Assembly: GCA_963702095.1 (NCBI GenBank)
Contig: OY969706.1
Location: 384,001 to 448,000 of the forward strand
DNA length: 64,000 nucleotides
From: Candidatus Bathyarchaeota archaeon
Lineage (GTDB): Archaea > Thermoproteota > Bathyarchaeia > Bathyarchaeales > Bathycorpusculaceae
Direction of reading: 5' to 3'
A program made the position numbers and the translations under genes. Under the pieces are notes generated by a model that saw only the letters and a list, made by a program, of their open reading frames with translations, was not told the DNA's origin and did not search any database. Below are positions 1 to 64,000 of the stretch, piece after piece (the first letter of the stretch is position 1; every line of letters begins with the position of its first letter).

Positions 1-399
1 GACGGCATAAACCTTGAAGGCATATTCGCCTGTTGCCATATTGTAGGTAGCTTCCGACCAACCCTTAGTTGCGTTTAGCCATGCCAATCTTTGTGAGGGC
101 GTTTGATAGCTCAGGTTTCCCTCGATTTTCCCAATTGGCGTGGGATCCACAAGTTTCCCCTCTGCTTTGCCCCATGCAAAGATGGGTTCGCCGCTGCTAA
201 AGATGATTGATTTGAGGTCCAATTCGCTTACGCCTCCGGGCTTCATGAGTATATTGTGGGTTGATAGAATTTGTCCTGCGATTTTGCCATTAATTTTCCC
301 TGCAACAGTAATATCGAGCCTTACGCCTTGGGCGCTGAATTCTTTGACGTTAGCAGAGGTCGTGTATTCCACTCCTTCGTATAGCAATTCTTTCTCCAA
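1..399 (-). CDS. Hypothetical protein (3' end beyond window), probably a small beta-barrel
   Basis: Own translation: TTG at 399 after GGTGAG RBS; open frame MEKELLYEGVEYTTSANVKEFSAQGVRLDITV...GEYAFKVYAV runs to position 1. Confidence 0.7.
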   Translation of the reverse strand, partial: MEKELLYEGVEYTTSANVKEFSAQGVRLDITVAGKINGKIAGQILSTHNILMKPGGVSELDLKSIIFSSGEPIFAWGKAEGKLVDPTPIGKIEGNLSYQTPSQRLAWLNATKGWSEATYNMATGEYAFKVYAV

Positions 400-530
400 A
401 AATTCTCACCATAAAAAGAAACGGTTAAGCTGGCGAGTTAAGCTTTTGTGACTGCTCCCCGACTGCAACTATTCCAATAGTTTTTACGGTGTTTTTGCAT
501 AATAGATAAATTTCTCCGTTGATGCATTAC

Positions 531-606
531 AGCGTGGGATGATGTGAGGCGACGGCTTCGAGCCAAAAGCTGTGAGAGCTCGTCAATCATCGCTGACCCA
601 CATGCT
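531..606 (+). ncRNA. Box C/D sRNA candidate
   Basis: Terminal stem GTGGG(534-538)/CCCAC(597-601) flanks C box ATGATGT (539-545) and D box CTGA (593-596). Possible D' TCGA (558-561) and C' TGTGAGA (571-577). AT-rich promoter-like sequence near 501-510. Confidence 0.6.
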
Positions 607-785
607 TTGCAGTTTTCCTGCCTTTTTCACCCTGCATCCCCATCGGGTTTGACTGTATTGTTGCTAAAAGTTTTTATACGCGCCAGCCCAATTGGAGGAT
701 GTCACATTAACTCATGTATCACAAAGCTGCCAAAGCTTTTAGGGAATCCATGAAGAAACATCTGTGGCAGAAGATATAGTAGAAC

Positions 786-1940
786 ATGCAAATTCAAACA
801 TTTAAGGACCTCCCATTAAACCCAGAGGTCTTAAGAAGCATAAACGAACTCGGGTTTGAGAGTCTTTTTCCTATTCAAGCCCAAGCAATAACCCCTTTGC
901 TGGAAGGCAAAGACGTCATTGGGCAAGCGCAAACCGGAACAGGCAAAACCGCTGCTTTCGGCGTGCCAATGGTCCAAAACCTAAATCGAGAGGTGCGCGG
1001 AGTTCAAGCACTAGTTTTGACTCCCACACGCGAATTAGCCAATCAAGACGCTGAAAACATCGCTAAATTCGGCAAATACGCCAAAGCGAAGGTTCTGGCT
1101 GTTTACGGAGGAGAATCCATAAACAAACAGGTACACTCACTTGCAAGCGGAGTCAACATCGTCGTCGGTACACCCGGCAGACTCATTGACCTCATGGAAC
1201 GCAGAGTGCTGAACTTGGGCTCAATACGTTTCGTCGTTTTAGACGAAGCAGACCGCATGCTAGACATGGGCTTCATCGAAGACATCGAATTCATACTCTC
1301 CAAAACTCCCCGTGACCGCCAAACCGCACTGTTCAGCGCAACCATAGACGACAACGTCATGCGCTTAGCAAACAAGTACATGAAGAACCCACAGAAAATC
1401 CTAGTCAGCAAAGACGAAATAGCACTCACCCAAATGAAACAATACTACATTGTCGTCAACCAAGGCGGCAAACTCGGTGCCCTCTGCGACTTACTCCAAG
1501 ATGACCGCGTAGAAAAAGCAATCATATTCTGCAGGACACGCCATGAAACCAGCCGCGTATCCGAACAACTCTATAAACGGGGCTTCCGCAGCCAAGTGCT
1601 CCACGCAGGCTTCACACAGGCGCAGCGCGACCGCTCAATTAACGAGTTCCGCCATGGCAGACGCAGCCTCCTGTGTGCAACCGACGTCGCCGCAAGAGGA
1701 CTCGACATCGAAGGTATCACCCACATCATCAACTATGATGTCCCAAACGATCCCCCAGTTTACTTCCACCGCATCGGCAGAACCGCACGCAAAGGCGAAG
1801 AAGGCACAGCTATTACTTTGGTCAGCTACGGGGAAATGTCCAACTTCCACAGCATCAAAGCATTAACTAAAACCAAAATCGAAGAAATCAAAGGGCAAGC
1901 AGCGGAACAACAAGATTCGCCGGTACAGAGTTTCTATTAA
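786..1940 (+). CDS. DEAD-box ATP-dependent RNA helicase
   Basis: Q motif, AQTGTGKT, PTRELA, DEAD, SAT, ARGLD and HRIGRTAR motifs. Confidence 0.97.
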   Translation: MQIQTFKDLPLNPEVLRSINELGFESLFPIQAQAITPLLEGKDVIGQAQTGTGKTAAFGVPMVQNLNREVRGVQALVLTPTRELANQDAENIAKFGKYAKAKVLAVYGGESINKQVHSLASGVNIVVGTPGRLIDLMERRVLNLGSIRFVVLDEADRMLDMGFIEDIEFILSKTPRDRQTALFSATIDDNVMRLANKYMKNPQKILVSKDEIALTQMKQYYIVVNQGGKLGALCDLLQDDRVEKAIIFCRTRHETSRVSEQLYKRGFRSQVLHAGFTQAQRDRSINEFRHGRRSLLCATDVAARGLDIEGITHIINYDVPNDPPVYFHRIGRTARKGEEGTAITLVSYGEMSNFHSIKALTKTKIEEIKGQAAEQQDSPVQSFY

Positions 1941-1954
1941 ACTCTGTTGGCTGT

Positions 1955-1982
1955 TTGTTTTTCTTTTTTTACTCTTTTTTTG
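1955..1982 (+). terminator. Oligo-T archaeal terminator
   Basis: Several T runs directly after the helicase stop codon. Confidence 0.5.
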
Positions 1983-2020
1983 ATTAAATATAAAAGTACA
2001 TTGCTATAGTATGGTGAGTT

Positions 2021-2953
2021 ATGAGCAAACTCGCCTCCAACATCGCGCGCGGCATTATCGGTTTCACAAACCGGAGCTTAATCAAAAACCTCATCATAAT
2101 CACTCTTTGCATACTGCTCGTGTTTTCTTTAGCGTTTTTTCCCTACCAGTACTATGTATCCGCAAAAAGCGGTAAAGCTGACTTCCAAGTGGGGATACAT
2201 TATGTTTTTGAACAGGACGAAGTGGAGCAAATCGCTGACCAAGTAGCACGTATCCACGACTTAGGTTTTAAAGTGATCCGTATAACCCTGGAGTGTGACA
2301 CTGACCCCCTTGGCTATAACTACCCCACCAACCAGAGAAACGACGCTTTCTTCACAGCTGTCCAACAATACGGAATGTCTGTGGCACTGGTGATAAAGAA
2401 TCTAGACGACACAGCAAAAGTGGATTATTACCTCAACCGCTGGGGCAGCTACCTCAAGTACATCCAAATCTTCAATGAACCCGAATTATCCTCCACTTGG
2501 TCTCTGGGCGCAATGTTTACTGATGATGAAATCTCCTCCAAATTCGGCATAATGTACAACACCGTCCAAGCGCACCACTTAAACGTGCAGTACTACACGA
2601 ATTTCGGAATCAGCTACATAATTCGGAGCAATGTTCCAATCGCGTTGGCGCCGAAACTGGATTTTGTGGGGCTGGACCTGTTCATGGATGCCTTTGTGGT
2701 TACTTCTCCCCATTTCATACAGGTTTTACAGCAAATCACTAATCGAGAAGTGGTAATTACAGAGTTTGGCATGTCAACAACGGACTATGCGGCTCAAACT
2801 GATTTTATCCTAAAAGGGCTCAATCTCTTTAAGAATATGGGGTTGCCTGGGTGCTGGCTGGTTTACTGGAACAGCGCCTATGACAGCTACGGAATACGGG
2901 ATACTCCAACAGAAACAGCAGTAGGTGAATGGATTGCAGCAAACTGTAACTAA
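2021..2953 (+). CDS. Membrane-anchored glycoside hydrolase, clan GH-A-like TIM barrel
   Basis: N-terminal TM helix; acid/base-like FNEP and nucleophile-like VITEFG motifs. Confidence 0.7.
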   Translation: MSKLASNIARGIIGFTNRSLIKNLIIITLCILLVFSLAFFPYQYYVSAKSGKADFQVGIHYVFEQDEVEQIADQVARIHDLGFKVIRITLECDTDPLGYNYPTNQRNDAFFTAVQQYGMSVALVIKNLDDTAKVDYYLNRWGSYLKYIQIFNEPELSSTWSLGAMFTDDEISSKFGIMYNTVQAHHLNVQYYTNFGISYIIRSNVPIALAPKLDFVGLDLFMDAFVVTSPHFIQVLQQITNREVVITEFGMSTTDYAAQTDFILKGLNLFKNMGLPGCWLVYWNSAYDSYGIRDTPTETAVGEWIAANCN

Positions 2954-2954
2954 A

Positions 2955-3380
2955 ATGCTCCAACGCATACAGAGTCTGCCGATAGTGGTGAAACTGCTAG
3001 CTGAAGGCTTGACACTGTCAATACTGATGGTTGCGCTAAAAGTGTGGTTCGATGGCCAATTGACTGGGTTTATGGTGTATATGCCACCCATCGGCTTGGT
3101 TATATATGGGGTTTTGATGTTTCTTGTTGAGCCAATCGCTCTTGGTGCAGTAAACATCGTCCTTATCAATGTGCTATTCGGCACTAGAGGCTGGCAAGTT
3201 AATTTTTGGCTAAATGGCATATTCCTGCTACTGGTCTTTACCGCAATCAATGTTGCAATGCAGACCGCAGGAAACTTGTCCTTCACATACATAGCGGTCA
3301 TTGATGTGGTGGCGCTGTCATTTCCCTTCGGCTGTCTTAGCACGGTTTAGCAACGGCGGATGGAAAAAACCCATAAACTA
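2955..3380 (+). CDS. Small multi-pass membrane protein (possible frameshift near 3337)
   Basis: About 4 hydrophobic helices. Frame stops at 3350, but a shifted frame gives ...CLARFSNGGWKKPIN* ending at 3380. Confidence 0.6.
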
Positions 3381-3655
3381 GCCAAATGATATAACTGCAA
3401 ATCAACTTTTTTATTTGTAGTTGTTGCAGAGAACCCCCTATACACAACAACAACCAGCCGATTGAGCGGTGCAGTGCTTTTTTGTGGCGGCGCCTGGTTT
3501 GGGTTGCAGACTGGTTGTGGAGCAAACCGCAAGCACAACAGATTTTTGATCTGCTGATAAATGAAGTATGCTTTTCTAAGGATTACTAAATTCAACCGTT
3601 ATTGATTATACCATTCAGAAAGTTGATTATCGCTTGCATGAAGTATAAAAGGCAA

Positions 3656-4276
3656 TTAGTAAAAATGCCCTATAGTCCCTAATGTGCCTGTATCTGCCCA
3701 GACACTAACCAGTAAGCCTGTTGGGAAATTCGTTTTTTCAGCTAAAGTACATGTGGTATTATCTGTCAAAGGCACAGTTCTATAATTAACATAGTTGATA
3801 TCGATGAAGTGTACCTCAACATGCCATACTGGAAAACATGGAAATAGTATTGAGGAGCTAGCCGGTGAGAGGTTGGGATTTTGCGTGACCTCTCCAAGAG
3901 AGTGCCCGCCTCTGCTGCCCTCAAAATCCTGAATCTCGTTCAGGCTGGCGGTTACGGAAGTTATGGTCCTATTGTTTTCCGAGGCATATTTTTCGATAAC
4001 AGGCATTGCCAAGGCCAAAGCTTCTTCCTCAGAGATTAACGTAGGGTTGGCATCGTTGGTTTGATTTTCAGCTGTTGGAGGGAGAGTGGGCGCTGCCTCA
4101 GTGACAGTCGGCGTGGACGAGGTTTCGCCAGGTTGTATCACACCTGAAGCGTTAGAGCCAGAAAACATAAACATAACAAGCGATAAAATCGTGCATAAAA
4201 TAAGCGCTACTGCAATGAAACCATAATGATTTTTCGCGTTGCCAGCTACTTTTAGCAAGCATCTCACCGCTTTCAA
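3656..4276 (-). CDS. Hypothetical secreted or membrane-anchored protein
   Basis: N-terminal TM helix, Thr/Pro linker, then a PepSY-like 'ISEEEALALA...PVWHV' segment. Confidence 0.6.
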   Translation of the reverse strand: MKAVRCLLKVAGNAKNHYGFIAVALILCTILSLVMFMFSGSNASGVIQPGETSSTPTVTEAAPTLPPTAENQTNDANPTLISEEEALALAMPVIEKYASENNRTITSVTASLNEIQDFEGSRGGHSLGEVTQNPNLSPASSSILFPCFPVWHVEVHFIDINYVNYRTVPLTDNTTCTLAEKTNFPTGLLVSVWADTGTLGTIGHFY

Positions 4277-4357
4277 AAAAGACGATGTAAACTTTTAAGC
4301 TTTGCCTGAAATGCAGTCAATATTAAAAAGGAAAAAAAGAGGTTTTGAAGTCGTCGT

Positions 4358-4630
4358 TTACATGAATTCTTTGACTGTTGTCGCTGGCATCGTGTGGGTG
4401 TTGACGACGCCGTCGATGGAGCGGATTTTTTCGCCCACAAAATGCACTGCATTGTCGTTGCTATCTGCTTCAAACCACACAGCCATGTCCCAGTCGCCGA
4501 AAAGGTTGTAGGCGCCCATGAGTTTTACGCCTTCCATCGGCGTAGAATTCATGCCCTGAACTGTGTTGAAGAAGGGCAGGGTTTTGGATGGGTTAAGTTT
4601 CACCAGAACCAGATATTTTTGGTTGTTCAT
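4358..4630 (-). CDS. Stand-alone Lrp/AsnC ligand-binding (RAM) domain protein
   Basis: MNNQKYLVLVK...LFGDWDMAV...IRSIDGVVNTHT pattern. ATG at 4630 preferred over the longer ORF. Confidence 0.8.
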   Translation of the reverse strand: MNNQKYLVLVKLNPSKTLPFFNTVQGMNSTPMEGVKLMGAYNLFGDWDMAVWFEADSNDNAVHFVGEKIRSIDGVVNTHTMPATTVKEFM

Positions 4631-4710
4631 GTTTTTTTCCAAAGAATCACCGATACACCTCACGCTATTTGCATGCTTAAGGGTGTGTGGTTGTGCCAAA
4701 ACAACAGCAA

Positions 4711-5019
4711 CTAAGCAAAATGCAGCACTGACAGGGCTTGTTTTATCTGTGCTTGGCAAACCCTGCACTTCTTCATGAACTCTGCCCTATTCAGGGGGCC
4801 GTTGCAGTCGCAGACAAACTGGGACTGTGCGTCAAGCCTAAAACAGCAAACTGGGCTGTCAGCGGATTCTCTAAAAGCCCCCTCTATAATGGAGAGTTGA
4901 GCCGCAATGTTATCCGCGGTTTCCCCATCAGGTTCTGTGCCCAACGCAGAGAGCGCCTCTAAGACGTAGTCTAAGCGTTTCTTTAAACTGGTCACCCTTC
5001 TCTCTTCCCAACCATCCAT
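4711..5019 (-). CDS. Hypothetical protein with Cys-rich C-terminus
   Basis: Helical N-half followed by CC, CxC and CxxC; start uncertain. Confidence 0.55.
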   Translation of the reverse strand: MDGWEERRVTSLKKRLDYVLEALSALGTEPDGETADNIAAQLSIIEGAFRESADSPVCCFRLDAQSQFVCDCNGPLNRAEFMKKCRVCQAQIKQALSVLHFA

Positions 5020-5234
5020 TAATATCGGTACTATAAAAAAATAGTCAACTGAACACCCTAAAAATTCAGGCAACTAACCCAAATACTCTTAAAACACTGG
5101 GTGATACGGTTACTTATCGGTTAAATATCTCAATAGATTGGGCGTTTGATACGTTTAAATAGCCGATTAAATGTTATCTTAATTGAGGAGTAACCTCCTG
5201 CTTGTTTTAGAATAATTTTTATTATCCGCTTCCA

Positions 5235-5627
5235 ATGGGGAGGGATTTTTTAGACGTGAGCCTAAACCAGAAAGAAACAGTTGACGATTTGAGGCATCAA
5301 TGGAGACAGCTCTGGCATGAACGTTTAGACGACCATGTGCGAGCGGAAGGCGTCGCTGTTCAAGATTACCGCCAACTCTTCATAGACAAAGGCACTGTCA
5401 TCCACGCTACAAGAGACTGCCAAACCCTCAACTTCAAAGAAATCCTAAAAAAACATGCGGTCTCCGAACGCTATTTTCCTCCAGATCCTCTCGTCGGTGG
5501 ATGGACAAAATTCACAAAAACACACATAACCAAAAACCTCAAGAAACCAACCCGGATAAAACCCCTTACAGAAAAAAACGTTAAGCGGCAACTTAAAAAG
5601 AACGGCAGAGGCTGGCTGCACGCTTAA
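5235..5627 (+). CDS. Hypothetical protein
   Basis: 130-aa ORF with host-like codon style and a basic C-terminus. Confidence 0.65.
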   Translation: MGRDFLDVSLNQKETVDDLRHQWRQLWHERLDDHVRAEGVAVQDYRQLFIDKGTVIHATRDCQTLNFKEILKKHAVSERYFPPDPLVGGWTKFTKTHITKNLKKPTRIKPLTEKNVKRQLKKNGRGWLHA

Positions 5628-5679
5628 CCCCAATAAACCACACCGTAGACAAGCCTAGATAACCATAGCTGGTGCCCAA

Positions 5680-6651
5680 ATGCAGCCCATTTTCACTGCC
5701 GATTTACCTTTTGTCTCCATAGTCATCTGTACCCTTAACAGGCATAAAATGCTCAGAGAATGCTTAACCTCTATCTACGCTATGACTTACCCCAAATCCC
5801 ATTTTGAAGTCATCGTTGTAGACGGCGGCTCCCACGACGGCACACACCAAATCAAAGAGGAATTCTCCCAAGTACGCTTAGCCGTTGAACCCTGCTTCGG
5901 CATAGCGTATGCACGCAATAAGGGGGCAGAACTCGCAAAGGGCACTATAATCGCCTATACAGATGATGACTGTGTTGTAGCAAAAAGCTGGCTTCTACAT
6001 CTAGTTAACGGTTTTGAACGTTCAACACAGATTATGGGGGTCGGCGGACCAGTGTTCCCCGCTTTTTCTGAGTGGCCCAAAAACATACTGGTGCACCCAG
6101 CTTTGGGCCTCTTCGACGAAGGGCAGAAACCAAAATATGTCAGCGGAATCATAACCTCCAACTCTGCTTTTAGACGAGAACTCTTCTCCAGTGCACACTT
6201 CGACGAGGGTTTAGGAGCCACCAGACGCGGACAACTGCTATTATGTGGAGAAGACGTTGAATTCTGCAATAAAATCACAGATAGCCAATACAAACTCTTC
6301 TATGAACCCAACGCCAAGGTTTACCACAGAATCCGAAGCGACCGCGTAAAAGTCACCTACATAATACGTCATGCCGTCAACAACGGGGTAAGCGTGGCTC
6401 GAATCATACAGAAATCCAAGAGCTCAAAAATCTGGATGTTCCGCTACAGCCTCGTGGGGTTGCTTAAAAGTCTGTACTGCGTCATTTTCGACCGATCCTT
6501 TTCGGCATGCTATCAAATAATCTTGTATTCTTCTGCTTCATTCATAAGCCTCGCAGGGATAGAAAATGGTTCGTTGTTCGTAACTAAAACGTTAGATGCC
6601 CTCAAACGTCCGCCACCCGCAACCAAGACTGATCAAACCATTCTGTGCTGA
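5680..6651 (+). CDS. Glycosyltransferase family 2
   Basis: VSIVICT, VVDGGSHD, ARNKG, YTDDD and GEDVE motifs. Confidence 0.93.
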   Translation: MQPIFTADLPFVSIVICTLNRHKMLRECLTSIYAMTYPKSHFEVIVVDGGSHDGTHQIKEEFSQVRLAVEPCFGIAYARNKGAELAKGTIIAYTDDDCVVAKSWLLHLVNGFERSTQIMGVGGPVFPAFSEWPKNILVHPALGLFDEGQKPKYVSGIITSNSAFRRELFSSAHFDEGLGATRRGQLLLCGEDVEFCNKITDSQYKLFYEPNAKVYHRIRSDRVKVTYIIRHAVNNGVSVARIIQKSKSSKIWMFRYSLVGLLKSLYCVIFDRSFSACYQIILYSSASFISLAGIENGSLFVTKTLDALKRPPPATKTDQTILC

Positions 6652-6670
6652 GAACTTGGAGCGCCATTCA

Positions 6671-8776
6671 ATGTTTGAATCCAAACCGTTCCAATTTGAA
6701 GCTAACGGCATAAGCGTCGCCATACTCCTACAGGTAACACTGATTCTAACAATAATATTCAACATACCCTTTGCCCGGCAAATCATCGGTTTTCTATACC
6801 TGACCTTTATCCCCGGATTTGCTATTCAACGCCTGCTCAAACTAGAACTCAGCCGCATAGAATCAGCGCTCTTCGACGTGGGCTTAAGCCTAGCTTTTTT
6901 GATGGGAATCGGTTTTCTCCTCAACACTTTAGCCCCAGCAATAGGCTTAACAAACCCACTTAACCTAAACTTTATTCTGGCTCTAACAAGCGTCTTCGTT
7001 ATTACAGCCCTCACCCTTCGCCGACAGGACACCTATAAAACCCTGCAAACGTTTTTTAACTTCAAAAAATCGCTCCCAATCCTTGTAGTTCTCGCGGTGG
7101 TTTTAGCATTAAGCATTGCAGGCGGCTTATCAGCCAGCTACAACTCGAACGCCAACACCTACATTTCGCTTATTATGTTGGGTTCGGTTGCCGTGTTGAT
7201 TGCCGTTGTGGCTTTGTTTAGAAAAAGTTTTTCACCAAGCCATTACCCCGTAATGGTTTTCGGCTTAGCTCTTGCGTTGCTGTTGAACGTGTCGCTTTTT
7301 TCCCAGTATATTGTGGGATTCGACATATTCGCCGAGTACTCCCTGTTCTCTAGCACCCTAAACAACCTGTATTGGAGCTCAGGGTTCCAATCCAGCTACA
7401 ACGCCATGTTAAGCGTCACCATACTGCCGACCATTTACTCAGTTGTTTTAGATTTAAGTGGCACTTGGCTGTTCAAAGTGATTTACCCCGCCATCTTCGC
7501 GTTTGTCCCATTGGGGCTCTTTATGCTCTTCAAGTTAAAGATGAGCAGAGAAGTCGCGTTTTTCTCAGCTGTCTTTTTCATATCCAACGTTGCCTTCTTC
7601 ACCGATTTAACCCAGCTTGCACGGCAAATGATAGGCGAAGTATTCTATGTCCTGCTGCTCCTAACCCTCTTCAACCACAAAATCGAAGGTACCTCAAAAT
7701 GGGTGATCTTCGCCATTTTCGGTTCAAGTTTAATCATGTCACATTACTCGTTGGCATACATCTTCTTGGCTTCAATCGCTGCAGTTTGGGTAATTGCCGC
7801 GTTGCGGGGACGGCGGTTTAAAGCGGTTACGGGTATCATGGTAATTTTATTCGGCGTTATGACTTTTGCCTGGTTCATCTATACTTCTTCAGGCGCCGCC
7901 TTCAACAACCTCCTAGTGGCAATAGACAGCGTACGCGCCCACTTGTCTTTCGACTTCTTTGACCCCGCATCAAGAGGCACCCAAGTTATGCAGGCAATCG
8001 GCGGCACCGCCGGAGTTACCTCTCTGTGGCATTCCATCGGCAGAGTCCAATTCTACATAGTCGAAGGCTTAATCATAATCGGTTTCCTAGCCGCACTACT
8101 GCAAAAAAGACTGAAAATCTTCAATGACGACTTCAAAATCCTAGTTTTCTTTAACCTCCTCCTTCTCTCTCTATGTGTGATTTTACCAAACTTTGCTGCA
8201 ACCTTCACCGCTTCCCGCTTCTACCAAGTTGCCTTAGTTCTGATAGCGCCTCTCTGTATTTTAGGCGGGTTGGCTACGCTGAAGTTTGTGACTAGAAACA
8301 GAGTCAAAAGAAAATACCTCATCGCATCCCTAGCCCTCCTTGTGTTGGTGCCGTTCTTTTTGTTCCAAACGGGCTTTGTCTACGAAATCTTCCACGACGA
8401 CACCATTTCGCTTCCACTTAGCGCTTATCGGCTAAACCCATTTGAGCTTGCACAAAGAGGAGTCATAACAGGTTATGAGGTGGCGGGTGCAAACTGGCTG
8501 ACTAAAAACCAAAACGCCAGTTACCCAGTCTACGGGGACGTAACTTCCTACTCCATCTTCGGCTACACCAATATAATCAACGGTGTCCCGCTGGCTCCAC
8601 AGTTTACTGCTTCTTCAGGCTCCTATGTTTACCTCAACCAGTACAACATTCGAGATGGCGTTGTTATCCAGTACAGTGGCGGCCAAACCTTCAACGTAAG
8701 CGAGATGTCTCCTACAATGGTTTCTTTGAACACGGTTTACTCAGCCGGCGACTGCGAAATATACACTGTTCCATAG
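6671..8776 (+). CDS. DUF2206-like polytopic membrane protein (GT-C-like)
   Basis: Many TM helices; GLSLA, GFDI, YNAMLSVTILP, ARQMIGE and SHYS motifs; lies inside a glycosyltransferase cluster. Confidence 0.8.
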   Translation: MFESKPFQFEANGISVAILLQVTLILTIIFNIPFARQIIGFLYLTFIPGFAIQRLLKLELSRIESALFDVGLSLAFLMGIGFLLNTLAPAIGLTNPLNLNFILALTSVFVITALTLRRQDTYKTLQTFFNFKKSLPILVVLAVVLALSIAGGLSASYNSNANTYISLIMLGSVAVLIAVVALFRKSFSPSHYPVMVFGLALALLLNVSLFSQYIVGFDIFAEYSLFSSTLNNLYWSSGFQSSYNAMLSVTILPTIYSVVLDLSGTWLFKVIYPAIFAFVPLGLFMLFKLKMSREVAFFSAVFFISNVAFFTDLTQLARQMIGEVFYVLLLLTLFNHKIEGTSKWVIFAIFGSSLIMSHYSLAYIFLASIAAVWVIAALRGRRFKAVTGIMVILFGVMTFAWFIYTSSGAAFNNLLVAIDSVRAHLSFDFFDPASRGTQVMQAIGGTAGVTSLWHSIGRVQFYIVEGLIIIGFLAALLQKRLKIFNDDFKILVFFNLLLLSLCVILPNFAATFTASRFYQVALVLIAPLCILGGLATLKFVTRNRVKRKYLIASLALLVLVPFFLFQTGFVYEIFHDDTISLPLSAYRLNPFELAQRGVITGYEVAGANWLTKNQNASYPVYGDVTSYSIFGYTNIINGVPLAPQFTASSGSYVYLNQYNIRDGVVIQYSGGQTFNVSEMSPTMVSLNTVYSAGDCEIYTVP

Positions 8777-9364
8777 GTGGAAGGCTTGTTTTTCTCCACA
8801 TTCCTAGACGTTATCTGGACAAATATAGTGTCCAAATTCTCCAAGCCACTGGGCACAGTAGCCATCGGGCAACACACCTATGGAAAACCAAAAATCCTAA
8901 GCCTAAGCAGAGACAACGTGTTAGTCATAGGCAAATACTGCTCTATCGGCGACGACGTCACATTCATCGGCATCGGCGGACAACACACTTACAAACACGT
9001 AGCCAATTTCCCACTGTTTAGCCAAACAAAATATTCGCCGGATTGGAGTCAAATCGAAGAATGCAGGGGTACGCCGACCATAATCGGCAATGATGTCTGG
9101 ATAGGCAAAGGAGCCACAATAATGCCCAAGGTTAAAGTCGGCGATGGCGCAGTTGTGGGTGCATGTGCGTTGGTGACTAAGGATGTGCCGCCTTACGCGG
9201 TTGTAGGCGGCGTCCCCGCAAAAATCATTCGGTATCGTTTCACGGATGAGCAGATTGAATGGTTGCTAAGAATTGCTTGGTGGAATTGGAGCCGAGAAAA
9301 AATCACAGAGAATATCGCTTTTTTCTACAGTGACGTAGCTGATTTTATCCGGCGCTTCTCTTAA
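8777..9364 (+). CDS. Hexapeptide-repeat O-acetyltransferase (CatB/Vat-like), probably a sugar acetylase
   Basis: IGKYCSIG, IGNDVWIG, VTKDVPPYAVVGGVPAK and WWNW motifs. Start may be TTG 8786. Confidence 0.9.
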   Translation: MEGLFFSTFLDVIWTNIVSKFSKPLGTVAIGQHTYGKPKILSLSRDNVLVIGKYCSIGDDVTFIGIGGQHTYKHVANFPLFSQTKYSPDWSQIEECRGTPTIIGNDVWIGKGATIMPKVKVGDGAVVGACALVTKDVPPYAVVGGVPAKIIRYRFTDEQIEWLLRIAWWNWSREKITENIAFFYSDVADFIRRFS

Positions 9365-9376
9365 GGAGACGGTTTT

Positions 9377-10243
9377 TTGGATTTAGACATCATTGTCTGC
9401 GCAAAAAATCAAGCTGCCTACCTAAACCAAATCCTAAAGCAAATAACCAAAGAAGTGCCCCATAAAAACCTAATTGTAATCTATGGATCGTCAAAAGACA
9501 CGACGCAGCAGGTGGCAGAAAAGTACACACGACAGGTTTTCTGGGATGAAGACCATGGACTCGGCGCCGCCCGCGCCCTAGGAGTGGCTAAAGCATCTTC
9601 CGAAATTGTGGCGATGGTTGACGCCGACGTTATTTTGGCAGAGGACTGGTATAGAAAACTTATCGGCTGCTTTGACAATCCAGCGGTTGCAGCAGTTATG
9701 GGCACCTGCGTCTACGGCTATGGATGCAAACCCCTTGAAGCATATTGGGAGTACATTCGCCGCACTGAAAAAGTCAATTATGGCTGCCAAAACACAATGT
9801 TCCGGCGGGAAGCCGTACTGGAAGTCGGCAACTTTGACTCATGTATACGGGGCGCCGGCGAAGATTACGATTTGTTTCTACGGCTGTCTGCGGCAGGATA
9901 CGTTTGGCTGTGGGCAAAGCAGGCAAGCGTATATCACCCTATGACTATGCATGAATACCTAAAGCATGTAAGCTGGTGGACACGGGGCAGACCCTATGTG
10001 GATGAAGTTGAGCGGTGGGCAGGCGAAACCTCGGTTTTTCGGGTCTACATGCGCCAGATGCTTCTGATGTTTGAATCACTCAAGAAAGCAGAAAAACTCT
10101 CAGTCAAGGTGCACCCCACATTTCTCGTCTACTGGCCTGCAGTCAGCCTAAACAGCGCCTTAATCGTTCTTAGCGAACTGAAAAAACGAAACCTCCAATA
10201 CCTTAAACAGCCTGCCGCCTGCCAGCAGACCCACCCTGCGTAA
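9377..10243 (+). CDS. Glycosyltransferase family 2
   Basis: GLGAAR, VDADV and GEDYD motifs. Confidence 0.88.
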   Translation: MDLDIIVCAKNQAAYLNQILKQITKEVPHKNLIVIYGSSKDTTQQVAEKYTRQVFWDEDHGLGAARALGVAKASSEIVAMVDADVILAEDWYRKLIGCFDNPAVAAVMGTCVYGYGCKPLEAYWEYIRRTEKVNYGCQNTMFRREAVLEVGNFDSCIRGAGEDYDLFLRLSAAGYVWLWAKQASVYHPMTMHEYLKHVSWWTRGRPYVDEVERWAGETSVFRVYMRQMLLMFESLKKAEKLSVKVHPTFLVYWPAVSLNSALIVLSELKKRNLQYLKQPAACQQTHPA

Positions 10244-10270
10244 ACTCAGCTAACATTGGAAAGATGCCCT

Positions 10271-11449
10271 ATGCGTATCTGTCATGTTTGGCACAATTTT
10301 CAGCCTTGGGCAATGGGTGGCGTCGAACGCTACATATTAACGCTGTCCAATTATCTAGGCAATAGGCACCCTGAAATAGAATTCGCCCTAATCACCGATA
10401 ACACTGAGTACCAGTTTTTTAAGTCGCGTAAACTTCCCAAACATGAACAGTTTGACCGGTTAGGAGTCTACAGGTTTGGTCCAAACCTGCTAAGCGTCAG
10501 CAGAAGCGTATATTATCAACTAAGCCACCGTAACTCCAAAAAACTCATGGAGATGCTGGCTTCAAAACTCTACAAAGAAATGGCGAGCACCCCCCAGATC
10601 GCAGACTCCGATATTTTTCATGTTCATGGCTTGTGGGATTCACAATACCCGACCGTGGGTTTACAGCTTAGTCAACGCTTCAATAAACCTCTCGTTGTCT
10701 CATTGCACGGCGACAGCGTGGGCACCGAGCATCCCCATTCTATGCCACTAGAAAAAAACGCCTTCACATCTCTGCTCACAAAAGCTTCAGCGATCACAAC
10801 ATACTCCCAAACAGTGTTTGCGGCACTAAAAAAAATGGGGTTTACCCACAAAAGCCACTTAATCCCCAATTTCATCGACACCGCCTACTTCAAACGTCCC
10901 TTCTCAGCAGAAAACGCTTCATTAGGCAATAGTGTGGTCATGGTTTGCCGACTTGACCCTTTCAAAGACCCCCTAACAGCGGTGCAGGCATTTGCGTTAG
11001 TAGCCAAAGTGGAACCTCATGCTACTCTACAGATCGTGGGGGACGGACCGTTGTTTGAACCGATGAAGAAGCTTATTTGCGAACTTGGGTTGGAAAACAA
11101 CGTTTTTTTGATGGGGCAGCATGCGGATGTGCGTCCGTTTCTGTGGGGCAACGACATTTTTTTGACTGGCAACGCATTCATCAGTGTCTTGGAAGCGTGG
11201 TCGGCTGGGTTGGCAGTGGTTGCCGCCAAAGGTGAAACCACCGGGAAGCTTATCGCTGACGGCGAAAATGGGCTGCTTGTGCAGCCAAAAAACCCTCGGG
11301 ACCTTGCGTCGGCGTTGCTGCAGGTTATGCGTGACAACTCATGCCGCACAGTATTCGTTAAGAACGGGTTGGAAGCAGCAGGTTTATTTGACGTGGGCTG
11401 TTCGGGGGAACATTTCTCGGAGATTTATAGGTCAATTTCGGCTGCTTAG
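10271..11449 (+). CDS. Glycosyltransferase family 4
   Basis: GGVERY, HVHG, IPNFID, RLDPFKD, VGDGP, LEAWSAG and ENGLLV motifs. Confidence 0.92.
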   Translation: MRICHVWHNFQPWAMGGVERYILTLSNYLGNRHPEIEFALITDNTEYQFFKSRKLPKHEQFDRLGVYRFGPNLLSVSRSVYYQLSHRNSKKLMEMLASKLYKEMASTPQIADSDIFHVHGLWDSQYPTVGLQLSQRFNKPLVVSLHGDSVGTEHPHSMPLEKNAFTSLLTKASAITTYSQTVFAALKKMGFTHKSHLIPNFIDTAYFKRPFSAENASLGNSVVMVCRLDPFKDPLTAVQAFALVAKVEPHATLQIVGDGPLFEPMKKLICELGLENNVFLMGQHADVRPFLWGNDIFLTGNAFISVLEAWSAGLAVVAAKGETTGKLIADGENGLLVQPKNPRDLASALLQVMRDNSCRTVFVKNGLEAAGLFDVGCSGEHFSEIYRSISAA

Positions 11450-11553
11450 CGGCTTTACGTTAGAAAACAAAAGCTTTAAACACTTTCAACCGATAACTAA
11501 TCTAGGTTTCTATTAAGCAACCGTTTTTTAAGCTGTAATATTGAGGTTTTTTA

Positions 11554-14500
11554 ATGAAGCAAAAATACATAGTTTTAGCGTTGTTCTTGGTTTTGTTTGT
11601 AAGCAGCGTTTCAGAAAGTATCACTCTCTTTATTGGCAATTCAGTTTTCGCTCAAGGAGGCACTTCATCCTCTTGGCTAGACCCTGCTTGGAGTAACCGC
11701 CAAGCCATAACAGTAGATAACTCCCATAACGCAAACAGCCTCACAGACTACCAATTACGCTTCAACGTAACCTACGCTGACGCTATGAAAAGCGACTTCT
11801 CGGATTTGCGTTTCACATCAGGCGACGGAGTAACCCTTGTTCCCTTTTGGCTTGAAAGCTATGTGCCCTCTGTTTCCGCTGTCGTCTGGGTAAAAGTTCC
11901 TAACGTCGCAGCTTCAGGCACAACAACCCTCTACATGTACTATGGCAACCCCGCTGCAACCAGCATTAGCAATGGAAAGGGTACCTTTGATTTCTTCGAC
12001 GACTTCGAAAATCCTGCCTCAGGCTGGATGACAAAGCAGTCGATTCCTCACACCACTGCAGATGCAACTGCAGCCGTATACAACGGTAAACTGTACGTTT
12101 TTGGTGGGTACGATAAAACTGCAACCGACATACTTGACATAGTTTATGAGTATAACCCTCAGACGAACACTTGGGCAGAGAAAACCAATATGCCTACTGC
12201 CCGATGGGGTGAAATCGCTGTCCAATACAACGGTAAAATCTATGTTTTCGGCGGACAAACCAACCCAGCTGTTGACCTCCAAACGGGTTCCCCGCAGAAC
12301 ATCAACAAGTACTCCAACAACCCATTAACCGCCATTCCACAGTATGGTGCCTTAGGAAACGTTCACCCAGACGTCGTCTATTTCCCAGAGGGCCAAGACG
12401 GCTACAAATACTGGATGACCTACACCCCCTACACCTATGGTGCGCTCTCCGAAAACCCAAGCATTGTTAGAAGCAACGACGGCTTAACTTGGACAGACGC
12501 TGGCATCACCAACCCTGTTATTCCCCCAGGAACTGCTGGTGCATTCAATGACTTAGAAAACCCTGATCCAGACTTCCTCTATGTTGCAGACTACAATAAG
12601 TGGTTCATGGTTTGGGACGGCGGCAACGCAGCAACCGATAGCAGGAAAATAGCGTTAGTGTATTCAACCGACGGAAAAACTTGGACGCAGTACAATGGCA
12701 TTGCAGTAAACGGCAACATTGATCCAGTGATTCTTTCAGGAGATGACTCAAACGGGCAAGCTTGGGAGAGACTGGGTTCGGTGTCAAAAGTCAGCGTGCC
12801 CACGTTGTACTATGAAAACGGCGTTTTCTACCTGTACTACGCTGAAGAGGCAAGCGGCAACAACCGTGGACAAGTCGGTTTAGCTACCTTCACATGGAAT
12901 GACGCCTCCAACAGCGTCACAAACCTAGTGCGCAACCCCAACAACCCGATAATCAACCTGCCCGAAGATAGCACTTTTAAAAGCGGCATTGGCCACCTCG
13001 ACATCGTCAAGAGCCCTGATGGCAGCCAATACTGGATGTACGGCGTCAGAGAAACCGTGGCTTCCTCAGTTTTTGAACTCGTCCAGCTTTCGTCATCAAC
13101 AAAGACAACATGGAACTATGACGGAGTAGTCCTATCGCCTGGTGCTTTAGGAAGCTGGGATGGACTCTATATTTACCGTTCCGCACCAGTCGTCGACCAA
13201 ACTGGAAAAGTGGTCTTATTCAACAATGCGATGCAACTCTACTACAGTGCTTGGACATCAACCTCTGTTCCCAGCATCGGTTTAGCATCGGTGATCCCAT
13301 ACTACGGGGTCTTAGGAAACCCCTATGCCGGGCAACCCAACGTGTGGGATGAGGCAATCCAAATGACCAAATTCCGCTTCGACGGCGTCACAGGAACATA
13401 CACTGGCTCCATTTCAGTCTATTTATCTTCAGTAGCAAGCGCCTCCAATAACAAGGTAGTAGTGGGAATCTACGATCAAAACCTCCAAAAAATCGCTGAG
13501 AGCACCGAAATAGTCGGTTTAACCACTGGATGGCAAACCTTCAACTTAACAGGCACGTTTTCACTCGTCGCTGACACCGATTACTACCTTGTCTCCCACG
13601 CGCCACAGGGTAACCAAGGAGCATTCATCGATGGAAGTCAACCGCAAAGCAGTTGGAAAACAAGTCCCTACACCGGAACATTGCCCGCCTCGCTTTCGCC
13701 GGTTTCAAGTCAAGAAAACGGCGTCTACGCAATATTCTGTACCTACACCAACCCAGCGATGAACACGGCAGCAAAGATACCGCCCCTGTCTTTGCCTGTA
13801 CCACACACAAACGAAGTTTACGACCCCTCAACCGACACTTGGACAACAAAAAGCGATGTACCAGCAGACATTGCCTACCAAGGTTTAATGGGCGTGTTGT
13901 TTGGAAACCAAATTCACCTCTTCTACAAGAACTACCACTACGTCTATTTCACAGAAAACGACAGCTACGTCAGAAAAGCCGATGTTCCCACCCAGAGGAC
14001 ATGGGGCACCTGCGCTGTTGTAGACAACAAAATCTACGTCATCGGCGGCTACTCATACAGTGAACCAACTGGTGCTTCCAACGTAAACGAAGTCTATGGC
14101 CCAGCGACCGACACTTGGACAACCAATGCACCTCTGCCTGTAAGCCTAATCGGGACAACCCGGGAAAACCCTGTTATCGACGGTAAAATCATCGTTACCC
14201 ACGGGTTAGACGCTTTAGCAGGTAACTTCCATGTGGAAACCTACGTTTACGATCCAGCAACCAACGCGTGGGTTGAAGGGTCTTCTGCAGGTTATCCTCG
14301 TGACGGAGTCGCATGTGGCGTCATCGCAGACAAACTCTATGTGGTCGGTGGCAGAGCAGACATTCCAGGACCCTATGGACTTGACTACAACGAAGTGTAT
14401 GACCCCAGCCTCGACAACAGAGATGGCAGTTTATGGGCTGTCTCCAGTAGCGCAAACGTCTATGCTGACTCATCCGCTAAATACCAGGGCAACTACGGCT

Positions 14501-15243
14501 TATTAATCAACGACAACTATACCAGCAACTCACAGTATGCAGAACACAAAATCAGCTTAGACCAAGCTGTGGTTGACTTAGACTGGGACATAACTAACGA
14601 TTTAGGAATAAGTTCGCTGCAGCCTCAGGGAAGAATCTTGTTTGTTGACCCTTCACTGGCACAATATGGAACACTATACCTGTATAACGATGCGGGTACG
14701 CCGAGTTTCAAATGGTACACAGGCGCATTCACAACGTTGCAATCCGCCAATTGGAACACTTGGTATCATATCTCGATTGTTTTTGCTGGCAGTAGCAGCA
14801 AAGTCATAATCAACGGCGTTACCTATCTGGTAACTGCGGAGTCGGTGACCGGTGACAGAATCCGATTAGACACAAGCAATGCGGAGGTAACCAGAGCCTA
14901 CTTTGACAATGTTAACGTCCACAAATACACTGCTGTAGAACCAACAGTTGCTTTTGGTCTAGCAGAGTCACAATCACCACAGGCGACAACTACACCCACA
15001 GCCACCCCGACATCCAACCCCACCACACATCCACCTACTTCCCCGACAACCCAACCCGCCGACAAGCCAACACCTACAGCCACACCTCCATCGCCGACAC
15101 CAACCCCCACACCCAGCTCATCGGACAACGGAGCAAGCGTACCCATTGAGGTAATCATTGCAGCCTCCGCTTCAGTAGCCGTTGCCGCAATATTTGGCGT
15201 CGCTGCCACAATAATAAGCCGCAGGAAAAAACCGAAGATGTAA
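11554..15243 (+). CDS. Large cell-surface protein: DUF2341 + Kelch repeats + inserted glycosidase-like beta-propeller + ConA-like domain, Pro/Thr linker, C-terminal TM anchor
   Basis: Signal peptide; DFSDLRF, WVKVP, YYGNP and FDDFE (DUF2341); GG...YDP...W Kelch units; PT-rich stalk; TM helix followed by RRKK. Confidence 0.88.
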   Translation: MKQKYIVLALFLVLFVSSVSESITLFIGNSVFAQGGTSSSWLDPAWSNRQAITVDNSHNANSLTDYQLRFNVTYADAMKSDFSDLRFTSGDGVTLVPFWLESYVPSVSAVVWVKVPNVAASGTTTLYMYYGNPAATSISNGKGTFDFFDDFENPASGWMTKQSIPHTTADATAAVYNGKLYVFGGYDKTATDILDIVYEYNPQTNTWAEKTNMPTARWGEIAVQYNGKIYVFGGQTNPAVDLQTGSPQNINKYSNNPLTAIPQYGALGNVHPDVVYFPEGQDGYKYWMTYTPYTYGALSENPSIVRSNDGLTWTDAGITNPVIPPGTAGAFNDLENPDPDFLYVADYNKWFMVWDGGNAATDSRKIALVYSTDGKTWTQYNGIAVNGNIDPVILSGDDSNGQAWERLGSVSKVSVPTLYYENGVFYLYYAEEASGNNRGQVGLATFTWNDASNSVTNLVRNPNNPIINLPEDSTFKSGIGHLDIVKSPDGSQYWMYGVRETVASSVFELVQLSSSTKTTWNYDGVVLSPGALGSWDGLYIYRSAPVVDQTGKVVLFNNAMQLYYSAWTSTSVPSIGLASVIPYYGVLGNPYAGQPNVWDEAIQMTKFRFDGVTGTYTGSISVYLSSVASASNNKVVVGIYDQNLQKIAESTEIVGLTTGWQTFNLTGTFSLVADTDYYLVSHAPQGNQGAFIDGSQPQSSWKTSPYTGTLPASLSPVSSQENGVYAIFCTYTNPAMNTAAKIPPLSLPVPHTNEVYDPSTDTWTTKSDVPADIAYQGLMGVLFGNQIHLFYKNYHYVYFTENDSYVRKADVPTQRTWGTCAVVDNKIYVIGGYSYSEPTGASNVNEVYGPATDTWTTNAPLPVSLIGTTRENPVIDGKIIVTHGLDALAGNFHVETYVYDPATNAWVEGSSAGYPRDGVACGVIADKLYVVGGRADIPGPYGLDYNEVYDPSLDNRDGSLWAVSSSANVYADSSAKYQGNYGLLINDNYTSNSQYAEHKISLDQAVVDLDWDITNDLGISSLQPQGRILFVDPSLAQYGTLYLYNDAGTPSFKWYTGAFTTLQSANWNTWYHISIVFAGSSSKVIINGVTYLVTAESVTGDRIRLDTSNAEVTRAYFDNVNVHKYTAVEPTVAFGLAESQSPQATTTPTATPTSNPTTHPPTSPTTQPADKPTPTATPPSPTPTPTPSSSDNGASVPIEVIIAASASVAVAAIFGVAATIISRRKKPKM

Positions 15244-15304
15244 CCTGCCTTGGGTTGCTACAAAACAGTCGGCGTTAGAAGTGTGTCAACGCCAAGAAAC
15301 TTTT

Positions 15305-15439
15305 TTACTCTTTTTTTCGTAAAACGTGAAGCTTGGCAGTGCTGTCGTAGTCTAATTTGACCCGCCCTGCACCATTAACATAGAAAACCTGCACATGTTT
15401 TCCACAGTGCGAACAAATCAGATGCTCATTTTTGTGCAA
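15305..15439 (-). CDS. Small protein with CxxC (44 aa), below the ORF-track cutoff
   Basis: AGGTGAG RBS, TTG start: MHKNEHLICSHCGKHVQVFYVNGAGRVKLDYDSTAKLHVLRKKE*. Confidence 0.5.
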   Translation of the reverse strand: MHKNEHLICSHCGKHVQVFYVNGAGRVKLDYDSTAKLHVLRKKE

Positions 15440-15563
15440 GGGATGCTCTCACCTATCCATGCATTGACTAGCTGCATGTAAATACTTATGTGGTTGTGTC
15501 CAAGAAGCAAACAACAAAATGCCCCATTCATGCTTTGGCGTTTCCCCAGTTGGGCGCTGGAAA

Positions 15564-16490
15564 CTAATGTTTTCTAACGTACGCTGAAGCCTTCATCGCC
15601 GCCATCGCGCCTTCACCTGCAGCCGTTACCACTTGCATTCCGCCACATGTGCAGTCTCCCGCGGCAAAAACGCCTTCTACGTTGGTTTGCTGGTTTCGGT
15701 TCACGGTTAAGCAGCCGTTGCGGTCGGTTGCTAATCCTGCTTTTTGCACGATAGCGGTGAGGGGTACGCCGCCTAAAGCGATAAAGACACCTTTTACCTC
15801 CAACTCGCCTTTCTTTTGAGTGCCGAAGTCAATTAGTGCTATGGATTTCACGATTTTTTCGCCCTTAATCTCTGTGACTTTACCCATAACTATCTCCACG
15901 TTAGCCTTGGCTTTAAGCCGCTCAAGCAGCATACCCTCCATGTTGAGCGAGTTTTCCTGGCTAACCACCGTTACTTTGCTCGCTAACTCCGCAAGCGTCA
16001 ACGCATCCGCCGCCGCTTCTTCGCCGTTGCCTACCACTGCCACCTCCTTCTTGCGGAAGAATGGGCCGTCACAAATTGCGCAGTAGCTTACGCCGCCGCC
16101 TAAAAACTCGTTTTCGCCGGCTACGAGAAGCTTACGCCTTTGTGTCCCAGTGGCAACTATGAGAACCGGTGCCTCATAGGTTTTCTTGCGTGAAACCACC
16201 CGCTTAGCATCGCCCAGTTCTATGCCCACAACGTTTTCGTCAACTCGGAATTCAGCGCCAAAACCAGCCGCTTGAGCATTCATTTTCTCAACGAGTTCTC
16301 TGCCTTTAATGCCGCCTGGGAAACCGGGGAAATTCTCGATTTTGGGCGCCAACCATGCTCTGCCACCTGCGATGCCTCCCTCTAAAACCACGGTTTTTAA
16401 TCCTAACCAGGCTGCGTAGATGGCGGCGGTTAAACCTGCGGGGCCGGCACCCACTATTATTAGGTCAAATTTCTGGGTTTCATTCAACAA
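15564..16490 (-). CDS. trxB: Thioredoxin-disulfide reductase
   Basis: GAGPAG, ATG, GVSYCAICDG (CxxC) and GVFAAGD motifs. Confidence 0.93.
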   Translation of the reverse strand: MLNETQKFDLIIVGAGPAGLTAAIYAAWLGLKTVVLEGGIAGGRAWLAPKIENFPGFPGGIKGRELVEKMNAQAAGFGAEFRVDENVVGIELGDAKRVVSRKKTYEAPVLIVATGTQRRKLLVAGENEFLGGGVSYCAICDGPFFRKKEVAVVGNGEEAAADALTLAELASKVTVVSQENSLNMEGMLLERLKAKANVEIVMGKVTEIKGEKIVKSIALIDFGTQKKGELEVKGVFIALGGVPLTAIVQKAGLATDRNGCLTVNRNQQTNVEGVFAAGDCTCGGMQVVTAAGEGAMAAMKASAYVRKH

Positions 16491-16562
16491 AAAACCTCCC
16501 GAAAAAGCTATTTCCTAGAGCGGGTGGGGAAACTAAAATGTTTTGGAAAACTGTTTCCGGGT

Positions 16563-16922
16563 TTACTCGATGGGTTCTTCATCAACGTTGAGGAACTGCT
16601 TGATTTGGCTCATGATCTTCTGGAGTTCTTTTTCTGTTAAGGGGGGATCATAGGGTATACGGAGGACATCCCAACCCTGCATTGTAAGGAGGTCGTCGAT
16701 TTCCTCGTCTTTTTCTAGTTGCTTATCTTTTTTGTGCACTGGGTTGCCGTCTAAGTAGACGATTTTACGTTTCTCCATCCAGCAGAAGTCGGGTATGGTG
16801 GATTTTAAAATGATTGGTTGCTGGGTAACCATGCCGCCTGTTAATCCGGAAATGCTAAGTGCCTTGAAGACTTCGATTTCTGCTCGGCTGACTTTAGGGT
16901 GCATCCTCTCTTTGTAACTCAA
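16563..16922 (-). CDS. DUF559/Vsr-like endonuclease-fold protein
   Basis: PDF...VYLDG..VH...D...D..L...GWDVLRI signature. Confidence 0.75.
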   Translation of the reverse strand: MSYKERMHPKVSRAEIEVFKALSISGLTGGMVTQQPIILKSTIPDFCWMEKRKIVYLDGNPVHKKDKQLEKDEEIDDLLTMQGWDVLRIPYDPPLTEKELQKIMSQIKQFLNVDEEPIE

Positions 16923-17018
16923 ATTAGTTCACAAAGTATTGAGGTGCTACTAAGCGCCTAATAAATTCTATACAACAAACCACATAAAGCAGTATGAGAA
17001 TACTGTAACCAAAAGTAA

Positions 17019-17130
17019 GCCTAGCGGATCAGTTACTGTTATCCCGCGACTCGAACCAAAAATAGGTCCCTAATCCTTCCCTTAGGGGCTGAAGCGATTC
17101 GAGCCCAGTTTAACTGCTGACCCGCCAAGC
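17019..17130 (-). ncRNA. Structured non-coding RNA candidate (rod-like hairpin)
   Basis: Nested stems of 14, 10 and 6 bp; five G-U pairs form only on the minus strand. TATA-like TTTATAC near 17185-17191; U-run after the stem. Confidence 0.55.
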
Positions 17131-17275
17131 ATGGGTGTACCTCTTGGATGGCTATTTCTCGCAAGATAACTACTATTTTGACAAGTATAAATGACCTTGT
17201 GACTGTGTCCAGTAGACAACAAACAGGCAAGTGTTATTATCAAAAACTAGAAGTCAAATGGTTGTTTTTGACTTT

Positions 17276-17497
17276 TTAATGCATTATTTGTTGTTCCTCT
17301 TCGAGGAATGCTGGGATAAAGGTGACGCCGTCATCTTTCTGCTGTGCATTGGGCTTGTATCGCTGGGGTTTTTGGGGTTTGCGTTTGGAATCAAAAGCAT
17401 AAATTAACCAACCTATGAAACCGATGAAAACGAGTGCTGGAAGCATAAGCAACACTAAGCCTTTGCTGCGTCTAATTTTTTTTCCGCCGGTCACCAA
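17276..17497 (-). CDS. Small single-TM membrane protein
   Basis: AAGGTG RBS; basic N-terminus followed by one TM helix. Confidence 0.65.
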   Translation of the reverse strand: MVTGGKKIRRSKGLVLLMLPALVFIGFIGWLIYAFDSKRKPQKPQRYKPNAQQKDDGVTFIPAFLEEEQQIMH

Positions 17498-17560
17498 TTT
17501 GCACCTTAACGTATTGTTGATTCGTTTAGAAGATAAGCTTTGATTGTTTAGAATTCATAT

Positions 17561-17901
17561 TCAAAATCTATGTCTGCATGGGGTATGCCATAATTCGGCG
17601 ATGTCTTTCCAAGTCATGTAGTCAGAGCAGCTTGTGTAAGAGGTGACTATGGCAAAGGTGGCGTCGAAGCCAAAGCCTTGCAGTACTGGGAGGGCGTCGA
17701 GTTGGCTTTTCCATCCGTCGTCGAAAACTATGTAAACCACCTTCTCTGGTTGGCTGAAGGCATATTGGGCGAGTAAATTTGGTTGGGTACAGCAGGGGCG
17801 AAAAGCACAGCCATAAACGTGTTATCGTAGTCTACGGCGATAAAACCCCCGACCAGCAGTGTTAATGTTACCGCCAACGCTATTGTTCCTTTGTTCTTCA
17901 G
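17561..17901 (-). pseudogene. Frameshifted and truncated NodB polysaccharide deacetylase
   Basis: Own translation: signal-anchor frame KNKGTIALAVTLTLLVGG..., then shifted frame KVVYIVFDDGWKSQ...ATFAIVT...YMTWKDIAEL, stopping before the HxxxH motif. Confidence 0.75.
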
Positions 17902-18061
17902 TTTCCCCCTCTCCCTTCATGGAGACAAACGTCAACCCATTACTCAAATTTTCTCTTAAACGATGGGTATATTCGGGTAATCTTTTTTTGCAAGAGAGGT
18001 TTGAAGTTTGGAGTTGACAAGGTTTTTATGGATGCAGAGGAAATTAGTGTTGCACCAGCGT

Positions 18062-18139
18062 GGGGCCTTCGGCTAGCTTGGTCTAGGCTTGTAGACTTGG
18101 GCTCTATAGACTCCGGTTCAAATCCGGGAGGCCCCACCA
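18062..18139 (+). tRNA. tRNA-Pro (TGG), intronless, encoded CCA
   Basis: GGGGCCT/AGGCCCC acceptor stem, GTAGA-CT TGG GC-TCTAT anticodon arm, GGTTCAAATCC T arm. Confidence 0.93.
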
Positions 18140-18377
18140 TCAATTCCTTAAAAGAAGCATTTCCTGAGCTTTTCTTGATTAATACATCCTTATCGAAATC
18201 CCTAAGACCCTTAGAACTATCCCTAAGATTGCCCAAGAAACCAGCATTCTGCAATAATGTGAACTCTTCATTTAACGCTTGTACTTTATTTTTAATCTGA
18301 TGTTTTAGATAATAACGATAATTGGCGTTGAATCCATCTGGATTGCGCAAGAATTCAATCTCTTTTTGGCTAAGCAT
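18111..18377 (-). pseudogene. Putative integrase N-terminal fragment int(N)
   Basis: ORF MLSQKEIEFLRNP... runs in frame into the att/tRNA antisense sequence (VGPPGFEP), as expected for SSV-type split integrases. Confidence 0.6.
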
Positions 18378-18435
18378 GATGTTTTGGGCTCCGTTGGTAG
18401 ATACAAGCGCATTTTGGGCTTAAAAAGGCTTGCAT

Positions 18436-19203
18436 CTACCGAATTATAGCAGCCTTTCGATGCCTAACTGTGGTAGCAACAGCCAACAAACAAATAAGCA
18501 GAGGCACAATTGCTAACGCTGGAAACTCTGGAACAGTAGGTGTAGGAGAAGGCTGTGTAGATGTTTCACCCAAGGTTATTGTTTGGGTGTTGCTCCAACC
18601 GCTATCTGCGTAGGAGACAAAATCCGTTCCTGTTGGATAAAGAAAATCGTAGATAGTATATTGATAGCCATAACTTGCTTCAACTTGAAAGTCTTCTTGA
18701 CCGCCTGCTTGAATGTAAACGTCAGCATACCCCATAATGATGTCGTTTGGGGAGCCTATAACCAAAGTCACAACTGTGTAATCGGAAGTTGATGCAAAAA
18801 CTCGTGTGAAAGAATCACCATTTTCTGTAAGAGATGTCCAAGGATCTACTAGATATGTTGGCCAATAATCAGAAAAATGCCCCTTAGTTCTGACAGTATA
18901 GTATAGATTCGCCACAGTACCGTTTGGCAAAGTAGCAGATGTCAATGCGGGATTTCTTATCTTTATGTCCAATGTTTGATTTTTCACATACTGACCGCCA
19001 CTTGTTTGGGTTACTTGTTGTCCCGTGAAAGGGTCGGTTGTTTGTGTTGCAGTAATGGGAACAGTGTAGGAACGGTCAACAAATGAAACCGTAAACTCAG
19101 GAGCAGATGGTTTGGGTATTGATTGAGCACAGGTATTTCCTACCATAATCATGATTGATGTTACCAGAGCCATTATGAGCACTGAGGTTATGGTTTTATT
19201 CAT
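18436..19203 (-). CDS. Secreted surface protein with PEF-CTERM-like sorting signal (cargo of the element)
   Basis: Signal peptide; C-terminal PTPTVPEFP + TM helix + RHRK. Confidence 0.85.
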   Translation of the reverse strand: MNKTITSVLIMALVTSIMIMVGNTCAQSIPKPSAPEFTVSFVDRSYTVPITATQTTDPFTGQQVTQTSGGQYVKNQTLDIKIRNPALTSATLPNGTVANLYYTVRTKGHFSDYWPTYLVDPWTSLTENGDSFTRVFASTSDYTVVTLVIGSPNDIIMGYADVYIQAGGQEDFQVEASYGYQYTIYDFLYPTGTDFVSYADSGWSNTQTITLGETSTQPSPTPTVPEFPALAIVPLLICLLAVATTVRHRKAAIIR

Positions 19204-19538
19204 GTTGCGCCAGCCACAATAGAGCCTTGGCGTGGACTCTAAATTAAAGGGTTTTTGTCCAGAATACTTGACTAACTTCTTGTCAACGTTTCTCGACTAA
19301 AACGGCGAGAGCTCTAAAGAAACCACGGGAGCAATGAACTAAAGCATGAAAGTACAGCGGTTGGGACATAGACATCTTAGCGGTTGATTTAACTTAAGAA
19401 TTTTATGGCATAAGCAATCCTAGCGCAACAAAAGTTCTCTCTAAGCGTTATTTGTTAAATTAGGTCATACGTCTCAATACCTGTTTATGGTACTTTTTCG
19501 TCTTAGACCTTGCCAGCTCTGGGTACCCTAAGTTGTAT

Positions 19539-19917
19539 TTAAGATTCAAGAAGCTGAGAGGTTGGAGTAATATTACCTTCGAGTTTGGGGAGGTTTTCTA
19601 AGATTTAATCGCTTAGTGCTTTGGGGTTCTCTTTAAAGTAATGCATTAAGAAAATAGTCTTGCCTATTCTGCCTTCAATAAGGTCAATCTGTTCTGATAA
19701 TAGCCCAAGTTTTCTCATCTCAGTAGCATAGTATGACCTTAGCGGTTTAACTCTCATTGGCAGGTTGGCTTTGTTTAGCTTCTTATCTATTGCATTGTAG
19801 GAAACTTTGCTAGATTTCGCTATTTCATCAAGCAGGCATTTTGGTTATTCAAGAGATTAGCAGCTCTTACTATTATGCAAGAAGGGACTTTGACGAATCT
19901 ATAGGTTTAGCTTTATG
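19539..19917 (-). pseudogene. SSV1-like tyrosine integrase C-terminal fragment int(C)
   Basis: Own translation of 19844->19605: ...VKPLRSYYATEMRKLGLLSEQIDLIEGRIGKTIFLMHY... (KxxR, GR and catalytic Y motifs), flanked by in-frame stops. Confidence 0.8.
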
Positions 19918-19947
19918 CTCCGGTTCAAATCCGAAAGGCCGCAATCA
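19918..19947 (+). repeat. att site: degenerate copy of the tRNA-Pro 3' end
   Basis: CTCCGGTTCAAATCCGaaAGGCCgCA versus tRNA CTCCGGTTCAAATCCGggAGGCCcCA. Confidence 0.85.
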
Positions 19948-19968
19948 TCAGTCTATTGTTTTGTAGCT

Positions 19969-20475
19969 TCAATCAGAGCGACACAATAGTTTTCTTGTTA
20001 GTGAAGCAACTCTCTTATCGGTAACCGAGAGCCCTATTTTAGCTGCGACGATGTCTAAACAGTCTTTGACGATGGTTTGGGCAGCTTTTCCAATCTCTGG
20101 GGTAGCACTCATTTCGCCGGTGCAAATGCCTTTGCAGTTTTTAACTGCAAGCGGATTTAACCCCACAAAAATCTTTCCTGTTTTAGGATCATAATCCTTT
20201 ATGATGAATGGTTCCAAAATGCATATGGACGGTTTGACATCGTGAATTTTGCAGGTGTTTTCTTCACTAAAGAAAAAACAGCCGCCGCCATCTTTTCTGC
20301 GAATATTCCTGTTTCTAGGATTAGAGGGCTCTTCTAAAAAATCCACAAATCCCTTGGCTTCTATCTGTTGTTGTTCTCTCAAATTAATATCCGGTGGCTG
20401 GGTTTTACAGCAAACCCCACAACCCTTACAGCGAAAGCCCACAGACTCTAGAAATATGACGTTTTCAAAACGCAT
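19969..20475 (-). CDS. YkgJ family cysteine-cluster protein
   Basis: FRCKGCGVCC, CFFF and CKIHDVKPSICILEPF motifs. Confidence 0.9.
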   Translation of the reverse strand: MRFENVIFLESVGFRCKGCGVCCKTQPPDINLREQQQIEAKGFVDFLEEPSNPRNRNIRRKDGGGCFFFSEENTCKIHDVKPSICILEPFIIKDYDPKTGKIFVGLNPLAVKNCKGICTGEMSATPEIGKAAQTIVKDCLDIVAAKIGLSVTDKRVASLTRKLLCRSD

Positions 20476-20488
20476 GGTAACCCTCCCA

Positions 20489-20686
20489 TTATGTTATTAT
20501 TGATTGTACTCTGCCGACTTTGCCGTCTGTTAGGCGCACTTTGATCCCATGAGGATGCACTGCGCTGTTAGTTAAAATGCTTTTAACGATGCCTTCGGTT
20601 AATTTACCGCTCTGCTGATCCTGCTTCAAAACGATTCTTACGTGGATGCCTGCTTTGATATTGCTTCTTTGCTGATTCGGCTGCAA
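20489..20686 (-). CDS. YwbE/DUF2196 family protein
   Basis: VLKQDQQSGKLTEG...ILTNSAVHPHGIKVRL.DGKVGRV. Confidence 0.9.
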   Translation of the reverse strand: MQPNQQRSNIKAGIHVRIVLKQDQQSGKLTEGIVKSILTNSAVHPHGIKVRLTDGKVGRVQSIIT

Positions 20687-21206
20687 TAGTATTACCTGCT
20701 CTTTTAAGAAATTAAAAAATTGTTAGTTGCCAATTCGCCCTTGAAAAGGCTACTTTTCTTTTAGTTTGGGAAGACTCTTAGTTATCCATTCAGTTCTAGA
20801 CGAGTAGATTGCACGCAGTTTAGGTGTAGCAGGCGAATTCACGGTTTTAGGGGTTGCATGCATTTGCCTTTTGGATTTGCTGACTGCACTGTTTGGTTTT
20901 GGCCTCTTTTTTTCTTATAATTTTCTGGGTTCATATTCGATCTCCACTTCAAAGCCACGATGTAGCATATAGGCGTTTGCGTCAATTTTTATTTTTAATC
21001 GATTAAAACAGAAAGAAGTTGTTCCAAAGTTGAATTTGTTTTTAGACGCGGTTCAAACACTGCTGCAGATTGAGAGCAGCCTCAGTTTTTGATGGAAAAA
21101 ATCGGGCATGTTTAACCCTTAAACCCCCTGAGAATCCACTGCACAGTCGCGGCGACCGCAAATCTTAAAACCAAATCAAAACACACAACAAGTGAGGGAG
21201 TTAGGC

Positions 21207-21542
21207 GTGGTTTACTGTACTAGATGTGGCACTCAAAACCCCGATAACGCAAGGAACTGCTCAAACTGTGGAGCACCACTCTACACTTTAGGCGAACAGT
21301 ATCCGGGCAGCGACCGAGAGCACTATAAGCGTATGGAGGGGGAATGCTTCGGCTTACCCAACGGCGGCATGATTGTAGCCATTGTCTTCGGTGCCATAAT
21401 CATTATTGTGGGCTTAGGTTTGTTCTTGGAAGCCAGCGGAATCATCATCAGCTTCTGGGGTGCGCTCTGGCCTATCATAATCATAATCTTTGGAGTCCTA
21501 ATCGTTTTGGGCGCAATCTTTGGGCGACGCAGGCACCGTTAG
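21207..21542 (+). CDS. Zinc-ribbon membrane protein
   Basis: CTRCG...CSNCG followed by two TM helices (WPIIII); GTG start after GGGAG. Confidence 0.85.
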   Translation: MVYCTRCGTQNPDNARNCSNCGAPLYTLGEQYPGSDREHYKRMEGECFGLPNGGMIVAIVFGAIIIIVGLGLFLEASGIIISFWGALWPIIIIIFGVLIVLGAIFGRRRHR

Positions 21543-22231
21543 GTAGTGCATAACCTGCACTTCTGGCAAATTCGCTTGTTGTTCCACTCGGACAGCAAAA
21601 TCCTAAACCACAACAGAAAGACAATCAACCCAAGCATATAGGCATCAACCAGAAGACTCTGGGCAATCAAATCCGCTGCAGCCAAACCTAAAAATGAACC
21701 CACAACAAACAGAGCATTCATCGCCGATTTAATGTAGCCGCTCATCTTTATTTGACCCAACCCCACAAGCATCAAAACTTCCCCTGCTATCAGAACCCAG
21801 AGGCTACCAACCGCCAAACCACAATAACCCAAAGAAAACAATGCTGTCCCCGCCAAGGCAACAACTGCCCCAACCAACAAGCCGCTACAGGCAGCGCAAG
21901 AGACTTTGCTCCTGATTGTGATCCGATTCGCTGAGAAGTGTTCACAGTCTGGATGGTGTCCGCTAAACTGCATAGCGGAAGCAGATTTTTCAGTGTTGGG
22001 TGAAGCGTTGGGTTTCTGGAACATCAAACGGCATTTGCCCGGATAAAACACCGCTACTACGCCCAAGACGCAAACCCCACTGTAGACTGCACTTATAACG
22101 GGGCGGCGGAAGGGTGAGGGATCGGCTTGCAGGTTGGGTTGGAGCACAAAAAGCGGGACAAGCGCCAACGCTATCACTGAGACAGCCACAAAAAACAGCA
22201 AGAGAAATTTTGAGGGCATAGTTTTCGGCAA
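21539..22231 (-). CDS. Membrane protein with His/Cys motifs (DUF2085-like)
   Basis: About 6 TM helices; GHHPDC...CAACSG and terminal CxxCxxC; directly downstream of the radical SAM gene. Confidence 0.7.
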   Translation of the reverse strand: MPKTMPSKFLLLFFVAVSVIALALVPLFVLQPNLQADPSPFRRPVISAVYSGVCVLGVVAVFYPGKCRLMFQKPNASPNTEKSASAMQFSGHHPDCEHFSANRITIRSKVSCAACSGLLVGAVVALAGTALFSLGYCGLAVGSLWVLIAGEVLMLVGLGQIKMSGYIKSAMNALFVVGSFLGLAAADLIAQSLLVDAYMLGLIVFLLWFRILLSEWNNKRICQKCRLCTT

Positions 22232-22240
22232 AGCTTTCGC

Positions 22241-23665
22241 CTAGAACATCGATTTCACTTTGCCCAGCACACCCCACGAAACCATGTGCATGAACGTGCG
22301 CCGTTTCATCGCGTTGCTCGAGAATAATCCGCGGAACCGTCTGCTCCAAGACCCATAGAAGCTGCGGTAGCAACCATACAGTTCCTCTTGGACCTGATGG
22401 GTAGACAGTGTTTCGGTTGGCATGATGGCGTGGATCATGTCGTAGTGGCTCCAGTTGCGGTCCTCTATCCAGCCGTTGCGTTCTGCTTCGGCGTAGACTT
22501 CTGTGCCGGGAAAGGGCGTTAGGATGCCGAACATTATGAAGTCTGGGTCTAAGCTGTTGGCGAATTCTCGAAGCTGCAAGATGGATTGGCGGGTTTCTTT
22601 GCGGTTGCCAATGATGACCATGGCGTGGGCAAAGATGCCGTTGTCCTGAAGCAGCCGAACAGCAGTCTTTGCATCGTTAGGTGTTATGCCTTTTTTGAAG
22701 TAATCTAGTGTGGTGGGATTCGAATTCTCCACTCCCAGAAGCACCCAGCTTAACCCCGATTTAGCCAGCCTCGGAAGAATCTCTTTGTTGCGGATGATGT
22801 CGTCGCACCGCGCCTGAACAAACCATGTCGCGTCATCAGGCAACTGTTTAGCGATGATTTCCTCGGCGATTTCTTTGGGGCGTTGTCCAGTGCCAAAGTT
22901 GTCGTCGGTTAACCAAATCATCTCACTGCCGAACTCGCGGCTGCAAAACTCCATTTCGTCTGCGATGCGCTTGGCTGATTTGAGGCGCCAGCAACCTTGC
23001 CAGTGACGCCACTGAGTGCAGAAAGTGCATTGGTGATTGCATCCACGTGCGCCCTCGATAAGCGCATAGGGTGCCCTTTTGCCTGCCATGACTGAGAAGT
23101 GGTATTTTGGCATGTTGTCCTTGACGAGGTGGTAGCCGGGAAACGGCAAATCCTCAAGGTTCGCAATCAACGGTCTTGAAGGGTTATGTATCACCTCGTC
23201 GCCGTTTCTGTAGGAGATGCCCTCAACGTTTTGGAAGCCTCTGCCAAGTTGGCGTGCTCTTACCAGTTCAGTTAAGGTCTGTTCTCCTTCGTTTCGGATT
23301 ATAACGTCGATTTCGGGGTAATGTTGCAGGCTATCTTGGGCTGTTGCGGTGAAGTGCTGTCCCCCTGTAACGGTTAAGGCGCTTGGCGCCATCCGTTTTG
23401 CGGTTTGAAGTGTTTTGGCTACGGCGTAAGTGTTGCAGGTTGACAGTGAAGCGCAGGCTACCACGTCGGGGTTGAAGTTGGCTATGTGTTGTTCCATGGC
23501 TTTCCAATCGACTTTTTCAGCGTTGCAATCAAGCACCTGCAATTGGACGTCGCCCATTTGCTTTTCCAGATAAGCGGCAAGCTGGATGATGCCGTAGGGC
23601 GGCGGCAAGTATTCTCCCATAACAAACCAGACGTCTTTAGGCGGCTCAATGAACAGCACTTTCAT
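22241..23665 (-). CDS. Cobalamin-binding (class B) radical SAM enzyme
   Basis: B12-binding N-domain (PPYGI, GGQH), RGCNHQCTFC, DDNF, GVE and TPFPGT motifs. Confidence 0.93.
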   Translation of the reverse strand: MKVLFIEPPKDVWFVMGEYLPPPYGIIQLAAYLEKQMGDVQLQVLDCNAEKVDWKAMEQHIANFNPDVVACASLSTCNTYAVAKTLQTAKRMAPSALTVTGGQHFTATAQDSLQHYPEIDVIIRNEGEQTLTELVRARQLGRGFQNVEGISYRNGDEVIHNPSRPLIANLEDLPFPGYHLVKDNMPKYHFSVMAGKRAPYALIEGARGCNHQCTFCTQWRHWQGCWRLKSAKRIADEMEFCSREFGSEMIWLTDDNFGTGQRPKEIAEEIIAKQLPDDATWFVQARCDDIIRNKEILPRLAKSGLSWVLLGVENSNPTTLDYFKKGITPNDAKTAVRLLQDNGIFAHAMVIIGNRKETRQSILQLREFANSLDPDFIMFGILTPFPGTEVYAEAERNGWIEDRNWSHYDMIHAIMPTETLSTHQVQEELYGCYRSFYGSWSRRFRGLFSSNAMKRRTFMHMVSWGVLGKVKSMF

Positions 23666-23805
23666 TTTAGTTGTCTCCTAAGCCATGATTGGTTGGCTGT
23701 GCTTATTAGACTGCCGTTGCTATGAAGGCACCTTGAGCTTGTAGGCACAATTTGGAGCCACAAAGGTTTTTTCAACTGTGTCCGTTGCTGGAACAAGGTG
23801 ACTTT

Positions 23806-23967
23806 TTGTCAGAACCTTTTAAGCGTACAAACCGAGCCAATTTGGGGCCGAAAAGAACCGCTGACGGCAAATACCTCTGCTTAGCCGACAACAAAACGTT
23901 TGATTCCATAGCTGAGTGGGATAGGCACTGCTCAACTGCCCATCTGCAAGAGAAGGCATCAAGATAG
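23806..23967 (+). CDS. Small C2H2-like zinc-finger protein (CxxD...HxxxxH variant)
   Basis: GGTGA RBS, TTG at 23806; YLCLADNKTFDSIAEWDRHCSTAH. Confidence 0.65.
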   Translation: MSEPFKRTNRANLGPKRTADGKYLCLADNKTFDSIAEWDRHCSTAHLQEKASR

Positions 23968-23990
23968 ACGGTTACCCTGTTGGCTAAAAG

Positions 23991-24068
23991 AGGTCGAAGT
24001 GGGCTAAGAGTTGGTGGAGATGCAGTTAGGATGGCGAACCATCAATGCATTCCCTCTTAACCCAACCT
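23991..24068 (-). ncRNA. Structured non-coding RNA candidate (rod with UUCG tetraloop)
   Basis: On the minus strand: GGGUUAAGAG/CUCUUAGCCC, GGAAUGCA/UGCAU(C)UCC, GAUGG-UUCG-CCAUC, followed by CUUUU. Confidence 0.55.
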
Positions 24069-24181
24069 ATTGTTTGGATAATTATCCATTAAACCTTATG
24101 GTACCTAAATCAATATCCAAAATTCATCTAAAATCAGGGTGGTTTGAGTAAAAATAAAAAGAATAAAAAAAGATCCGAAAG

Positions 24182-24415
24182 CTACTGTACTGCTTCTACA
24201 CTCTGCACTTCGGGTACAGTTGCTTTGAGGTGTGCTTCGATGCCGTTTTTAAGGGTCATCTGCGACATGGGACAGCCGGCACAGTGGCCGACCAAGCGGA
24301 CCTTCACGATGCCGCCTTCCACGGCGACCAATTCTACGTCTCCGCCGTCCATTTGGATTTGTGGTCGGATTTCGTCGAGTGCTGCTTGTACTTTTTTCTG
24401 GATTGAGTCAACCAT
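24182..24415 (-). CDS. NifU/Nfu-type Fe-S cluster carrier
   Basis: IRPQIQMDGGDVEL...GHCAGCPMSQMTLKNGIE. Confidence 0.95.
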   Translation of the reverse strand: MVDSIQKKVQAALDEIRPQIQMDGGDVELVAVEGGIVKVRLVGHCAGCPMSQMTLKNGIEAHLKATVPEVQSVEAVQ

Positions 24416-24630
24416 ATAATTTCACACTTTACCCTTGCAAGGGAAAAATTGTACTTTAAAAGGTTCCTGTTCAAAAAAACGTGAATTATGGTCATTTTCA
24501 GGTTGTTTCTCAGCCATTTAGGAGTAAATTGCCAAATTAATTTCATCGCCGTAGACTTTGGTAAACATAGTTTTGGATGGTTAACTATTTAGCATTAAAC
24601 ATCTATTCCTTCCTTCAGTCGGCGGCAAAA

Positions 24631-26334
24631 GTGAAGACATCTGCTAAAGCCTTAACTTTAATGTTGATTGTAATTGTCAGTCTTCCGCTTGTCTGTTGCC
24701 AAAGCGTTGCCGCGCAGACCTCCCAGCCGACTCTAGCAGAAACCATCCACAACGTGCTCAGCACGGTGCATGATACAAATTCCTCTTGTAACGTCATATA
24801 CGACCAAATCTTCTGCCGCCAAAACACCACCGTCTTCGACAACGCCATCACCCAAGCCCTAAACAGAAGCGACTACAACGAGGTAATCTTTATCGCCCGC
24901 TTAGCCGAACTTAACGGCTACTCCTCACAGACAATCAATTCCTGCCTAAAAACGGCACTGCAAAACATCCCCCTGTGCGGCAGTCTACCCCTCACTTACA
25001 CTGCCACCCAGTACGCGCCAGACAGCTTCATACTCTATGACCGCTATATGATCAACGCATACCGTTATGCACAGGAGCTTAACGTTTCACGATGGAACAT
25101 CAATAGTGCCTATCAAGATTTCGTCAAAGCATATCTTCACCCGAATGGTAGCGGCGAAATGCTTTGGATTAATCCCCAGACTAATTTTGAGAAATCATGG
25201 TCTTCGCGTTACTATGACGAGCACGCCGAAACCTTGGGGATGTTTCTTCTTTTCGCAATGGCAGGTATTAGCGATTCCATGGCGTATGCTGATGACGCTT
25301 GGCTGAACGTTCAGGATCATTGGAACGGCAGCATCTATGGTTACACAAACAAGGATGCCGGCGTCGAATGTGAAGAGGGCAATTTTGCAATAGTTATTAC
25401 TGAGTACCAGAATAATCGTGGTCTATTGCCCTATTATGATCGGGTTATTGTAGATTTAGAAGATAAGCTTCTTACCAACGGATATAATTCTTCAAGTTGG
25501 ATCGGTGATGGCGTAATTAGGCATGCAGATGGAAACAATGAGAATCGACTTTATGAAACCATGGGTAACTTGATGGCGCTTCAAATGCTCTACCCAGACT
25601 TCACTGAGGGCAATCAAACTAACTTCCAAAATATGCTCCTGACTGGCTGGCAGGGTCTAGTAGGCAGCAACTTATTCAGCAACAACCAATTTCGATTCCT
25701 CAACACCACCGACAGCTACAATGGCGATGCCTCTCTGCTGGGCGCTATGACCCTGTTTCTCTACGGAATAATCCCGGGCACAGGTAGTTTAGCCATAACC
25801 GCCAGCAACGAACGCTATCAAGACTACCGCACCTGCTTCCAAACCTCTCAGTGGCAATTCAACTACACAGACCAATCAATCCGCCTGCCCATCAACAAGG
25901 GCAACCTCACATTTATTTTCGGTTCCCAAAACGTAACCGCCGATTTCCCCCAAGACGGCGTCTACGACATCCAATTCAGCAGTGACTGGAACAACATAAC
26001 CCAAACCACCAAAATAGAGGACATAACCCGCCCCAACTTGCAACCGGTAACATTGCAACCCATAACTAAGCCCACGCCGACTCCCGTTGTATCGCCGACG
26101 GTTACGCCCTCACCATCCCCCTCGACGACAACTACTCCTAGCCCTACTCCATCTCCCACACCTACCCAGCAGCCACCGACAAACCCGCCCACAACTAAGC
26201 CTACAGATGACAGCAATTCACCGCCCAATACCCCCCCGGTCCTCCTCTGCATAGTTATCGTGTTGGTGGCGTCTTCGGCTGTGATTCTCGCTTTTGGTAT
26301 CAGTCGCTTTGTCAAAGATAAATCAAAAGTTTAG
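24631..26334 (+). CDS. Cell-surface protein with Pro/Thr stalk and C-terminal TM anchor
   Basis: Signal peptide, many NxS/T sequons, PT-rich linker, TM helix followed by a basic tail. Confidence 0.85.
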   Translation: MKTSAKALTLMLIVIVSLPLVCCQSVAAQTSQPTLAETIHNVLSTVHDTNSSCNVIYDQIFCRQNTTVFDNAITQALNRSDYNEVIFIARLAELNGYSSQTINSCLKTALQNIPLCGSLPLTYTATQYAPDSFILYDRYMINAYRYAQELNVSRWNINSAYQDFVKAYLHPNGSGEMLWINPQTNFEKSWSSRYYDEHAETLGMFLLFAMAGISDSMAYADDAWLNVQDHWNGSIYGYTNKDAGVECEEGNFAIVITEYQNNRGLLPYYDRVIVDLEDKLLTNGYNSSSWIGDGVIRHADGNNENRLYETMGNLMALQMLYPDFTEGNQTNFQNMLLTGWQGLVGSNLFSNNQFRFLNTTDSYNGDASLLGAMTLFLYGIIPGTGSLAITASNERYQDYRTCFQTSQWQFNYTDQSIRLPINKGNLTFIFGSQNVTADFPQDGVYDIQFSSDWNNITQTTKIEDITRPNLQPVTLQPITKPTPTPVVSPTVTPSPSPSTTTTPSPTPSPTPTQQPPTNPPTTKPTDDSNSPPNTPPVLLCIVIVLVASSAVILAFGISRFVKDKSKV

Positions 26335-26335
26335 T

Positions 26336-26731
26336 TTAGGTTTCGATGTTGTGGTCCTTTAACTTGCTATCTATTATGCTAAGCAGGCACTCTGGGTTGA
26401 CGGGTTTGCTCACCAATGCGTCTGCGCCTTCGGCGAGTTCTTTTTTGAGGGTCTTTCCGGTTAACATGATTTTGATTGTACTCGGCGACGTTTTCTGTAT
26501 GAGGGGGAAAAGTTGGGTTCCCTCCATATCGGGGAGGCAGAAATCTATGAGTGCCACGTCAAAGTGGCTGCGGCTTAATTGTTCTATGGCTTCTGCGCCT
26601 CTTGCTGCCACGGTGACTTGGTAGCCCCTTCGCTGGAAAATCCTTTGGAATGCATGAAGAATACTTGTGTCGTCGTCTATGATTAGAATGGACGGCTTGT
26701 TTGGTACAAGCAACGGCTTAAAAGTCTCCAC
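26336..26731 (-). CDS. Stand-alone response regulator receiver (CheY-like)
   Basis: IIDDD, phospho-acceptor LID..LP, MLTG and SKP motifs. Confidence 0.92.
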   Translation of the reverse strand: METFKPLLVPNKPSILIIDDDTSILHAFQRIFQRRGYQVTVAARGAEAIEQLSRSHFDVALIDFCLPDMEGTQLFPLIQKTSPSTIKIMLTGKTLKKELAEGADALVSKPVNPECLLSIIDSKLKDHNIET

Positions 26732-26887
26732 TATACCTAAAGTAGCGGTAAGTTATAAAAATTGTGCAACTGCTTATTTTTCTTTGTGGCTTCGCCGATA
26801 TCCATCTCCGGCATATATATGCAAATCGATTTACTTTGGAATAATTTAAATGGACTAAGGTCATTTCAATACTGAAGGCTTACCCTA

Positions 26888-27946
26888 TTGCAGAGGCAAA
26901 AAGCAGAAACCCGCACTTCAATCATCAGCAAGTACTTGGGTTGGTTAGCAATACGGGTTGCAGCTATCGTCGTTATGTTTGTTGCGCTGGAGTCCGTTTA
27001 TCGATTCGGCATTTTTGACTTCGCAGGTGCTAGCGCTATCGATATTTATAACGCAATCCAAAAGGTCATATTCTCCGTAATTGTCTGGTTCTTCCTAGCG
27101 GCCTCCAAAAAAATCCTCATCCCTGCAATCGTGATCACTGTTTCACCTGCCCTCGGCAAGATAGTGCGCGACCACAGTTCACGACAAAAAACCAACAAAT
27201 CCATGATCCAATACCTAACATACTTTGTCTACTTCACCGCAATAGTCGCCCTTATCCTAATCTGGGCTTACTCCTTCATTGGCGATTGGATATCCAGCGT
27301 GCTCGGCACTGGCTTGGTAATCAGTTTAACCTTTATCTTGGGTTTGTTCACCTCCAGCGTTTTAGGAAATGTGCTTGCCTACGCTATTCTTGGAGGAACT
27401 AACGAGTTTAAAGTCGGCGACCGCGTGCAAGTCGGAGAAAGCTACGGTGACATCGACGAAATCGGTTTCTTCTTCACCCGCATAAAGACCATAAAAGATG
27501 AAATCATAAGCGTCCCCAACTTGATGATTATGAATAAAGAAATCCGCAACTTTAGTGCTCTAAAAGAAGTCCTCATTTATGTCTCTGTCACTTTGGGCTA
27601 TGATGTTGACAAAAACGACGCTCAAAGACTACTCATTGAAAGCGCCCAGAAAACCACAGGCATAATAACCGCTCCCGGCAGAACCCCCTTCGTTTTGCTC
27701 CGGGACCTTGGGAACTACTATATAACCTACGAAATCAACGCTTACACTAACCAGCCAAACCGGCTTATCTACATAAAAAGTGACCTCATAAACAACATAC
27801 TTGACGATTTCAAGCGGTCAGGCGTCGAAATAATGTCCCCGACACATATCGCCGTACGCGATTCAGAGCGCACCGTACCATCGCCCGTGCTTCAAATTGT
27901 AGGCGTCACCAAAACCAAACCCAACCCCTCCGCAGACGAACAGTAA
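26888..27946 (+). CDS. mscS: Small-conductance mechanosensitive channel
   Basis: TM helices, FKVGDRVQVG, T.I.T...VPN, LGYD and GVEIMSP motifs. Confidence 0.9.
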   Translation: MQRQKAETRTSIISKYLGWLAIRVAAIVVMFVALESVYRFGIFDFAGASAIDIYNAIQKVIFSVIVWFFLAASKKILIPAIVITVSPALGKIVRDHSSRQKTNKSMIQYLTYFVYFTAIVALILIWAYSFIGDWISSVLGTGLVISLTFILGLFTSSVLGNVLAYAILGGTNEFKVGDRVQVGESYGDIDEIGFFFTRIKTIKDEIISVPNLMIMNKEIRNFSALKEVLIYVSVTLGYDVDKNDAQRLLIESAQKTTGIITAPGRTPFVLLRDLGNYYITYEINAYTNQPNRLIYIKSDLINNILDDFKRSGVEIMSPTHIAVRDSERTVPSPVLQIVGVTKTKPNPSADEQ

Positions 27947-27948
27947 CT

Positions 27949-28197
27949 TCAAAGGACTTCATCTGACGGCTGCTTAATCCACACTTTAACTTTATCCTGC
28001 ACTTTAATCCGCCCCTCTGTCTGCATCAGCTTCACCTGTTCCTCGACGAATCTGTCGTCGCTTTTGTGGAACTCTCGGCATATGGCGTCTTCTAGTTTAG
28101 GGATGTTTATGTGTTCTAGGGAGCCAACAATGCCCCAGAAATGGCGCTGAATGTTATCCCTTTTTTCCTGTGCCTCTGAACCTGACTTTTTAGTCAT
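27949..28197 (-). CDS. Hypothetical protein (possible winged helix)
   Basis: 82-aa ORF coupled to an upstream small ORF. Confidence 0.65.
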   Translation of the reverse strand: MTKKSGSEAQEKRDNIQRHFWGIVGSLEHINIPKLEDAICREFHKSDDRFVEEQVKLMQTEGRIKVQDKVKVWIKQPSDEVL

Positions 28198-28203
28198 TTC
28201 CTA

Positions 28204-28323
28204 TTACCTTGCGCAGTAGGGTAACTCGTTTTTTGCCTTATGGTAGTTTACGCATTCTTGGCAGTCGCCGTGGTGGGGGCAATCCTTTTTTGGGCAGGGA
28301 CAATTCGGAGCAGTAACTGGCAT
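28204..28323 (-). CDS. Small six-Cys protein (39 aa, DUF6485-like), below the ORF-track cutoff
   Basis: MPVTAPNCPCPKKDCPHHGDCQECVNYHKAKNELPYCAR*. Confidence 0.75.
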   Translation of the reverse strand: MPVTAPNCPCPKKDCPHHGDCQECVNYHKAKNELPYCAR

Positions 28324-28396
28324 ATGATCAGTGAAATCAGCAAACAATATAATAGTTCCTTTCTAGGAGAATAACAGAAGCAGACTTACCCGATGG

Positions 28397-29209
28397 TTGG
28401 GGGCAGACGCTTTGGCAGGCATCGTTAATTCACTCAAGAAACTTGTAGCTTCTCTGGTTTTCATCATAATCCTCGCTGGGGTAACTTTTGCTGTCTTCGA
28501 AGTTTTCGTAGCGGCCCCCACAAACCTTTCTTCAACTTTAGAAGTATTGTCTAGTTTAACGATAGTCTTCATCTTTGCTGCAGTCACATTCTACCTTTTG
28601 GGACGTACCAAAAAACTCTTAACACCCCATATTGGCGTCCAAGCCGCCACTGTTGCCCAAGCCTTATTGCTTGTATTGGCAGCTACCGTTACAGGATTCG
28701 TCGTCTTAGGCATATTCAGCGTTACTCCCGCGGCATTACTGACCAGCGCCGGTATAATCACCATAACCGTCGGCTTAATCATCTCCACTTTCGTCGGCGG
28801 CATACTCTCAGGCGCATTAGTTTTTACAACGCATAAGCTTAAGATAGATGACTCAGTAATGGTGAACAATGTGCCCGGCAAAGTCTCTGACATGACCGCC
28901 CTCGTTACTCGTATCCGAACCGATGTTGGGCAGATTACTATTCCTAACAGTGCCATAGCCTCGGGAGGAGTTATCATAACGGCAGTACTTCCACAGGAGC
29001 CGGGGCTGGCGTCAAGGCTGCCCTATGTGTTAGGTGACAGAGTATTAACCTCTTTCCGAAATGAAGAGGGCGTTGTCAAAGAGTTAACTCCCCTCAGCAC
29101 CACGGTGTTGCTGGATTCAGGCAAAGAGATAACCTTCCTAAACAATACTGTTCTCATGGGTTTGACAGCCATTGCAAAAATCGCGCAGGTTAAACCGCCG
29201 AACCAATAG
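28397..29209 (+). CDS. MscS-family protein with two beta (Sm-like) domains
   Basis: TM region, then IDDSV...GKV...T.I.T...IPNS and a second LGDRV...GVV...T.V...FLNN. Confidence 0.75.
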   Translation: MGADALAGIVNSLKKLVASLVFIIILAGVTFAVFEVFVAAPTNLSSTLEVLSSLTIVFIFAAVTFYLLGRTKKLLTPHIGVQAATVAQALLLVLAATVTGFVVLGIFSVTPAALLTSAGIITITVGLIISTFVGGILSGALVFTTHKLKIDDSVMVNNVPGKVSDMTALVTRIRTDVGQITIPNSAIASGGVIITAVLPQEPGLASRLPYVLGDRVLTSFRNEEGVVKELTPLSTTVLLDSGKEITFLNNTVLMGLTAIAKIAQVKPPNQ

Positions 29210-29252
29210 CAGTTGGTATCTCAGAGGAATTTTTCACTTATAGTCTTGTGTG

Positions 29253-30812
29253 TTAAGAAAGTTCTTCGTCTTTATCTTCTGTCTTTTCCTCTTCCTCGTC
29301 CTCATCTTCTTCTTGTCTGTCCTCTTTCTGCTCTTTTTCTTGTCGCGCAGCCATCTGCTCGATTTTAGCCACTACCGAACGATGATTGTTGTTCCTGAGG
29401 CGTTTCTCTCTGGTTCTTGAAAGCGCAACTAAGAAAACCATGATTTCAACACGGCCAAGCAGCATCAACAGCATGAACAGCCACTTCAGCTCTAAAGGCA
29501 AGGTTGGACCCACCACACCCGCGCTTAACCCGGTTGTGGCTATAGCTGAGGTGCAGTCGAAAATCGCGTTTATGGGTTTGTAGCCGTAGTAGCTGACGAT
29601 GAATGAAGAAACAAAGACTGCGATGGCTGTTAAGAAAATCATGGTGGCGGCTTGCACGACTTCTGAGTAAGTGTAGTTTTTGCTGAGAAGCCGGACTTTG
29701 CTGTTTTTGGTGTCTTTGCCTATGATTGTGAAACTGACGGTTTTAGGAATGCTTTTGATTAAAAGCAGGAAGCGGTAGATTTTGATGCCGCCTGCCGTGG
29801 AGAAACTTGCTCCGCCGATAAACATGAGCAGTACCAAGAATAGTTTGAGGGAATCGTTTAAGCTGGAGATGGCGGTGTAGCTGAATCCGCTGGTGGACAT
29901 GGCGCTTATCACTTGGAAGCCCGCGTCGTATGAGGGGTACTTAAAGAAGAAAATCAAAAGCCCCGTTGATACAGCGGCAAGTATCAGAAACACAGTGGTT
30001 TCTGAGTTAAGGAATTCTTTGAATTTGCGCTTATACAATGTAGCTAAAACCAAAAAGTTGGATGCGCCGAAAATCATGCAGAATGGAACAATGAAGTTGA
30101 GGGGTGGCTGGGTGATGAGCGGCGTTAAATCGTTAACGGGCGAGAAACCGCCGGTGCTCATTGCAGAGAGGACTATGGCGCCTAAATCGATTAAGTTATG
30201 GAAGCCAAAGCCGTAGCCTATAACCACCATGACTGCGGTGACTATGCAGTAAATACCGATGATAAAGAGGAAAGTGGTTTTGATTTTATGGTTGTTTTTG
30301 GTGAGTCCCATGCTTTTGGCGAATTCACGCAGTTTAGCTTCGGGGTAGAAGAACGCCAGCAACACCACCACTACACCCATGCCGCCGATGAACTGTGTCA
30401 GCGACCTATACAGTATGATTGATTGGGGCAGGGCGGTTAAATCTGGTATGACGGAGAAGCCTGTGGTTGTGAATCCTGATACTGATTCGAAAATGCTGTC
30501 GGTGATGTGCTGGTAAATGTTGCCGCTGGATATGCCGATGTAGAGGTATGGGATTGAGCCTATGACGCTTAAGAGTATGAAAACCAGCACGATTAAGGCG
30601 CAGGACTGTTTAAACGTCATTACTTTTCTTTCGCAGAGCGAGTTAGTTAGAAAGCCCAGGACAAGAAAGGCGGTGGCAGTTATGAATAGGGCTAAGGTTG
30701 CGTCTGTTTCTCCTAAAATGAAGGATGCCACTATAGGAAGTAAGATGAAGACGCCTGAGATTTGGAGAACAAACCCCATGTTAGCAAGCAGAACAGCTAT
30801 AGAGGACTTCAT
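29253..30812 (-). CDS. trkH: Trk-type K+ transporter membrane subunit
   Basis: Four pore loops (SGFTTTG, SAMSTGG, SAMSTSG, SAIATTG), GGIKIYR and LGRVE motifs. Confidence 0.93.
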   Translation of the reverse strand: MKSSIAVLLANMGFVLQISGVFILLPIVASFILGETDATLALFITATAFLVLGFLTNSLCERKVMTFKQSCALIVLVFILLSVIGSIPYLYIGISSGNIYQHITDSIFESVSGFTTTGFSVIPDLTALPQSIILYRSLTQFIGGMGVVVVLLAFFYPEAKLREFAKSMGLTKNNHKIKTTFLFIIGIYCIVTAVMVVIGYGFGFHNLIDLGAIVLSAMSTGGFSPVNDLTPLITQPPLNFIVPFCMIFGASNFLVLATLYKRKFKEFLNSETTVFLILAAVSTGLLIFFFKYPSYDAGFQVISAMSTSGFSYTAISSLNDSLKLFLVLLMFIGGASFSTAGGIKIYRFLLLIKSIPKTVSFTIIGKDTKNSKVRLLSKNYTYSEVVQAATMIFLTAIAVFVSSFIVSYYGYKPINAIFDCTSAIATTGLSAGVVGPTLPLELKWLFMLLMLLGRVEIMVFLVALSRTREKRLRNNNHRSVVAKIEQMAARQEKEQKEDRQEEDEDEEEEKTEDKDEELS

Positions 30813-30920
30813 TTAGCTTATCATAATTTTCAATAGGCTTTTAATTTCTTTCCTATCTTCGGGTTGATCTTTGTCCAATTATGGTAGTGTAAACTAGTAA
30901 TTAGTTCAGGATTGGAAATA

Positions 30921-31322
30921 TCATTTTGCCACTTGTAAATTAGCCGTTGACATATGTAGGCTATATCCGATGCAGGAATCGGTAACACGCTGAATGTCGT
31001 GCTGAGGCTGGCTATGTTTTTGCTTGTCTTCGCATTTTTTCTCCGGCTCAAACCTGTAGACCAAATAAATGCCCAACGCATAGATGCCAATCGAAAAAAT
31101 CCCTATCGCAAATATGCCTGCAGCAAAAAATCCCACGGCAAAGGTGCCAGCCGCAAAAATTCCCACCGAAAACTGCCCAGCCGCGAGGTATCCGAGGGCG
31201 AAGTTGGATCCACTTAAAAGGGGAAACCAATCTATCGAGGTAAACCCTGCCAAGTAGAGCCCTAAAGCGATAAGCAGAAGTACAACTGGCACTACAGCAG
31301 ACACCACAGAATACTTTGCCAA
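30921..31322 (-). CDS. Membrane protein with tandem G-x-F/Y-A/S-hydrophobic pentapeptides
   Basis: GYLAA GQFSV GIFAA GTFAV GFFAA GIFAI GIFSI GIYAL GIYLV. Confidence 0.7.
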   Translation of the reverse strand: MAKYSVVSAVVPVVLLLIALGLYLAGFTSIDWFPLLSGSNFALGYLAAGQFSVGIFAAGTFAVGFFAAGIFAIGIFSIGIYALGIYLVYRFEPEKKCEDKQKHSQPQHDIQRVTDSCIGYSLHMSTANLQVAK

Positions 31323-31407
31323 AACAAACCTCTCTACTGAAAGGGAATCAGCGTTTGCCTTTTAATGTATGTGACTCAAGCAAGACAGCAACAAAAAGAA
31401 AAAAGGG

Positions 31408-33399
31408 TTAGGCGAACAGCGACAGCAGTCGGAACGCCAATCCTCCCACAAGGAGGGCGACGCCTATGTTTGCGGCGGTTATGACTGCGGTTGCTTTCCA
31501 CCCGAACTCTTTGCCTAAAATAGTCATTGTGGATACGCAGGGTATGTAGAGCATTGCAACCAATGCCATCACAACCAACTGTATAGGGGTGAAGCCGACC
31601 AGCAGGTCTGTGGTGCCGAGGATGACTACTGCGCCAAGGATTATGAGTTCCTTTCGGATGGTGCCCAAGATGAGCAGCACCCCCGCGAAGAGGGGTAACC
31701 CAAGCCACCACACCGTCAACGGAGCCAAAGCGTTGCCGATTGGGGTTAGTATGTTGTAGGCAAATAGGACTTGAATGATTGCGCTGCCTATGGTGTAGAT
31801 TGGGAACACTATGTAGATGAGTGATTTGGTTCTTGCCCAAGTCTGCTTTAGCACCACCTTCATCGAGGGCCACTTAAAGCTACTCATCTCCATGATTAAA
31901 CCGGTGGATTTGCCGGGAACCGCTTTCATGGCGACCCTGCCCAATACAAAGATCAGTATGATATCGACTACGTAGAGGAGAAGTGCCCACTGGACGCCAA
32001 CGAATAAGCCTACCATGCCGAAGAGAACGATGGTTCGGGCGGAGCAGGGTGCAAAGGTGATGGCGAATGCGGCTAGGAGTCGTTCGCGGCGGGTTTCCAT
32101 GATTTTGCAGCTGTGAATCGCTGGCACACTACAGCCGTACCCCAAAATGATGGGAATGAGGGCTTTACCGTGCAGGCCCATTTTGTGCATGGCGCTGTCC
32201 ATCATGAAGGCGACGCGGGTTAAGATGCCTGAATCCTCCACTACGGCCAGTAGCAGGTAGAATGGTATGACGAAGGGGATGATTAGCGTTAAGCCTGCAG
32301 CGATTCCGCTCCAGACACCGTTTAAAACGATGTAGAATAGCGGCAGGGAACTTGTCAGTGCAGGATCCACAGGGTTAATGGCGTTCAAACCGTCTGAAAT
32401 TACTGTGGATAACCCGTTGCCGACAAAGAACGTCCACAACAACAAACCTAATATGACGCCAGCGGAGGTGAAGTAGCCGAGTATGTGGTGAGTTGTTAAC
32501 CATTCCAGTTTATCCGAGAAAGTGGTCCAGATTTCGCTCTGCTGCAATGCCGACGCGGCGACCAGACTTGCCAATGCATAACGTTCTGAGGCGATGACGG
32601 AGAAGCAGGGTTCTTGGCAACTGCTCTGGAGTTCGGCGGCGATGGTTTTTGCCGCTACCGCTACCTTTGGGGATTTTGCAGCGACGGTTTTGGTGATTTC
32701 GCTGTCGCCTTCTAGTAGCTTAATCGCCAGCCACCGGGCAGGGTACTGCAACCCAAGGTTTTCCTCATCAATCATGTGCTCGAGTTTTTCGATTTTGTCT
32801 TCGAGTTCTTTTCTGTATTTGAGTTGTTTTGGTTTAGGTTTGTGGGTAGCGACTTCGACGGCTTCTTTTACGGCTTCATAGATGCCTTCGCCTCGGGTGG
32901 CAGTAGCGAAAACCACGGGCACCCCCAGCGTTTGCTCCAACTTGTCTTTGTCGATTATGATGCCTTTGCTTTTGGCAACGTCAACTTGGTTGAGGCAGAG
33001 CACCAGCGGCGCATTCATCTCCAGCAACTGCAAGGTGAAAAACAGGTTACGCTCCAACACGGAAGCGTCGACGACGTTGATGACTGCGTCGGGTTTTTCG
33101 AGGGAGATGTAGTCTCTGGAAACCAACTCTTCCATTGAGAAGGTGGAGAACGAGTAGATGCCTGGTAGGTCGATGACTTTGATTTCGTGGCCTTCAAAGG
33201 TTAATGTGCCTTCGGCGCGGTCGACGGTTTTGCCTGGCCAGTTGCCGATTATCTGGTTGGAGCCGGTAAGCTGGTTGAATATGACACTTTTGCCTACGTT
33301 GGCGTTGCCCGCCAATGCGAAGGTTAAGTGTTTGCCGTTGGAGGCTTTGCTGCTCAATACTTTACCGTGATTATTAGTGAAAATTTTGTTACTTCGCAT
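31408..33399 (-). CDS. feoB: Ferrous iron transporter B
   Basis: GNANVGKS, NWPGKTV, DLPGIYS, GYGCSVPA, PCSAR and YIPC motifs. Confidence 0.97.
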   Translation of the reverse strand: MRSNKIFTNNHGKVLSSKASNGKHLTFALAGNANVGKSVIFNQLTGSNQIIGNWPGKTVDRAEGTLTFEGHEIKVIDLPGIYSFSTFSMEELVSRDYISLEKPDAVINVVDASVLERNLFFTLQLLEMNAPLVLCLNQVDVAKSKGIIIDKDKLEQTLGVPVVFATATRGEGIYEAVKEAVEVATHKPKPKQLKYRKELEDKIEKLEHMIDEENLGLQYPARWLAIKLLEGDSEITKTVAAKSPKVAVAAKTIAAELQSSCQEPCFSVIASERYALASLVAASALQQSEIWTTFSDKLEWLTTHHILGYFTSAGVILGLLLWTFFVGNGLSTVISDGLNAINPVDPALTSSLPLFYIVLNGVWSGIAAGLTLIIPFVIPFYLLLAVVEDSGILTRVAFMMDSAMHKMGLHGKALIPIILGYGCSVPAIHSCKIMETRRERLLAAFAITFAPCSARTIVLFGMVGLFVGVQWALLLYVVDIILIFVLGRVAMKAVPGKSTGLIMEMSSFKWPSMKVVLKQTWARTKSLIYIVFPIYTIGSAIIQVLFAYNILTPIGNALAPLTVWWLGLPLFAGVLLILGTIRKELIILGAVVILGTTDLLVGFTPIQLVVMALVAMLYIPCVSTMTILGKEFGWKATAVITAANIGVALLVGGLAFRLLSLFA

Positions 33400-33410
33400 A
33401 GTTACCCCCC

Positions 33411-34142
33411 TTAATTGGCTGCTACTGCCTCTTTCTCAACTTCCACAAACACGTTACAAGCGATGTCTCGCCCAATGGCTAATTTGGAGCCGCGGACCAA
33501 CACTTCGACGGGTCCATTCATCGGCGCAACTTTAACCACTTTAATTTTGGTGCCCGGAGTCAAACCCATGTCCAGCAGGCGCTGGAGCACTTTGTGTTCG
33601 CCTCGGATGAAGCTGATTTTGCCGTATTTGCCGCCTTTGAGCTCTTGGATTGGCGTTAGGTTTTCGTGGCGTTTGCCGACTTCTTCGAGTCCCTGTGCGT
33701 GGAGTTTGATGCATTCTTCGCAGGTGGAGAAGGGTAGGTCGCAGGCGGGGATGGTTTTGCCGTCGTCGCTGCAGGTGTCGGGGTGTTTTAGGAAGCGGCA
33801 GAGGGATTCTTCGGCTTCGTCGGAGAGGGCGTGTTCCATTGCGCAGGCTTGTACGTGGACTTTGTCTTTGCCGATGTGTAGTATGTCGGTTAGGAAGGTT
33901 TCTAGTAGGCGGTGTTTGCGGGTGACTTTTTGTGCTTCTTTTAGGCCTTTTTCTGTGAGGGTGCTTCCGTGGTAGGGTGAGTATTTGATGTAGCCTTCTT
34001 CGGAGAGTTTTTTGAGCATTTCGGTGACGCTTGCTGGGGCTACGTCTAGCTTTTGGGAGATCTGGGTTGTGCTGACGAGGTCTCCGTTTCTTCTTAGCCC
34101 GTATACGGCTTTGAGGTAGTCCTGTGTTGATTTTTGTTCCAT
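33411..34142 (-). CDS. DtxR/MntR-family metal-dependent repressor with C-terminal FeoA domain
   Basis: QDYLKAVY, SVTEMLKKL, RKHRLLE, ACAMEH and RLLDMGLTPG motifs. Confidence 0.95.
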   Translation of the reverse strand: MEQKSTQDYLKAVYGLRRNGDLVSTTQISQKLDVAPASVTEMLKKLSEEGYIKYSPYHGSTLTEKGLKEAQKVTRKHRLLETFLTDILHIGKDKVHVQACAMEHALSDEAEESLCRFLKHPDTCSDDGKTIPACDLPFSTCEECIKLHAQGLEEVGKRHENLTPIQELKGGKYGKISFIRGEHKVLQRLLDMGLTPGTKIKVVKVAPMNGPVEVLVRGSKLAIGRDIACNVFVEVEKEAVAAN

Positions 34143-34161
34143 GGGTCCTCATGTCCCGAAT

Positions 34162-34218
34162 TTTAGGTACACCTAAACCTTGGCAACCAGCCATATAAAG
34201 TTTTAGGCACACCTAAAA
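34162..34218. promoter_or_regulatory. Two DtxR-family operator palindromes flanking a TATA box
   Basis: TTTAGGTacACCTAAA (34162-34177) and TTTTAGGcacaCCTAAAA (34201-34218); minus-strand TATA CTTTATAT at 34193-34200. Confidence 0.85.
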
Positions 34219-34267
34219 AATAAAGCCCGTTCTAAATGTAATACGATGGAAATAAAAACGGAGTTTA

Positions 34268-35740
34268 CTAACTGCCGTTCCAGTAGAAAACCTCCGAATA
34301 TTTACCCTCAACAGGAAAAGCCGGATCCTCATACACTATATCGAGCTTTGAGCCATAAGTTGAAAGCTTATCCTGCAGCACAGACCAAATCTGCTGCGAA
34401 GTAGCGTTGGCACCCCAAATCCCCCATATTTTGTCCGTTGGATTACGCATGCCCCAGCCAAAGTCTCTGGGCAGAACCAACACCGCATCAGCGCCATTGC
34501 TTCCCACAGAGGGGTTCTCCACCACATCATGCCAAAAATGCTCCAGCGCCGAGAAGTGCTCATCCTGCAATGTGCCATAGGGCGCGCTCATGTCCTTGGC
34601 GTAATTGAAGATGATGACGTATTTTGCGCCCGCCTCGTAGGAAGCCTTCATCTGGCCATACATTTCGTCGCCGCCCGGCAGGTACGGCGCCTGCATGTAC
34701 TTCCAAGTTACGGTTGTACCCCAACTCTTGTTCTGCAAGTTAGCGGCTCCACGCACCAAGGCGATTTCTTGGTTGATGCTGTTGTTCCAACCCAACTGCG
34801 CGAGCATCATGTCGTAGCCCAGCTTGTAATCCCACCAGTACAGCGCGTAGTCGGAGGTGAATATGGGAAAGGGTCTACTGCTAAGGTTCCAGTAGCTGCT
34901 GAACTCGTCTAAGGGTCTGCCGGTTTTGTTCATGAAGAGATCAGCGGCTACACCTACGTTGGGTATGGGGTTGTGGCTTTGCACCTGCCGGTAGGTTTCT
35001 TCCTGTGCGATGCGGTCAGTGCCGTTTTGGGATGTGTGGAAGGTTTGAGAAACATATTGCGTACTTCTATCCGACTCAAGGGAGTTAATGCATTTATTAA
35101 CTCTGTCCGATACGGTTACTGAACCGTCAGAGTAGTAGTAAATATCAGAAAATAGAATGCAGTAGTCGGAGCCATCTTGAGGTATTTCGGTCACGTTCGC
35201 TTTAGAGTAATGGATTGTGCCATTAGGATGAAAAAAGTAATAATTAGAATTCCCGGCTTGTATGGTGCCGTCTGACATTTTATTTACAGTACTACCATTG
35301 GCGGTTAACAAGGTTAGTTGGGTGTCGAGCATTTTTCCGCCGGGCTCATCAGCGTAGTAGACGCCGCCAAACATATCTCCCCACCGCTGCGTCGCGTTGA
35401 CCATCCACTGGGCCCATTCTGGAATCTGCGAAGTATCATAGTAGACGGCGTAGTGCAGTCCCTTGGAGATGGCGTAGTCGCCAATTTCGGTGATGGTGGC
35501 GCTATTAGCGCTATTAGCCATAAACGGTCCCGATTGGACGACGAACAGATTAGTGTAATTCGCTACTTTGTCGACGAGGAGTTTTGCGTCGTCTGTTGAG
35601 TCTCCACAGTAGGTGACGCCCACGTAGAACTCCTGGGGTTTGTTGATTGGCTGTGTGTTGCTTGTTAACACGACCGCAGCCACTGAAGCTAATACAAGAA
35701 CTGAAATGATGGCTACAACAGCGATTATCATTTTTTTCAT
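34268..35740 (-). CDS. Secreted hypothetical protein (possible glycosidase-like TIM barrel)
   Basis: Signal anchor; YYADEPGG, FTSDYALYWWDY and RGAA motifs. Confidence 0.8.
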   Translation of the reverse strand: MKKMIIAVVAIISVLVLASVAAVVLTSNTQPINKPQEFYVGVTYCGDSTDDAKLLVDKVANYTNLFVVQSGPFMANSANSATITEIGDYAISKGLHYAVYYDTSQIPEWAQWMVNATQRWGDMFGGVYYADEPGGKMLDTQLTLLTANGSTVNKMSDGTIQAGNSNYYFFHPNGTIHYSKANVTEIPQDGSDYCILFSDIYYYSDGSVTVSDRVNKCINSLESDRSTQYVSQTFHTSQNGTDRIAQEETYRQVQSHNPIPNVGVAADLFMNKTGRPLDEFSSYWNLSSRPFPIFTSDYALYWWDYKLGYDMMLAQLGWNNSINQEIALVRGAANLQNKSWGTTVTWKYMQAPYLPGGDEMYGQMKASYEAGAKYVIIFNYAKDMSAPYGTLQDEHFSALEHFWHDVVENPSVGSNGADAVLVLPRDFGWGMRNPTDKIWGIWGANATSQQIWSVLQDKLSTYGSKLDIVYEDPAFPVEGKYSEVFYWNGS

Positions 35741-36139
35741 TTTTCGGTCGCTCCACTTAGCTGAGTGGCTAAGTTATCTTTCCTTATGTAGTTTACTCAA
35801 AAACAGCCTCTGATTCCAGAGGCGGTCGGAAATGCTTCAGTTCTGCTTGTAGATTACGCCACAACCAGCCTGCAATCTGCTCCAACGCCTGAACCAAAAC
35901 AGCAATCAGCACCCAAGCCCGCTGGTAGTTGTTGTGTATAGGCGACTTTTCACTGCAACTAACAATAGAAAAACCGCCAGCCAAACCCTTAAGCTGCCCT
36001 TTGCAGCCCAACAAGTTCCCGGCACCATTTTTTGGGCGGCTTTCATGCTATCTCTCAATCTACTAACATAGTTTTGCTTCCAGTAACGGCTAAATACAAC
36101 AAACCCCAATCCGTTGATAACTTTGCGAAGGAAAAAAGC

Positions 36140-37477
36140 ATGACCGACCTGCCTCACATAGTCACCAACTTAATTGAAGCATCCAAAAAACACGAGCAAT
36201 ACCGCGACAAAGAATGCATAAACATGATCGCCAGCGAAGGCATCAAATCCCCCGCCGTCTGTCAAATGCTCGACATGAGCCACGACCTCGCCACCCGATA
36301 CGCAGAAGGCGACAATGACAGTGTGGGGCATGTTAAGAAGCGGTATTACCAAGGGCAAAAGTACATGTCTCAAATCGAGGACCTCGCATGCGACGCAGTG
36401 AAAAGCCTCTTTGGCGCAGCTTGGGCGGATGTTCGCTTGATTTCAGGCACCCATGCCAACACGGCGACCTTCAAAGGCTTATCGGCGGCGTCAAAAAACA
36501 ACAAAATGGTCGTCACACCACTTAGCTGTGGTGCACACATAAGCCACGACTACACAGGCTTAGCCGGCAGCATCCTTGGCATCGACAACATCAACCACGT
36601 CTACGACATAGACGAATTCAACATAGACCCCGACAAATCAGCCATCGTTATCCGCGCCGCCAAACCCGGCATCGTCACCTTCGGCGGCAGCCTATTCCTC
36701 TTCCCACACCCCATAAAAGAGCTCAAAGCAGTCTGTGACGAAGTAGGCGCATACGTCGCATACGACGCAGCCCACGTCTTAGGCTTGATCGCAGGCGACC
36801 AATTCCAAGACCCCCTCCGCGAAGGCGCAGACTTCATCACCTCTTCAACCCACAAGACTTTTCCGGGTCCACAGGGCGGCGTAGTCATGGGCAACCCCGA
36901 CACACCCGCCAAAGAGAAAGCGGTCCGAAAAATCCAGCATGCCATCTTTCCATTAACTGCATCGAGCACCCACCTTGGCAGACTGCCCGCTTTGGGTATA
37001 GCCTGCTTGGAAATGAAGGTGTTCGGCAGAGACTTAGCGGCTCAAATCGTTAAAAACGCTCAAACCGCGGGGCAGTACCTCTGTGAAAACGGCGTAAAAG
37101 TCCTGGCGGAAAAGAAGGGTTTCACACGCAGCCACCAGATCGCGTTGGATGTTCGGGGCTTCGGCGGCGGCAACAAGATCGCTCAGGATCTTGAAGACGC
37201 CAACATCATCCTCAACAAAAACCTCTTGCCCTATGATGACCAGGCAAGCAAAGAAGACCCCTCAGGCTTACGCGTAGGCTTCCAAGACATCACCAGACGG
37301 GGCTTCGGTGAAGGCGACGTTAAACACCTCTGCGACTTGATGCTTGACGTAATCAAGGGTAAACGGAAACCCGCGGAAGTCAAGGTTGATGTGCTTGCGT
37401 TTAAGAAGGAGTTCTGCGGCGTCAAATACTGCTTCCAAACCGTTGAAGATGCCTTCCGCTACTCCAAAAACCTGTAG
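36140..37477 (+). CDS. glyA: Serine hydroxymethyltransferase
   Basis: MIASE, RYAEG, YYQG, DAAHVLGLIAG and STHKTFPGPQGG (PLP lysine). ATG 36140 after AAGGA. Confidence 0.96.
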   Translation: MTDLPHIVTNLIEASKKHEQYRDKECINMIASEGIKSPAVCQMLDMSHDLATRYAEGDNDSVGHVKKRYYQGQKYMSQIEDLACDAVKSLFGAAWADVRLISGTHANTATFKGLSAASKNNKMVVTPLSCGAHISHDYTGLAGSILGIDNINHVYDIDEFNIDPDKSAIVIRAAKPGIVTFGGSLFLFPHPIKELKAVCDEVGAYVAYDAAHVLGLIAGDQFQDPLREGADFITSSTHKTFPGPQGGVVMGNPDTPAKEKAVRKIQHAIFPLTASSTHLGRLPALGIACLEMKVFGRDLAAQIVKNAQTAGQYLCENGVKVLAEKKGFTRSHQIALDVRGFGGGNKIAQDLEDANIILNKNLLPYDDQASKEDPSGLRVGFQDITRRGFGEGDVKHLCDLMLDVIKGKRKPAEVKVDVLAFKKEFCGVKYCFQTVEDAFRYSKNL

Positions 37478-37559
37478 CCCCTTTTTTATTGGGGTTTTTC
37501 CCTTTACTTCTGTAAAGATTAATTAACTTATAGTTCACTTTTTATGAGTTTGAATTGTC

Positions 37560-37847
37560 ATGACGCTAGACTTGCTTTCGCTGATGTTCTTCGTCGTCGC
37601 CATCGGAGCCGCAATAATCCTTATGCTCCTGCCAAGGTACGGTCCACACTACACTTCACGGCTCACCTGTCCAAACTGCAAAAAAACCTTCAACTTCCAC
37701 TACATACCAGGAGCCACCATAACCTCGATTATCCAACGCAACTACCGCACGCTCAAATGTCCATACTGCCACAGAAAAACCACCTACGACATCGCCGCCA
37801 CAAGAATCCGCACTGCCCGACCTCAGAAACCTAAGGTGAAAGCATAG
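37560..37847 (+). CDS. Membrane-anchored zinc-ribbon protein
   Basis: N-terminal TM helix; CPNC and CPYC. Confidence 0.75.
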   Translation: MTLDLLSLMFFVVAIGAAIILMLLPRYGPHYTSRLTCPNCKKTFNFHYIPGATITSIIQRNYRTLKCPYCHRKTTYDIAATRIRTARPQKPKVKA

Positions 37848-37928
37848 GTGTCAAACGGTTTTTCCTAGAGACCTTTATTATTCACGCCAGCAATCACCTT
37901 TTCAATTAGCATTCAAGGTGAATCTCGC

Positions 37929-39113
37929 ATGAAGGTATTGTTAAACGATGGTTTAGAGAAAGAAGGCTTAGCCATATTCCAGCAAGCCGGCATCGAAACA
38001 GACACAAAAAAGCGGGACGCAGCCAAGTTAGTTGCGGAAATCAAAGAGTTTGACGCCCTCGTGGTACGAAGCGCCACTAAAGTCACCCGCGAAATCATCG
38101 AGGCAGGCGCCAAAGGAAAACTCAAAATCATCGGACGCGCAGGCGTAGGATACGACAACATCGACGCTGCAGCAGCATCAGAATTCGGTGTACTCGTAAA
38201 AATCGCTCCGTACGGTAGCAGCAACGCCGTCGCAGAGTTAGCCATAGGCTTAATGTTGGCGGTCTCGCGGAATACGCCGCAAGCACATCACTCCCTCAAA
38301 AATGGGGTTTGGATAAAAAAGAAGTTTCAAGGCAGAGAACTCAACGGCAAAACCCTCGCCCTCATAGGTTGCGGCAGAATCGGACAGAAAGTCGCTCAGA
38401 TGGCTAAATTGGGCTTTAACATGGAAGTGGTGGGTTTTGACATTAAACCTTGCCCGGAAAGCGGCATTAAATTCCTCGCAACCAAAGAGGAAGTGCTGCA
38501 GAAAGCGGACTACATCAGCGTCCACACAGGCGGCAAAGACGTCATCATAGGCGCCAAAGAACTCGCCCTAATGAAGCCAACCGCCTACATCATCAACACC
38601 AGCAGAGGCAACAACATCGACCAACAAGCCCTCTTCACGATGCTTAAAGATGGTAAAATCGGTGGCTACGCAACCGACGTCTACAAAGAAGAGCCTAAAG
38701 CCGAAGGCGACGTGTTCATCGACAAACTAAAAGAACTCGACAACGTCGTCTTAAGCAGTCACCTTGGCGCGTCTACGGTGGAGGCGCAACAGGAAACAGC
38801 CACTGAAATGGCACGTGTCTTAACCGGCTACCTCATGGGTGGCGACTTCACCAATTCCGTCAACGCAGGCGAATCCATCGAAACTGAAGAAAAACAGGTG
38901 TACACCCTTTTCATACACCACAAAGACGTCCCAGGAGTCTTCGCTAACATCGACAAAGTCCTCGCCGACGACAACATAAACATCCGCGCCAACTACAGCC
39001 GCCAAATCAACAAGGGCTATGCCATCAGCGTCTACGTGCTCCACCAAGAAGCCACAGCTGAGATCGTGGGCAAACTGAAAGCTGTTCCCAACGTCTGCAA
39101 CGTTAAATTCTAA
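37929..39113 (+). CDS. serA: D-3-phosphoglycerate dehydrogenase with ACT domain
   Basis: RAGVGYDNID, GCGRIG, INTSRG, DVYKEEP, HLGAST, and C-terminal HKDVPGV ACT domain. Confidence 0.9.
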   Translation: MKVLLNDGLEKEGLAIFQQAGIETDTKKRDAAKLVAEIKEFDALVVRSATKVTREIIEAGAKGKLKIIGRAGVGYDNIDAAAASEFGVLVKIAPYGSSNAVAELAIGLMLAVSRNTPQAHHSLKNGVWIKKKFQGRELNGKTLALIGCGRIGQKVAQMAKLGFNMEVVGFDIKPCPESGIKFLATKEEVLQKADYISVHTGGKDVIIGAKELALMKPTAYIINTSRGNNIDQQALFTMLKDGKIGGYATDVYKEEPKAEGDVFIDKLKELDNVVLSSHLGASTVEAQQETATEMARVLTGYLMGGDFTNSVNAGESIETEEKQVYTLFIHHKDVPGVFANIDKVLADDNINIRANYSRQINKGYAISVYVLHQEATAEIVGKLKAVPNVCNVKF

Positions 39114-39242
39114 ATGAAAATCGTTTTTTCCTTTCTTTTATTTTTGCAGCTGATTTGAAGTAGGCGCGCGGGGTTTAGTCAAGAAACCTTTACGGAAAAC
39201 GATATAACCCAAAGCACAAACACCCATAAACGGTAATAGGGA

Positions 39243-39824
39243 ATGGACAAAAAAACTTTTGTCGCCAGCACCGTAGTGATAGTGGTTGTCTGCCTATCTG
39301 TCAGCGCCTTCTTTTACTGCCAAATCAGCAGCCTCCAAACCCAAAAAGACCAACTCACACGCCAAGCCACTGCATTGCAAGAGCAGAACAGCACCCTCCA
39401 AGCCCAACTCGCCGAGCTTCAACTGCAAAACCGCGAGCAACAGGAACGCTTAAGCGACTACACCCTTCAACTTGTCCTCCAACGGCATCTAAACGTGGAA
39501 ATCATAGGTGCCTACTGCAGTGGCGGATGGAGCCCCCTTGGAGGCGTGACTGTAAGCTACCCAGCCAACGCAACAATAGCCAACCGCGATGTTGTTCCGC
39601 TTTATGGGTTAGTGATATCCTTTCGTTTCGTCGATAGGGACAGTGGCAGACAGATTGGGGAAGAGATGACCATAAAAGTTGACCGAATTAATGCGGGAGA
39701 AAGCAAAGTCGCGGTGGGCAGTGTCTTAGCTTCCTTGAACACAAATGTAGATAACGCCGTCTGCAAGATTGTGCTCTCCAAAGGCGACATCGTCTTAGAC
39801 CAGTGGACACAGGAACTAAATTAA
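39243..39824 (+). CDS. Membrane-anchored coiled-coil + Ig-like hypothetical protein
   Basis: TM helix, Gln/Leu heptads, beta-rich C-terminal domain. Confidence 0.75.
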   Translation: MDKKTFVASTVVIVVVCLSVSAFFYCQISSLQTQKDQLTRQATALQEQNSTLQAQLAELQLQNREQQERLSDYTLQLVLQRHLNVEIIGAYCSGGWSPLGGVTVSYPANATIANRDVVPLYGLVISFRFVDRDSGRQIGEEMTIKVDRINAGESKVAVGSVLASLNTNVDNAVCKIVLSKGDIVLDQWTQELN

Positions 39825-39877
39825 GCAGCGTCCTTTCTAATTGTGTATATAAGCGGGTTTTTACGTTAACGGTAACC

Positions 39878-40558
39878 ATGAGACTTGGCGTGCTATTTTC
39901 AGGCGGCAAAGACTCCACCCTTGCCCTGCACATGGCGGCAGAGAAAGAAACAGTAGCCTGCCTAATCACCGTGGTCTCCGCTAACAAGGAGAGCTACATG
40001 TTCCACACGCCAAACATCGATATGACAGCGTTGCAGGCTGAAGCATTGGGGTTGCCGCTGGTCTCAGTGCCCACTGCCGGGCGGAAGGAGGAGGAACTCG
40101 CCGACCTCGAACAAGCCATCAAAGAAGCCAAACGCCGCTACCAAATCGAAGGCGTCGTCACAGGCGCAGTCGAATCCGTCTATCAGGCAACGCGGGTTCA
40201 ACGCATCTGCAGCCATCTCGACCTCTGGCAATTCAACCCGCTATGGAAAAAAAACCAGAAGGCGCTTCTCGAAACACTCCTTGCAAAACGTTTCCATGTA
40301 GTCATTTCGGGGGTTTTCGCTTATCCGCTCGACCAAAGCTGGCTCGGCAAACCCCTTGACGCAGACATGATTGCGCGACTGGTGGAGTTGCAGGGCAAAT
40401 ATGGCATCAGTCCCTCGGGGGAAGGCGGCGAAATCGAGACGACGGTGATGGATGCGCCGATGTTCAAGAAAAAAATCGAGACAACCGACTCCACGGCTCA
40501 GTGGCTTAGGGACTCTGGCACCTACATCATTAAGCATGCGAGGCTGGCACCCAAATGA
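39878..40558 (+). CDS. dph6: Diphthine--ammonia ligase
   Basis: PP-loop SGGKDS, SYMFH, GAVESVYQ, PLW and GEGGEIET motifs. Confidence 0.92.
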   Translation: MRLGVLFSGGKDSTLALHMAAEKETVACLITVVSANKESYMFHTPNIDMTALQAEALGLPLVSVPTAGRKEEELADLEQAIKEAKRRYQIEGVVTGAVESVYQATRVQRICSHLDLWQFNPLWKKNQKALLETLLAKRFHVVISGVFAYPLDQSWLGKPLDADMIARLVELQGKYGISPSGEGGEIETTVMDAPMFKKKIETTDSTAQWLRDSGTYIIKHARLAPK

Positions 40559-41100
40559 TTCTCGTAGTAGACATGAATTGGAAGCCTGATTCATTGGCTT
40601 ACACTGAGTTTGTGTCGCCCATCCTTGCTGTGGTGGAGCCACTTGAGGCATGCACAGTTAAGCATTACTCTGAGGTTGAGCCAGCGGAAATAACCAGTTA
40701 CAGCCACATTATCCTCTCGGGCACCACACTCAAAGACTTCGCTTTCTTAGAAAACCTCCGCCGCTTCAACTGGATAAAAACCTATGACAAACCCGTTCTG
40801 GGCATCTGCGCAGGCATGCAAACCATCCTCCAAATCTACGGCGAACCACTCGCCCCATGCACACAGGTCGGAATGACCGAAATCACAACAACAAAACCCA
40901 ACCCCCTATTCGACGGAGTCTTCCAAGCCTACACGCTGCATAGCTACACCGCCAAACCCGGCGGCGGCATCTTTGAGTTTCTCGCAAAATCCGCACAGTG
41001 CATCCAAGCCATCAAACACAAACAGAAACCCATCTACGGCGTACTCTTCCACCCCGAGGTGCGAAACCAAGAAATCCTAAGGCGCTTTGTTAAAGGTTAA
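40555..41100 (+). CDS. Stand-alone class I glutamine amidotransferase
   Basis: IILSG, PVLGICAGMQ (Cys nucleophile), YGVLFHPE (His-Glu); ATGA overlap with dph6. Confidence 0.9.
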   Translation: MILVVDMNWKPDSLAYTEFVSPILAVVEPLEACTVKHYSEVEPAEITSYSHIILSGTTLKDFAFLENLRRFNWIKTYDKPVLGICAGMQTILQIYGEPLAPCTQVGMTEITTTKPNPLFDGVFQAYTLHSYTAKPGGGIFEFLAKSAQCIQAIKHKQKPIYGVLFHPEVRNQEILRRFVKG

Positions 41101-41236
41101 CCTCACCCAATCAGTCATATACATCCACTACTAAACTCAAAGTTAGGCAGGACTTTTCACTCCGTATTACCCCTTGGCAAAAACAGTTAAAAGCCAAAAC
41201 CGTATTCTTCTAATTTAGTTCTTCGGAGGTTTTTGT

Positions 41237-43663
41237 TTGGTTGATAAATTACCAGTAGAAAAATTACGGAATACCTGTGACACTAACATTCTTCATTGTA
41301 CAACCACTAAAGAGTTAACCCCCCTTACAGAAATTATTGGGCAAGATCGCGCGGTCCGAGCCCTCAAATTTGGGTTAGGCATAAAAAACCATGGTTTCAA
41401 CGTGTACGTCGCCGGCTACCCTGGGACCGGTCGCAAAACGGCGGTGAAGAGTTTTGTGGAAGCCCAAGCCAAAATCCAGCCTGTTCCCTCGGATTGGTGC
41501 TACGTCAACAACTTCAGCAACCCCTATGAACCCACCGCTATCCAGTTGGCATCAGGCAGAGGCAAAGAGTTCCGCGATGACATGAAAAACTTTATTGAAA
41601 ACGTCAAAAACACCTTGCCTAAAACGTTTGAAAGCGAAGACTACGTGGCTCGACGCGAAGCTACCCTGCGGGGACTGGAGAGTCAACGCAAAAGCCTAAT
41701 CGACGAACTCAACGCGAAAGCTCAGCAAGAGGGCTTCGTAATTCAAACCACCCCGGTTGGGTTACTTCTTATCCCCGTTTTAGATGGCAAACCGCTAAGC
41801 GAAGAAGAAATGCTTGCGCTTCCCCAAAAAATCAAAGACAAACTAGCTGAGAAACGTGAAAAACTTGAAGTTGAATTCCGCAACGCCATGCGGCAGCTCA
41901 TCAATATGGAACAGCAAATCCATGATACCTTAAAAAAACTCAACAAGGACGTGGCGCTCTACGCCATCGGCACCCAAATCCAGAGTTTAATGGAGAAGTA
42001 CCGCACCAACCTCGAAGTCACCGCTTACCTAAAAGCCGTGGAAAACGATATCCTCGACAACCTCCAGCGTTTCGCCCGTCGAGACGGCCCGCAGCAGGAG
42101 CAGCAGATGCCCTTTGCTTTGCCTTGGATGCGCGGTGAGGAACCCTACAAAAAATATGAGATAAACGTAGTCATAGATAACTCGGAGACCAAAGGTGCGC
42201 CGGTCGTGGTGGAAACCAACCCCACTTACCCTAACCTGCTGGGTAAAACCGAGAAGGAAGCCCAGTTCGGCGCGTTAACCACGGATTTCAGCATGATTCG
42301 GGGCGGCAGCATCCACAAAGCCAACGGCGGATACCTCATCATCCCCGTCGAAGACCTCTTGCGCAACCCCCTCTCCTACGACGGTTTAAAACGCGACATC
42401 AAAGAAGGCAAAATGTCCATTGAAGAACCCGAAGAACGCTACGGCTTCTTAAGCATAAAAACACTCAAACCCAAACCCATACCATTAACAGCCAAAGTCA
42501 TCTTAATCGGCGACCCCAACCTCTACCAAATGATGTTTAGCCTAGACCCCGACTTCCGTGAACTCTTCAAAATCAAAGCTGAATTCGACACCACTATGCC
42601 ACGCAACGACGAAAAAATCCAGTTGTACGCCGCGTTTGTCTGTAGCCTCTGCGAACACGAGGGGCTTAGGCACCTTGACAGCGGCGGCTTAGCTAAACTC
42701 ATCGAGTACAGTTCACGCATAATTGAAGACCAATACAAGCTTTCCACGCAATTCAGCGCCATAGCCGACATCATCCGCGAAGCCAACTACTACGCAGAAC
42801 AGGACAACGCTGAATTCATCACTGCCGTCCACATCAATAAAGCCATTGAAGAGCGAATCTACCGCAGCAAACTCATCCAAGAAAAAATCCAGGAAATGAT
42901 CGCCCGCGGCTTCTTTCTCATTGACACCAAAGAGGCGAAAGTGGGACAAGTCAACGGATTATCGGTCATGGGACTCGGCGACTTCGCGTTTGGCACGCCG
43001 TCACGCGTCACAGCCAGCATCGGGTTGGGCCGTGAAGGCGTCATCGACATTGAACGCGAAGCCAAAATGGGCGGACCCATCCACACCAAAGGCGTCCTCA
43101 TCCTAAGCGGCTACATCAACGACAAATACGCCCGCGACAAGCCACTAAGCCTCAGCGCACGACTCGTATTCGAACAGAGCTACGAGGGCGTGGAAGGCGA
43201 CAGCGCGTCGAGCACTGAACTCTACAGTATCCTCTCTGCACTCGGCGGACTCCCCGTAAGGCAGAACATCGCCGTAACAGGCTCCGTCAACCAGAAGGGT
43301 GAAGTGCAAGCCATCGGCGGCGTCAACGAAAAAATCGAGGGCTTCTACGAAGTTGCCAAAGCCAAAGGCTTAACGGGTGAACAGGGCGTCATGATTCCAG
43401 AAAGCAACGTCCAGAACCTGATGCTCAAAGAAGAAGTGCTCGACGCGGTGAGGGCGGGCAAATTCAGCATTTACTCGGTTAAAAACATCGACGAAGGCAT
43501 CGAAGTCTTAACAGGCGCCAAAGCTGGGCAGCGACGGGCAGACGGCTCATTCGAAGAGGGTACGGTTAACTATCTTGTTGATAAGCAGTTGCGGGATATG
43601 GCGGAGAAACTAAAAGAGTATCCCTCTGTTGAGTTTAAACCGAGAAAGCTAGAGGAACAATAG
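41237..43663 (+). CDS. Lon-family (LonC-like) protease
   Basis: IIGQDRA, degenerate Walker A GYPGTGRKT, ANGGYL, Ser-Lys dyad GDSAS...NEKIEG; no TM insert. Confidence 0.93.
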   Translation: MVDKLPVEKLRNTCDTNILHCTTTKELTPLTEIIGQDRAVRALKFGLGIKNHGFNVYVAGYPGTGRKTAVKSFVEAQAKIQPVPSDWCYVNNFSNPYEPTAIQLASGRGKEFRDDMKNFIENVKNTLPKTFESEDYVARREATLRGLESQRKSLIDELNAKAQQEGFVIQTTPVGLLLIPVLDGKPLSEEEMLALPQKIKDKLAEKREKLEVEFRNAMRQLINMEQQIHDTLKKLNKDVALYAIGTQIQSLMEKYRTNLEVTAYLKAVENDILDNLQRFARRDGPQQEQQMPFALPWMRGEEPYKKYEINVVIDNSETKGAPVVVETNPTYPNLLGKTEKEAQFGALTTDFSMIRGGSIHKANGGYLIIPVEDLLRNPLSYDGLKRDIKEGKMSIEEPEERYGFLSIKTLKPKPIPLTAKVILIGDPNLYQMMFSLDPDFRELFKIKAEFDTTMPRNDEKIQLYAAFVCSLCEHEGLRHLDSGGLAKLIEYSSRIIEDQYKLSTQFSAIADIIREANYYAEQDNAEFITAVHINKAIEERIYRSKLIQEKIQEMIARGFFLIDTKEAKVGQVNGLSVMGLGDFAFGTPSRVTASIGLGREGVIDIEREAKMGGPIHTKGVLILSGYINDKYARDKPLSLSARLVFEQSYEGVEGDSASSTELYSILSALGGLPVRQNIAVTGSVNQKGEVQAIGGVNEKIEGFYEVAKAKGLTGEQGVMIPESNVQNLMLKEEVLDAVRAGKFSIYSVKNIDEGIEVLTGAKAGQRRADGSFEEGTVNYLVDKQLRDMAEKLKEYPSVEFKPRKLEEQ

Positions 43664-43792
43664 TCTTTTGCCCTTTTTTTGTTGGCTGCTTTGGCAGTGC
43701 CAAGTCGGCGGCTCCACAGAAAAGCAGCTTTTTCCATGCCAACAAACCTATTAGTGGCGGACAATTGGTATATTATAGGTGGTTTTTTAGAA

Positions 43793-44377
43793 TTGCAAGC
43801 TATCGGAATAGTGTTGTTGATCCTTAGTGTCGGTTTAATTGTGGCACCGGTCGGCGTCATGGCATGTGTGCACCGCAACGATTTATCGGGGCTGGTTTAT
43901 CCCAACCAAGTCCGGGGCTTACTGCATGGAGACACAAGCTTCATCCTAAACCAGAACAGCAGAAACAACCCAAACTCTATCCTATACAACCTGGTCGCGC
44001 CCAACTTTGTAGATGCAACCGTTAACGAAACCTCCAAAGCCTTCGTTGTAAAAATCAACGTAACAAACCCCCTCACCTTTGCCCTAACATTGAAAACTTT
44101 TAGCACTCAGGTGCAGACTCCCAACGGCCAAGAAATGGCATCCATAACCATACATAAACCGGTCACACTCTGCCCGGACCGAAGCACCATCATCCAAGTT
44201 GACGGCGCATGGACGCAAACCGGAGAATGCTACCTCTACGCTCACAAAGCGGATTCATCCATAACCATCTGCATCGCCAACATAGTTGTAGACGTCAACG
44301 GCTTAAAAGTGGAAAGAGACACACCGCTCCCCATTACAATCCCCATATCGTTTGCAGAAGTCGCTTTCACTGATTAA
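43793..44377 (+). CDS. Membrane-anchored LEA_2/WHy-like protein
   Basis: N-terminal TM helix; INVTNPLTFALTL motif. Confidence 0.65.
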   Translation: MQAIGIVLLILSVGLIVAPVGVMACVHRNDLSGLVYPNQVRGLLHGDTSFILNQNSRNNPNSILYNLVAPNFVDATVNETSKAFVVKINVTNPLTFALTLKTFSTQVQTPNGQEMASITIHKPVTLCPDRSTIIQVDGAWTQTGECYLYAHKADSSITICIANIVVDVNGLKVERDTPLPITIPISFAEVAFTD

Positions 44378-44389
44378 ACTGATTTAAAC

Positions 44390-44986
44390 ATGGCTAAACA
44401 ACTCAACTACATTGCACTATTTGCAGGTATCCTATCTCTGATACTGATTGCCGTCTCAATGTACGTTCCCTGGTGGGTATTCACCGTAGGCGACCCAGCA
44501 ATCGCCACAGTCAACTTTTCACCGGTCAACTTCAACTTCTCCCTTTTTGACACCTTGCTTGTTGTGCCCCTGATTTGGGCTCTTAACCTCGCATGCCTAC
44601 TTATATTGCTCGCAGGCGGCATCGCCATGCTTATCTACTCGGCGTTTCCCACCAAAACCTACGCTAAACCCCTGCTTGGATTTGGATACAGAAAACCCCT
44701 CTACGCAGTCATCCTCTTCATAGCTGAACTCGTTGTCCTCTACTCCGCTGCCACAGTGTTGACGGGCGTTGGGTTCCCACTTGCGGGTTCAGGCGCAATG
44801 CAGTTGCCCGCTCAACTAGCACCCGGCGACATAACCGTCAGCGTAAACGTTTCCGCTGCGTTTGGCTGGACCTTCTACTTTGCCATCGCTGTGGCGGCGC
44901 TCTGTATCGTAGCAAGATTTTACCACAAGAAAGTGGTGTCGCAATCGGCTAGGACTGGTTTGGCTGCTAAGAACTTGGGTATGTAA
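44390..44986 (+). CDS. Four-TM membrane protein
   Basis: PWW after TM1 and GWTFY before the last TM helix. Confidence 0.8.
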   Translation: MAKQLNYIALFAGILSLILIAVSMYVPWWVFTVGDPAIATVNFSPVNFNFSLFDTLLVVPLIWALNLACLLILLAGGIAMLIYSAFPTKTYAKPLLGFGYRKPLYAVILFIAELVVLYSAATVLTGVGFPLAGSGAMQLPAQLAPGDITVSVNVSAAFGWTFYFAIAVAALCIVARFYHKKVVSQSARTGLAAKNLGM

Positions 44987-45043
44987 CCAAGTTTCGTGTT
45001 TCTTTATATGCTTTTTAAGGGATACTGTGCTATCGATGTCACG

Positions 45044-45673
45044 ATGTCAACAAAAACCGCACAGAAACTCCAACATGAACTCCGCAGCCTCCAAGGCCTC
45101 GCAATAATCAACTTGATGTGCAGCGCATTAGCGTTTGCCTTCGGTGCGTACTTCTTGATGCCCAACCTCATCCAAGCAGCAACAACCCTTACTATTCCGC
45201 CAATCGAACAGATAGGGTTGATGGTGCTGGGTGGTTTAGCTTTCGGGGTTGCCTTCAAATGGTTGCTGTCTACCATACCGATTATGGAGGTTGCCTTCGA
45301 CCTTAGCAACAGCCTAAAAAAACAGGAAAAAGACAAAGCCTTAGACGACACCGCATTAACAGGCTTAATCGTCGGGTTAACTGCTGCCTACCGAGAAAAC
45401 AAACCCACCCTCAAACTGATGGCTACAATCAGCAAAGTAGCCGGCGTCCTCTTCGCACTGGCAGCGACCGCATCCCTAATCTCCATAGCCATAGGCGCAT
45501 CTGACACAGCACTCTGGATGGGACTCGTAAATGCCGCCATCAACTACGCAGTAGCAGCCGCATGCTACATCATCCCCCACTTCTTCAAAAACTACTCCTC
45601 AGTTTGGGACCAGCGACTATTGCAGACCGCAAAAGCAGAAGCAGAACTCCAAAAAGCCCTAGGAGACGCCTAA
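45044..45673 (+). CDS. Four-TM membrane protein
   Basis: Hydrophobic helices; translationally coupled to the downstream HTH gene. Confidence 0.75.
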   Translation: MSTKTAQKLQHELRSLQGLAIINLMCSALAFAFGAYFLMPNLIQAATTLTIPPIEQIGLMVLGGLAFGVAFKWLLSTIPIMEVAFDLSNSLKKQEKDKALDDTALTGLIVGLTAAYRENKPTLKLMATISKVAGVLFALAATASLISIAIGASDTALWMGLVNAAINYAVAAACYIIPHFFKNYSSVWDQRLLQTAKAEAELQKALGDA

Positions 45674-45943
45674 ATGAAGCGCACCCACTACGAAATCTTC
45701 TGGGAAATCCTAACCTTCTGCCGAACCCCGCGGTCTTTCACCAGCATAATCAACCGCTGCAACCTCAACTCCAAAATCGGGCAAACCCACCTGGACTTCC
45801 TCAAACAGAGGCATTTTCTGGCGGAAGTCGAAAAAGACGGAATGAAACTGCTCAAGTCAACTGAGCAAGCAGGCGAATACATTGCCCTGTTCAACAAAAC
45901 GTACCGCCAACTCTTCGACGACACCCCAGAATTTCGGCTATAA
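45674..45943 (+). CDS. Archaeal winged-helix transcription regulator (HTH_45-like)
   Basis: KRTHYEIFWEIL...TSIINRCNLN...HLDFL...TEQAGEYI. Confidence 0.85.
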   Translation: MKRTHYEIFWEILTFCRTPRSFTSIINRCNLNSKIGQTHLDFLKQRHFLAEVEKDGMKLLKSTEQAGEYIALFNKTYRQLFDDTPEFRL

Positions 45944-45978
45944 GCATGATGCTCAACAACCTGAAATCCTAATCACTG

Positions 45979-46297
45979 ATGGGCTTCCAAGTTAATCAGG
46001 AGCATGTGAACAAGCATTACCTGATACTGATAACATCCGTAAAATCACCTTTTAGACGGAAAGTACACAACAATAACAAGATGGAACGGCTAAACGGAAC
46101 TATCAGAGATAGAGAAAAGACTATGCGAGGACTCAAAAAGAAACGTACAGTCATACTGCAAGGCTACCAACTCTATCATAACTATATTCGTCCGCATGAA
46201 GCATTAGATGGGAAAACTCCCGCCGACCTATGTGGAATCGACAACAAGGAAAAAACAAATGGATTACATTGATTCAGAACGATAGTAGAAAATCTTA
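45979..46297 (+). pseudogene. DDE transposase C-terminal fragment (archaeal IS6-like)
   Basis: NNKMERLNGTIRDREKTMRGLK...YHNYIRPHEALDGKTPA; shifted frame continues GKNKWITLIQN; N-terminal half absent. Confidence 0.85.
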
Positions 46298-46324
46298 AAT
46301 TTTCTACGCTTCAAATTAAGTATT

Positions 46325-46802
46325 ATGTCAACAGAACGCCAAATTGCCATTATCAGAGATGTTGTTGTTTCAAGAGATTCTCAAAACAGGTTTGACTTGT
46401 TTTTTACAGATAGGCGTATTGCCATAATTTATGTAGGCGGTAAGGGCGAAAGATTCTATGGCACTGGTGGTTTAATTGGTAGCTTAGTGGGAGAGGGAAT
46501 AACTACCCTGAACAAAAAAATTGCGAACGATAACCTTAAGGAAACCGGAAGATAATATGGAAAATTTTTCGCTAGATGAATTATTAGCAATGGAAAAAAG
46601 AAACTGTTTCTACACTTATGATGAAATCGAGGAAATAAAGCTCTATGCGATGAAGCGAGGGTTCTTTAAATTTATAATACTGAGCGAAGAATGTGAAGGC
46701 GAGTTTTCGCCAAATCAAGAGAAATATACACAATTATGTGGTTTATTACCCAGTATAGAAGCTTTAAAAGGAAAAATAAATGACATACCTGTGAAGTGGT
46801 AA
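46325..46802 (+). pseudogene. Frameshifted hypothetical protein (PH-like), IS passenger
   Basis: Two overlapping ORFs (46325-46555 and 46521-46802) that read as one protein: DLFFTDRRIAI...LDELLAMEKRNCFYTYDEIEEI. Confidence 0.6.
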
Positions 46803-46972
46803 CCGACTTTTTACATGGAGAAGATTTTACCGAAGACTTGACAGAACCCTTTATCCAATTATATAACTGGGGGTTCGAGACTCAGAGGTCTAAAGTATGG
46901 GGGTTAGTTGTTTAAATTAGGTATTTGAATAGGGATTTTCTAAAAATTTCAGTTAATGGTTGGGCAACTGGG

Positions 46973-47176
46973 TTATTGTTTTGTTGTTTCGGTTTGGGTT
47001 GTTTTTGTTATTATTATTGTTTGGTCTTTTATTTCGTAGTGTACTTTTTCGTTTTCTTTGAAGGGGAATGTGGCGTCTCTGGATAGTTCGGTTGGGGTGT
47101 AGAAGAAGAATCTGTCGTAGGTTTTTTTGCCGGTTTTTGTTTTTCTGTTGATGGATGTTCCTGTACCGGTTTTCAT
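46973..47176 (-). CDS. AbrB/SpoVT-like small DNA-binding protein
   Basis: YDRFFFYTPTELSRDATFPFKENEKVHYEI...IIITK swapped-hairpin pattern. Confidence 0.7.
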   Translation of the reverse strand: MKTGTGTSINRKTKTGKKTYDRFFFYTPTELSRDATFPFKENEKVHYEIKDQTIIITKTTQTETTKQ

Positions 47177-47296
47177 TTTTGGTCCTTATTTGGGTACATA
47201 ATGTTTGTTCACAAATGACCTTTTCCAGTTCATAAATTATGTACAAAAATTAGTAGTAAACACTTATTAGCACACACAACCTAATAAACACAAAAT

Positions 47297-48154
47297 ATGA
47301 AGAGCCTAACCACCCAAAACCAGCACAACCAAACGAGCTTAAACAAAATCAATAATTCGCCACACAGCTTAGCTAAAAATTTTGAGGGAGCTCAGATTCT
47401 GATGGGCTTGGGTCTGACTGAGCGACAGGCACGTGTGTACTTAACGCTGCTCCGAACTGCCACCGCAAAGGCGCGAACGGTTGCAATATACGCAGGCGTC
47501 CCCCGTCAAGAAGCGTATGGTTTGCTTTTAGAGCTACAACAGAGGGGGATAGTTCACAAAAACTTGACGGATCCTGTGTTAGCTATGGTGCGGTGCCGTT
47601 TGCTGAAGCTGTAAAGATGTTGTTTGCGGTAAAGGCTAGCGAGTTAACGTTGATTTCTCAGAAGGCAAAATATGTGACGGAAAAATTCAGCCATAACCCG
47701 CCAGCCCTTGCGGTGGTGGAGTCGCCTCTGCCCTGTTTTGGTACAGTCAGCGAGGGGGAGAGGGGCAAAAAGTATGCTGCTGCTTTGGTGGGGGTGGAGG
47801 GTTGTGTTGAGTTGGTTTGTAGTTGGGGGCGTTTTAGGCAGTTGTGTTTTTATTTTGAGGCTGAATTGAAGGCGGCGCTTGGGAGGGGTGTGCGGGTGCG
47901 TGTGGTTGTTGAGAAGCCGCCTAGGTATTCTTATCCGAAATGGATCAGCGCACATAATAATCCCGCTTTTGAGGTGCGAACCATGCCCAATCTGCCTGCG
48001 GCTGTCATCGCAGTTTTTGATGGCACAGAGGTGGCGGTTGCGTTTGATGGGGGCTGTCCGTTTGGCAAGTGGACCTGATTTGTGGAGTCGGCATGTGGGT
48101 TTGGTTGCGGTGTGTCGGGGCTATTTTGATGGGCTTTGGGCTGTTTTGGGGTGA
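47297..48154 (+). pseudogene. TrmB-family regulator with two frameshifts
   Basis: LGLTERQARVYLTLL...VPRQEAY..L.EL...GIV HTH; frames shift near 47575 (GTGT) and at G5 48049-48053. Confidence 0.8.
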
Positions 48155-48497
48155 GGGGTTTTGTTGGTTGTATTGTGCTTTTTTGTTGTGTTTTTGTTTG
48201 TGGGGATTCTTTTTTGGGGCGGGGTTGGTTGGGTGTGAGAGGTGGCTTAGGTTGTCGGAGGGCTATGCTAGTGCCCGCTTGCATTGCGCTGTTCATTGCT
48301 GGTCACTTGTGGAAGAAATCGCACTTTCCACACCGAAACAGGCAGTGAAAAACGTTGCAATCCCAAAATACAACTGCGTTCTCAACCAGTCTTGTGGTGC
48401 CCCGTAAAACGCCACACCCACACAAAAAGAGAGAAGCAGTTGTGATGCATAAAGCAGAATAATGGGCAATCCACTCTTTCTTCTGAGTTAACCGAAC

Positions 48498-49026
48498 ATG
48501 ATTAATGACTTTAACCTCTTAGCTACGACTGCCCGTGGCAACGAACGCGCCATGACCAACGAAATCGTTTTTCTCCTAAAAGACCAACTCGGCGATGTAG
48601 AGGCGAAGGCGAGTAAAACCAAAGTTCGCGGTTTAATCGTCGCCAAAACCAGCCTCGACCCCATCGTAGTCATGGAAAAATTCCGAAGCATCCTAACCGA
48701 GCAACCCTACGAGTTCCGCTATGCACTGCGCATCGTGCCGATTGAGCGGGTGGTGACGACGGATTTGGAGGAAATCAAGAAAGCCACCGCGGAGTTGCGC
48801 AGCAAAAATCGGTGAAGACCAATCGTTCCGCATCACCGTGGAGAAGCGCTTCACAGAGCTCCATTCAAAAGACATCATTGAGGCGGCGGTGGGCGACATT
48901 AAACGCAAAGTTGACCTCCATAACCCTGATTGGATTGTGCAAATCGAGGTTTTAGGGGCTTTGACTGGGGTTTCGCTGCTTAAGCCCAACGATGTTTTGG
49001 CTGTTGTTAAGGAGAAGATGCTTTAG
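48498..49026 (+). CDS. THUMP-domain RNA-binding protein (frameshift at A5 48804-48808)
   Basis: NLLATT, LRIVPI, then shifted frame SFRITVEKR...VDLHNPDWIVQIEV. Confidence 0.85.
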
Positions 49027-49027
49027 C

Positions 49028-49591
49028 TTATTGTTGGGTCGATAGTAGGGCGATGTGTTCGACGACGAGGTCTACGATTGCCCTCTCGGTGTTGCCCCTG
49101 TTTTGTGTTGCCAATTCGGTGTCGGTGATTTGGAAGGCAACGCGGATTTTTGCCACTTTATCCGCTGTCAATTGCAGCACAGACTCGTCGGGCGCACACC
49201 CCAAATGCTCTGACAGGACGCTGAGTTGGGCTCCTATCTGCTTCTGGTCTTCGCCCACAATGAGAACGGCCATGTTTTGAGTCTGCAGTTTTATGCCAAT
49301 ATGCTCGATGGCTCTTTGGATTTGCCTTTGCGCCGAGGCGTAGAGCATGGTTTCTACGGCTACGCTTTTGGAACGGTTGGTTTTACCCTTGAAGGCTTGC
49401 AGTGCGTTTAGGGCGGCGAAGTAGAGGTGCTCAGGCATGGCGATTAGGTCTGCGTCGAAGAATTGGATGCCGACGCCGTTTTGGGGTTGCCTCCGGGTTG
49501 CCTTCAAAAACTCTTCAGCTCCCGCGAAGCGGATGCTTCGGTACCCTGTGATTTCAACCATTTTTTCGAACTCTTCGAGTTGGTGCAGCAT
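49028..49591 (-). CDS. cgi121: KEOPS complex subunit Cgi121
   Basis: QFFDADLI...HLYFA, NRSKSVAVETMLYASAQRQIQRAI..IG. Confidence 0.9.
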   Translation of the reverse strand: MLHQLEEFEKMVEITGYRSIRFAGAEEFLKATRRQPQNGVGIQFFDADLIAMPEHLYFAALNALQAFKGKTNRSKSVAVETMLYASAQRQIQRAIEHIGIKLQTQNMAVLIVGEDQKQIGAQLSVLSEHLGCAPDESVLQLTADKVAKIRVAFQITDTELATQNRGNTERAIVDLVVEHIALLSTQQ

Positions 49592-49601
49592 TCTTTTTCT
49601 C

Positions 49602-50183
49602 CTATTGCATGTCAGCTAAGAGTCTATCAGCTAGTTGTTTGGGGAGGCCAGCTTTTACGATTTTTGCGATTTCCTGGGTTGCTTGGCGTTTGCCCCATGT
49701 TTGGGTGATTTCTCGGAGGGTTTCTTTGATGTCCCACGGAAAAATAACCCAATTTGAAGTTTGTTTTGTGTAATAGTCGGGTTTGAGGGTGCTTTGGGGT
49801 TTATGGTAGAGGGTGGCGATTCTAATTTCGGCGGCGCCCTTGGCTTTTAAGGTGGACTGGGCGAGTTTTAGGCTCTCCCCGGTGTCGGCGATGTCATCGA
49901 CCAGTAGCACCCGTTTGCCCTCCACGGAGCTACTTAGGGCTTGCTCTATAGTGGCCGCGGTTTTGGTCTGGGCTACGCCGATGTAATACTGGATTTGCAG
50001 CGTCGCCAACACATCCACCTCAAGCAGATCCGCCAAGACACGGGCAGGCACCAAGCCGCCGCGGGCAACCGCAACCACCACGTCGACGCTAAACGCTGCG
50101 CTGCGGATTTTCTCTGCCAAAGACAACAGCAACTCGTAGATTTGGCTCCAAGTTGGAACTTCATACTCGACGGTGCCAGCCAA
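49602..50183 (-). CDS. Type I phosphoribosyltransferase (purine PRT-like)
   Basis: VARGGL, VLLVDDIADTGESL, PDYY and WVIFPW motifs. Confidence 0.92.
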   Translation of the reverse strand: MAGTVEYEVPTWSQIYELLLSLAEKIRSAAFSVDVVVAVARGGLVPARVLADLLEVDVLATLQIQYYIGVAQTKTAATIEQALSSSVEGKRVLLVDDIADTGESLKLAQSTLKAKGAAEIRIATLYHKPQSTLKPDYYTKQTSNWVIFPWDIKETLREITQTWGKRQATQEIAKIVKAGLPKQLADRLLADMQ

Positions 50184-50476
50184 AGCGGCTCCTCCGCAGG
50201 GATGGAACCCACAGGCTCAGTTAAGCCTTTCGCCAAAAAACAACCAGCCCCTAATCTCTCAACCAAAACAAACCAGCCAACAAAAATAGACAAAACCGCC
50301 AAAACAACCCCAAAATTGACCGTGCCCAACAACAAATCCCTTGTAGGTTTATAAGTAACCAATACAAATATGCTATATTCGGGAGCTAGGCGACTGGAGA
50401 TATGTTTCGCAATTCGTAATATAGTTTAAAAGCCCAGACGTTAATATTGATACAAAAAAGAAAGGAGACAACAAAA

Positions 50477-50812
50477 ATGGTGAAGAATGTGGATGAAGAG
50501 AAAATAAAGCAGATTCTCACTGACCCCAAACTGGCTTCAATCAAAGCAATGCTGGAAAAAGACCATGCCATCGACTGTTTGCTGCTACTCTATATTGGAC
50601 GCGGCAAATGGAAAGACGCTAAGGACTTTATGCGCGACAACAACTTGACCCTTAGCGATGGCACCTTCAGAGCAAGAATGATTGAAATCGAATCCTTGGG
50701 GCTGGCAAAAAGCGAACGAATTGATCCGCTCAAAAAATATTATTTAAAAACAGATATGGGCAAAAAAATTGCCGATCTACTTCTCGGATTCTTCGATGAG
50801 ATCAGCGAATAA
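50477..50812 (+). CDS. Winged-helix protein
   Basis: LSDGTFRARMIEIESLGL...KYYLKTDMGKKI; GGAG RBS. Confidence 0.75.
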   Translation: MVKNVDEEKIKQILTDPKLASIKAMLEKDHAIDCLLLLYIGRGKWKDAKDFMRDNNLTLSDGTFRARMIEIESLGLAKSERIDPLKKYYLKTDMGKKIADLLLGFFDEISE

Positions 50813-50967
50813 AAACCCTGTTTTTATCCTCTGTTTCTGTCTACTTTTGTTTCTTGACTTAAGTGTAGATGTGTTAGACATACATATACTATTGTTTAGT
50901 AAGTCATAATACTTAAAAGCCTGTTTTTCTAAAACTTAGTGTAAATTAAAAAAAGGAGTTAAGAATC

Positions 50968-51399
50968 TTGAATATCGTAAGAAAAGTCAGGAAGAATTCG
51001 AAAGCCCTAAGTCCCGTCGTTGCATCAATTATACTCATCGCCGTCACGGTCGCTGTCAGCGTTGTAGTCGCGGCATGGATGGGTGGAACAACCATTGGGT
51101 TGATGGGGAGTGCTGAGCAGGTGTCGATAACTAACGTTGCGTTTTCACCGGGAACCCCTGATACGATGGATATCATGGTGACCAATTCAGGCGGTAACAC
51201 TGTAACCATTAGTTCAGCCTTTGTCAACGGGGACTCAGTTGCAATCACAAATTCCACGGCAGAGTGCGCGCTTAACAAATCAACTACTAACATCATATGC
51301 TTGACTGGAACCAGTTTCGATGCAGGCACAGCATACACGATAAAGTTGATCACTGCCAAAGGCACCTCAGCAGTCTACACTGCAACATACAACCCATAA
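50968..51399 (+). CDS. Archaeal type IV pilin (class III signal peptide)
   Basis: RKNSKA|LSPVVASIILIAVTVAVSV; VTNSG and YTIKLITAKG motifs. Confidence 0.93.
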   Translation: MNIVRKVRKNSKALSPVVASIILIAVTVAVSVVVAAWMGGTTIGLMGSAEQVSITNVAFSPGTPDTMDIMVTNSGGNTVTISSAFVNGDSVAITNSTAECALNKSTTNIICLTGTSFDAGTAYTIKLITAKGTSAVYTATYNP

Positions 51400-51429
51400 A
51401 CATCCAAACTTTAACAGAAACTTAGGGTA

Positions 51430-51470
51430 AGGTGAAAGTGTTTTTCACCTAATTTTCCTTTTCTCTCTTA
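51430..51470 (+). terminator. Hairpin plus pyrimidine tract after the pilin gene
   Basis: AGGTGAAA(51430-51437)/TTTCACCT(51443-51450) followed by TTTTCCTTTTCTCTC. Confidence 0.45.
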
Positions 51471-51498
51471 AAAATGGTGAGAAGGAGACAAACCAATC

Positions 51499-51924
51499 AT
51501 GGTTACACAAATTAAAGAATACACTTCAGCTCAAGCAATCGCCGAGGCATTAGACAAACAACTCGCTGAAACCAAAAGCGTTTTAGGAGAATACCTAAGA
51601 AAACTCGACGACATCCGCACCTTAGCTGAGAAATCCAAAAAAATCCGCGACACAGTCCTAAAACTCGCGGGTAAAAAAGCGCCCACAGATAACCCCAGCG
51701 AAATCACCGTGGGCACCCTAAACATAGTTTTAGACGCCACTCCCTATCACGAGTTGTCAGCTATAGAATCGGTTGTGCGTAGTCACCAAGAACGGCTTTT
51801 GGTGTTGCAGAAGGTTCGGGAAGCGCTTAAATGGCTCGACCAACTCGGCGATACAGACGGCCTCAAATACCTGGTTTTAGAAGACGAAGGCATACCTGAT
51901 CGAATCCTATTCAAAATATCATAG
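51499..51924 (+). CDS. Hypothetical protein (helix, beta-hairpin, helix coiled coil)
   Basis: Two long amphipathic helices separated by EITVGTLNIVL; AGGAG RBS. Confidence 0.8.
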   Translation: MVTQIKEYTSAQAIAEALDKQLAETKSVLGEYLRKLDDIRTLAEKSKKIRDTVLKLAGKKAPTDNPSEITVGTLNIVLDATPYHELSAIESVVRSHQERLLVLQKVREALKWLDQLGDTDGLKYLVLEDEGIPDRILFKIS

Positions 51925-51949
51925 AATAACCTGAAAGGAGTAAAACACT

Positions 51950-52792
51950 GTGACTGAGGAACACTCAAACGCGTTGCAAACAGTTATTGGCGAATTAAAA
52001 ACTCTTAGCCCAGACATAACCAACGCTTTTGTTTTCAAAGCAGACGGCGAAACCTTAGCCAGCAGCGAAAAAACCACCCCCGACCAAACACTGAGTTTAA
52101 TCGCCAACCTCAAAACCATAACACACGCCCAGACCATCGGAGGCATCGAAAACTTCATCATCCAAGACGTCAGCAGCCAACTACGCTTAACCGCTGTGGG
52201 CGACGTGTATTTTGGGACAGTTTCATCTCGGACCGCTAACCAAAAAATCGTTAAGTCACTCACACAAGTGGTGGTTCCCGCATTCATACAACTTAGCGTT
52301 GGAACACCAATCACGCTTTTAGAGTTGCCGAAGTCAACTGTTGCAGAGGAGGAAGTTGTCGAAGAGGCTGTCGAAGCTGTTTCGTCGGTGCAGGAACAGG
52401 AACTTGAGCAGCCCACAATCGAAGTTACTCCTGAAATTCCTCCTGAAGTAGAGGAGGACCCTGAACCGCCTGAACCGTTGCTGCCCACTGCCCCGACCAC
52501 GCAGTTTATGGTGGAGAGAATCGGCGGTTTACTTGTTGCATCGGACACAGTGCGTATTGACAGTGAAACAATTAAGAATTGGCGTGAACTCTATGGCACC
52601 AAACTATTCAGTCAGGTTCGCATCGAAACTTTAGAGGGCAAAAATATCGTTTGCAAATATAGACCCCTAAACTCAAAAGCTAATGCTAAAGGCATAATCG
52701 AGATTCCGGGAAAAATCATCCAAGACCTTGGAATAGACAGGGGAAAACTGGTAATGGTTAAACCAGCAATAAACAAGGAGCTGCCACGTTGA
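51950..52792 (+). CDS. Roadblock/longin-like N-domain + acidic Pro linker + beta-barrel C-domain
   Basis: ITNAFVFKADGETLAS; E/P-rich linker; DTVRID...GIIEIPGKI..DLGIDRGKLVMVKP resembles a double-psi barrel. Confidence 0.7.
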   Translation: MTEEHSNALQTVIGELKTLSPDITNAFVFKADGETLASSEKTTPDQTLSLIANLKTITHAQTIGGIENFIIQDVSSQLRLTAVGDVYFGTVSSRTANQKIVKSLTQVVVPAFIQLSVGTPITLLELPKSTVAEEEVVEEAVEAVSSVQEQELEQPTIEVTPEIPPEVEEDPEPPEPLLPTAPTTQFMVERIGGLLVASDTVRIDSETIKNWRELYGTKLFSQVRIETLEGKNIVCKYRPLNSKANAKGIIEIPGKIIQDLGIDRGKLVMVKPAINKELPR

Positions 52793-53190
52793 AACAGCAA
52801 ATAACCACCCAAGAAACAATGCCAATCATCGACACGGCAACCATAATTCCGATTGATGAGGACAACGCGGTGTTTGCAAGTTTAGCAACCAGTCTAGCGG
52901 AAATACGCAAACTCAAAGGGGTCCAAGGATACATCCTCAGAAGCAATACCTCCGCTGTCTTTGATATAGTGGAGCAAGACAAAGTTCCCGACTACGCAAT
53001 TTTATCAACGCAGATTGAAGAAGCCTACCCTGGTATGGCTAAAAGCTTCAAGTTAGCCGACATTGAAAGCGTCATAGTTGAGGGTAAAGACGCTAAAGTG
53101 CTTTGCATGAGTGTAGGCGGCCACAAAATGAGCGTTTTCATGGATAAAACCGCTACACATTCATGGATAATAAAAAGAATCCTGCTTTAG
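52789..53190 (+). CDS. Roadblock/LC7-domain protein
   Basis: EIRKLKGVQGYIL...LADIESVIVEGKDAKVLC...MSVFM. Confidence 0.75.
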   Translation: MKQQITTQETMPIIDTATIIPIDEDNAVFASLATSLAEIRKLKGVQGYILRSNTSAVFDIVEQDKVPDYAILSTQIEEAYPGMAKSFKLADIESVIVEGKDAKVLCMSVGGHKMSVFMDKTATHSWIIKRILL

Positions 53191-53822
53191 CGGCTCTGTT
53201 CTCTCTCTTTATGTGGGTGTGGCGGTTTACGGGGTGCCACAAGATGGCTTGAGGGTTGCGTCGTTTTTTGCGGTTGCATTGTTTTTCGGCTCCTGTTTCG
53301 GTGTGGCAAGTGAGATTTTCTCCACGCCCTGCATGGCTCTATGCAGAGTTGGGCTGGATGTGTGTGTTAAAACATGTATGATAAGCCTTATACCGTCCGA
53401 GAAAAATAAACCTGCAAAATAAAAACCATGACCCAGGTTCAACTTCGCTGCTCTGCCACCACCTCCCCTTACATAAAGGCAAAAATAGGGTCCTGTAAGT
53501 CTGCGACTGCTCTTTTTTCCTGTAAAAAATCGTGCGCTACCATTTTTCCCTTGGGGCTGGCTTTTCTACTTCTGGAAAGAGGGCTTAAAGCAAAAATTCT
53601 GCGAGTGTTTCCTCAAGTTTTTCTTTAGGCTTGTTAGTTTTTGAAGGATTATCTTTCTTCATATTATAACGGTCGCTCGTTTGCAATAAAAGTTGATGTG
53701 ATTGCTTACCGGTTACAACACTATCGTTTGAGTTCTTTGGGCTGGTCTTTTAAGTTCTGAAGAACTTGTTGCTTCAATTTTAAACCACATTACCTTATAC
53801 AGCTGTTGGGGAATTGATTTAT

Positions 53823-53905
53823 TGCGGATTTGCCGCAATCCACACCATCGATAACCGAATATTCGGATTACTCAAACATTTGGATTGTAAGGGCAAAAAT
53901 CCGCA
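53823..53905 (+). ncRNA. Structured non-coding RNA candidate (rod-like hairpin)
   Basis: TGCGGATT/AATCCGCA, TGCC/GGCA, GCAATCCA/TGGATTGT and apical CCGAATATTCGG; TTATA about 25 nt upstream. Confidence 0.5.
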
Positions 53906-53946
53906 CTTAACCTTTAGAAAGTGTCTTATTAAAAAGAGAATAAGCT

Positions 53947-54186
53947 GTGAGTTTGCTAAGAGAAATCCTGCAAGTTTGTGATGGAATAAATGAGCAAGCC
54001 GTTATGCTTATGCCTCCAAACTCAGACGATGTCCATTCTCAGGGCTACCAACTCCACATTAAAGCAACAGCAATGGATAATACTGCTTGCCTTATACCTC
54101 TTGCAAAGAAGCGTAACTTAGAGGTTGCTCAAGATGCAAGCAAGGATTTAATCGTAATTTACAGACCGATGCAACCGCAAAAGTGA
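53947..54186 (+). CDS. Hypothetical protein
   Basis: 79-aa ORF, GYQLHIK...LIVIYRP; start uncertain. Confidence 0.6.
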   Translation: MSLLREILQVCDGINEQAVMLMPPNSDDVHSQGYQLHIKATAMDNTACLIPLAKKRNLEVAQDASKDLIVIYRPMQPQK

Positions 54187-54453
54187 ATATCGCTTATTGG
54201 GGATTGGCTTTGTTTTTGTGTTAACTCAGTCAACTTTTTGTGAGGCATTCTGAATTAGGATTAGCCACTTGTTTTATCCCTCAATAGTTACTCTGCGCAT
54301 ATCCTTTTAGCCAAGTCACTTAACCCTCGCCTTCAAACTGTTACAAATAGTTATGGACAGTGCTCTTTAGCCATTAAACTGTTTTTTGGATGTAGCCCAA
54401 CCAGTTTAGTTAAGGTATAAAAACCATATTTTCTAATTATTAGTGGCTGACAT

Positions 54454-54903
54454 TTGTCACTCCGTGCTTTTGCTGAGGTTCTGCTGTCTTATTTTGACGG
54501 ATTGTCTGCCCTCAAAATGGTGGGTCAACTGTTTTTGGAAGGATTTGAGTCGTTGTATGTTCTTCGGTATTTGCCATGTCTGGTAATGGTTTTTATGGGG
54601 TTCATGGACTGTGCCACCACCGTAATCGGGACAGCATATTACGGCACACAAGAACTCAATCCCCTCATCGCAGAGTTAGTTCACACTAACCTGTTAGCGT
54701 TTGTGGTTGTTAAGTCGGCTGTGACGGTTTCGGTGGGGGTGCTTTTTGTTTTAGCGGAGAGAACTCTTATTCGGAGCGCAACTCCAGACGACCGGTCTTT
54801 TAGGCTTGCCCACAACATCTTAAGGGCAGCCTATGTCGGCATAATTCTTTTCCTCACTGTGGTTGTTGTAAACAACCTTTTGGTTATCCTACAAAACGCT
54901 TAG
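54454..54903 (+). CDS. DUF5658-like membrane protein
   Basis: D..TT...G..ELNPL...VKS...VVVNN; true start may be downstream. Confidence 0.75.
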   Translation: MSLRAFAEVLLSYFDGLSALKMVGQLFLEGFESLYVLRYLPCLVMVFMGFMDCATTVIGTAYYGTQELNPLIAELVHTNLLAFVVVKSAVTVSVGVLFVLAERTLIRSATPDDRSFRLAHNILRAAYVGIILFLTVVVVNNLLVILQNA

Positions 54904-54947
54904 CAGCAAGAAAGGGCTTTAAAGCAACCTAAGCATACCCAGTAAAT

Positions 54948-55526
54948 GTGAACGCTTTGCCAAGAGAATTCGTCCTTTTTTCCCGTTTGGGAAAAACTGA
55001 TTCAAACTTTACCAGTCTCCACGAAGCAGGACGCTTAGACATAGTGCATGAATGCATAGTGGGCAGCCTATTTCTTAGCCACGGTTTGCGCAGAGACGTT
55101 ACCTTCCACGCCATCCTCAACGGACCCCCCAACCCACCACAGCACATCCAAATCAACGGTGAAACCCTCTACGACGTCCGAACCGACATGGAAACCTGGC
55201 AGCAAATCCTCAAAAAAACCCTCGCCGGCAAACCACACCCCGGCATCTCCAAAGACAAAACCGCCTTCGAAAACTTGCTTAAAACCAAAGCGCAAACTCA
55301 CCAAATCTACGTTCTCGAAGAAGACGGAAAAAACGTTAGTGAAGTTACCTTCTCCGATAACTGTTTGTTTGTGCTAGGCGACCATGTTGGGTTGCCTAGG
55401 AAAGCTGAAGATTTTGCTTTACGGTTCGGGGAAAAAGTTAGTCTTGGAAAAACGCCCTATTTGGCTGCGTCGTGCATAACCATCATCAACTACACGTTGG
55501 ATCGACAGGCTAAGGCTGGCTCTTGA
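54948..55526 (+). CDS. trmY: tRNA (pseudouridine54-N1)-methyltransferase
   Basis: AGRLDIV, FLSHGLRRDV, LNGPP, FVLGDHVGL and SLG...LAASCI (SPOUT) motifs. Confidence 0.93.
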   Translation: MNALPREFVLFSRLGKTDSNFTSLHEAGRLDIVHECIVGSLFLSHGLRRDVTFHAILNGPPNPPQHIQINGETLYDVRTDMETWQQILKKTLAGKPHPGISKDKTAFENLLKTKAQTHQIYVLEEDGKNVSEVTFSDNCLFVLGDHVGLPRKAEDFALRFGEKVSLGKTPYLAASCITIINYTLDRQAKAGS

Positions 55527-56508
55527 AGTGTTCCCAACCCTTTGCTTTGATCGCCTGTTTTTTGCCCTCCACTTCCAAAACGACCTCTTTGTTAGCTGCC
55601 GTTGCCCTTCCAATCGGGATTAAGCTGCCGTGGACTGCTTCAACAACGGCTTTGGCTTCTTCCCACTTTTTAGGTTTAACCGTTAACACCAACTCGTACT
55701 CTTCGCCGCCGTAAAACGCCAAATCCACCGTGTCTAAGCCATTCTGCAGAGCGAATTTCTCCACTTCAGGCGCAATCGGCACCCTATCCAACACAAAGCC
55801 CACCCCACTCATCTTGCCAATTTCATGCAGACTCCACGCTAAGCCGTCGCTTGAATCCATAGACGCCGTGACGTAGTCATAGCCGCGAAGCGCCAAACCC
55901 TCCGCCAGCCGTGCCTTAGGATAGAAAACTGCGTCCACCAGTACGTCCTGGGTTCGAGTTGAGGCTTTGCAGCCGCCAGTAAGCAGCCGCAGCCCCGCCG
56001 GGGGTTTACCGAACAAACCTGTGACTGCGACGATGTCGCCGTCTTTGGCTCCGCTGCGCAGCATCAGGGCGTTTCTGGCGATGCCGAAGAGTGATATGCT
56101 GATGATGAGGTCGCTGGTTTGGTTAGTGTCTCCTCCGACTATGTAGGCGCCGTATTCTCGTGCCCCCGAGTTAAGTCCATCAGCTATTTCGGTTACAGCT
56201 TTCCGGTTTGTCAGAGCTTTTGGCAGCCCCAGCGCAACCACGATGGCGGAGGGCATGACGCCTTTGGAGGCGAAGTCGCTGATGTTCATGACAACGGCTT
56301 TTCGGGCGGCGGCAAACAGGCTCATTCCAGCTGGGACATCGGTTGCTCCAACAAGCATGTCGGTTTTTAACACTGCGATTTCATCGCCCAACAGTGATGC
56401 TCCCGAGACGTCGTCGCCAAACGGCACCGGCATGCCAGGCATAAGTGTCAATTGCTTCTGAATCAACCGAATTATCTCGTGTTCCCCCAAGCCTTCTGCA
56501 TCGCCCAA
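55510..56508 (-). CDS. thiL: Thiamine-monophosphate kinase
   Basis: GEHEII, GDD, KTDML, NISDFASKG, GGDT, DSSDGL and GGEEYEL motifs. Confidence 0.95.
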   Translation of the reverse strand: MGDAEGLGEHEIIRLIQKQLTLMPGMPVPFGDDVSGASLLGDEIAVLKTDMLVGATDVPAGMSLFAAARKAVVMNISDFASKGVMPSAIVVALGLPKALTNRKAVTEIADGLNSGAREYGAYIVGGDTNQTSDLIISISLFGIARNALMLRSGAKDGDIVAVTGLFGKPPAGLRLLTGGCKASTRTQDVLVDAVFYPKARLAEGLALRGYDYVTASMDSSDGLAWSLHEIGKMSGVGFVLDRVPIAPEVEKFALQNGLDTVDLAFYGGEEYELVLTVKPKKWEEAKAVVEAVHGSLIPIGRATAANKEVVLEVEGKKQAIKAKGWEHFKSQP

Positions 56509-56627
56509 ACCATGTCACCTCTACAGGGCAAATGATGCATTCAACCAAATAAATAAACACCCAACTAACCTAAACTAACCTTTAAAAATACGCAGAACCC
56601 TTCCAATTACGCAAATGCAAATGTGAT

Positions 56628-56704
56628 GCCCCGATGGCTCAGCCTGGTAGAGCGGCTGCCTCGTAAGCAGCAGGCCGCGGGATCAAAGCCCGCTCGAGGC
56701 TCCA
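56628..56704 (+). tRNA. tRNA-Thr (CGT), encoded CCA
   Basis: GCTGC-CT CGT AA-GCAGC anticodon arm; U73 discriminator; T-loop ATCAAAG; one C-A mismatch in the acceptor stem. Confidence 0.9.
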
Positions 56705-57039
56705 TTTCTTTACTTTTTGGTTGGCTGTTTAGGCTGTGTTTTCTTTTTGGAATTTCTGGTGCCTTATGTTGTAGTATAGGAAGGCTGCTGAGAGTAGGGC
56801 TGTGCAGAAGGTGAAGGTGATTATGAAGTTCGTGTTTTTATCTCCTATATGTGTGGGAAGTAGAGGACTTGTTTTTCGGTTGTTTTTTTGGGGGTTTTTT
56901 CCATTTTTTCCACCAACGGTGTTTGGTATTATGTGGGCATCAACCAATATAAGGCTAGTTGAGATTTGTTCACAATTATTGTGAAATAGTGCATAAGTGG
57001 CTTATTTGGCGATTAAATGCGTGAAGTTTGTCCTTGTTA

Positions 57040-57122
57040 TGTAACGTAGACTGTACAAACGTGAAAAAGACACGATCGTTTTCCCTGCGTTTACTGTAGA
57101 AGAGTTGTACATTTACGCTGCA
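57040..57122 (+). ncRNA. Structured non-coding RNA candidate
   Basis: TGTAACGTAGA/TTTACGCTGCA, TGTACAA/TTGTACA, inner ACGTG/TGCGT and GAAAA/TTTTC; ATTAAA about 25 nt upstream. Confidence 0.4.
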
Positions 57123-57194
57123 AAGCCAAAACCGAGACAATGTTTATAATATATCGCTATACTCAATAATCCAGAGTATATGGAAGTGACTAGC

Positions 57195-57527
57195 ATGCAA
57201 CTTTTCGGGCACCACGAAGACAAACTCAAATGCCCCTACAAAGGATGCGAAAAACACTTCGATAAGCCAACCATGATCACCGACAACTCCGTCATACCAC
57301 GCCAAATGCACTACGCCTGCCCCCACTGCATGTCACGACTCGACATTATCACAGAAAAATCAAGGATAATCGACGTACGGGCAACCGAATACCCGATGGT
57401 TTTCGATTCCCCCGCCAAATGCGCCCACTTCAACGGCTTACTCAACGCACCCGCGGGCAGCATACTCACACAGGATGAATGCCTCGTTTGCCCCAAAGTG
57501 CTGCAGTGTAACCTGCGCAAAAAATAA
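57195..57527 (+). CDS. Cys-rich metal-binding protein
   Basis: CPYKGC, CPHC, CAHF and CLVCPKVLQC motifs. Confidence 0.8.
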   Translation: MQLFGHHEDKLKCPYKGCEKHFDKPTMITDNSVIPRQMHYACPHCMSRLDIITEKSRIIDVRATEYPMVFDSPAKCAHFNGLLNAPAGSILTQDECLVCPKVLQCNLRKK

Positions 57528-57741
57528 CATTGATCCGACACTGTCTTCCATCCCTTTTTTGAAGTGTAAATTGGTTTTTTAGTCTTTGTGTGGTATGGCT
57601 GTTTTAGGGTTGCCACAAGACTGCCCCAGTGTGTTTCTGCGGATTTTCTAACAGAGCCTAAAGTGCATTGATATCCATCTTAAAAGTTTAAATGATGGAA
57701 GACAGACTAAACAATCCGACGCCGCCGTTTTGAGGGCGTTT

Positions 57742-57849
57742 GCCGGGGTAGCCTAGCCTGGCTAGGGCGCCAGACTCATAATCTGGAGAACAATAGGGCC
57801 ACACGCCCCTGTCCAGAAGTCGCGGGCTCGAATCCCGCCCCCGGCACCA
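57742..57849 (+). tRNA. tRNA-Met (CAT, elongator type) with 30-nt intron at non-canonical position 45/46 (57789-57818)
   Basis: GCCGGGG/CCCCGGC acceptor stem; CCAGA-CT CAT AA-TCTGG; relaxed BHB with CTGG/CCAG helix; intron removal restores an AGGTC variable loop. Confidence 0.9.
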
Positions 57850-57922
57850 CTATTTTAGTTTGGGCCTCGTTGCGTTTTTTGCATAAAATTTTAAAGCAAA
57901 AAACCGATAATTTTACTGTTGC

Positions 57923-58316
57923 GTGATAACTTTGGCGGGTAAACATCACATATTAAGGTTAAATAAAGAAAATGATTTTTGCATTGTACTTAAGCGTCAG
58001 AAGTATTTCACATCCATGACATCGGTTAATGGTTGGCGAGAAGGGACAGCTGTCATTTTTCTTAAAAATACCGATGATGGTGATGGCGTTGTAGGTGTTG
58101 GCTATTTTGAGTATGCAATATGTCGACATGCCTACGGATGATAAGATTATCTGTGAAAGAACAGGCAGCAAATTTCTAGTTAAATTAACCGATTTTGCTT
58201 CTATTGCGCCTCATAGGCTCGTAGAGGAGACTGCGATTGGTAACTGGGGAATCAACGGAAAAATGTTACATGGCAAAAGCCTGTCCGATAAAGAACTAAA
58301 GACAGTGTTGGGTTGA
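57923..58316 (+). pseudogene. Frameshifted hypothetical protein (EVE/PUA-like?)
   Basis: Overlapping ORFs 57923-58141 and 58095-58316 read as one protein: GTAVIFLK...VVGVGY...LHGKSLSDKEL. Confidence 0.55.
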
Positions 58317-58500
58317 AAAAGCGAAAACCCCGTAGTTCGCTAATACCAAAGGCAGAAAACAAAACGGTTGCCATAACAAAACATGGAATCACCCGGCATA
58401 TTCCTGTACTTTCAATAGAAGAGACAGAAGGTTTTATTTCGAGACTTAATAGCAAAAACTTGCGTGATGAGACCGATAGAATTTGTTTAGGGCGTCTTGA

Positions 58501-58709
58501 TTAGGCTGTCTCTACGATTGCCTCTTCAACCTTTTTTATAAGACCGCTTTGTTTGGCGTTCCAAATTTCGATGCCCATGACTTTGTCTTTTTGTCTAATT
58601 CAAGAAGGACGTCTGGGTCGGCTTCGATTACTTCGTAGCTTGGGCCTTCTTTGAAGAGCAAGTGAAGTATGTCCTCTTTTTTATCATAAGTTGTTTTCAG
58701 TAATGTCAT
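58501..58709 (-). CDS. DUF2283 family protein (frameshift in A-run near 58590)
   Basis: TYDKKEDILHL...VLLELDK, then shifted frame DKVMGIEIWNAK...*. Confidence 0.8.
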
Positions 58710-58737
58710 GCCCCTTCTCAATGTAATTAATACGCCC

Positions 58738-59745
58738 TTAACTGTAAAATCTCTTTAGCGCCATAAGCGCTTTTAGAGTTATCCATTTGCTTGGTTCGCC
58801 TTTGCGTTCGATGTTAACTTGGAATCTGCCGTTAAAGGTGTTCTCCAGCTTCCATCTGCCCTTCTCATCCTGCTTGGAAACGACCAAGTCCACTGCCTCC
58901 TGCATTCGCTCGTCTTTACCCAACTTCGATAGTATCTCCAGCACCTCCAACGCGTCCGTTTGATACATCAGTGGAAAACCAAAGTGCATCCAACCCGGCT
59001 TCGAAACCCTGCCAAGGTTGTGGCTTCTTTTGTAGATGTGGTGTTTGAGGAAGTATTCTGCGCCTGCCTTTATGGTAACTTCTGACTTGGCGTCTCTTTT
59101 CTGCTGCGGGATTTCTGCGAGCGCCTTCAGCGCTTTGGCTGCGCCCATGTGGCAGCTGTGCTTGCCCCAGCACGTTTCGTACTTGTCGTAGGGCCAACCC
59201 GCTGGTGCTCCCTCGCCTTCTGCGTCGTCGAATCGCTGGTAACGGTTAATCCAGTCGATGCCCGCTTGCACTCGGGGGTCATCGAGGTACCCGAGCCTGA
59301 TAAGACTAAAGACCATGTTGCCTGTTAAGCAGGGTATGACGCCGCTTTCTCTGCCTCCACCAGCCCTCTCAGACCTCGCCATCGAAAACCCGCCGCTCTG
59401 CGGGTGCTGGCTGTTTTCGAGGATGAATTCGCAGGCTTTCTTGACTCGGCAGTCGGCTGGGTCTGCGCTGAGTTCCGCCAAAATTAGGAGCTGCCAAACT
59501 GTGCCCTTGTATTTGTCAGTGTAGAAGGCGACGGGGGTTTCCCAACGGCCGTCTCTGTTCATTTTGGCAAGGATTTTGGGGACTACGCCCGTTTTCATAA
59601 TTGCCTTTCTTGCCGCGTCAGCTTCTGGGCTGTCTTTTGGCTTATCTAAGAGGTCTGTTAGGGTATAGTAGCGGACTGAGGGGTTGTCTTCTTCCAGTAG
59701 CCACTCGGTTGCATCTGTCCTCGAAATCGACCGCCAATCAACCAT
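58738..59745 (-). CDS. Prenyltransferase/squalene-cyclase-repeat (alpha/alpha barrel) protein
   Basis: WLLEEDNPSVRY, KYKGTVWQL, PCLTGN, QRFDD, KQDEKGRW and PSKWITL motifs. Confidence 0.85.
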   Translation of the reverse strand: MVDWRSISRTDATEWLLEEDNPSVRYYTLTDLLDKPKDSPEADAARKAIMKTGVVPKILAKMNRDGRWETPVAFYTDKYKGTVWQLLILAELSADPADCRVKKACEFILENSQHPQSGGFSMARSERAGGGRESGVIPCLTGNMVFSLIRLGYLDDPRVQAGIDWINRYQRFDDAEGEGAPAGWPYDKYETCWGKHSCHMGAAKALKALAEIPQQKRDAKSEVTIKAGAEYFLKHHIYKRSHNLGRVSKPGWMHFGFPLMYQTDALEVLEILSKLGKDERMQEAVDLVVSKQDEKGRWKLENTFNGRFQVNIERKGEPSKWITLKALMALKRFYS

Positions 59746-59806
59746 TCTAAGTTACCTTTTCTTGTCGATAGGCTTGTTTGTGTTTTTTGCTTAAATGGCT
59801 TTAGTG

Positions 59807-60271
59807 TTAACTGCTCTGCATTAGCTTTTGGGCAAATGCTTCTGCTGCTGCAAGGTCTTCGCTGTTGGGTCTGCCCTTGTTTATACCGCCGAACAGTTTC
59901 AAGAAACTGTTGGTATCGTGGCCATGGCAGTTGAACTCGTCAACGATGACGTAGCCTTTGGCTTGCAGTTTCTCCCTAAGTGAGGTGTGGATTTTGACTT
60001 TGTAATCTGGGTTAGATATGCCGCTGGTGGAGAAAATAAACGCTTTCTTTCCGTCGCTGTTTGGTAGTTGGTCGGCGAAATCGAGTAGTTCTTTGTAATG
60101 CTTGCCGCTGTCTATCCCCGCGCCGAAACCCACTACGTCATAATCTGCAAGTTGGGCTGCGTCAGTGTTCTGTGGCGTCTTTATTTCTGCCTCGAGCACT
60201 TTAGCGATGACCTCGGCGATTTTTTGGGTGTTTAAGTGATGGTAAGAATACACGATAATAAGTGATTTCAA
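59807..60271 (-). CDS. Flavodoxin family protein
   Basis: YSYHHLNTQKIA, GFGAGI, FSTSG and KGRPN motifs. Confidence 0.92.
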   Translation of the reverse strand: MKSLIIVYSYHHLNTQKIAEVIAKVLEAEIKTPQNTDAAQLADYDVVGFGAGIDSGKHYKELLDFADQLPNSDGKKAFIFSTSGISNPDYKVKIHTSLREKLQAKGYVIVDEFNCHGHDTNSFLKLFGGINKGRPNSEDLAAAEAFAQKLMQSS

Positions 60272-60347
60272 GCTAGCCCCTTGTCATTTGTGGCAGTCAC
60301 GACTTATTTCCCTTTTTGTTTTAATGCAAACTGTTAATTAGTCAAGC

Positions 60348-60842
60348 TTGATGGCTATTACTGTGGTTAGATGCATGCAGTTTTTTCATATGCGAGACGA
60401 TGAATCCAAAAACTGGCATAACTACTTAGTCGTGCAATTGGGCAAAGAAGAGTTTAGGGCGCTTAAAACCCGTTTTGAAACGCAGGTTCCCAAATTAGAC
60501 TGCTGGGCGATGATACGCGACGGCGGCCCCTACATAGTGTTCGATTATGGCGGTGTTATTAGTCTCGGCGAAGCCTTCGGCAGCGGGCAAACCTTGGGTG
60601 AGAAACTCCAAGTCGGCGACGTCGTCACCGTTATCTTAACTGATAAACCGCAGGATCAACTGTTCATACTTGAAAACAGAGTTCTCAAACTTAACTTTGC
60701 CCTCTCAGAAGTCATCGTTTATCCCTTCACCTACACCAAAGAAATGGAGCAAACCTACGAATTCTACGCCCACTACGCAAGACTAAAAGAAGGCAACCGA
60801 GAAGTAACTATAAAGAACAAACCTCGACTATCCCTTAGGTGA
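60348..60842 (+). CDS. Hypothetical protein
   Basis: 164-aa ORF overlapping the next start; start uncertain. Confidence 0.7.
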   Translation: MMAITVVRCMQFFHMRDDESKNWHNYLVVQLGKEEFRALKTRFETQVPKLDCWAMIRDGGPYIVFDYGGVISLGEAFGSGQTLGEKLQVGDVVTVILTDKPQDQLFILENRVLKLNFALSEVIVYPFTYTKEMEQTYEFYAHYARLKEGNREVTIKNKPRLSLR

Positions 60843-60847
60843 AAGAA

Positions 60848-61270
60848 ATGAATTGCCCCAGATGTGGAAGCATAAATCCTGAAGGTGCAGGTTTCTGCAC
60901 AAAATGCGGCACCTCACTCGCTTCAAACTCGCAGTTCCTAATCGTAACTACCCCGACGGTTGCAGGCTACAAAATCAAGAAGGTCTTCGGCGTCGTCACA
61001 GGCATGACTCCGCGGACACGGGGCATCCTTGGCCAGTTTGTGGGGGGATTGGAATCTATGGTTGGCGGTGAAGTCACGGCTTTTTCCTCTGAGATGGAGA
61101 AGGCACGTTGGGAAGCCATCGACCGCGTCAAAGCGCGAGCCGCCGCTTTGGGGGCAAACGCCATCATCGGGTTAGACGTGGAGACTTCAAGTATAGGGCA
61201 ATCTAACATTGTGTTGTTTTCGGCGACTGGAACCGCTGTATTGATTGAACCTGAAGTTTCTGAGGCGTAG
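60848..61270 (+). CDS. Zinc-ribbon + YbjQ/UPF0145 heavy-metal-binding domain protein
   Basis: CPRCG...CTKCG; VTTPTVAGY, VGGE, AR.EA, GANAIIG and ATGTAV motifs. Confidence 0.92.
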   Translation: MNCPRCGSINPEGAGFCTKCGTSLASNSQFLIVTTPTVAGYKIKKVFGVVTGMTPRTRGILGQFVGGLESMVGGEVTAFSSEMEKARWEAIDRVKARAAALGANAIIGLDVETSSIGQSNIVLFSATGTAVLIEPEVSEA

Positions 61271-61304
61271 CTGTTTATTGGACGGGCAGTCGGTGCATAA
61301 GCGT

Positions 61305-62822
61305 TTGGATTATTCGTGTGTTGCGCTTCAGGGATTGCTTGAGGTAAATGCAAAAAAAGCCCCAGATGACATAGCTGTTGTTTTTGGCGATACAGCCTAT
61401 TCTTATTCGGAATTGGATTCGTTGTGTAATCGATTCGCGAATGCCCTGATTGGGTTAGGCATAGCAAAAGGCGACCGCGTGGCTCTTTACCTGCCCAACA
61501 TTCCCCAGTTCATAATCGCCTACTTCGGAGCCCTCAAAGCAGGCGCAGTCGTGACGGCGCTCAGTCCGCTGCATCGGGAGCGCGAAGTTGCATTTCAACT
61601 CAGCGATTCAGGAGCCCAAACCCTCGTAACCTTGGACACGCTGTGCCCTGTTGTGGAGAAAGTCAAGGAAAAAGTATCAATCAAACATGTCATCGTCACT
61701 GGCTTAGATGAATGCGGCTTCCCAAAGTTACTCAAAGACAGCTCAAGCCGCAATCCCAACATCCCAATCGATCCAACAGAAGATTCGGCGGCGTTGCAAT
61801 ACACCGGTGGCACCACAGGCACACCCAAAGCAGCTATGTTAACCCACCGCAACCTCGTCTCAAACGCCTACGCCTTCGCCGTAGCCATAGAGGGAACACC
61901 GCAAGATGTCTTCCTTACGGCGTTGCCGCTTTTCCACATCTACGGCATGACAACCAGCCTAACCGTGCCAGCCAGTTTAGGGGCGAAGATGGTGTTGTTG
62001 TCCAAGTTTGAAGCGGCCAAAGCCTGCCAAGCCATCCGGCAGCATAAAGTCACCGTCTTCTGCGGTGTCCCAACCATGTACCAGATGCTCCTAGCTAACT
62101 CCGACATAGCCAACTACGATTTGAGGTCGATTCGGGTGTGCATTTCGGGTGCTTCGCCGCTTCGGCCAATGGTGCAGAAACAGTTCATGTTGGTTACGGG
62201 TGGGTTGTTGGCGGAGGGGTATGGGTTGACTGAGGCGTCGCCTGTTACGCATTGCAGCCCAGTCGAGGGGGCGCGGGTGAGGGTGGGTTCGATTGGAGTG
62301 CCACTGCCCAATACAGATGCGCGCATTGTGGATTTAGAAACTGGGCATAGAACGCTTGGGGTGGGTGAGGTTGGAGAGTTGGCTGTTAGGGGACCGCAGG
62401 TTATGAAGGGCTACTGGAACCACCCCGAGGAAACCGCTTTGGTGCTCCGTGGTGGGTGGCTTTTGACAGGTGACATCGCCCGCGTAGACGGCGACGGCTA
62501 CTATTACATTGTCGACCGCAAAAAAGACCTCATCAAACACAAAGGCTACAGCATATACCCCCGAGAACTCGAAGACATCCTCTACGAACACCCCGCAGTA
62601 AAACTCTGCGCAGTGGTGGGTAAACCTGATGTGGCAGCGGGTGAGGTGCCAGTGGCGTTTGTAGTGCTCAAGGACGGCGCCCAAGTCTCCGAAGCGGATT
62701 TGAAGGAGTTTGTTAATGGCAAAGTTGCAGCTTACAAATCCCTAAGAGCAGTCTGTCTTTTGGGCGATTTGCCGTTGAATGCAGCAGGTAAAGTGCAAAA
62801 ACGCATACTTAGAGCGCTTTAA
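61305..62822 (+). CDS. Long-chain-fatty-acid--CoA ligase (ANL superfamily)
   Basis: YTGGTTGTPK, LPLFH, EGYGLTE, TGD, DRKKD and GKVQK motifs; start uncertain. Confidence 0.93.
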   Translation: MDYSCVALQGLLEVNAKKAPDDIAVVFGDTAYSYSELDSLCNRFANALIGLGIAKGDRVALYLPNIPQFIIAYFGALKAGAVVTALSPLHREREVAFQLSDSGAQTLVTLDTLCPVVEKVKEKVSIKHVIVTGLDECGFPKLLKDSSSRNPNIPIDPTEDSAALQYTGGTTGTPKAAMLTHRNLVSNAYAFAVAIEGTPQDVFLTALPLFHIYGMTTSLTVPASLGAKMVLLSKFEAAKACQAIRQHKVTVFCGVPTMYQMLLANSDIANYDLRSIRVCISGASPLRPMVQKQFMLVTGGLLAEGYGLTEASPVTHCSPVEGARVRVGSIGVPLPNTDARIVDLETGHRTLGVGEVGELAVRGPQVMKGYWNHPEETALVLRGGWLLTGDIARVDGDGYYYIVDRKKDLIKHKGYSIYPRELEDILYEHPAVKLCAVVGKPDVAAGEVPVAFVVLKDGAQVSEADLKEFVNGKVAAYKSLRAVCLLGDLPLNAAGKVQKRILRAL

Positions 62823-63445
62823 CAGGCAGGTTTTTGGGTGCTAAGAGCGTTCCAAGCCGAGTCTTTCTTTCTAAAAACCTCAACCTCCACAAACCCCGCC
62901 GACCGCAGCATTTCGCATATTTCGTCAAGCCCAAAAAGGTGCACATGAGCTTTTCTTATCGTTTCGGCTTTTTTTATTTCATAGACGCCGTCTTTAACCA
63001 TCTCGTTAATCATCAGCAGTTTGCCTTTTGGCTTAAGCACCCGTATTATCTCTTTGAAAGCAGTGGATAAGCTGGGCCAGAAATAGTATGTTTCAACAGC
63101 CGTCACCAAATCAAAAAAGTCGCTTGGAAACCCTGTTTTTCCAACTGAGGCTTCAACGATTTCCACCCTGTTCTGCTCGACGAATTTCCTGTTAACCTTT
63201 TTGGCGTACGCCACCATGTCGGCTGAGTAATCAACGCCGTAGACTTTTCCCTGCGGCACCTGTTGGGCTAAGCGGTTGACGGTTTTGCCGCCTCCACATC
63301 CTAAATCCAAAATCGTAAAGTTCGGTTGGAGGGTTGCATATGTGAGTCCCCAAGTTGTAAGCGCCCAATGCTCCCTATTCATTACTGACGCGACGATTCT
63401 ACCTTGAAGCCCAGTTGGGCGTCGGAACTGATCCATTAAACCCAT
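62819..63445 (-). CDS. Class I SAM-dependent methyltransferase
   Basis: ILDLGCGGG, GVDYS, FDLV and RVLKPKG motifs. Confidence 0.92.
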   Translation of the reverse strand: MGLMDQFRRPTGLQGRIVASVMNREHWALTTWGLTYATLQPNFTILDLGCGGGKTVNRLAQQVPQGKVYGVDYSADMVAYAKKVNRKFVEQNRVEIVEASVGKTGFPSDFFDLVTAVETYYFWPSLSTAFKEIIRVLKPKGKLLMINEMVKDGVYEIKKAETIRKAHVHLFGLDEICEMLRSAGFVEVEVFRKKDSAWNALSTQKPAC

Positions 63446-63503
63446 GCCTTATTTAACGTGCAAAGTACCTATTATCCCATCCCACCAAGTAAAGTCAAAA
63501 AGG

Positions 63504-63716
63504 CTACTCTTTTTTGAGCAGTTTCAGCACCAGTTTTTCGCCGAGCCAACCCAAACCCAGAAACACACAGAACGGCCCCAAAAACAAGCCGAAGACGATT
63601 TCGTTGTTGGTTGTTGCCGCTTTGCCTAAGATGTCTGGGAACAGGACGATGCCAGCGATGATTACGCAGACGGTGAGTATGAATGCAACGGTAAAGGTTA
63701 AGGGCTTCATTTTCAA
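63504..63716 (-). CDS. Small two-TM membrane protein
   Basis: Two hydrophobic helices; AAGGA RBS region. Confidence 0.65.
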   Translation of the reverse strand: MKMKPLTFTVAFILTVCVIIAGIVLFPDILGKAATTNNEIVFGLFLGPFCVFLGLGWLGEKLVLKLLKKE

Positions 63717-63815
63717 ACATTCCTTGAATGAGCCTTCTTTGTTTTAAAGCTTCCCAACATAACCCTAGAAATGTATAAGAGAAAACTTGACGCAGAAATA
63801 AGTAAGGTTTGGTCT

Positions 63816-64000
63816 TTGCGGGTTAAACTCCTAATTTCAGGCATTGTTCAAGGCGTCGGTTTCCGTCCCTTCATCTACCGCACCGCCGTTAAGCATGGTT
63901 TGGTGGGGTATGTTCGCAACAGGGGCGACGCTGGCGTCGAAGTGCTCTTGGAAGGCACCGCACAGGGTATCGAGGGGTTCCTGGTGGATTCGGCTGCACA
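63816..64000 (+). CDS. hypF: Hydrogenase maturation carbamoyltransferase HypF (5' part only)
   Basis: Own translation from TTG 63816: MRVKLLISGIVQGVGFRPFIYR...GYVRNRGDAGVEV; FRPF is typical of the HypF acylphosphatase-like domain. Confidence 0.8.
   Translation, partial: MRVKLLISGIVQGVGFRPFIYRTAVKHGLVGYVRNRGDAGVEVLLEGTAQGIEGFLVDSAA

Follow-up and report, generated by a model that had tools for sequence, protein, structure and literature searches.

A class-I glutamine amidotransferase dedicated to archaeal Dph6: a likely glutamine-hydrolysing route to diphthamide

Introduction

To our knowledge, diphthamide is universal on the EF-2 of archaea and eukaryotes, and the last enzyme of its synthesis carries the name and the catalogue entry of an ammonia ligase; the yeast enzyme, Dph6, has reportedly been assayed with ammonium. 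Where, then, does the final nitrogen of diphthamide come from in an archaeon whose dph6 gene runs directly into the gene of a class-I glutamine amidotransferase (GATase)? The question is raised by a stretch of 64,000 nucleotides from a Candidatus Bathyarchaeota archaeon, called the window in what follows (G000:384001-448000, the frame in which genome coordinates are given as G000). A first-pass annotation of the window had suggested a two-subunit Dph6-GATase amidotransferase, and this suggestion is supported here by a dedicated GATase clade, by adjacency and fusion of the two genes across archaea, and by a predicted interface between their products. It is likely that the two genes encode the subunits of a glutamine-hydrolysing diphthine amidotransferase working like the two-subunit GMP synthase. 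The following sections describe the locus, the identity of the GATase, its linkage to Dph6, the predicted complex and the share of Bathyarchaeia that carry the GATase, before the alternatives are weighed.

The dph6-GATase locus

The features of the locus, in positions of the window, are as follows.

39846..39853, + strand: TATATAAG, candidate archaeal TATA box some 28 nt upstream of the dph6 start codon, read from the sequence
39878..40558, + strand: dph6, 226 aa from ATG; diphthine-ammonia ligase / diphthamide synthetase, a PP-loop ATP pyrophosphatase
39899..39916, + strand: PP-loop SGGKDS, Dph6 residues 8-13, read from the sequence
40226..40228, + strand: codon of Dph6 Trp117, predicted in the complex model to contact GATase residues 60-61
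40556-40558, + strand: stop codon TGA of dph6
40555..40558, + strand: ATGA overlap, formed by the GATase start codon (40555-40557) and the dph6 stop codon
40555..41100, + strand: Dph6-associated class-I GATase, putative glutaminase subunit, 181 aa
40588..40629, + strand: GATase residues 12-25 (DSLAYTEFVSPILA), an N-terminal motif specific to the family, with predicted docking on Dph6
40807..40809, + strand: codon of catalytic Cys85, in GICAGMQ
41050..41058, + strand: codons of His166-Pro167-Glu168 (FHPE), with Glu168 to Arg170 in the predicted interface

The larger protein scores 280.6 bits on the archaeal Dph6 model TIGR03679 (Dph6_archaeal), passing the curated equivalog cut-off of 197.3, and 235.4 bits on PF01902. 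The genome has three PF01902 paralogues, and only this one passes the Dph6 cut-off, against 125 bits for the two others. Its GEGGE motif (residues 181-185) is invariant across 57 aligned Dph6 sequences, as is SGGKDS, and among solved structures PH1257 (2d13) and PF0828 (3rjz) come closest to it. Dph2 (PF01866, 295.9 bits, at G000:2748165) and Dph5 (TIGR00522, 293 bits, at G000:1166354) are present too, and the diphthamide pathway of this genome (Dph2, Dph5, Dph6) is complete. The candidate TATA box is read as such from the archaeal TATA consensus and its usual spacing, and its position before the dph6 ATG would suggest a leaderless two-gene transcript.

The ATGA overlap of the two genes, already remarked upon in the first-pass annotation, is indeed found at the shared letters 40555-40558; since 52 of 61 related loci keep the 4-nt overlap, it is not due to chance. 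The GATase passes PF00117 (66.8 bits, gathering threshold 22.8), and the intact Cys-His-Glu triad that had been attributed to it is complete as Cys85, His166 and Glu168. All three residues are kept in 55 of the 57 aligned family members, the two exceptions being an orthologue (L025) with its nucleophile replaced through a Cys-to-Asp change, and a sequence whose C-terminus is lost to a frameshift. In 18 of the 57, Glu replaces the Gln of the G-x-C-x-G-x-Q motif. Within the N-terminal motif, L14, E18 and P22 each reach at least 90% conservation in the family alignment.

A GATase that is neither GuaAA nor TrpG

The claim that neither a GMP-synthase ATPase subunit nor TrpE lies near the locus holds true: the genome's sole GMP_synt_C match (G000:2694733) and sole Chorismate_bind match (G000:1945432) are both far outside the window. 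There are eight PF00117 matches in all, and the seven others are a fused GuaA, a TrpG beside TrpE, CarA, PyrG, HisH, PurQ and another orphan GATase. The fused GATase-ATPPase GuaA spans G000:2693366-2695008 with one apparent frameshift, while the true TrpG adjoins TrpE at G000:1945432-1946825. The GATase of the window is thus not the only GuaAA or TrpG orthologue that the genome could call upon, which had been named as a point to check.

The family models agree with this. The GuaAA models give the GATase 69.5 bits (NF001975, cut-off 198) and 63.4 bits (TIGR00888, cut-off 172), and the TrpG/PabA model TIGR00566 gives 33.2 against a cut-off of 121. In a quick tree, a 99* branch parts 69 rows of the GATase family from 32 other GATases, including the N-domain of the genome's own GuaA, and the Dph6-linked GATases accordingly form a distinct clade. 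The nearest solved relative is GuaAA, with a sequence E of about 1e-22 and a fold TM of about 0.8. A GuaAA identity was rejected because the scores fall far under the cut-offs, the clade is separate and a fused GuaA is encoded elsewhere; a TrpG identity was rejected because the score is far under its cut-off and a TrpE-TrpG pair is found elsewhere in the genome.

Linkage and fusion across archaea

An orthologue of the GATase occurs in 25 of 36 same-genus genomes, and Dph6 lies directly upstream in 25 of 25. A scan of species genomes gave 53 full-length family members, of which 48 follow Dph6 directly or are fused to it. None of the 27 other GATases from the same scan has Dph6 upstream. Of the family members that depart from the pattern, L061 and L079 show no dph6 within 3 kb, and L078 lies 2.5 kb from one. 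The linked loci come from about ten lineages (Bathyarchaeia, Halobacteriota, Theionarchaea, Methanomicrobiales, Methanotrichaceae, Methanosarcinales, Thermoplasmata, Thermococci and DPANN among them), and the flanking genes vary between phyla while the adjacency of Dph6 and GATase persists. At 50% identity and with E <= 1e-30, the family itself falls into 280 clusters.

Fusions tell the same story: PF00117 is joined to PF01902 in 117 of the best 120 longer Dph6 relatives, and the domain order is Dph6-linker-GATase in all 11 fusions inspected. Their GATase domains align end to end with that of the window at 28-45% identity and with an invariant triad. Seen from the side of the GATase, then, the linkage is not sporadic; a sporadic one would, according to the first-pass annotation, have spoken against the two-subunit reading. 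Two other open frames containing Dph6, one of 564 aa in G101 (where the called ORF has 437 aa) and one of 341 aa in G095, were considered as further Dph6 fusions and set aside: no Pfam domain matches the extra N-terminal stretch, which may be nothing more than reading frame left open ahead of the true start. In most same-genus loci, the pair is followed by lon.

A predicted Dph6-GATase complex

Complex modelling, also proposed beforehand, predicts a confident Dph6-GATase interface, with an ipSAE of 0.92 in three runs against 0.00 for the best of three controls, a score which expresses how sure the model is and may owe something to a resemblance to GMP synthetases. Among 80 solved complexes 58 attain this mark, as do 2 of 110 mismatched pairs, counts that hold only roughly here because the modelling used its own alignments. 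Contacts agree between runs to at least 98%, with a partner pLDDT of at least 94. On the GATase, the predicted interface is made of two parts: the N-terminal motif (residues 12-15, 17-18, 21-22 and 25) and the catalytic face (residues 168-170, 126, 128 and 58-61). In the class-I amidotransferases already known, the productive arrangement has the catalytic face turned toward the synthase.

The computed interface involves family-conserved residues on the GATase, where 11 of 22 interface positions are at least 90% conserved versus 25 of 159 elsewhere (Fisher p = 0.0007). On Dph6, conservation is not enriched among interface positions (9 of 24 versus 64 of 202 elsewhere, p = 0.36). What distinguishes Dph6 is rather its position 117, which is Trp in 50 of 57 partnered sequences and in none of 25 partnerless ones, these having Lys, Glu, Arg or another residue. 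Five partnered Dph6 from DPANN (Woesearchaeota/Pacearchaeota/Nanoarchaeota; L081, L084, L085, L092, L094) have Glu there. Within the genus, all 21 partnered Dph6 have Trp117 and none of the 5 without GATase does: the interface tryptophan is lost where the GATase is lost, which lends support to the modelled complex. Only three Dph6 positions are conserved in the 21 and lost in the five, and two of these, E24 and W117, are interface residues (p = 0.03). An independent-pairs test of partner presence, with only three pairs on starred branches and hence no power, is consistent in direction and gives p = 0.25 for W117 (sign test) and p = 0.5 for E24.

Natural fusions offer another view of the arrangement. 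The AF2 model of one of them (pLDDT 89.5, pTM 0.88) has a Dph6 domain matching stand-alone archaeal Dph6 structures with a TM of 0.93-0.95 at 38-42% identity. A fold search with this fused model returned no solved chain that matches both domains, so that the search neither supports nor excludes a GMPS-like arrangement.

A minority of Dph6 proteins are partnered

Although the GATase is nearly always tied to Dph6, the converse does not hold, and the pairing put forward in the first-pass annotation applies only to a minority of dph6 genes. In a sample of 301 Bathyarchaeia genomes, the GATase was found in 25 and Dph6 in 250, and five same-genus genomes have a stand-alone Dph6. The partner is therefore accessory and dispensable, most Dph6 proteins doing without it and presumably using free ammonia.

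In the Dph6 tree, 20 partnerless Bathyarchaeia sequences form one clade (97*), whereas the partnered Bathyarchaeia sequences form another (99*) beside methanogen sequences, the partnered proteins being only 41-47% identical to the "native" partnerless ones. An AU test did not reject the tree uniting all 58 Bathyarchaeia rows, a group named after the tree had been seen (log-likelihood difference 24.9, p-AU 0.094). A horizontal replacement of the native Bathyarchaeia Dph6 is only a lead suggested by tree shape.

Proposed mechanism and alternative explanations

How might such an enzyme work? The small subunit would be a class-I glutamine amidotransferase hydrolysing glutamine on Cys85 of the triad Cys85-His166-Glu168, and it would dock onto Dph6 with two surfaces, its active-site face and the N-terminal helix peculiar to its family. 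The ammonia released would pass to the PP-loop site of Dph6, where ATP would adenylate the diphthine carboxylate on EF-2, and ammonia would then turn the adenylated diphthine into diphthamide. Archaea with a partnered Dph6 thus probably take the final diphthamide nitrogen from glutamine rather than from free ammonia. Three elements of this scheme are deduced: that the GATase acts as a glutaminase, that its ammonia is transferred, and that diphthine on EF-2 accepts it.

The GATase might bind Dph6 without channelling ammonia, either as a regulatory, glutamine-sensing subunit or as a loosely coupled glutaminase that raises local ammonia. Its dispensability and repeated loss would suit such a role, as would the orthologue devoid of a nucleophile Cys and the Glu found for the motif Gln in 18 of 57 members; yet 55 of 57 members keep the whole triad, and the model places residues 168-170, 126, 128 and 58-61 of the catalytic face in the predicted interface, so that this account has little chance of being right. 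The complex might also be real but amidate something other than EF-2 diphthine, for instance a small-molecule carboxylate. PF01902 is not monofunctional, B12 salvage having been proposed in 2012 for other subfamilies, according to the available excerpts of that paper (PMC3541065), and the partnered Dph6 stands apart in the tree from the partnerless Bathyarchaeia clade (97*), at 41-47% identity to it. A different acceptor is nonetheless quite improbable given the margin of the window Dph6 over the equivalog cut-off (280.6 versus 197.3 bits), which the fused forms pass too with 277-283 bits. Moreover, Dph2 and Dph5 are encoded in the same genome, where no other PF01902 protein is of Dph6 grade; unless this one makes diphthamide, the last enzyme of the pathway would be missing.

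The linkage could finally be incidental, with the GATase serving another synthase (GMP, anthranilate, or either of the two remaining PF01902 paralogues). Gene order within a genus is generally conserved, lon too following in most same-genus loci, and the best family-model matches of the GATase are GuaAA. This explanation is largely refuted and scarcely credible in view of the adjacency kept across phyla (48 of 53 loci) despite differing flanking genes, the fusions that make up 117 of the best 120 longer Dph6 relatives, the genome's own fused GuaA and TrpE-TrpG pair, the widely missed GuaAA and TrpG cut-offs, and the 99* branch.

With a diphthine amidotransferase as the preferred reading, a broader picture seems somewhat better than an even bet. 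Dph6 and a dedicated class-I glutaminase family would form a widespread, unnamed glutamine-hydrolysing diphthamide synthetase, meriting its own EC 6.3.5.- beside EC 6.3.1.14. This would be a mobile module, two-gene or fused, which seemingly replaced the native ammonia-dependent Dph6 in the Bathyarchaeia lineage of the window and was then repeatedly reduced to Dph6 alone, the docking tryptophan decaying each time.

If the glutaminase subunit is dedicated, many archaea, including methanogens (Methanothrix, Methanomicrobiales), DPANN and some Bathyarchaeia, would run the last diphthamide step as a true glutamine amidotransferase. A GATase family annotated "GMP synthase subunit A-like" or "hypothetical" would gain a function and its annotations would be corrected; a GATase that supplies ammonia for amidating a protein side chain would also be a rare case. 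The natural series of split, fused and lost forms could in turn tell how ammonia-channelling partnerships arise and dissolve.

Relation to known systems

The closest parallel is the archaeal two-subunit GMP synthase, for example that of M. jannaschii or P. horikoshii, made of the class-I GATase GuaAA and the PP-loop ATP pyrophosphatase GuaAB (PDB 2lxn, 7d40, 1wl8, 2d7j). Both systems combine a small stand-alone Cys-His-Glu GATase with a PP-loop enzyme that adenylates a substrate oxygen before ammonia attack, and both occur in split and fused forms. They differ in the proposed acceptor, here a protein side chain (diphthine on EF-2) and not XMP, and in the synthase, Dph6 (PF01902) instead of GuaAB. 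The GATase differs from GuaAA as well, by its score (69.5 versus a cut-off of 198), its own clade and the distinctive N-terminal motif predicted to dock on Dph6. Stand-alone archaeal Dph6 proteins (PH1257, 2d13; PF0828, 3rjz/3rk0/3rk1) share the fold and motifs of the window Dph6 but have no glutaminase partner.

A glutamine-fed Dph6 is not an entirely new idea. The first-pass annotation knew of no description of a Dph6-GATase amidotransferase, and this stands for a class-I partner as far as the available excerpts of the 2012 paper go, in which a glutamine-fed Dph6 is put forward only for class-II AsnB/GAT-II fusions. There, AsnB (GAT-II + Asn_synthase) is reported as fused to DUF71/Dph6 in Methanohalophilus, Methanosalsum and Ca. 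Nanosalinarum, and the AsnB-type GAT-II domain is proposed to supply NH3 for diphthamide (de Crecy-Lagard et al. 2012, PMC3541065); a reviewer quoted in the same excerpts raised the question of which PP-loop domain the glutaminase of the fusion feeds. The excerpts also describe C-terminal RidA/YjgF domains in eukaryotic Dph6 (yeast YLR143W), which perhaps deliver ammonia (PMC3541065). The yeast protein thus resembles the present module in having a Dph6 core joined to domains that might deliver ammonia, although these are unrelated (RidA versus GATase). The AsnB-Dph6 fusions resemble it in the physical joining of a glutamine amidotransferase to Dph6, but their glutaminase is of class II (Ntn type), N-terminal and accompanied by a second PP-loop domain, whereas the partner described here is a class-I triad GATase, C-terminal or separately encoded, with no second synthase. 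Two proteins of the AsnB-Dph6 type (P0234 and P0238) were found among the best 120 longer Dph6 relatives.

A dph6-GATase gene pair

In the window, the gene for Dph6 is followed directly by one for a class-I glutamine amidotransferase (GATase), which would probably act as a dedicated glutaminase subunit of Dph6, the catalytic steps all being inferred.

Features of the gene pair and its surroundings
39846-39853: TATATAAG, about 28 nt 5′ of the dph6 ATG, which we take to be a TATA box from the archaeal consensus
39878 (ATG) to 40556-40558 (TGA), + strand: dph6, ORF of 226 aa with the PP-loop SGGKDS
40555-40557 (ATG) to 41100, + strand: GATase gene, class-I GATase ORF of 181 aa
41237-43663, downstream of the pair: LonB/LonC-like AAA protease, 808 aa

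The first-pass annotation had described an ATGA overlap between the two genes and an intact catalytic triad in the GATase. Both are present: the dph6 TGA (40556-40558) overlaps the GATase ATG (40555-40557), and the triad consists of Cys85 (GICAGMQ), His166 and Glu168 (FHPE). Dph6 scores 235.4 bits against PF01902 and 280.6 bits against the NCBIfam equivalog TIGR03679 Dph6_archaeal (cut-off 197.3), while the GATase scores 66.8 bits against PF00117. Neighboring genes encode a serine hydroxymethyltransferase, a phosphoglycerate-dehydrogenase-like protein with an ACT domain, and a 193-aa ORF whose Pfam matches are weak and all sub-threshold. The lon-like gene 3′ of the pair is kept in most same-genus loci, and not in other lineages.

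Other amidotransferases of the genome

Could this protein simply be the GuaAA or the TrpG of the organism? Its best family-model matches are GMP synthase subunit A (69.5 bits, cut-off 198) and the GuaA N-domain (63.4 bits, cut-off 172, again far short), with the TrpG/PabA model lower than these GuaA-type matches (33.2 bits, cut-off 121). As these scores are far under the cut-offs and the genome has its own GuaA and TrpG, this identity was rejected. The genome, searched as one contig of 2.94 Mb, contains eight PF00117 matches including the GATase. The seven others all lie outside the window (G000:384001-448000, G000 being its own genome), so that the GATase is not the only GuaAA/TrpG orthologue. 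TrpG is encoded directly 3′ of the sole Chorismate_bind (TrpE) gene at G000:1945432-1946825, and a fused guaA is found at G000:C1:2693366-2695008; as first noted, neither trpE nor a GMP-synthase ATPase subunit is thus encoded near the pair. The remaining proteins are CarA, PyrG, HisH and PurQ (names assigned by eye from translations, with no family search behind them) and an orphan GATase.

The fused guaA has one apparent frameshift: its first ORF ends after ...QPFPGLA, and what remains, with GMP_synt_C, is read in a different frame beyond a CCCGGGCC stretch. Elsewhere in the genus the ORFs measure 519-528 aa, which makes a homopolymer error in the one-contig assembly the probable cause, rather than a pseudogene. 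The orphan, a class-I GATase of 210 aa (G000:C1:2365154-2365783; locus L006, 1417-2049), falls below every NCBIfam cut-off and comes after an aminotransferase and a prephenate dehydrogenase.

Of the three PF01902 paralogues present, only the one in the window exceeds the Dph6 cut-off; each of the others reaches 125 bits. These two (G000:C1:2542433-2543098 and 2574062-2574937) weakly match the PAB0415/TTX_0299 models, and one of them carries about 40 extra aa inserted after the PP-loop. Genes for Dph2 and Dph5 are both found in the genome.

Linkage within the genus and across Archaea

Using the GATase as query (best E ≤ 1e-30), a full-length orthologue was found in 25 of 36 same-genus genomes; the 24 genomes examined from the order's other families have none and show only weak cross-matches, mostly to GuaA-length frames of about 520 aa. 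Dph6 is immediately upstream, with the same junction, in 25/25 same-genus orthologue loci. Frames are split in four of the 25, and since lon is also split in two of these four, assembly errors are suggested. In five genomes of the genus that lack the GATase, Dph6 stands alone and is followed by different genes. When the class is sampled evenly, the profile of the GATase family has matches in 25 of 301 genomes (8 of 107 genera, two families), while Dph6 occurs in 250 of the 301: the partner is thus a minority, accessory feature.

Across Archaea, scanned at one genome per species, 80 loci were retained, including 53 with near-full-length relatives. These come from Bathyarchaeia, Halobacteriota, Theionarchaea, Aenigmatarchaeota, Methanomicrobiales, Methanotrichaceae, Methanosarcinales, Thermoplasmata, Thermococci, and Woese-, Pace- and Nanoarchaeota. 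Seen from the GATase, the linkage is not sporadic: 48 of the 53 have Dph6 directly upstream or, in L071 and L075, fused in frame. As for the others, a 157-aa ORF at 2531-3004 separates dph6 from the GATase in nanoarchaeotal locus L090, all three genes overlapping; in L093 the GATase is reduced to a truncated remnant, 273 nt beyond dph6; in L078 a dph6 match, itself partial, lies at a distance of 2.5 kb; and for L061 and L079 no dph6 is found within 3 kb of the GATase. In L061 (Aenigmatarchaeota, 2447-3004), the GATase overlaps a 185-aa hydrophobic ORF, not dph6. The 27 partial-match loci of the same scan, which are other GATases, serve as an internal control: none has Dph6 upstream. A 4-nt start/stop overlap is found in 52 of 61 loci with definable ends. 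Same-genus and species-scan counts are given separately because some genomes are common to both sets (two pairs of identical Dph6).

Natural fusions and family distinctness

There are 1168 longer relatives of Dph6 at E ≤ 1e-10. Among the best 120, 117 combine PF00117 and PF01902; these 117 are 405-540 aa long, and their named sources are Methanothrix, Micrarchaeota, Aenigmarchaeota, Woesearchaeota and Nanobdellota. Of the other three, two are fusions of AsnB type and the third bears an N-terminal extension of unknown kind. The order is Dph6-linker-GATase in all 11 class-I fusions inspected, matching the gene order in the window, and in three confirmed by domain coordinates the Dph6 halves are above the Dph6 cut-off. 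Over their full length, the GATase halves can be aligned with the GATase of the window at 28-45% identity, with a common triad and a common N-terminal motif, D-x-N-x-K-x-DSL-x3-EFV-x-PI.

Searched against 1.84 billion cluster representatives, the family profile retrieves 280 proteins at E ≤ 1e-30; the best 150 include six fusions longer than 400 aa, the others being stand-alone sized. In a quick tree, a 99* branch parts 69 family rows from 32 other GATases, including the genome's GuaA N-domain, TrpG, CarA, HisH and orphan. In precomputed Pfam lists, PF28410 occurs on every longer Dph6 relative listed, including P0216, a 461-aa Dph6 extended at its N-terminus by about 230 aa and devoid of a GATase domain; PF28410 therefore belongs to the Dph6 part, not to the glutaminase.

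Relation to proposed ammonia sources

The diphthamide-forming reaction needs NH3 (de Crecy-Lagard et al., 2012, PMC3541065). For a few archaea, the same work describes AsnB (GAT-II plus Asn-synthase) joined to the N-terminus of DUF71, alongside RidA domains in eukaryotes, and puts both forward as suppliers of ammonia. Its main text contains neither of the terms PF00117 and GuaA. It was the only paper found on the ammonia source of the Dph6 step in the full-text literature, subscription-only papers lying outside this scope. A 2021 Haloferax annotation review (PMC8305020) states that the dph2, dph5 and dph6 assignments of the reconstructed archaeal pathway await experimental confirmation, and a 2023 ATP-PPase preprint (10.1101/2023.10.12.562014) leaves diphthamide unmentioned. 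The pair had been presented as not known to have been described. This stands in so far as that same literature yielded no published class-I GATase partner of Dph6, but class-II fusions had already prefigured the concept for Dph6, and the reading is not categorically new: PP-loop amidotransferases with a glutaminase subunit are a known kind, of which the Dph6-GATase pair would be a variant.

Predicted complex and interface

The two-subunit amidotransferase proposed at first pass is supported by modelling as well as by comparison. Using our own alignments (A3, 57 Dph6 sequences; A4, the GATase family), Dph6 and the GATase were predicted to form a complex with an ipSAE of 0.92 in three runs, against 0.00 for the best of three controls. 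The model has 56 contacts, at least 98% of them common between runs, and a partner pLDDT of 95. Of 80 solved complexes, 58 attain the 0.92 mark, as do 2 of 110 mismatched pairs; with own alignments in use, these counts apply only approximately. The model supports binding of the two proteins. Likeness to GMP synthetases could contribute to the score. By sequence, the closest solved match of each protein is a single subunit: GuaAA in the case of the GATase, PH1257/PF0828 in that of Dph6. An AF2 model of the natural fusion P0121 (pLDDT 89.5, pTM 0.88; linker 242-265 disordered) matches solved structures one domain at a time only.

Interface residues predicted by the complex model
GATase, 12-25: family-specific N-terminal segment
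GATase, 58-61, 103-107, 126 and 128
GATase, 168-170: includes the catalytic Glu
Dph6, 1, 19-24, 94, 101-112 and 116-126

On the GATase side, 11 of 22 predicted interface positions are at least 90% conserved vs. 25 of 159 others (p = 0.0007), while the predicted Dph6 interface as a whole is not conserved above the rest of the protein (p = 0.36).

Partnered Dph6 and the origin of the module

Dph6 with this GATase as partner (partnered, 57 sequences) was compared with 25 partnerless Dph6, of which five belong to the genus and 20 to other Bathyarchaeia. Trp occupies position 117 in 50/57 partnered and 0/25 partnerless sequences, and Glu does so in all five partnered Dph6 of Woesearchaeota, Pacearchaeota and Nanoarchaeota (L081, L084, L085, L092, L094). 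A within-genus screen (at least 90% conserved in 21 partnered, kept in at most one of five partnerless) leaves only E24, V107 and W117, two of which are predicted interface residues (Fisher p = 0.03). As the independent-pairs test of Dph6 position vs. partner presence has only three pairs (p = 0.25) and the five DPANN-type rows carry Glu117, this signal is suggestive and lineage-bound.

In the Dph6 tree, partnered Bathyarchaeia form a 99* clade adjoining partnered or fused Dph6 of Halobacteriota, Methanomicrobiales and Methanothrix (support 85), while the 20 partnerless Bathyarchaeia sequences, four from the window's own family, form their own 97* clade. Such separation suggests that a two-gene module may have displaced the native Dph6. 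The grouping of partnered sequences could also reflect the pull of a constraint common to them via the partner, and an AU test does not reject a single Bathyarchaeia clade (p = 0.094). Within the genus, the five partnerless Dph6 are scattered over at least three positions within the partnered clade. The Dph6 of one partnered locus, L025 (G017:C82), groups with three genomes devoid of GATase, and its GATase has Asp for the catalytic Cys at residue 85 (GVDTGMQ); together these suggest a gradual decay of the partnership, in progress.
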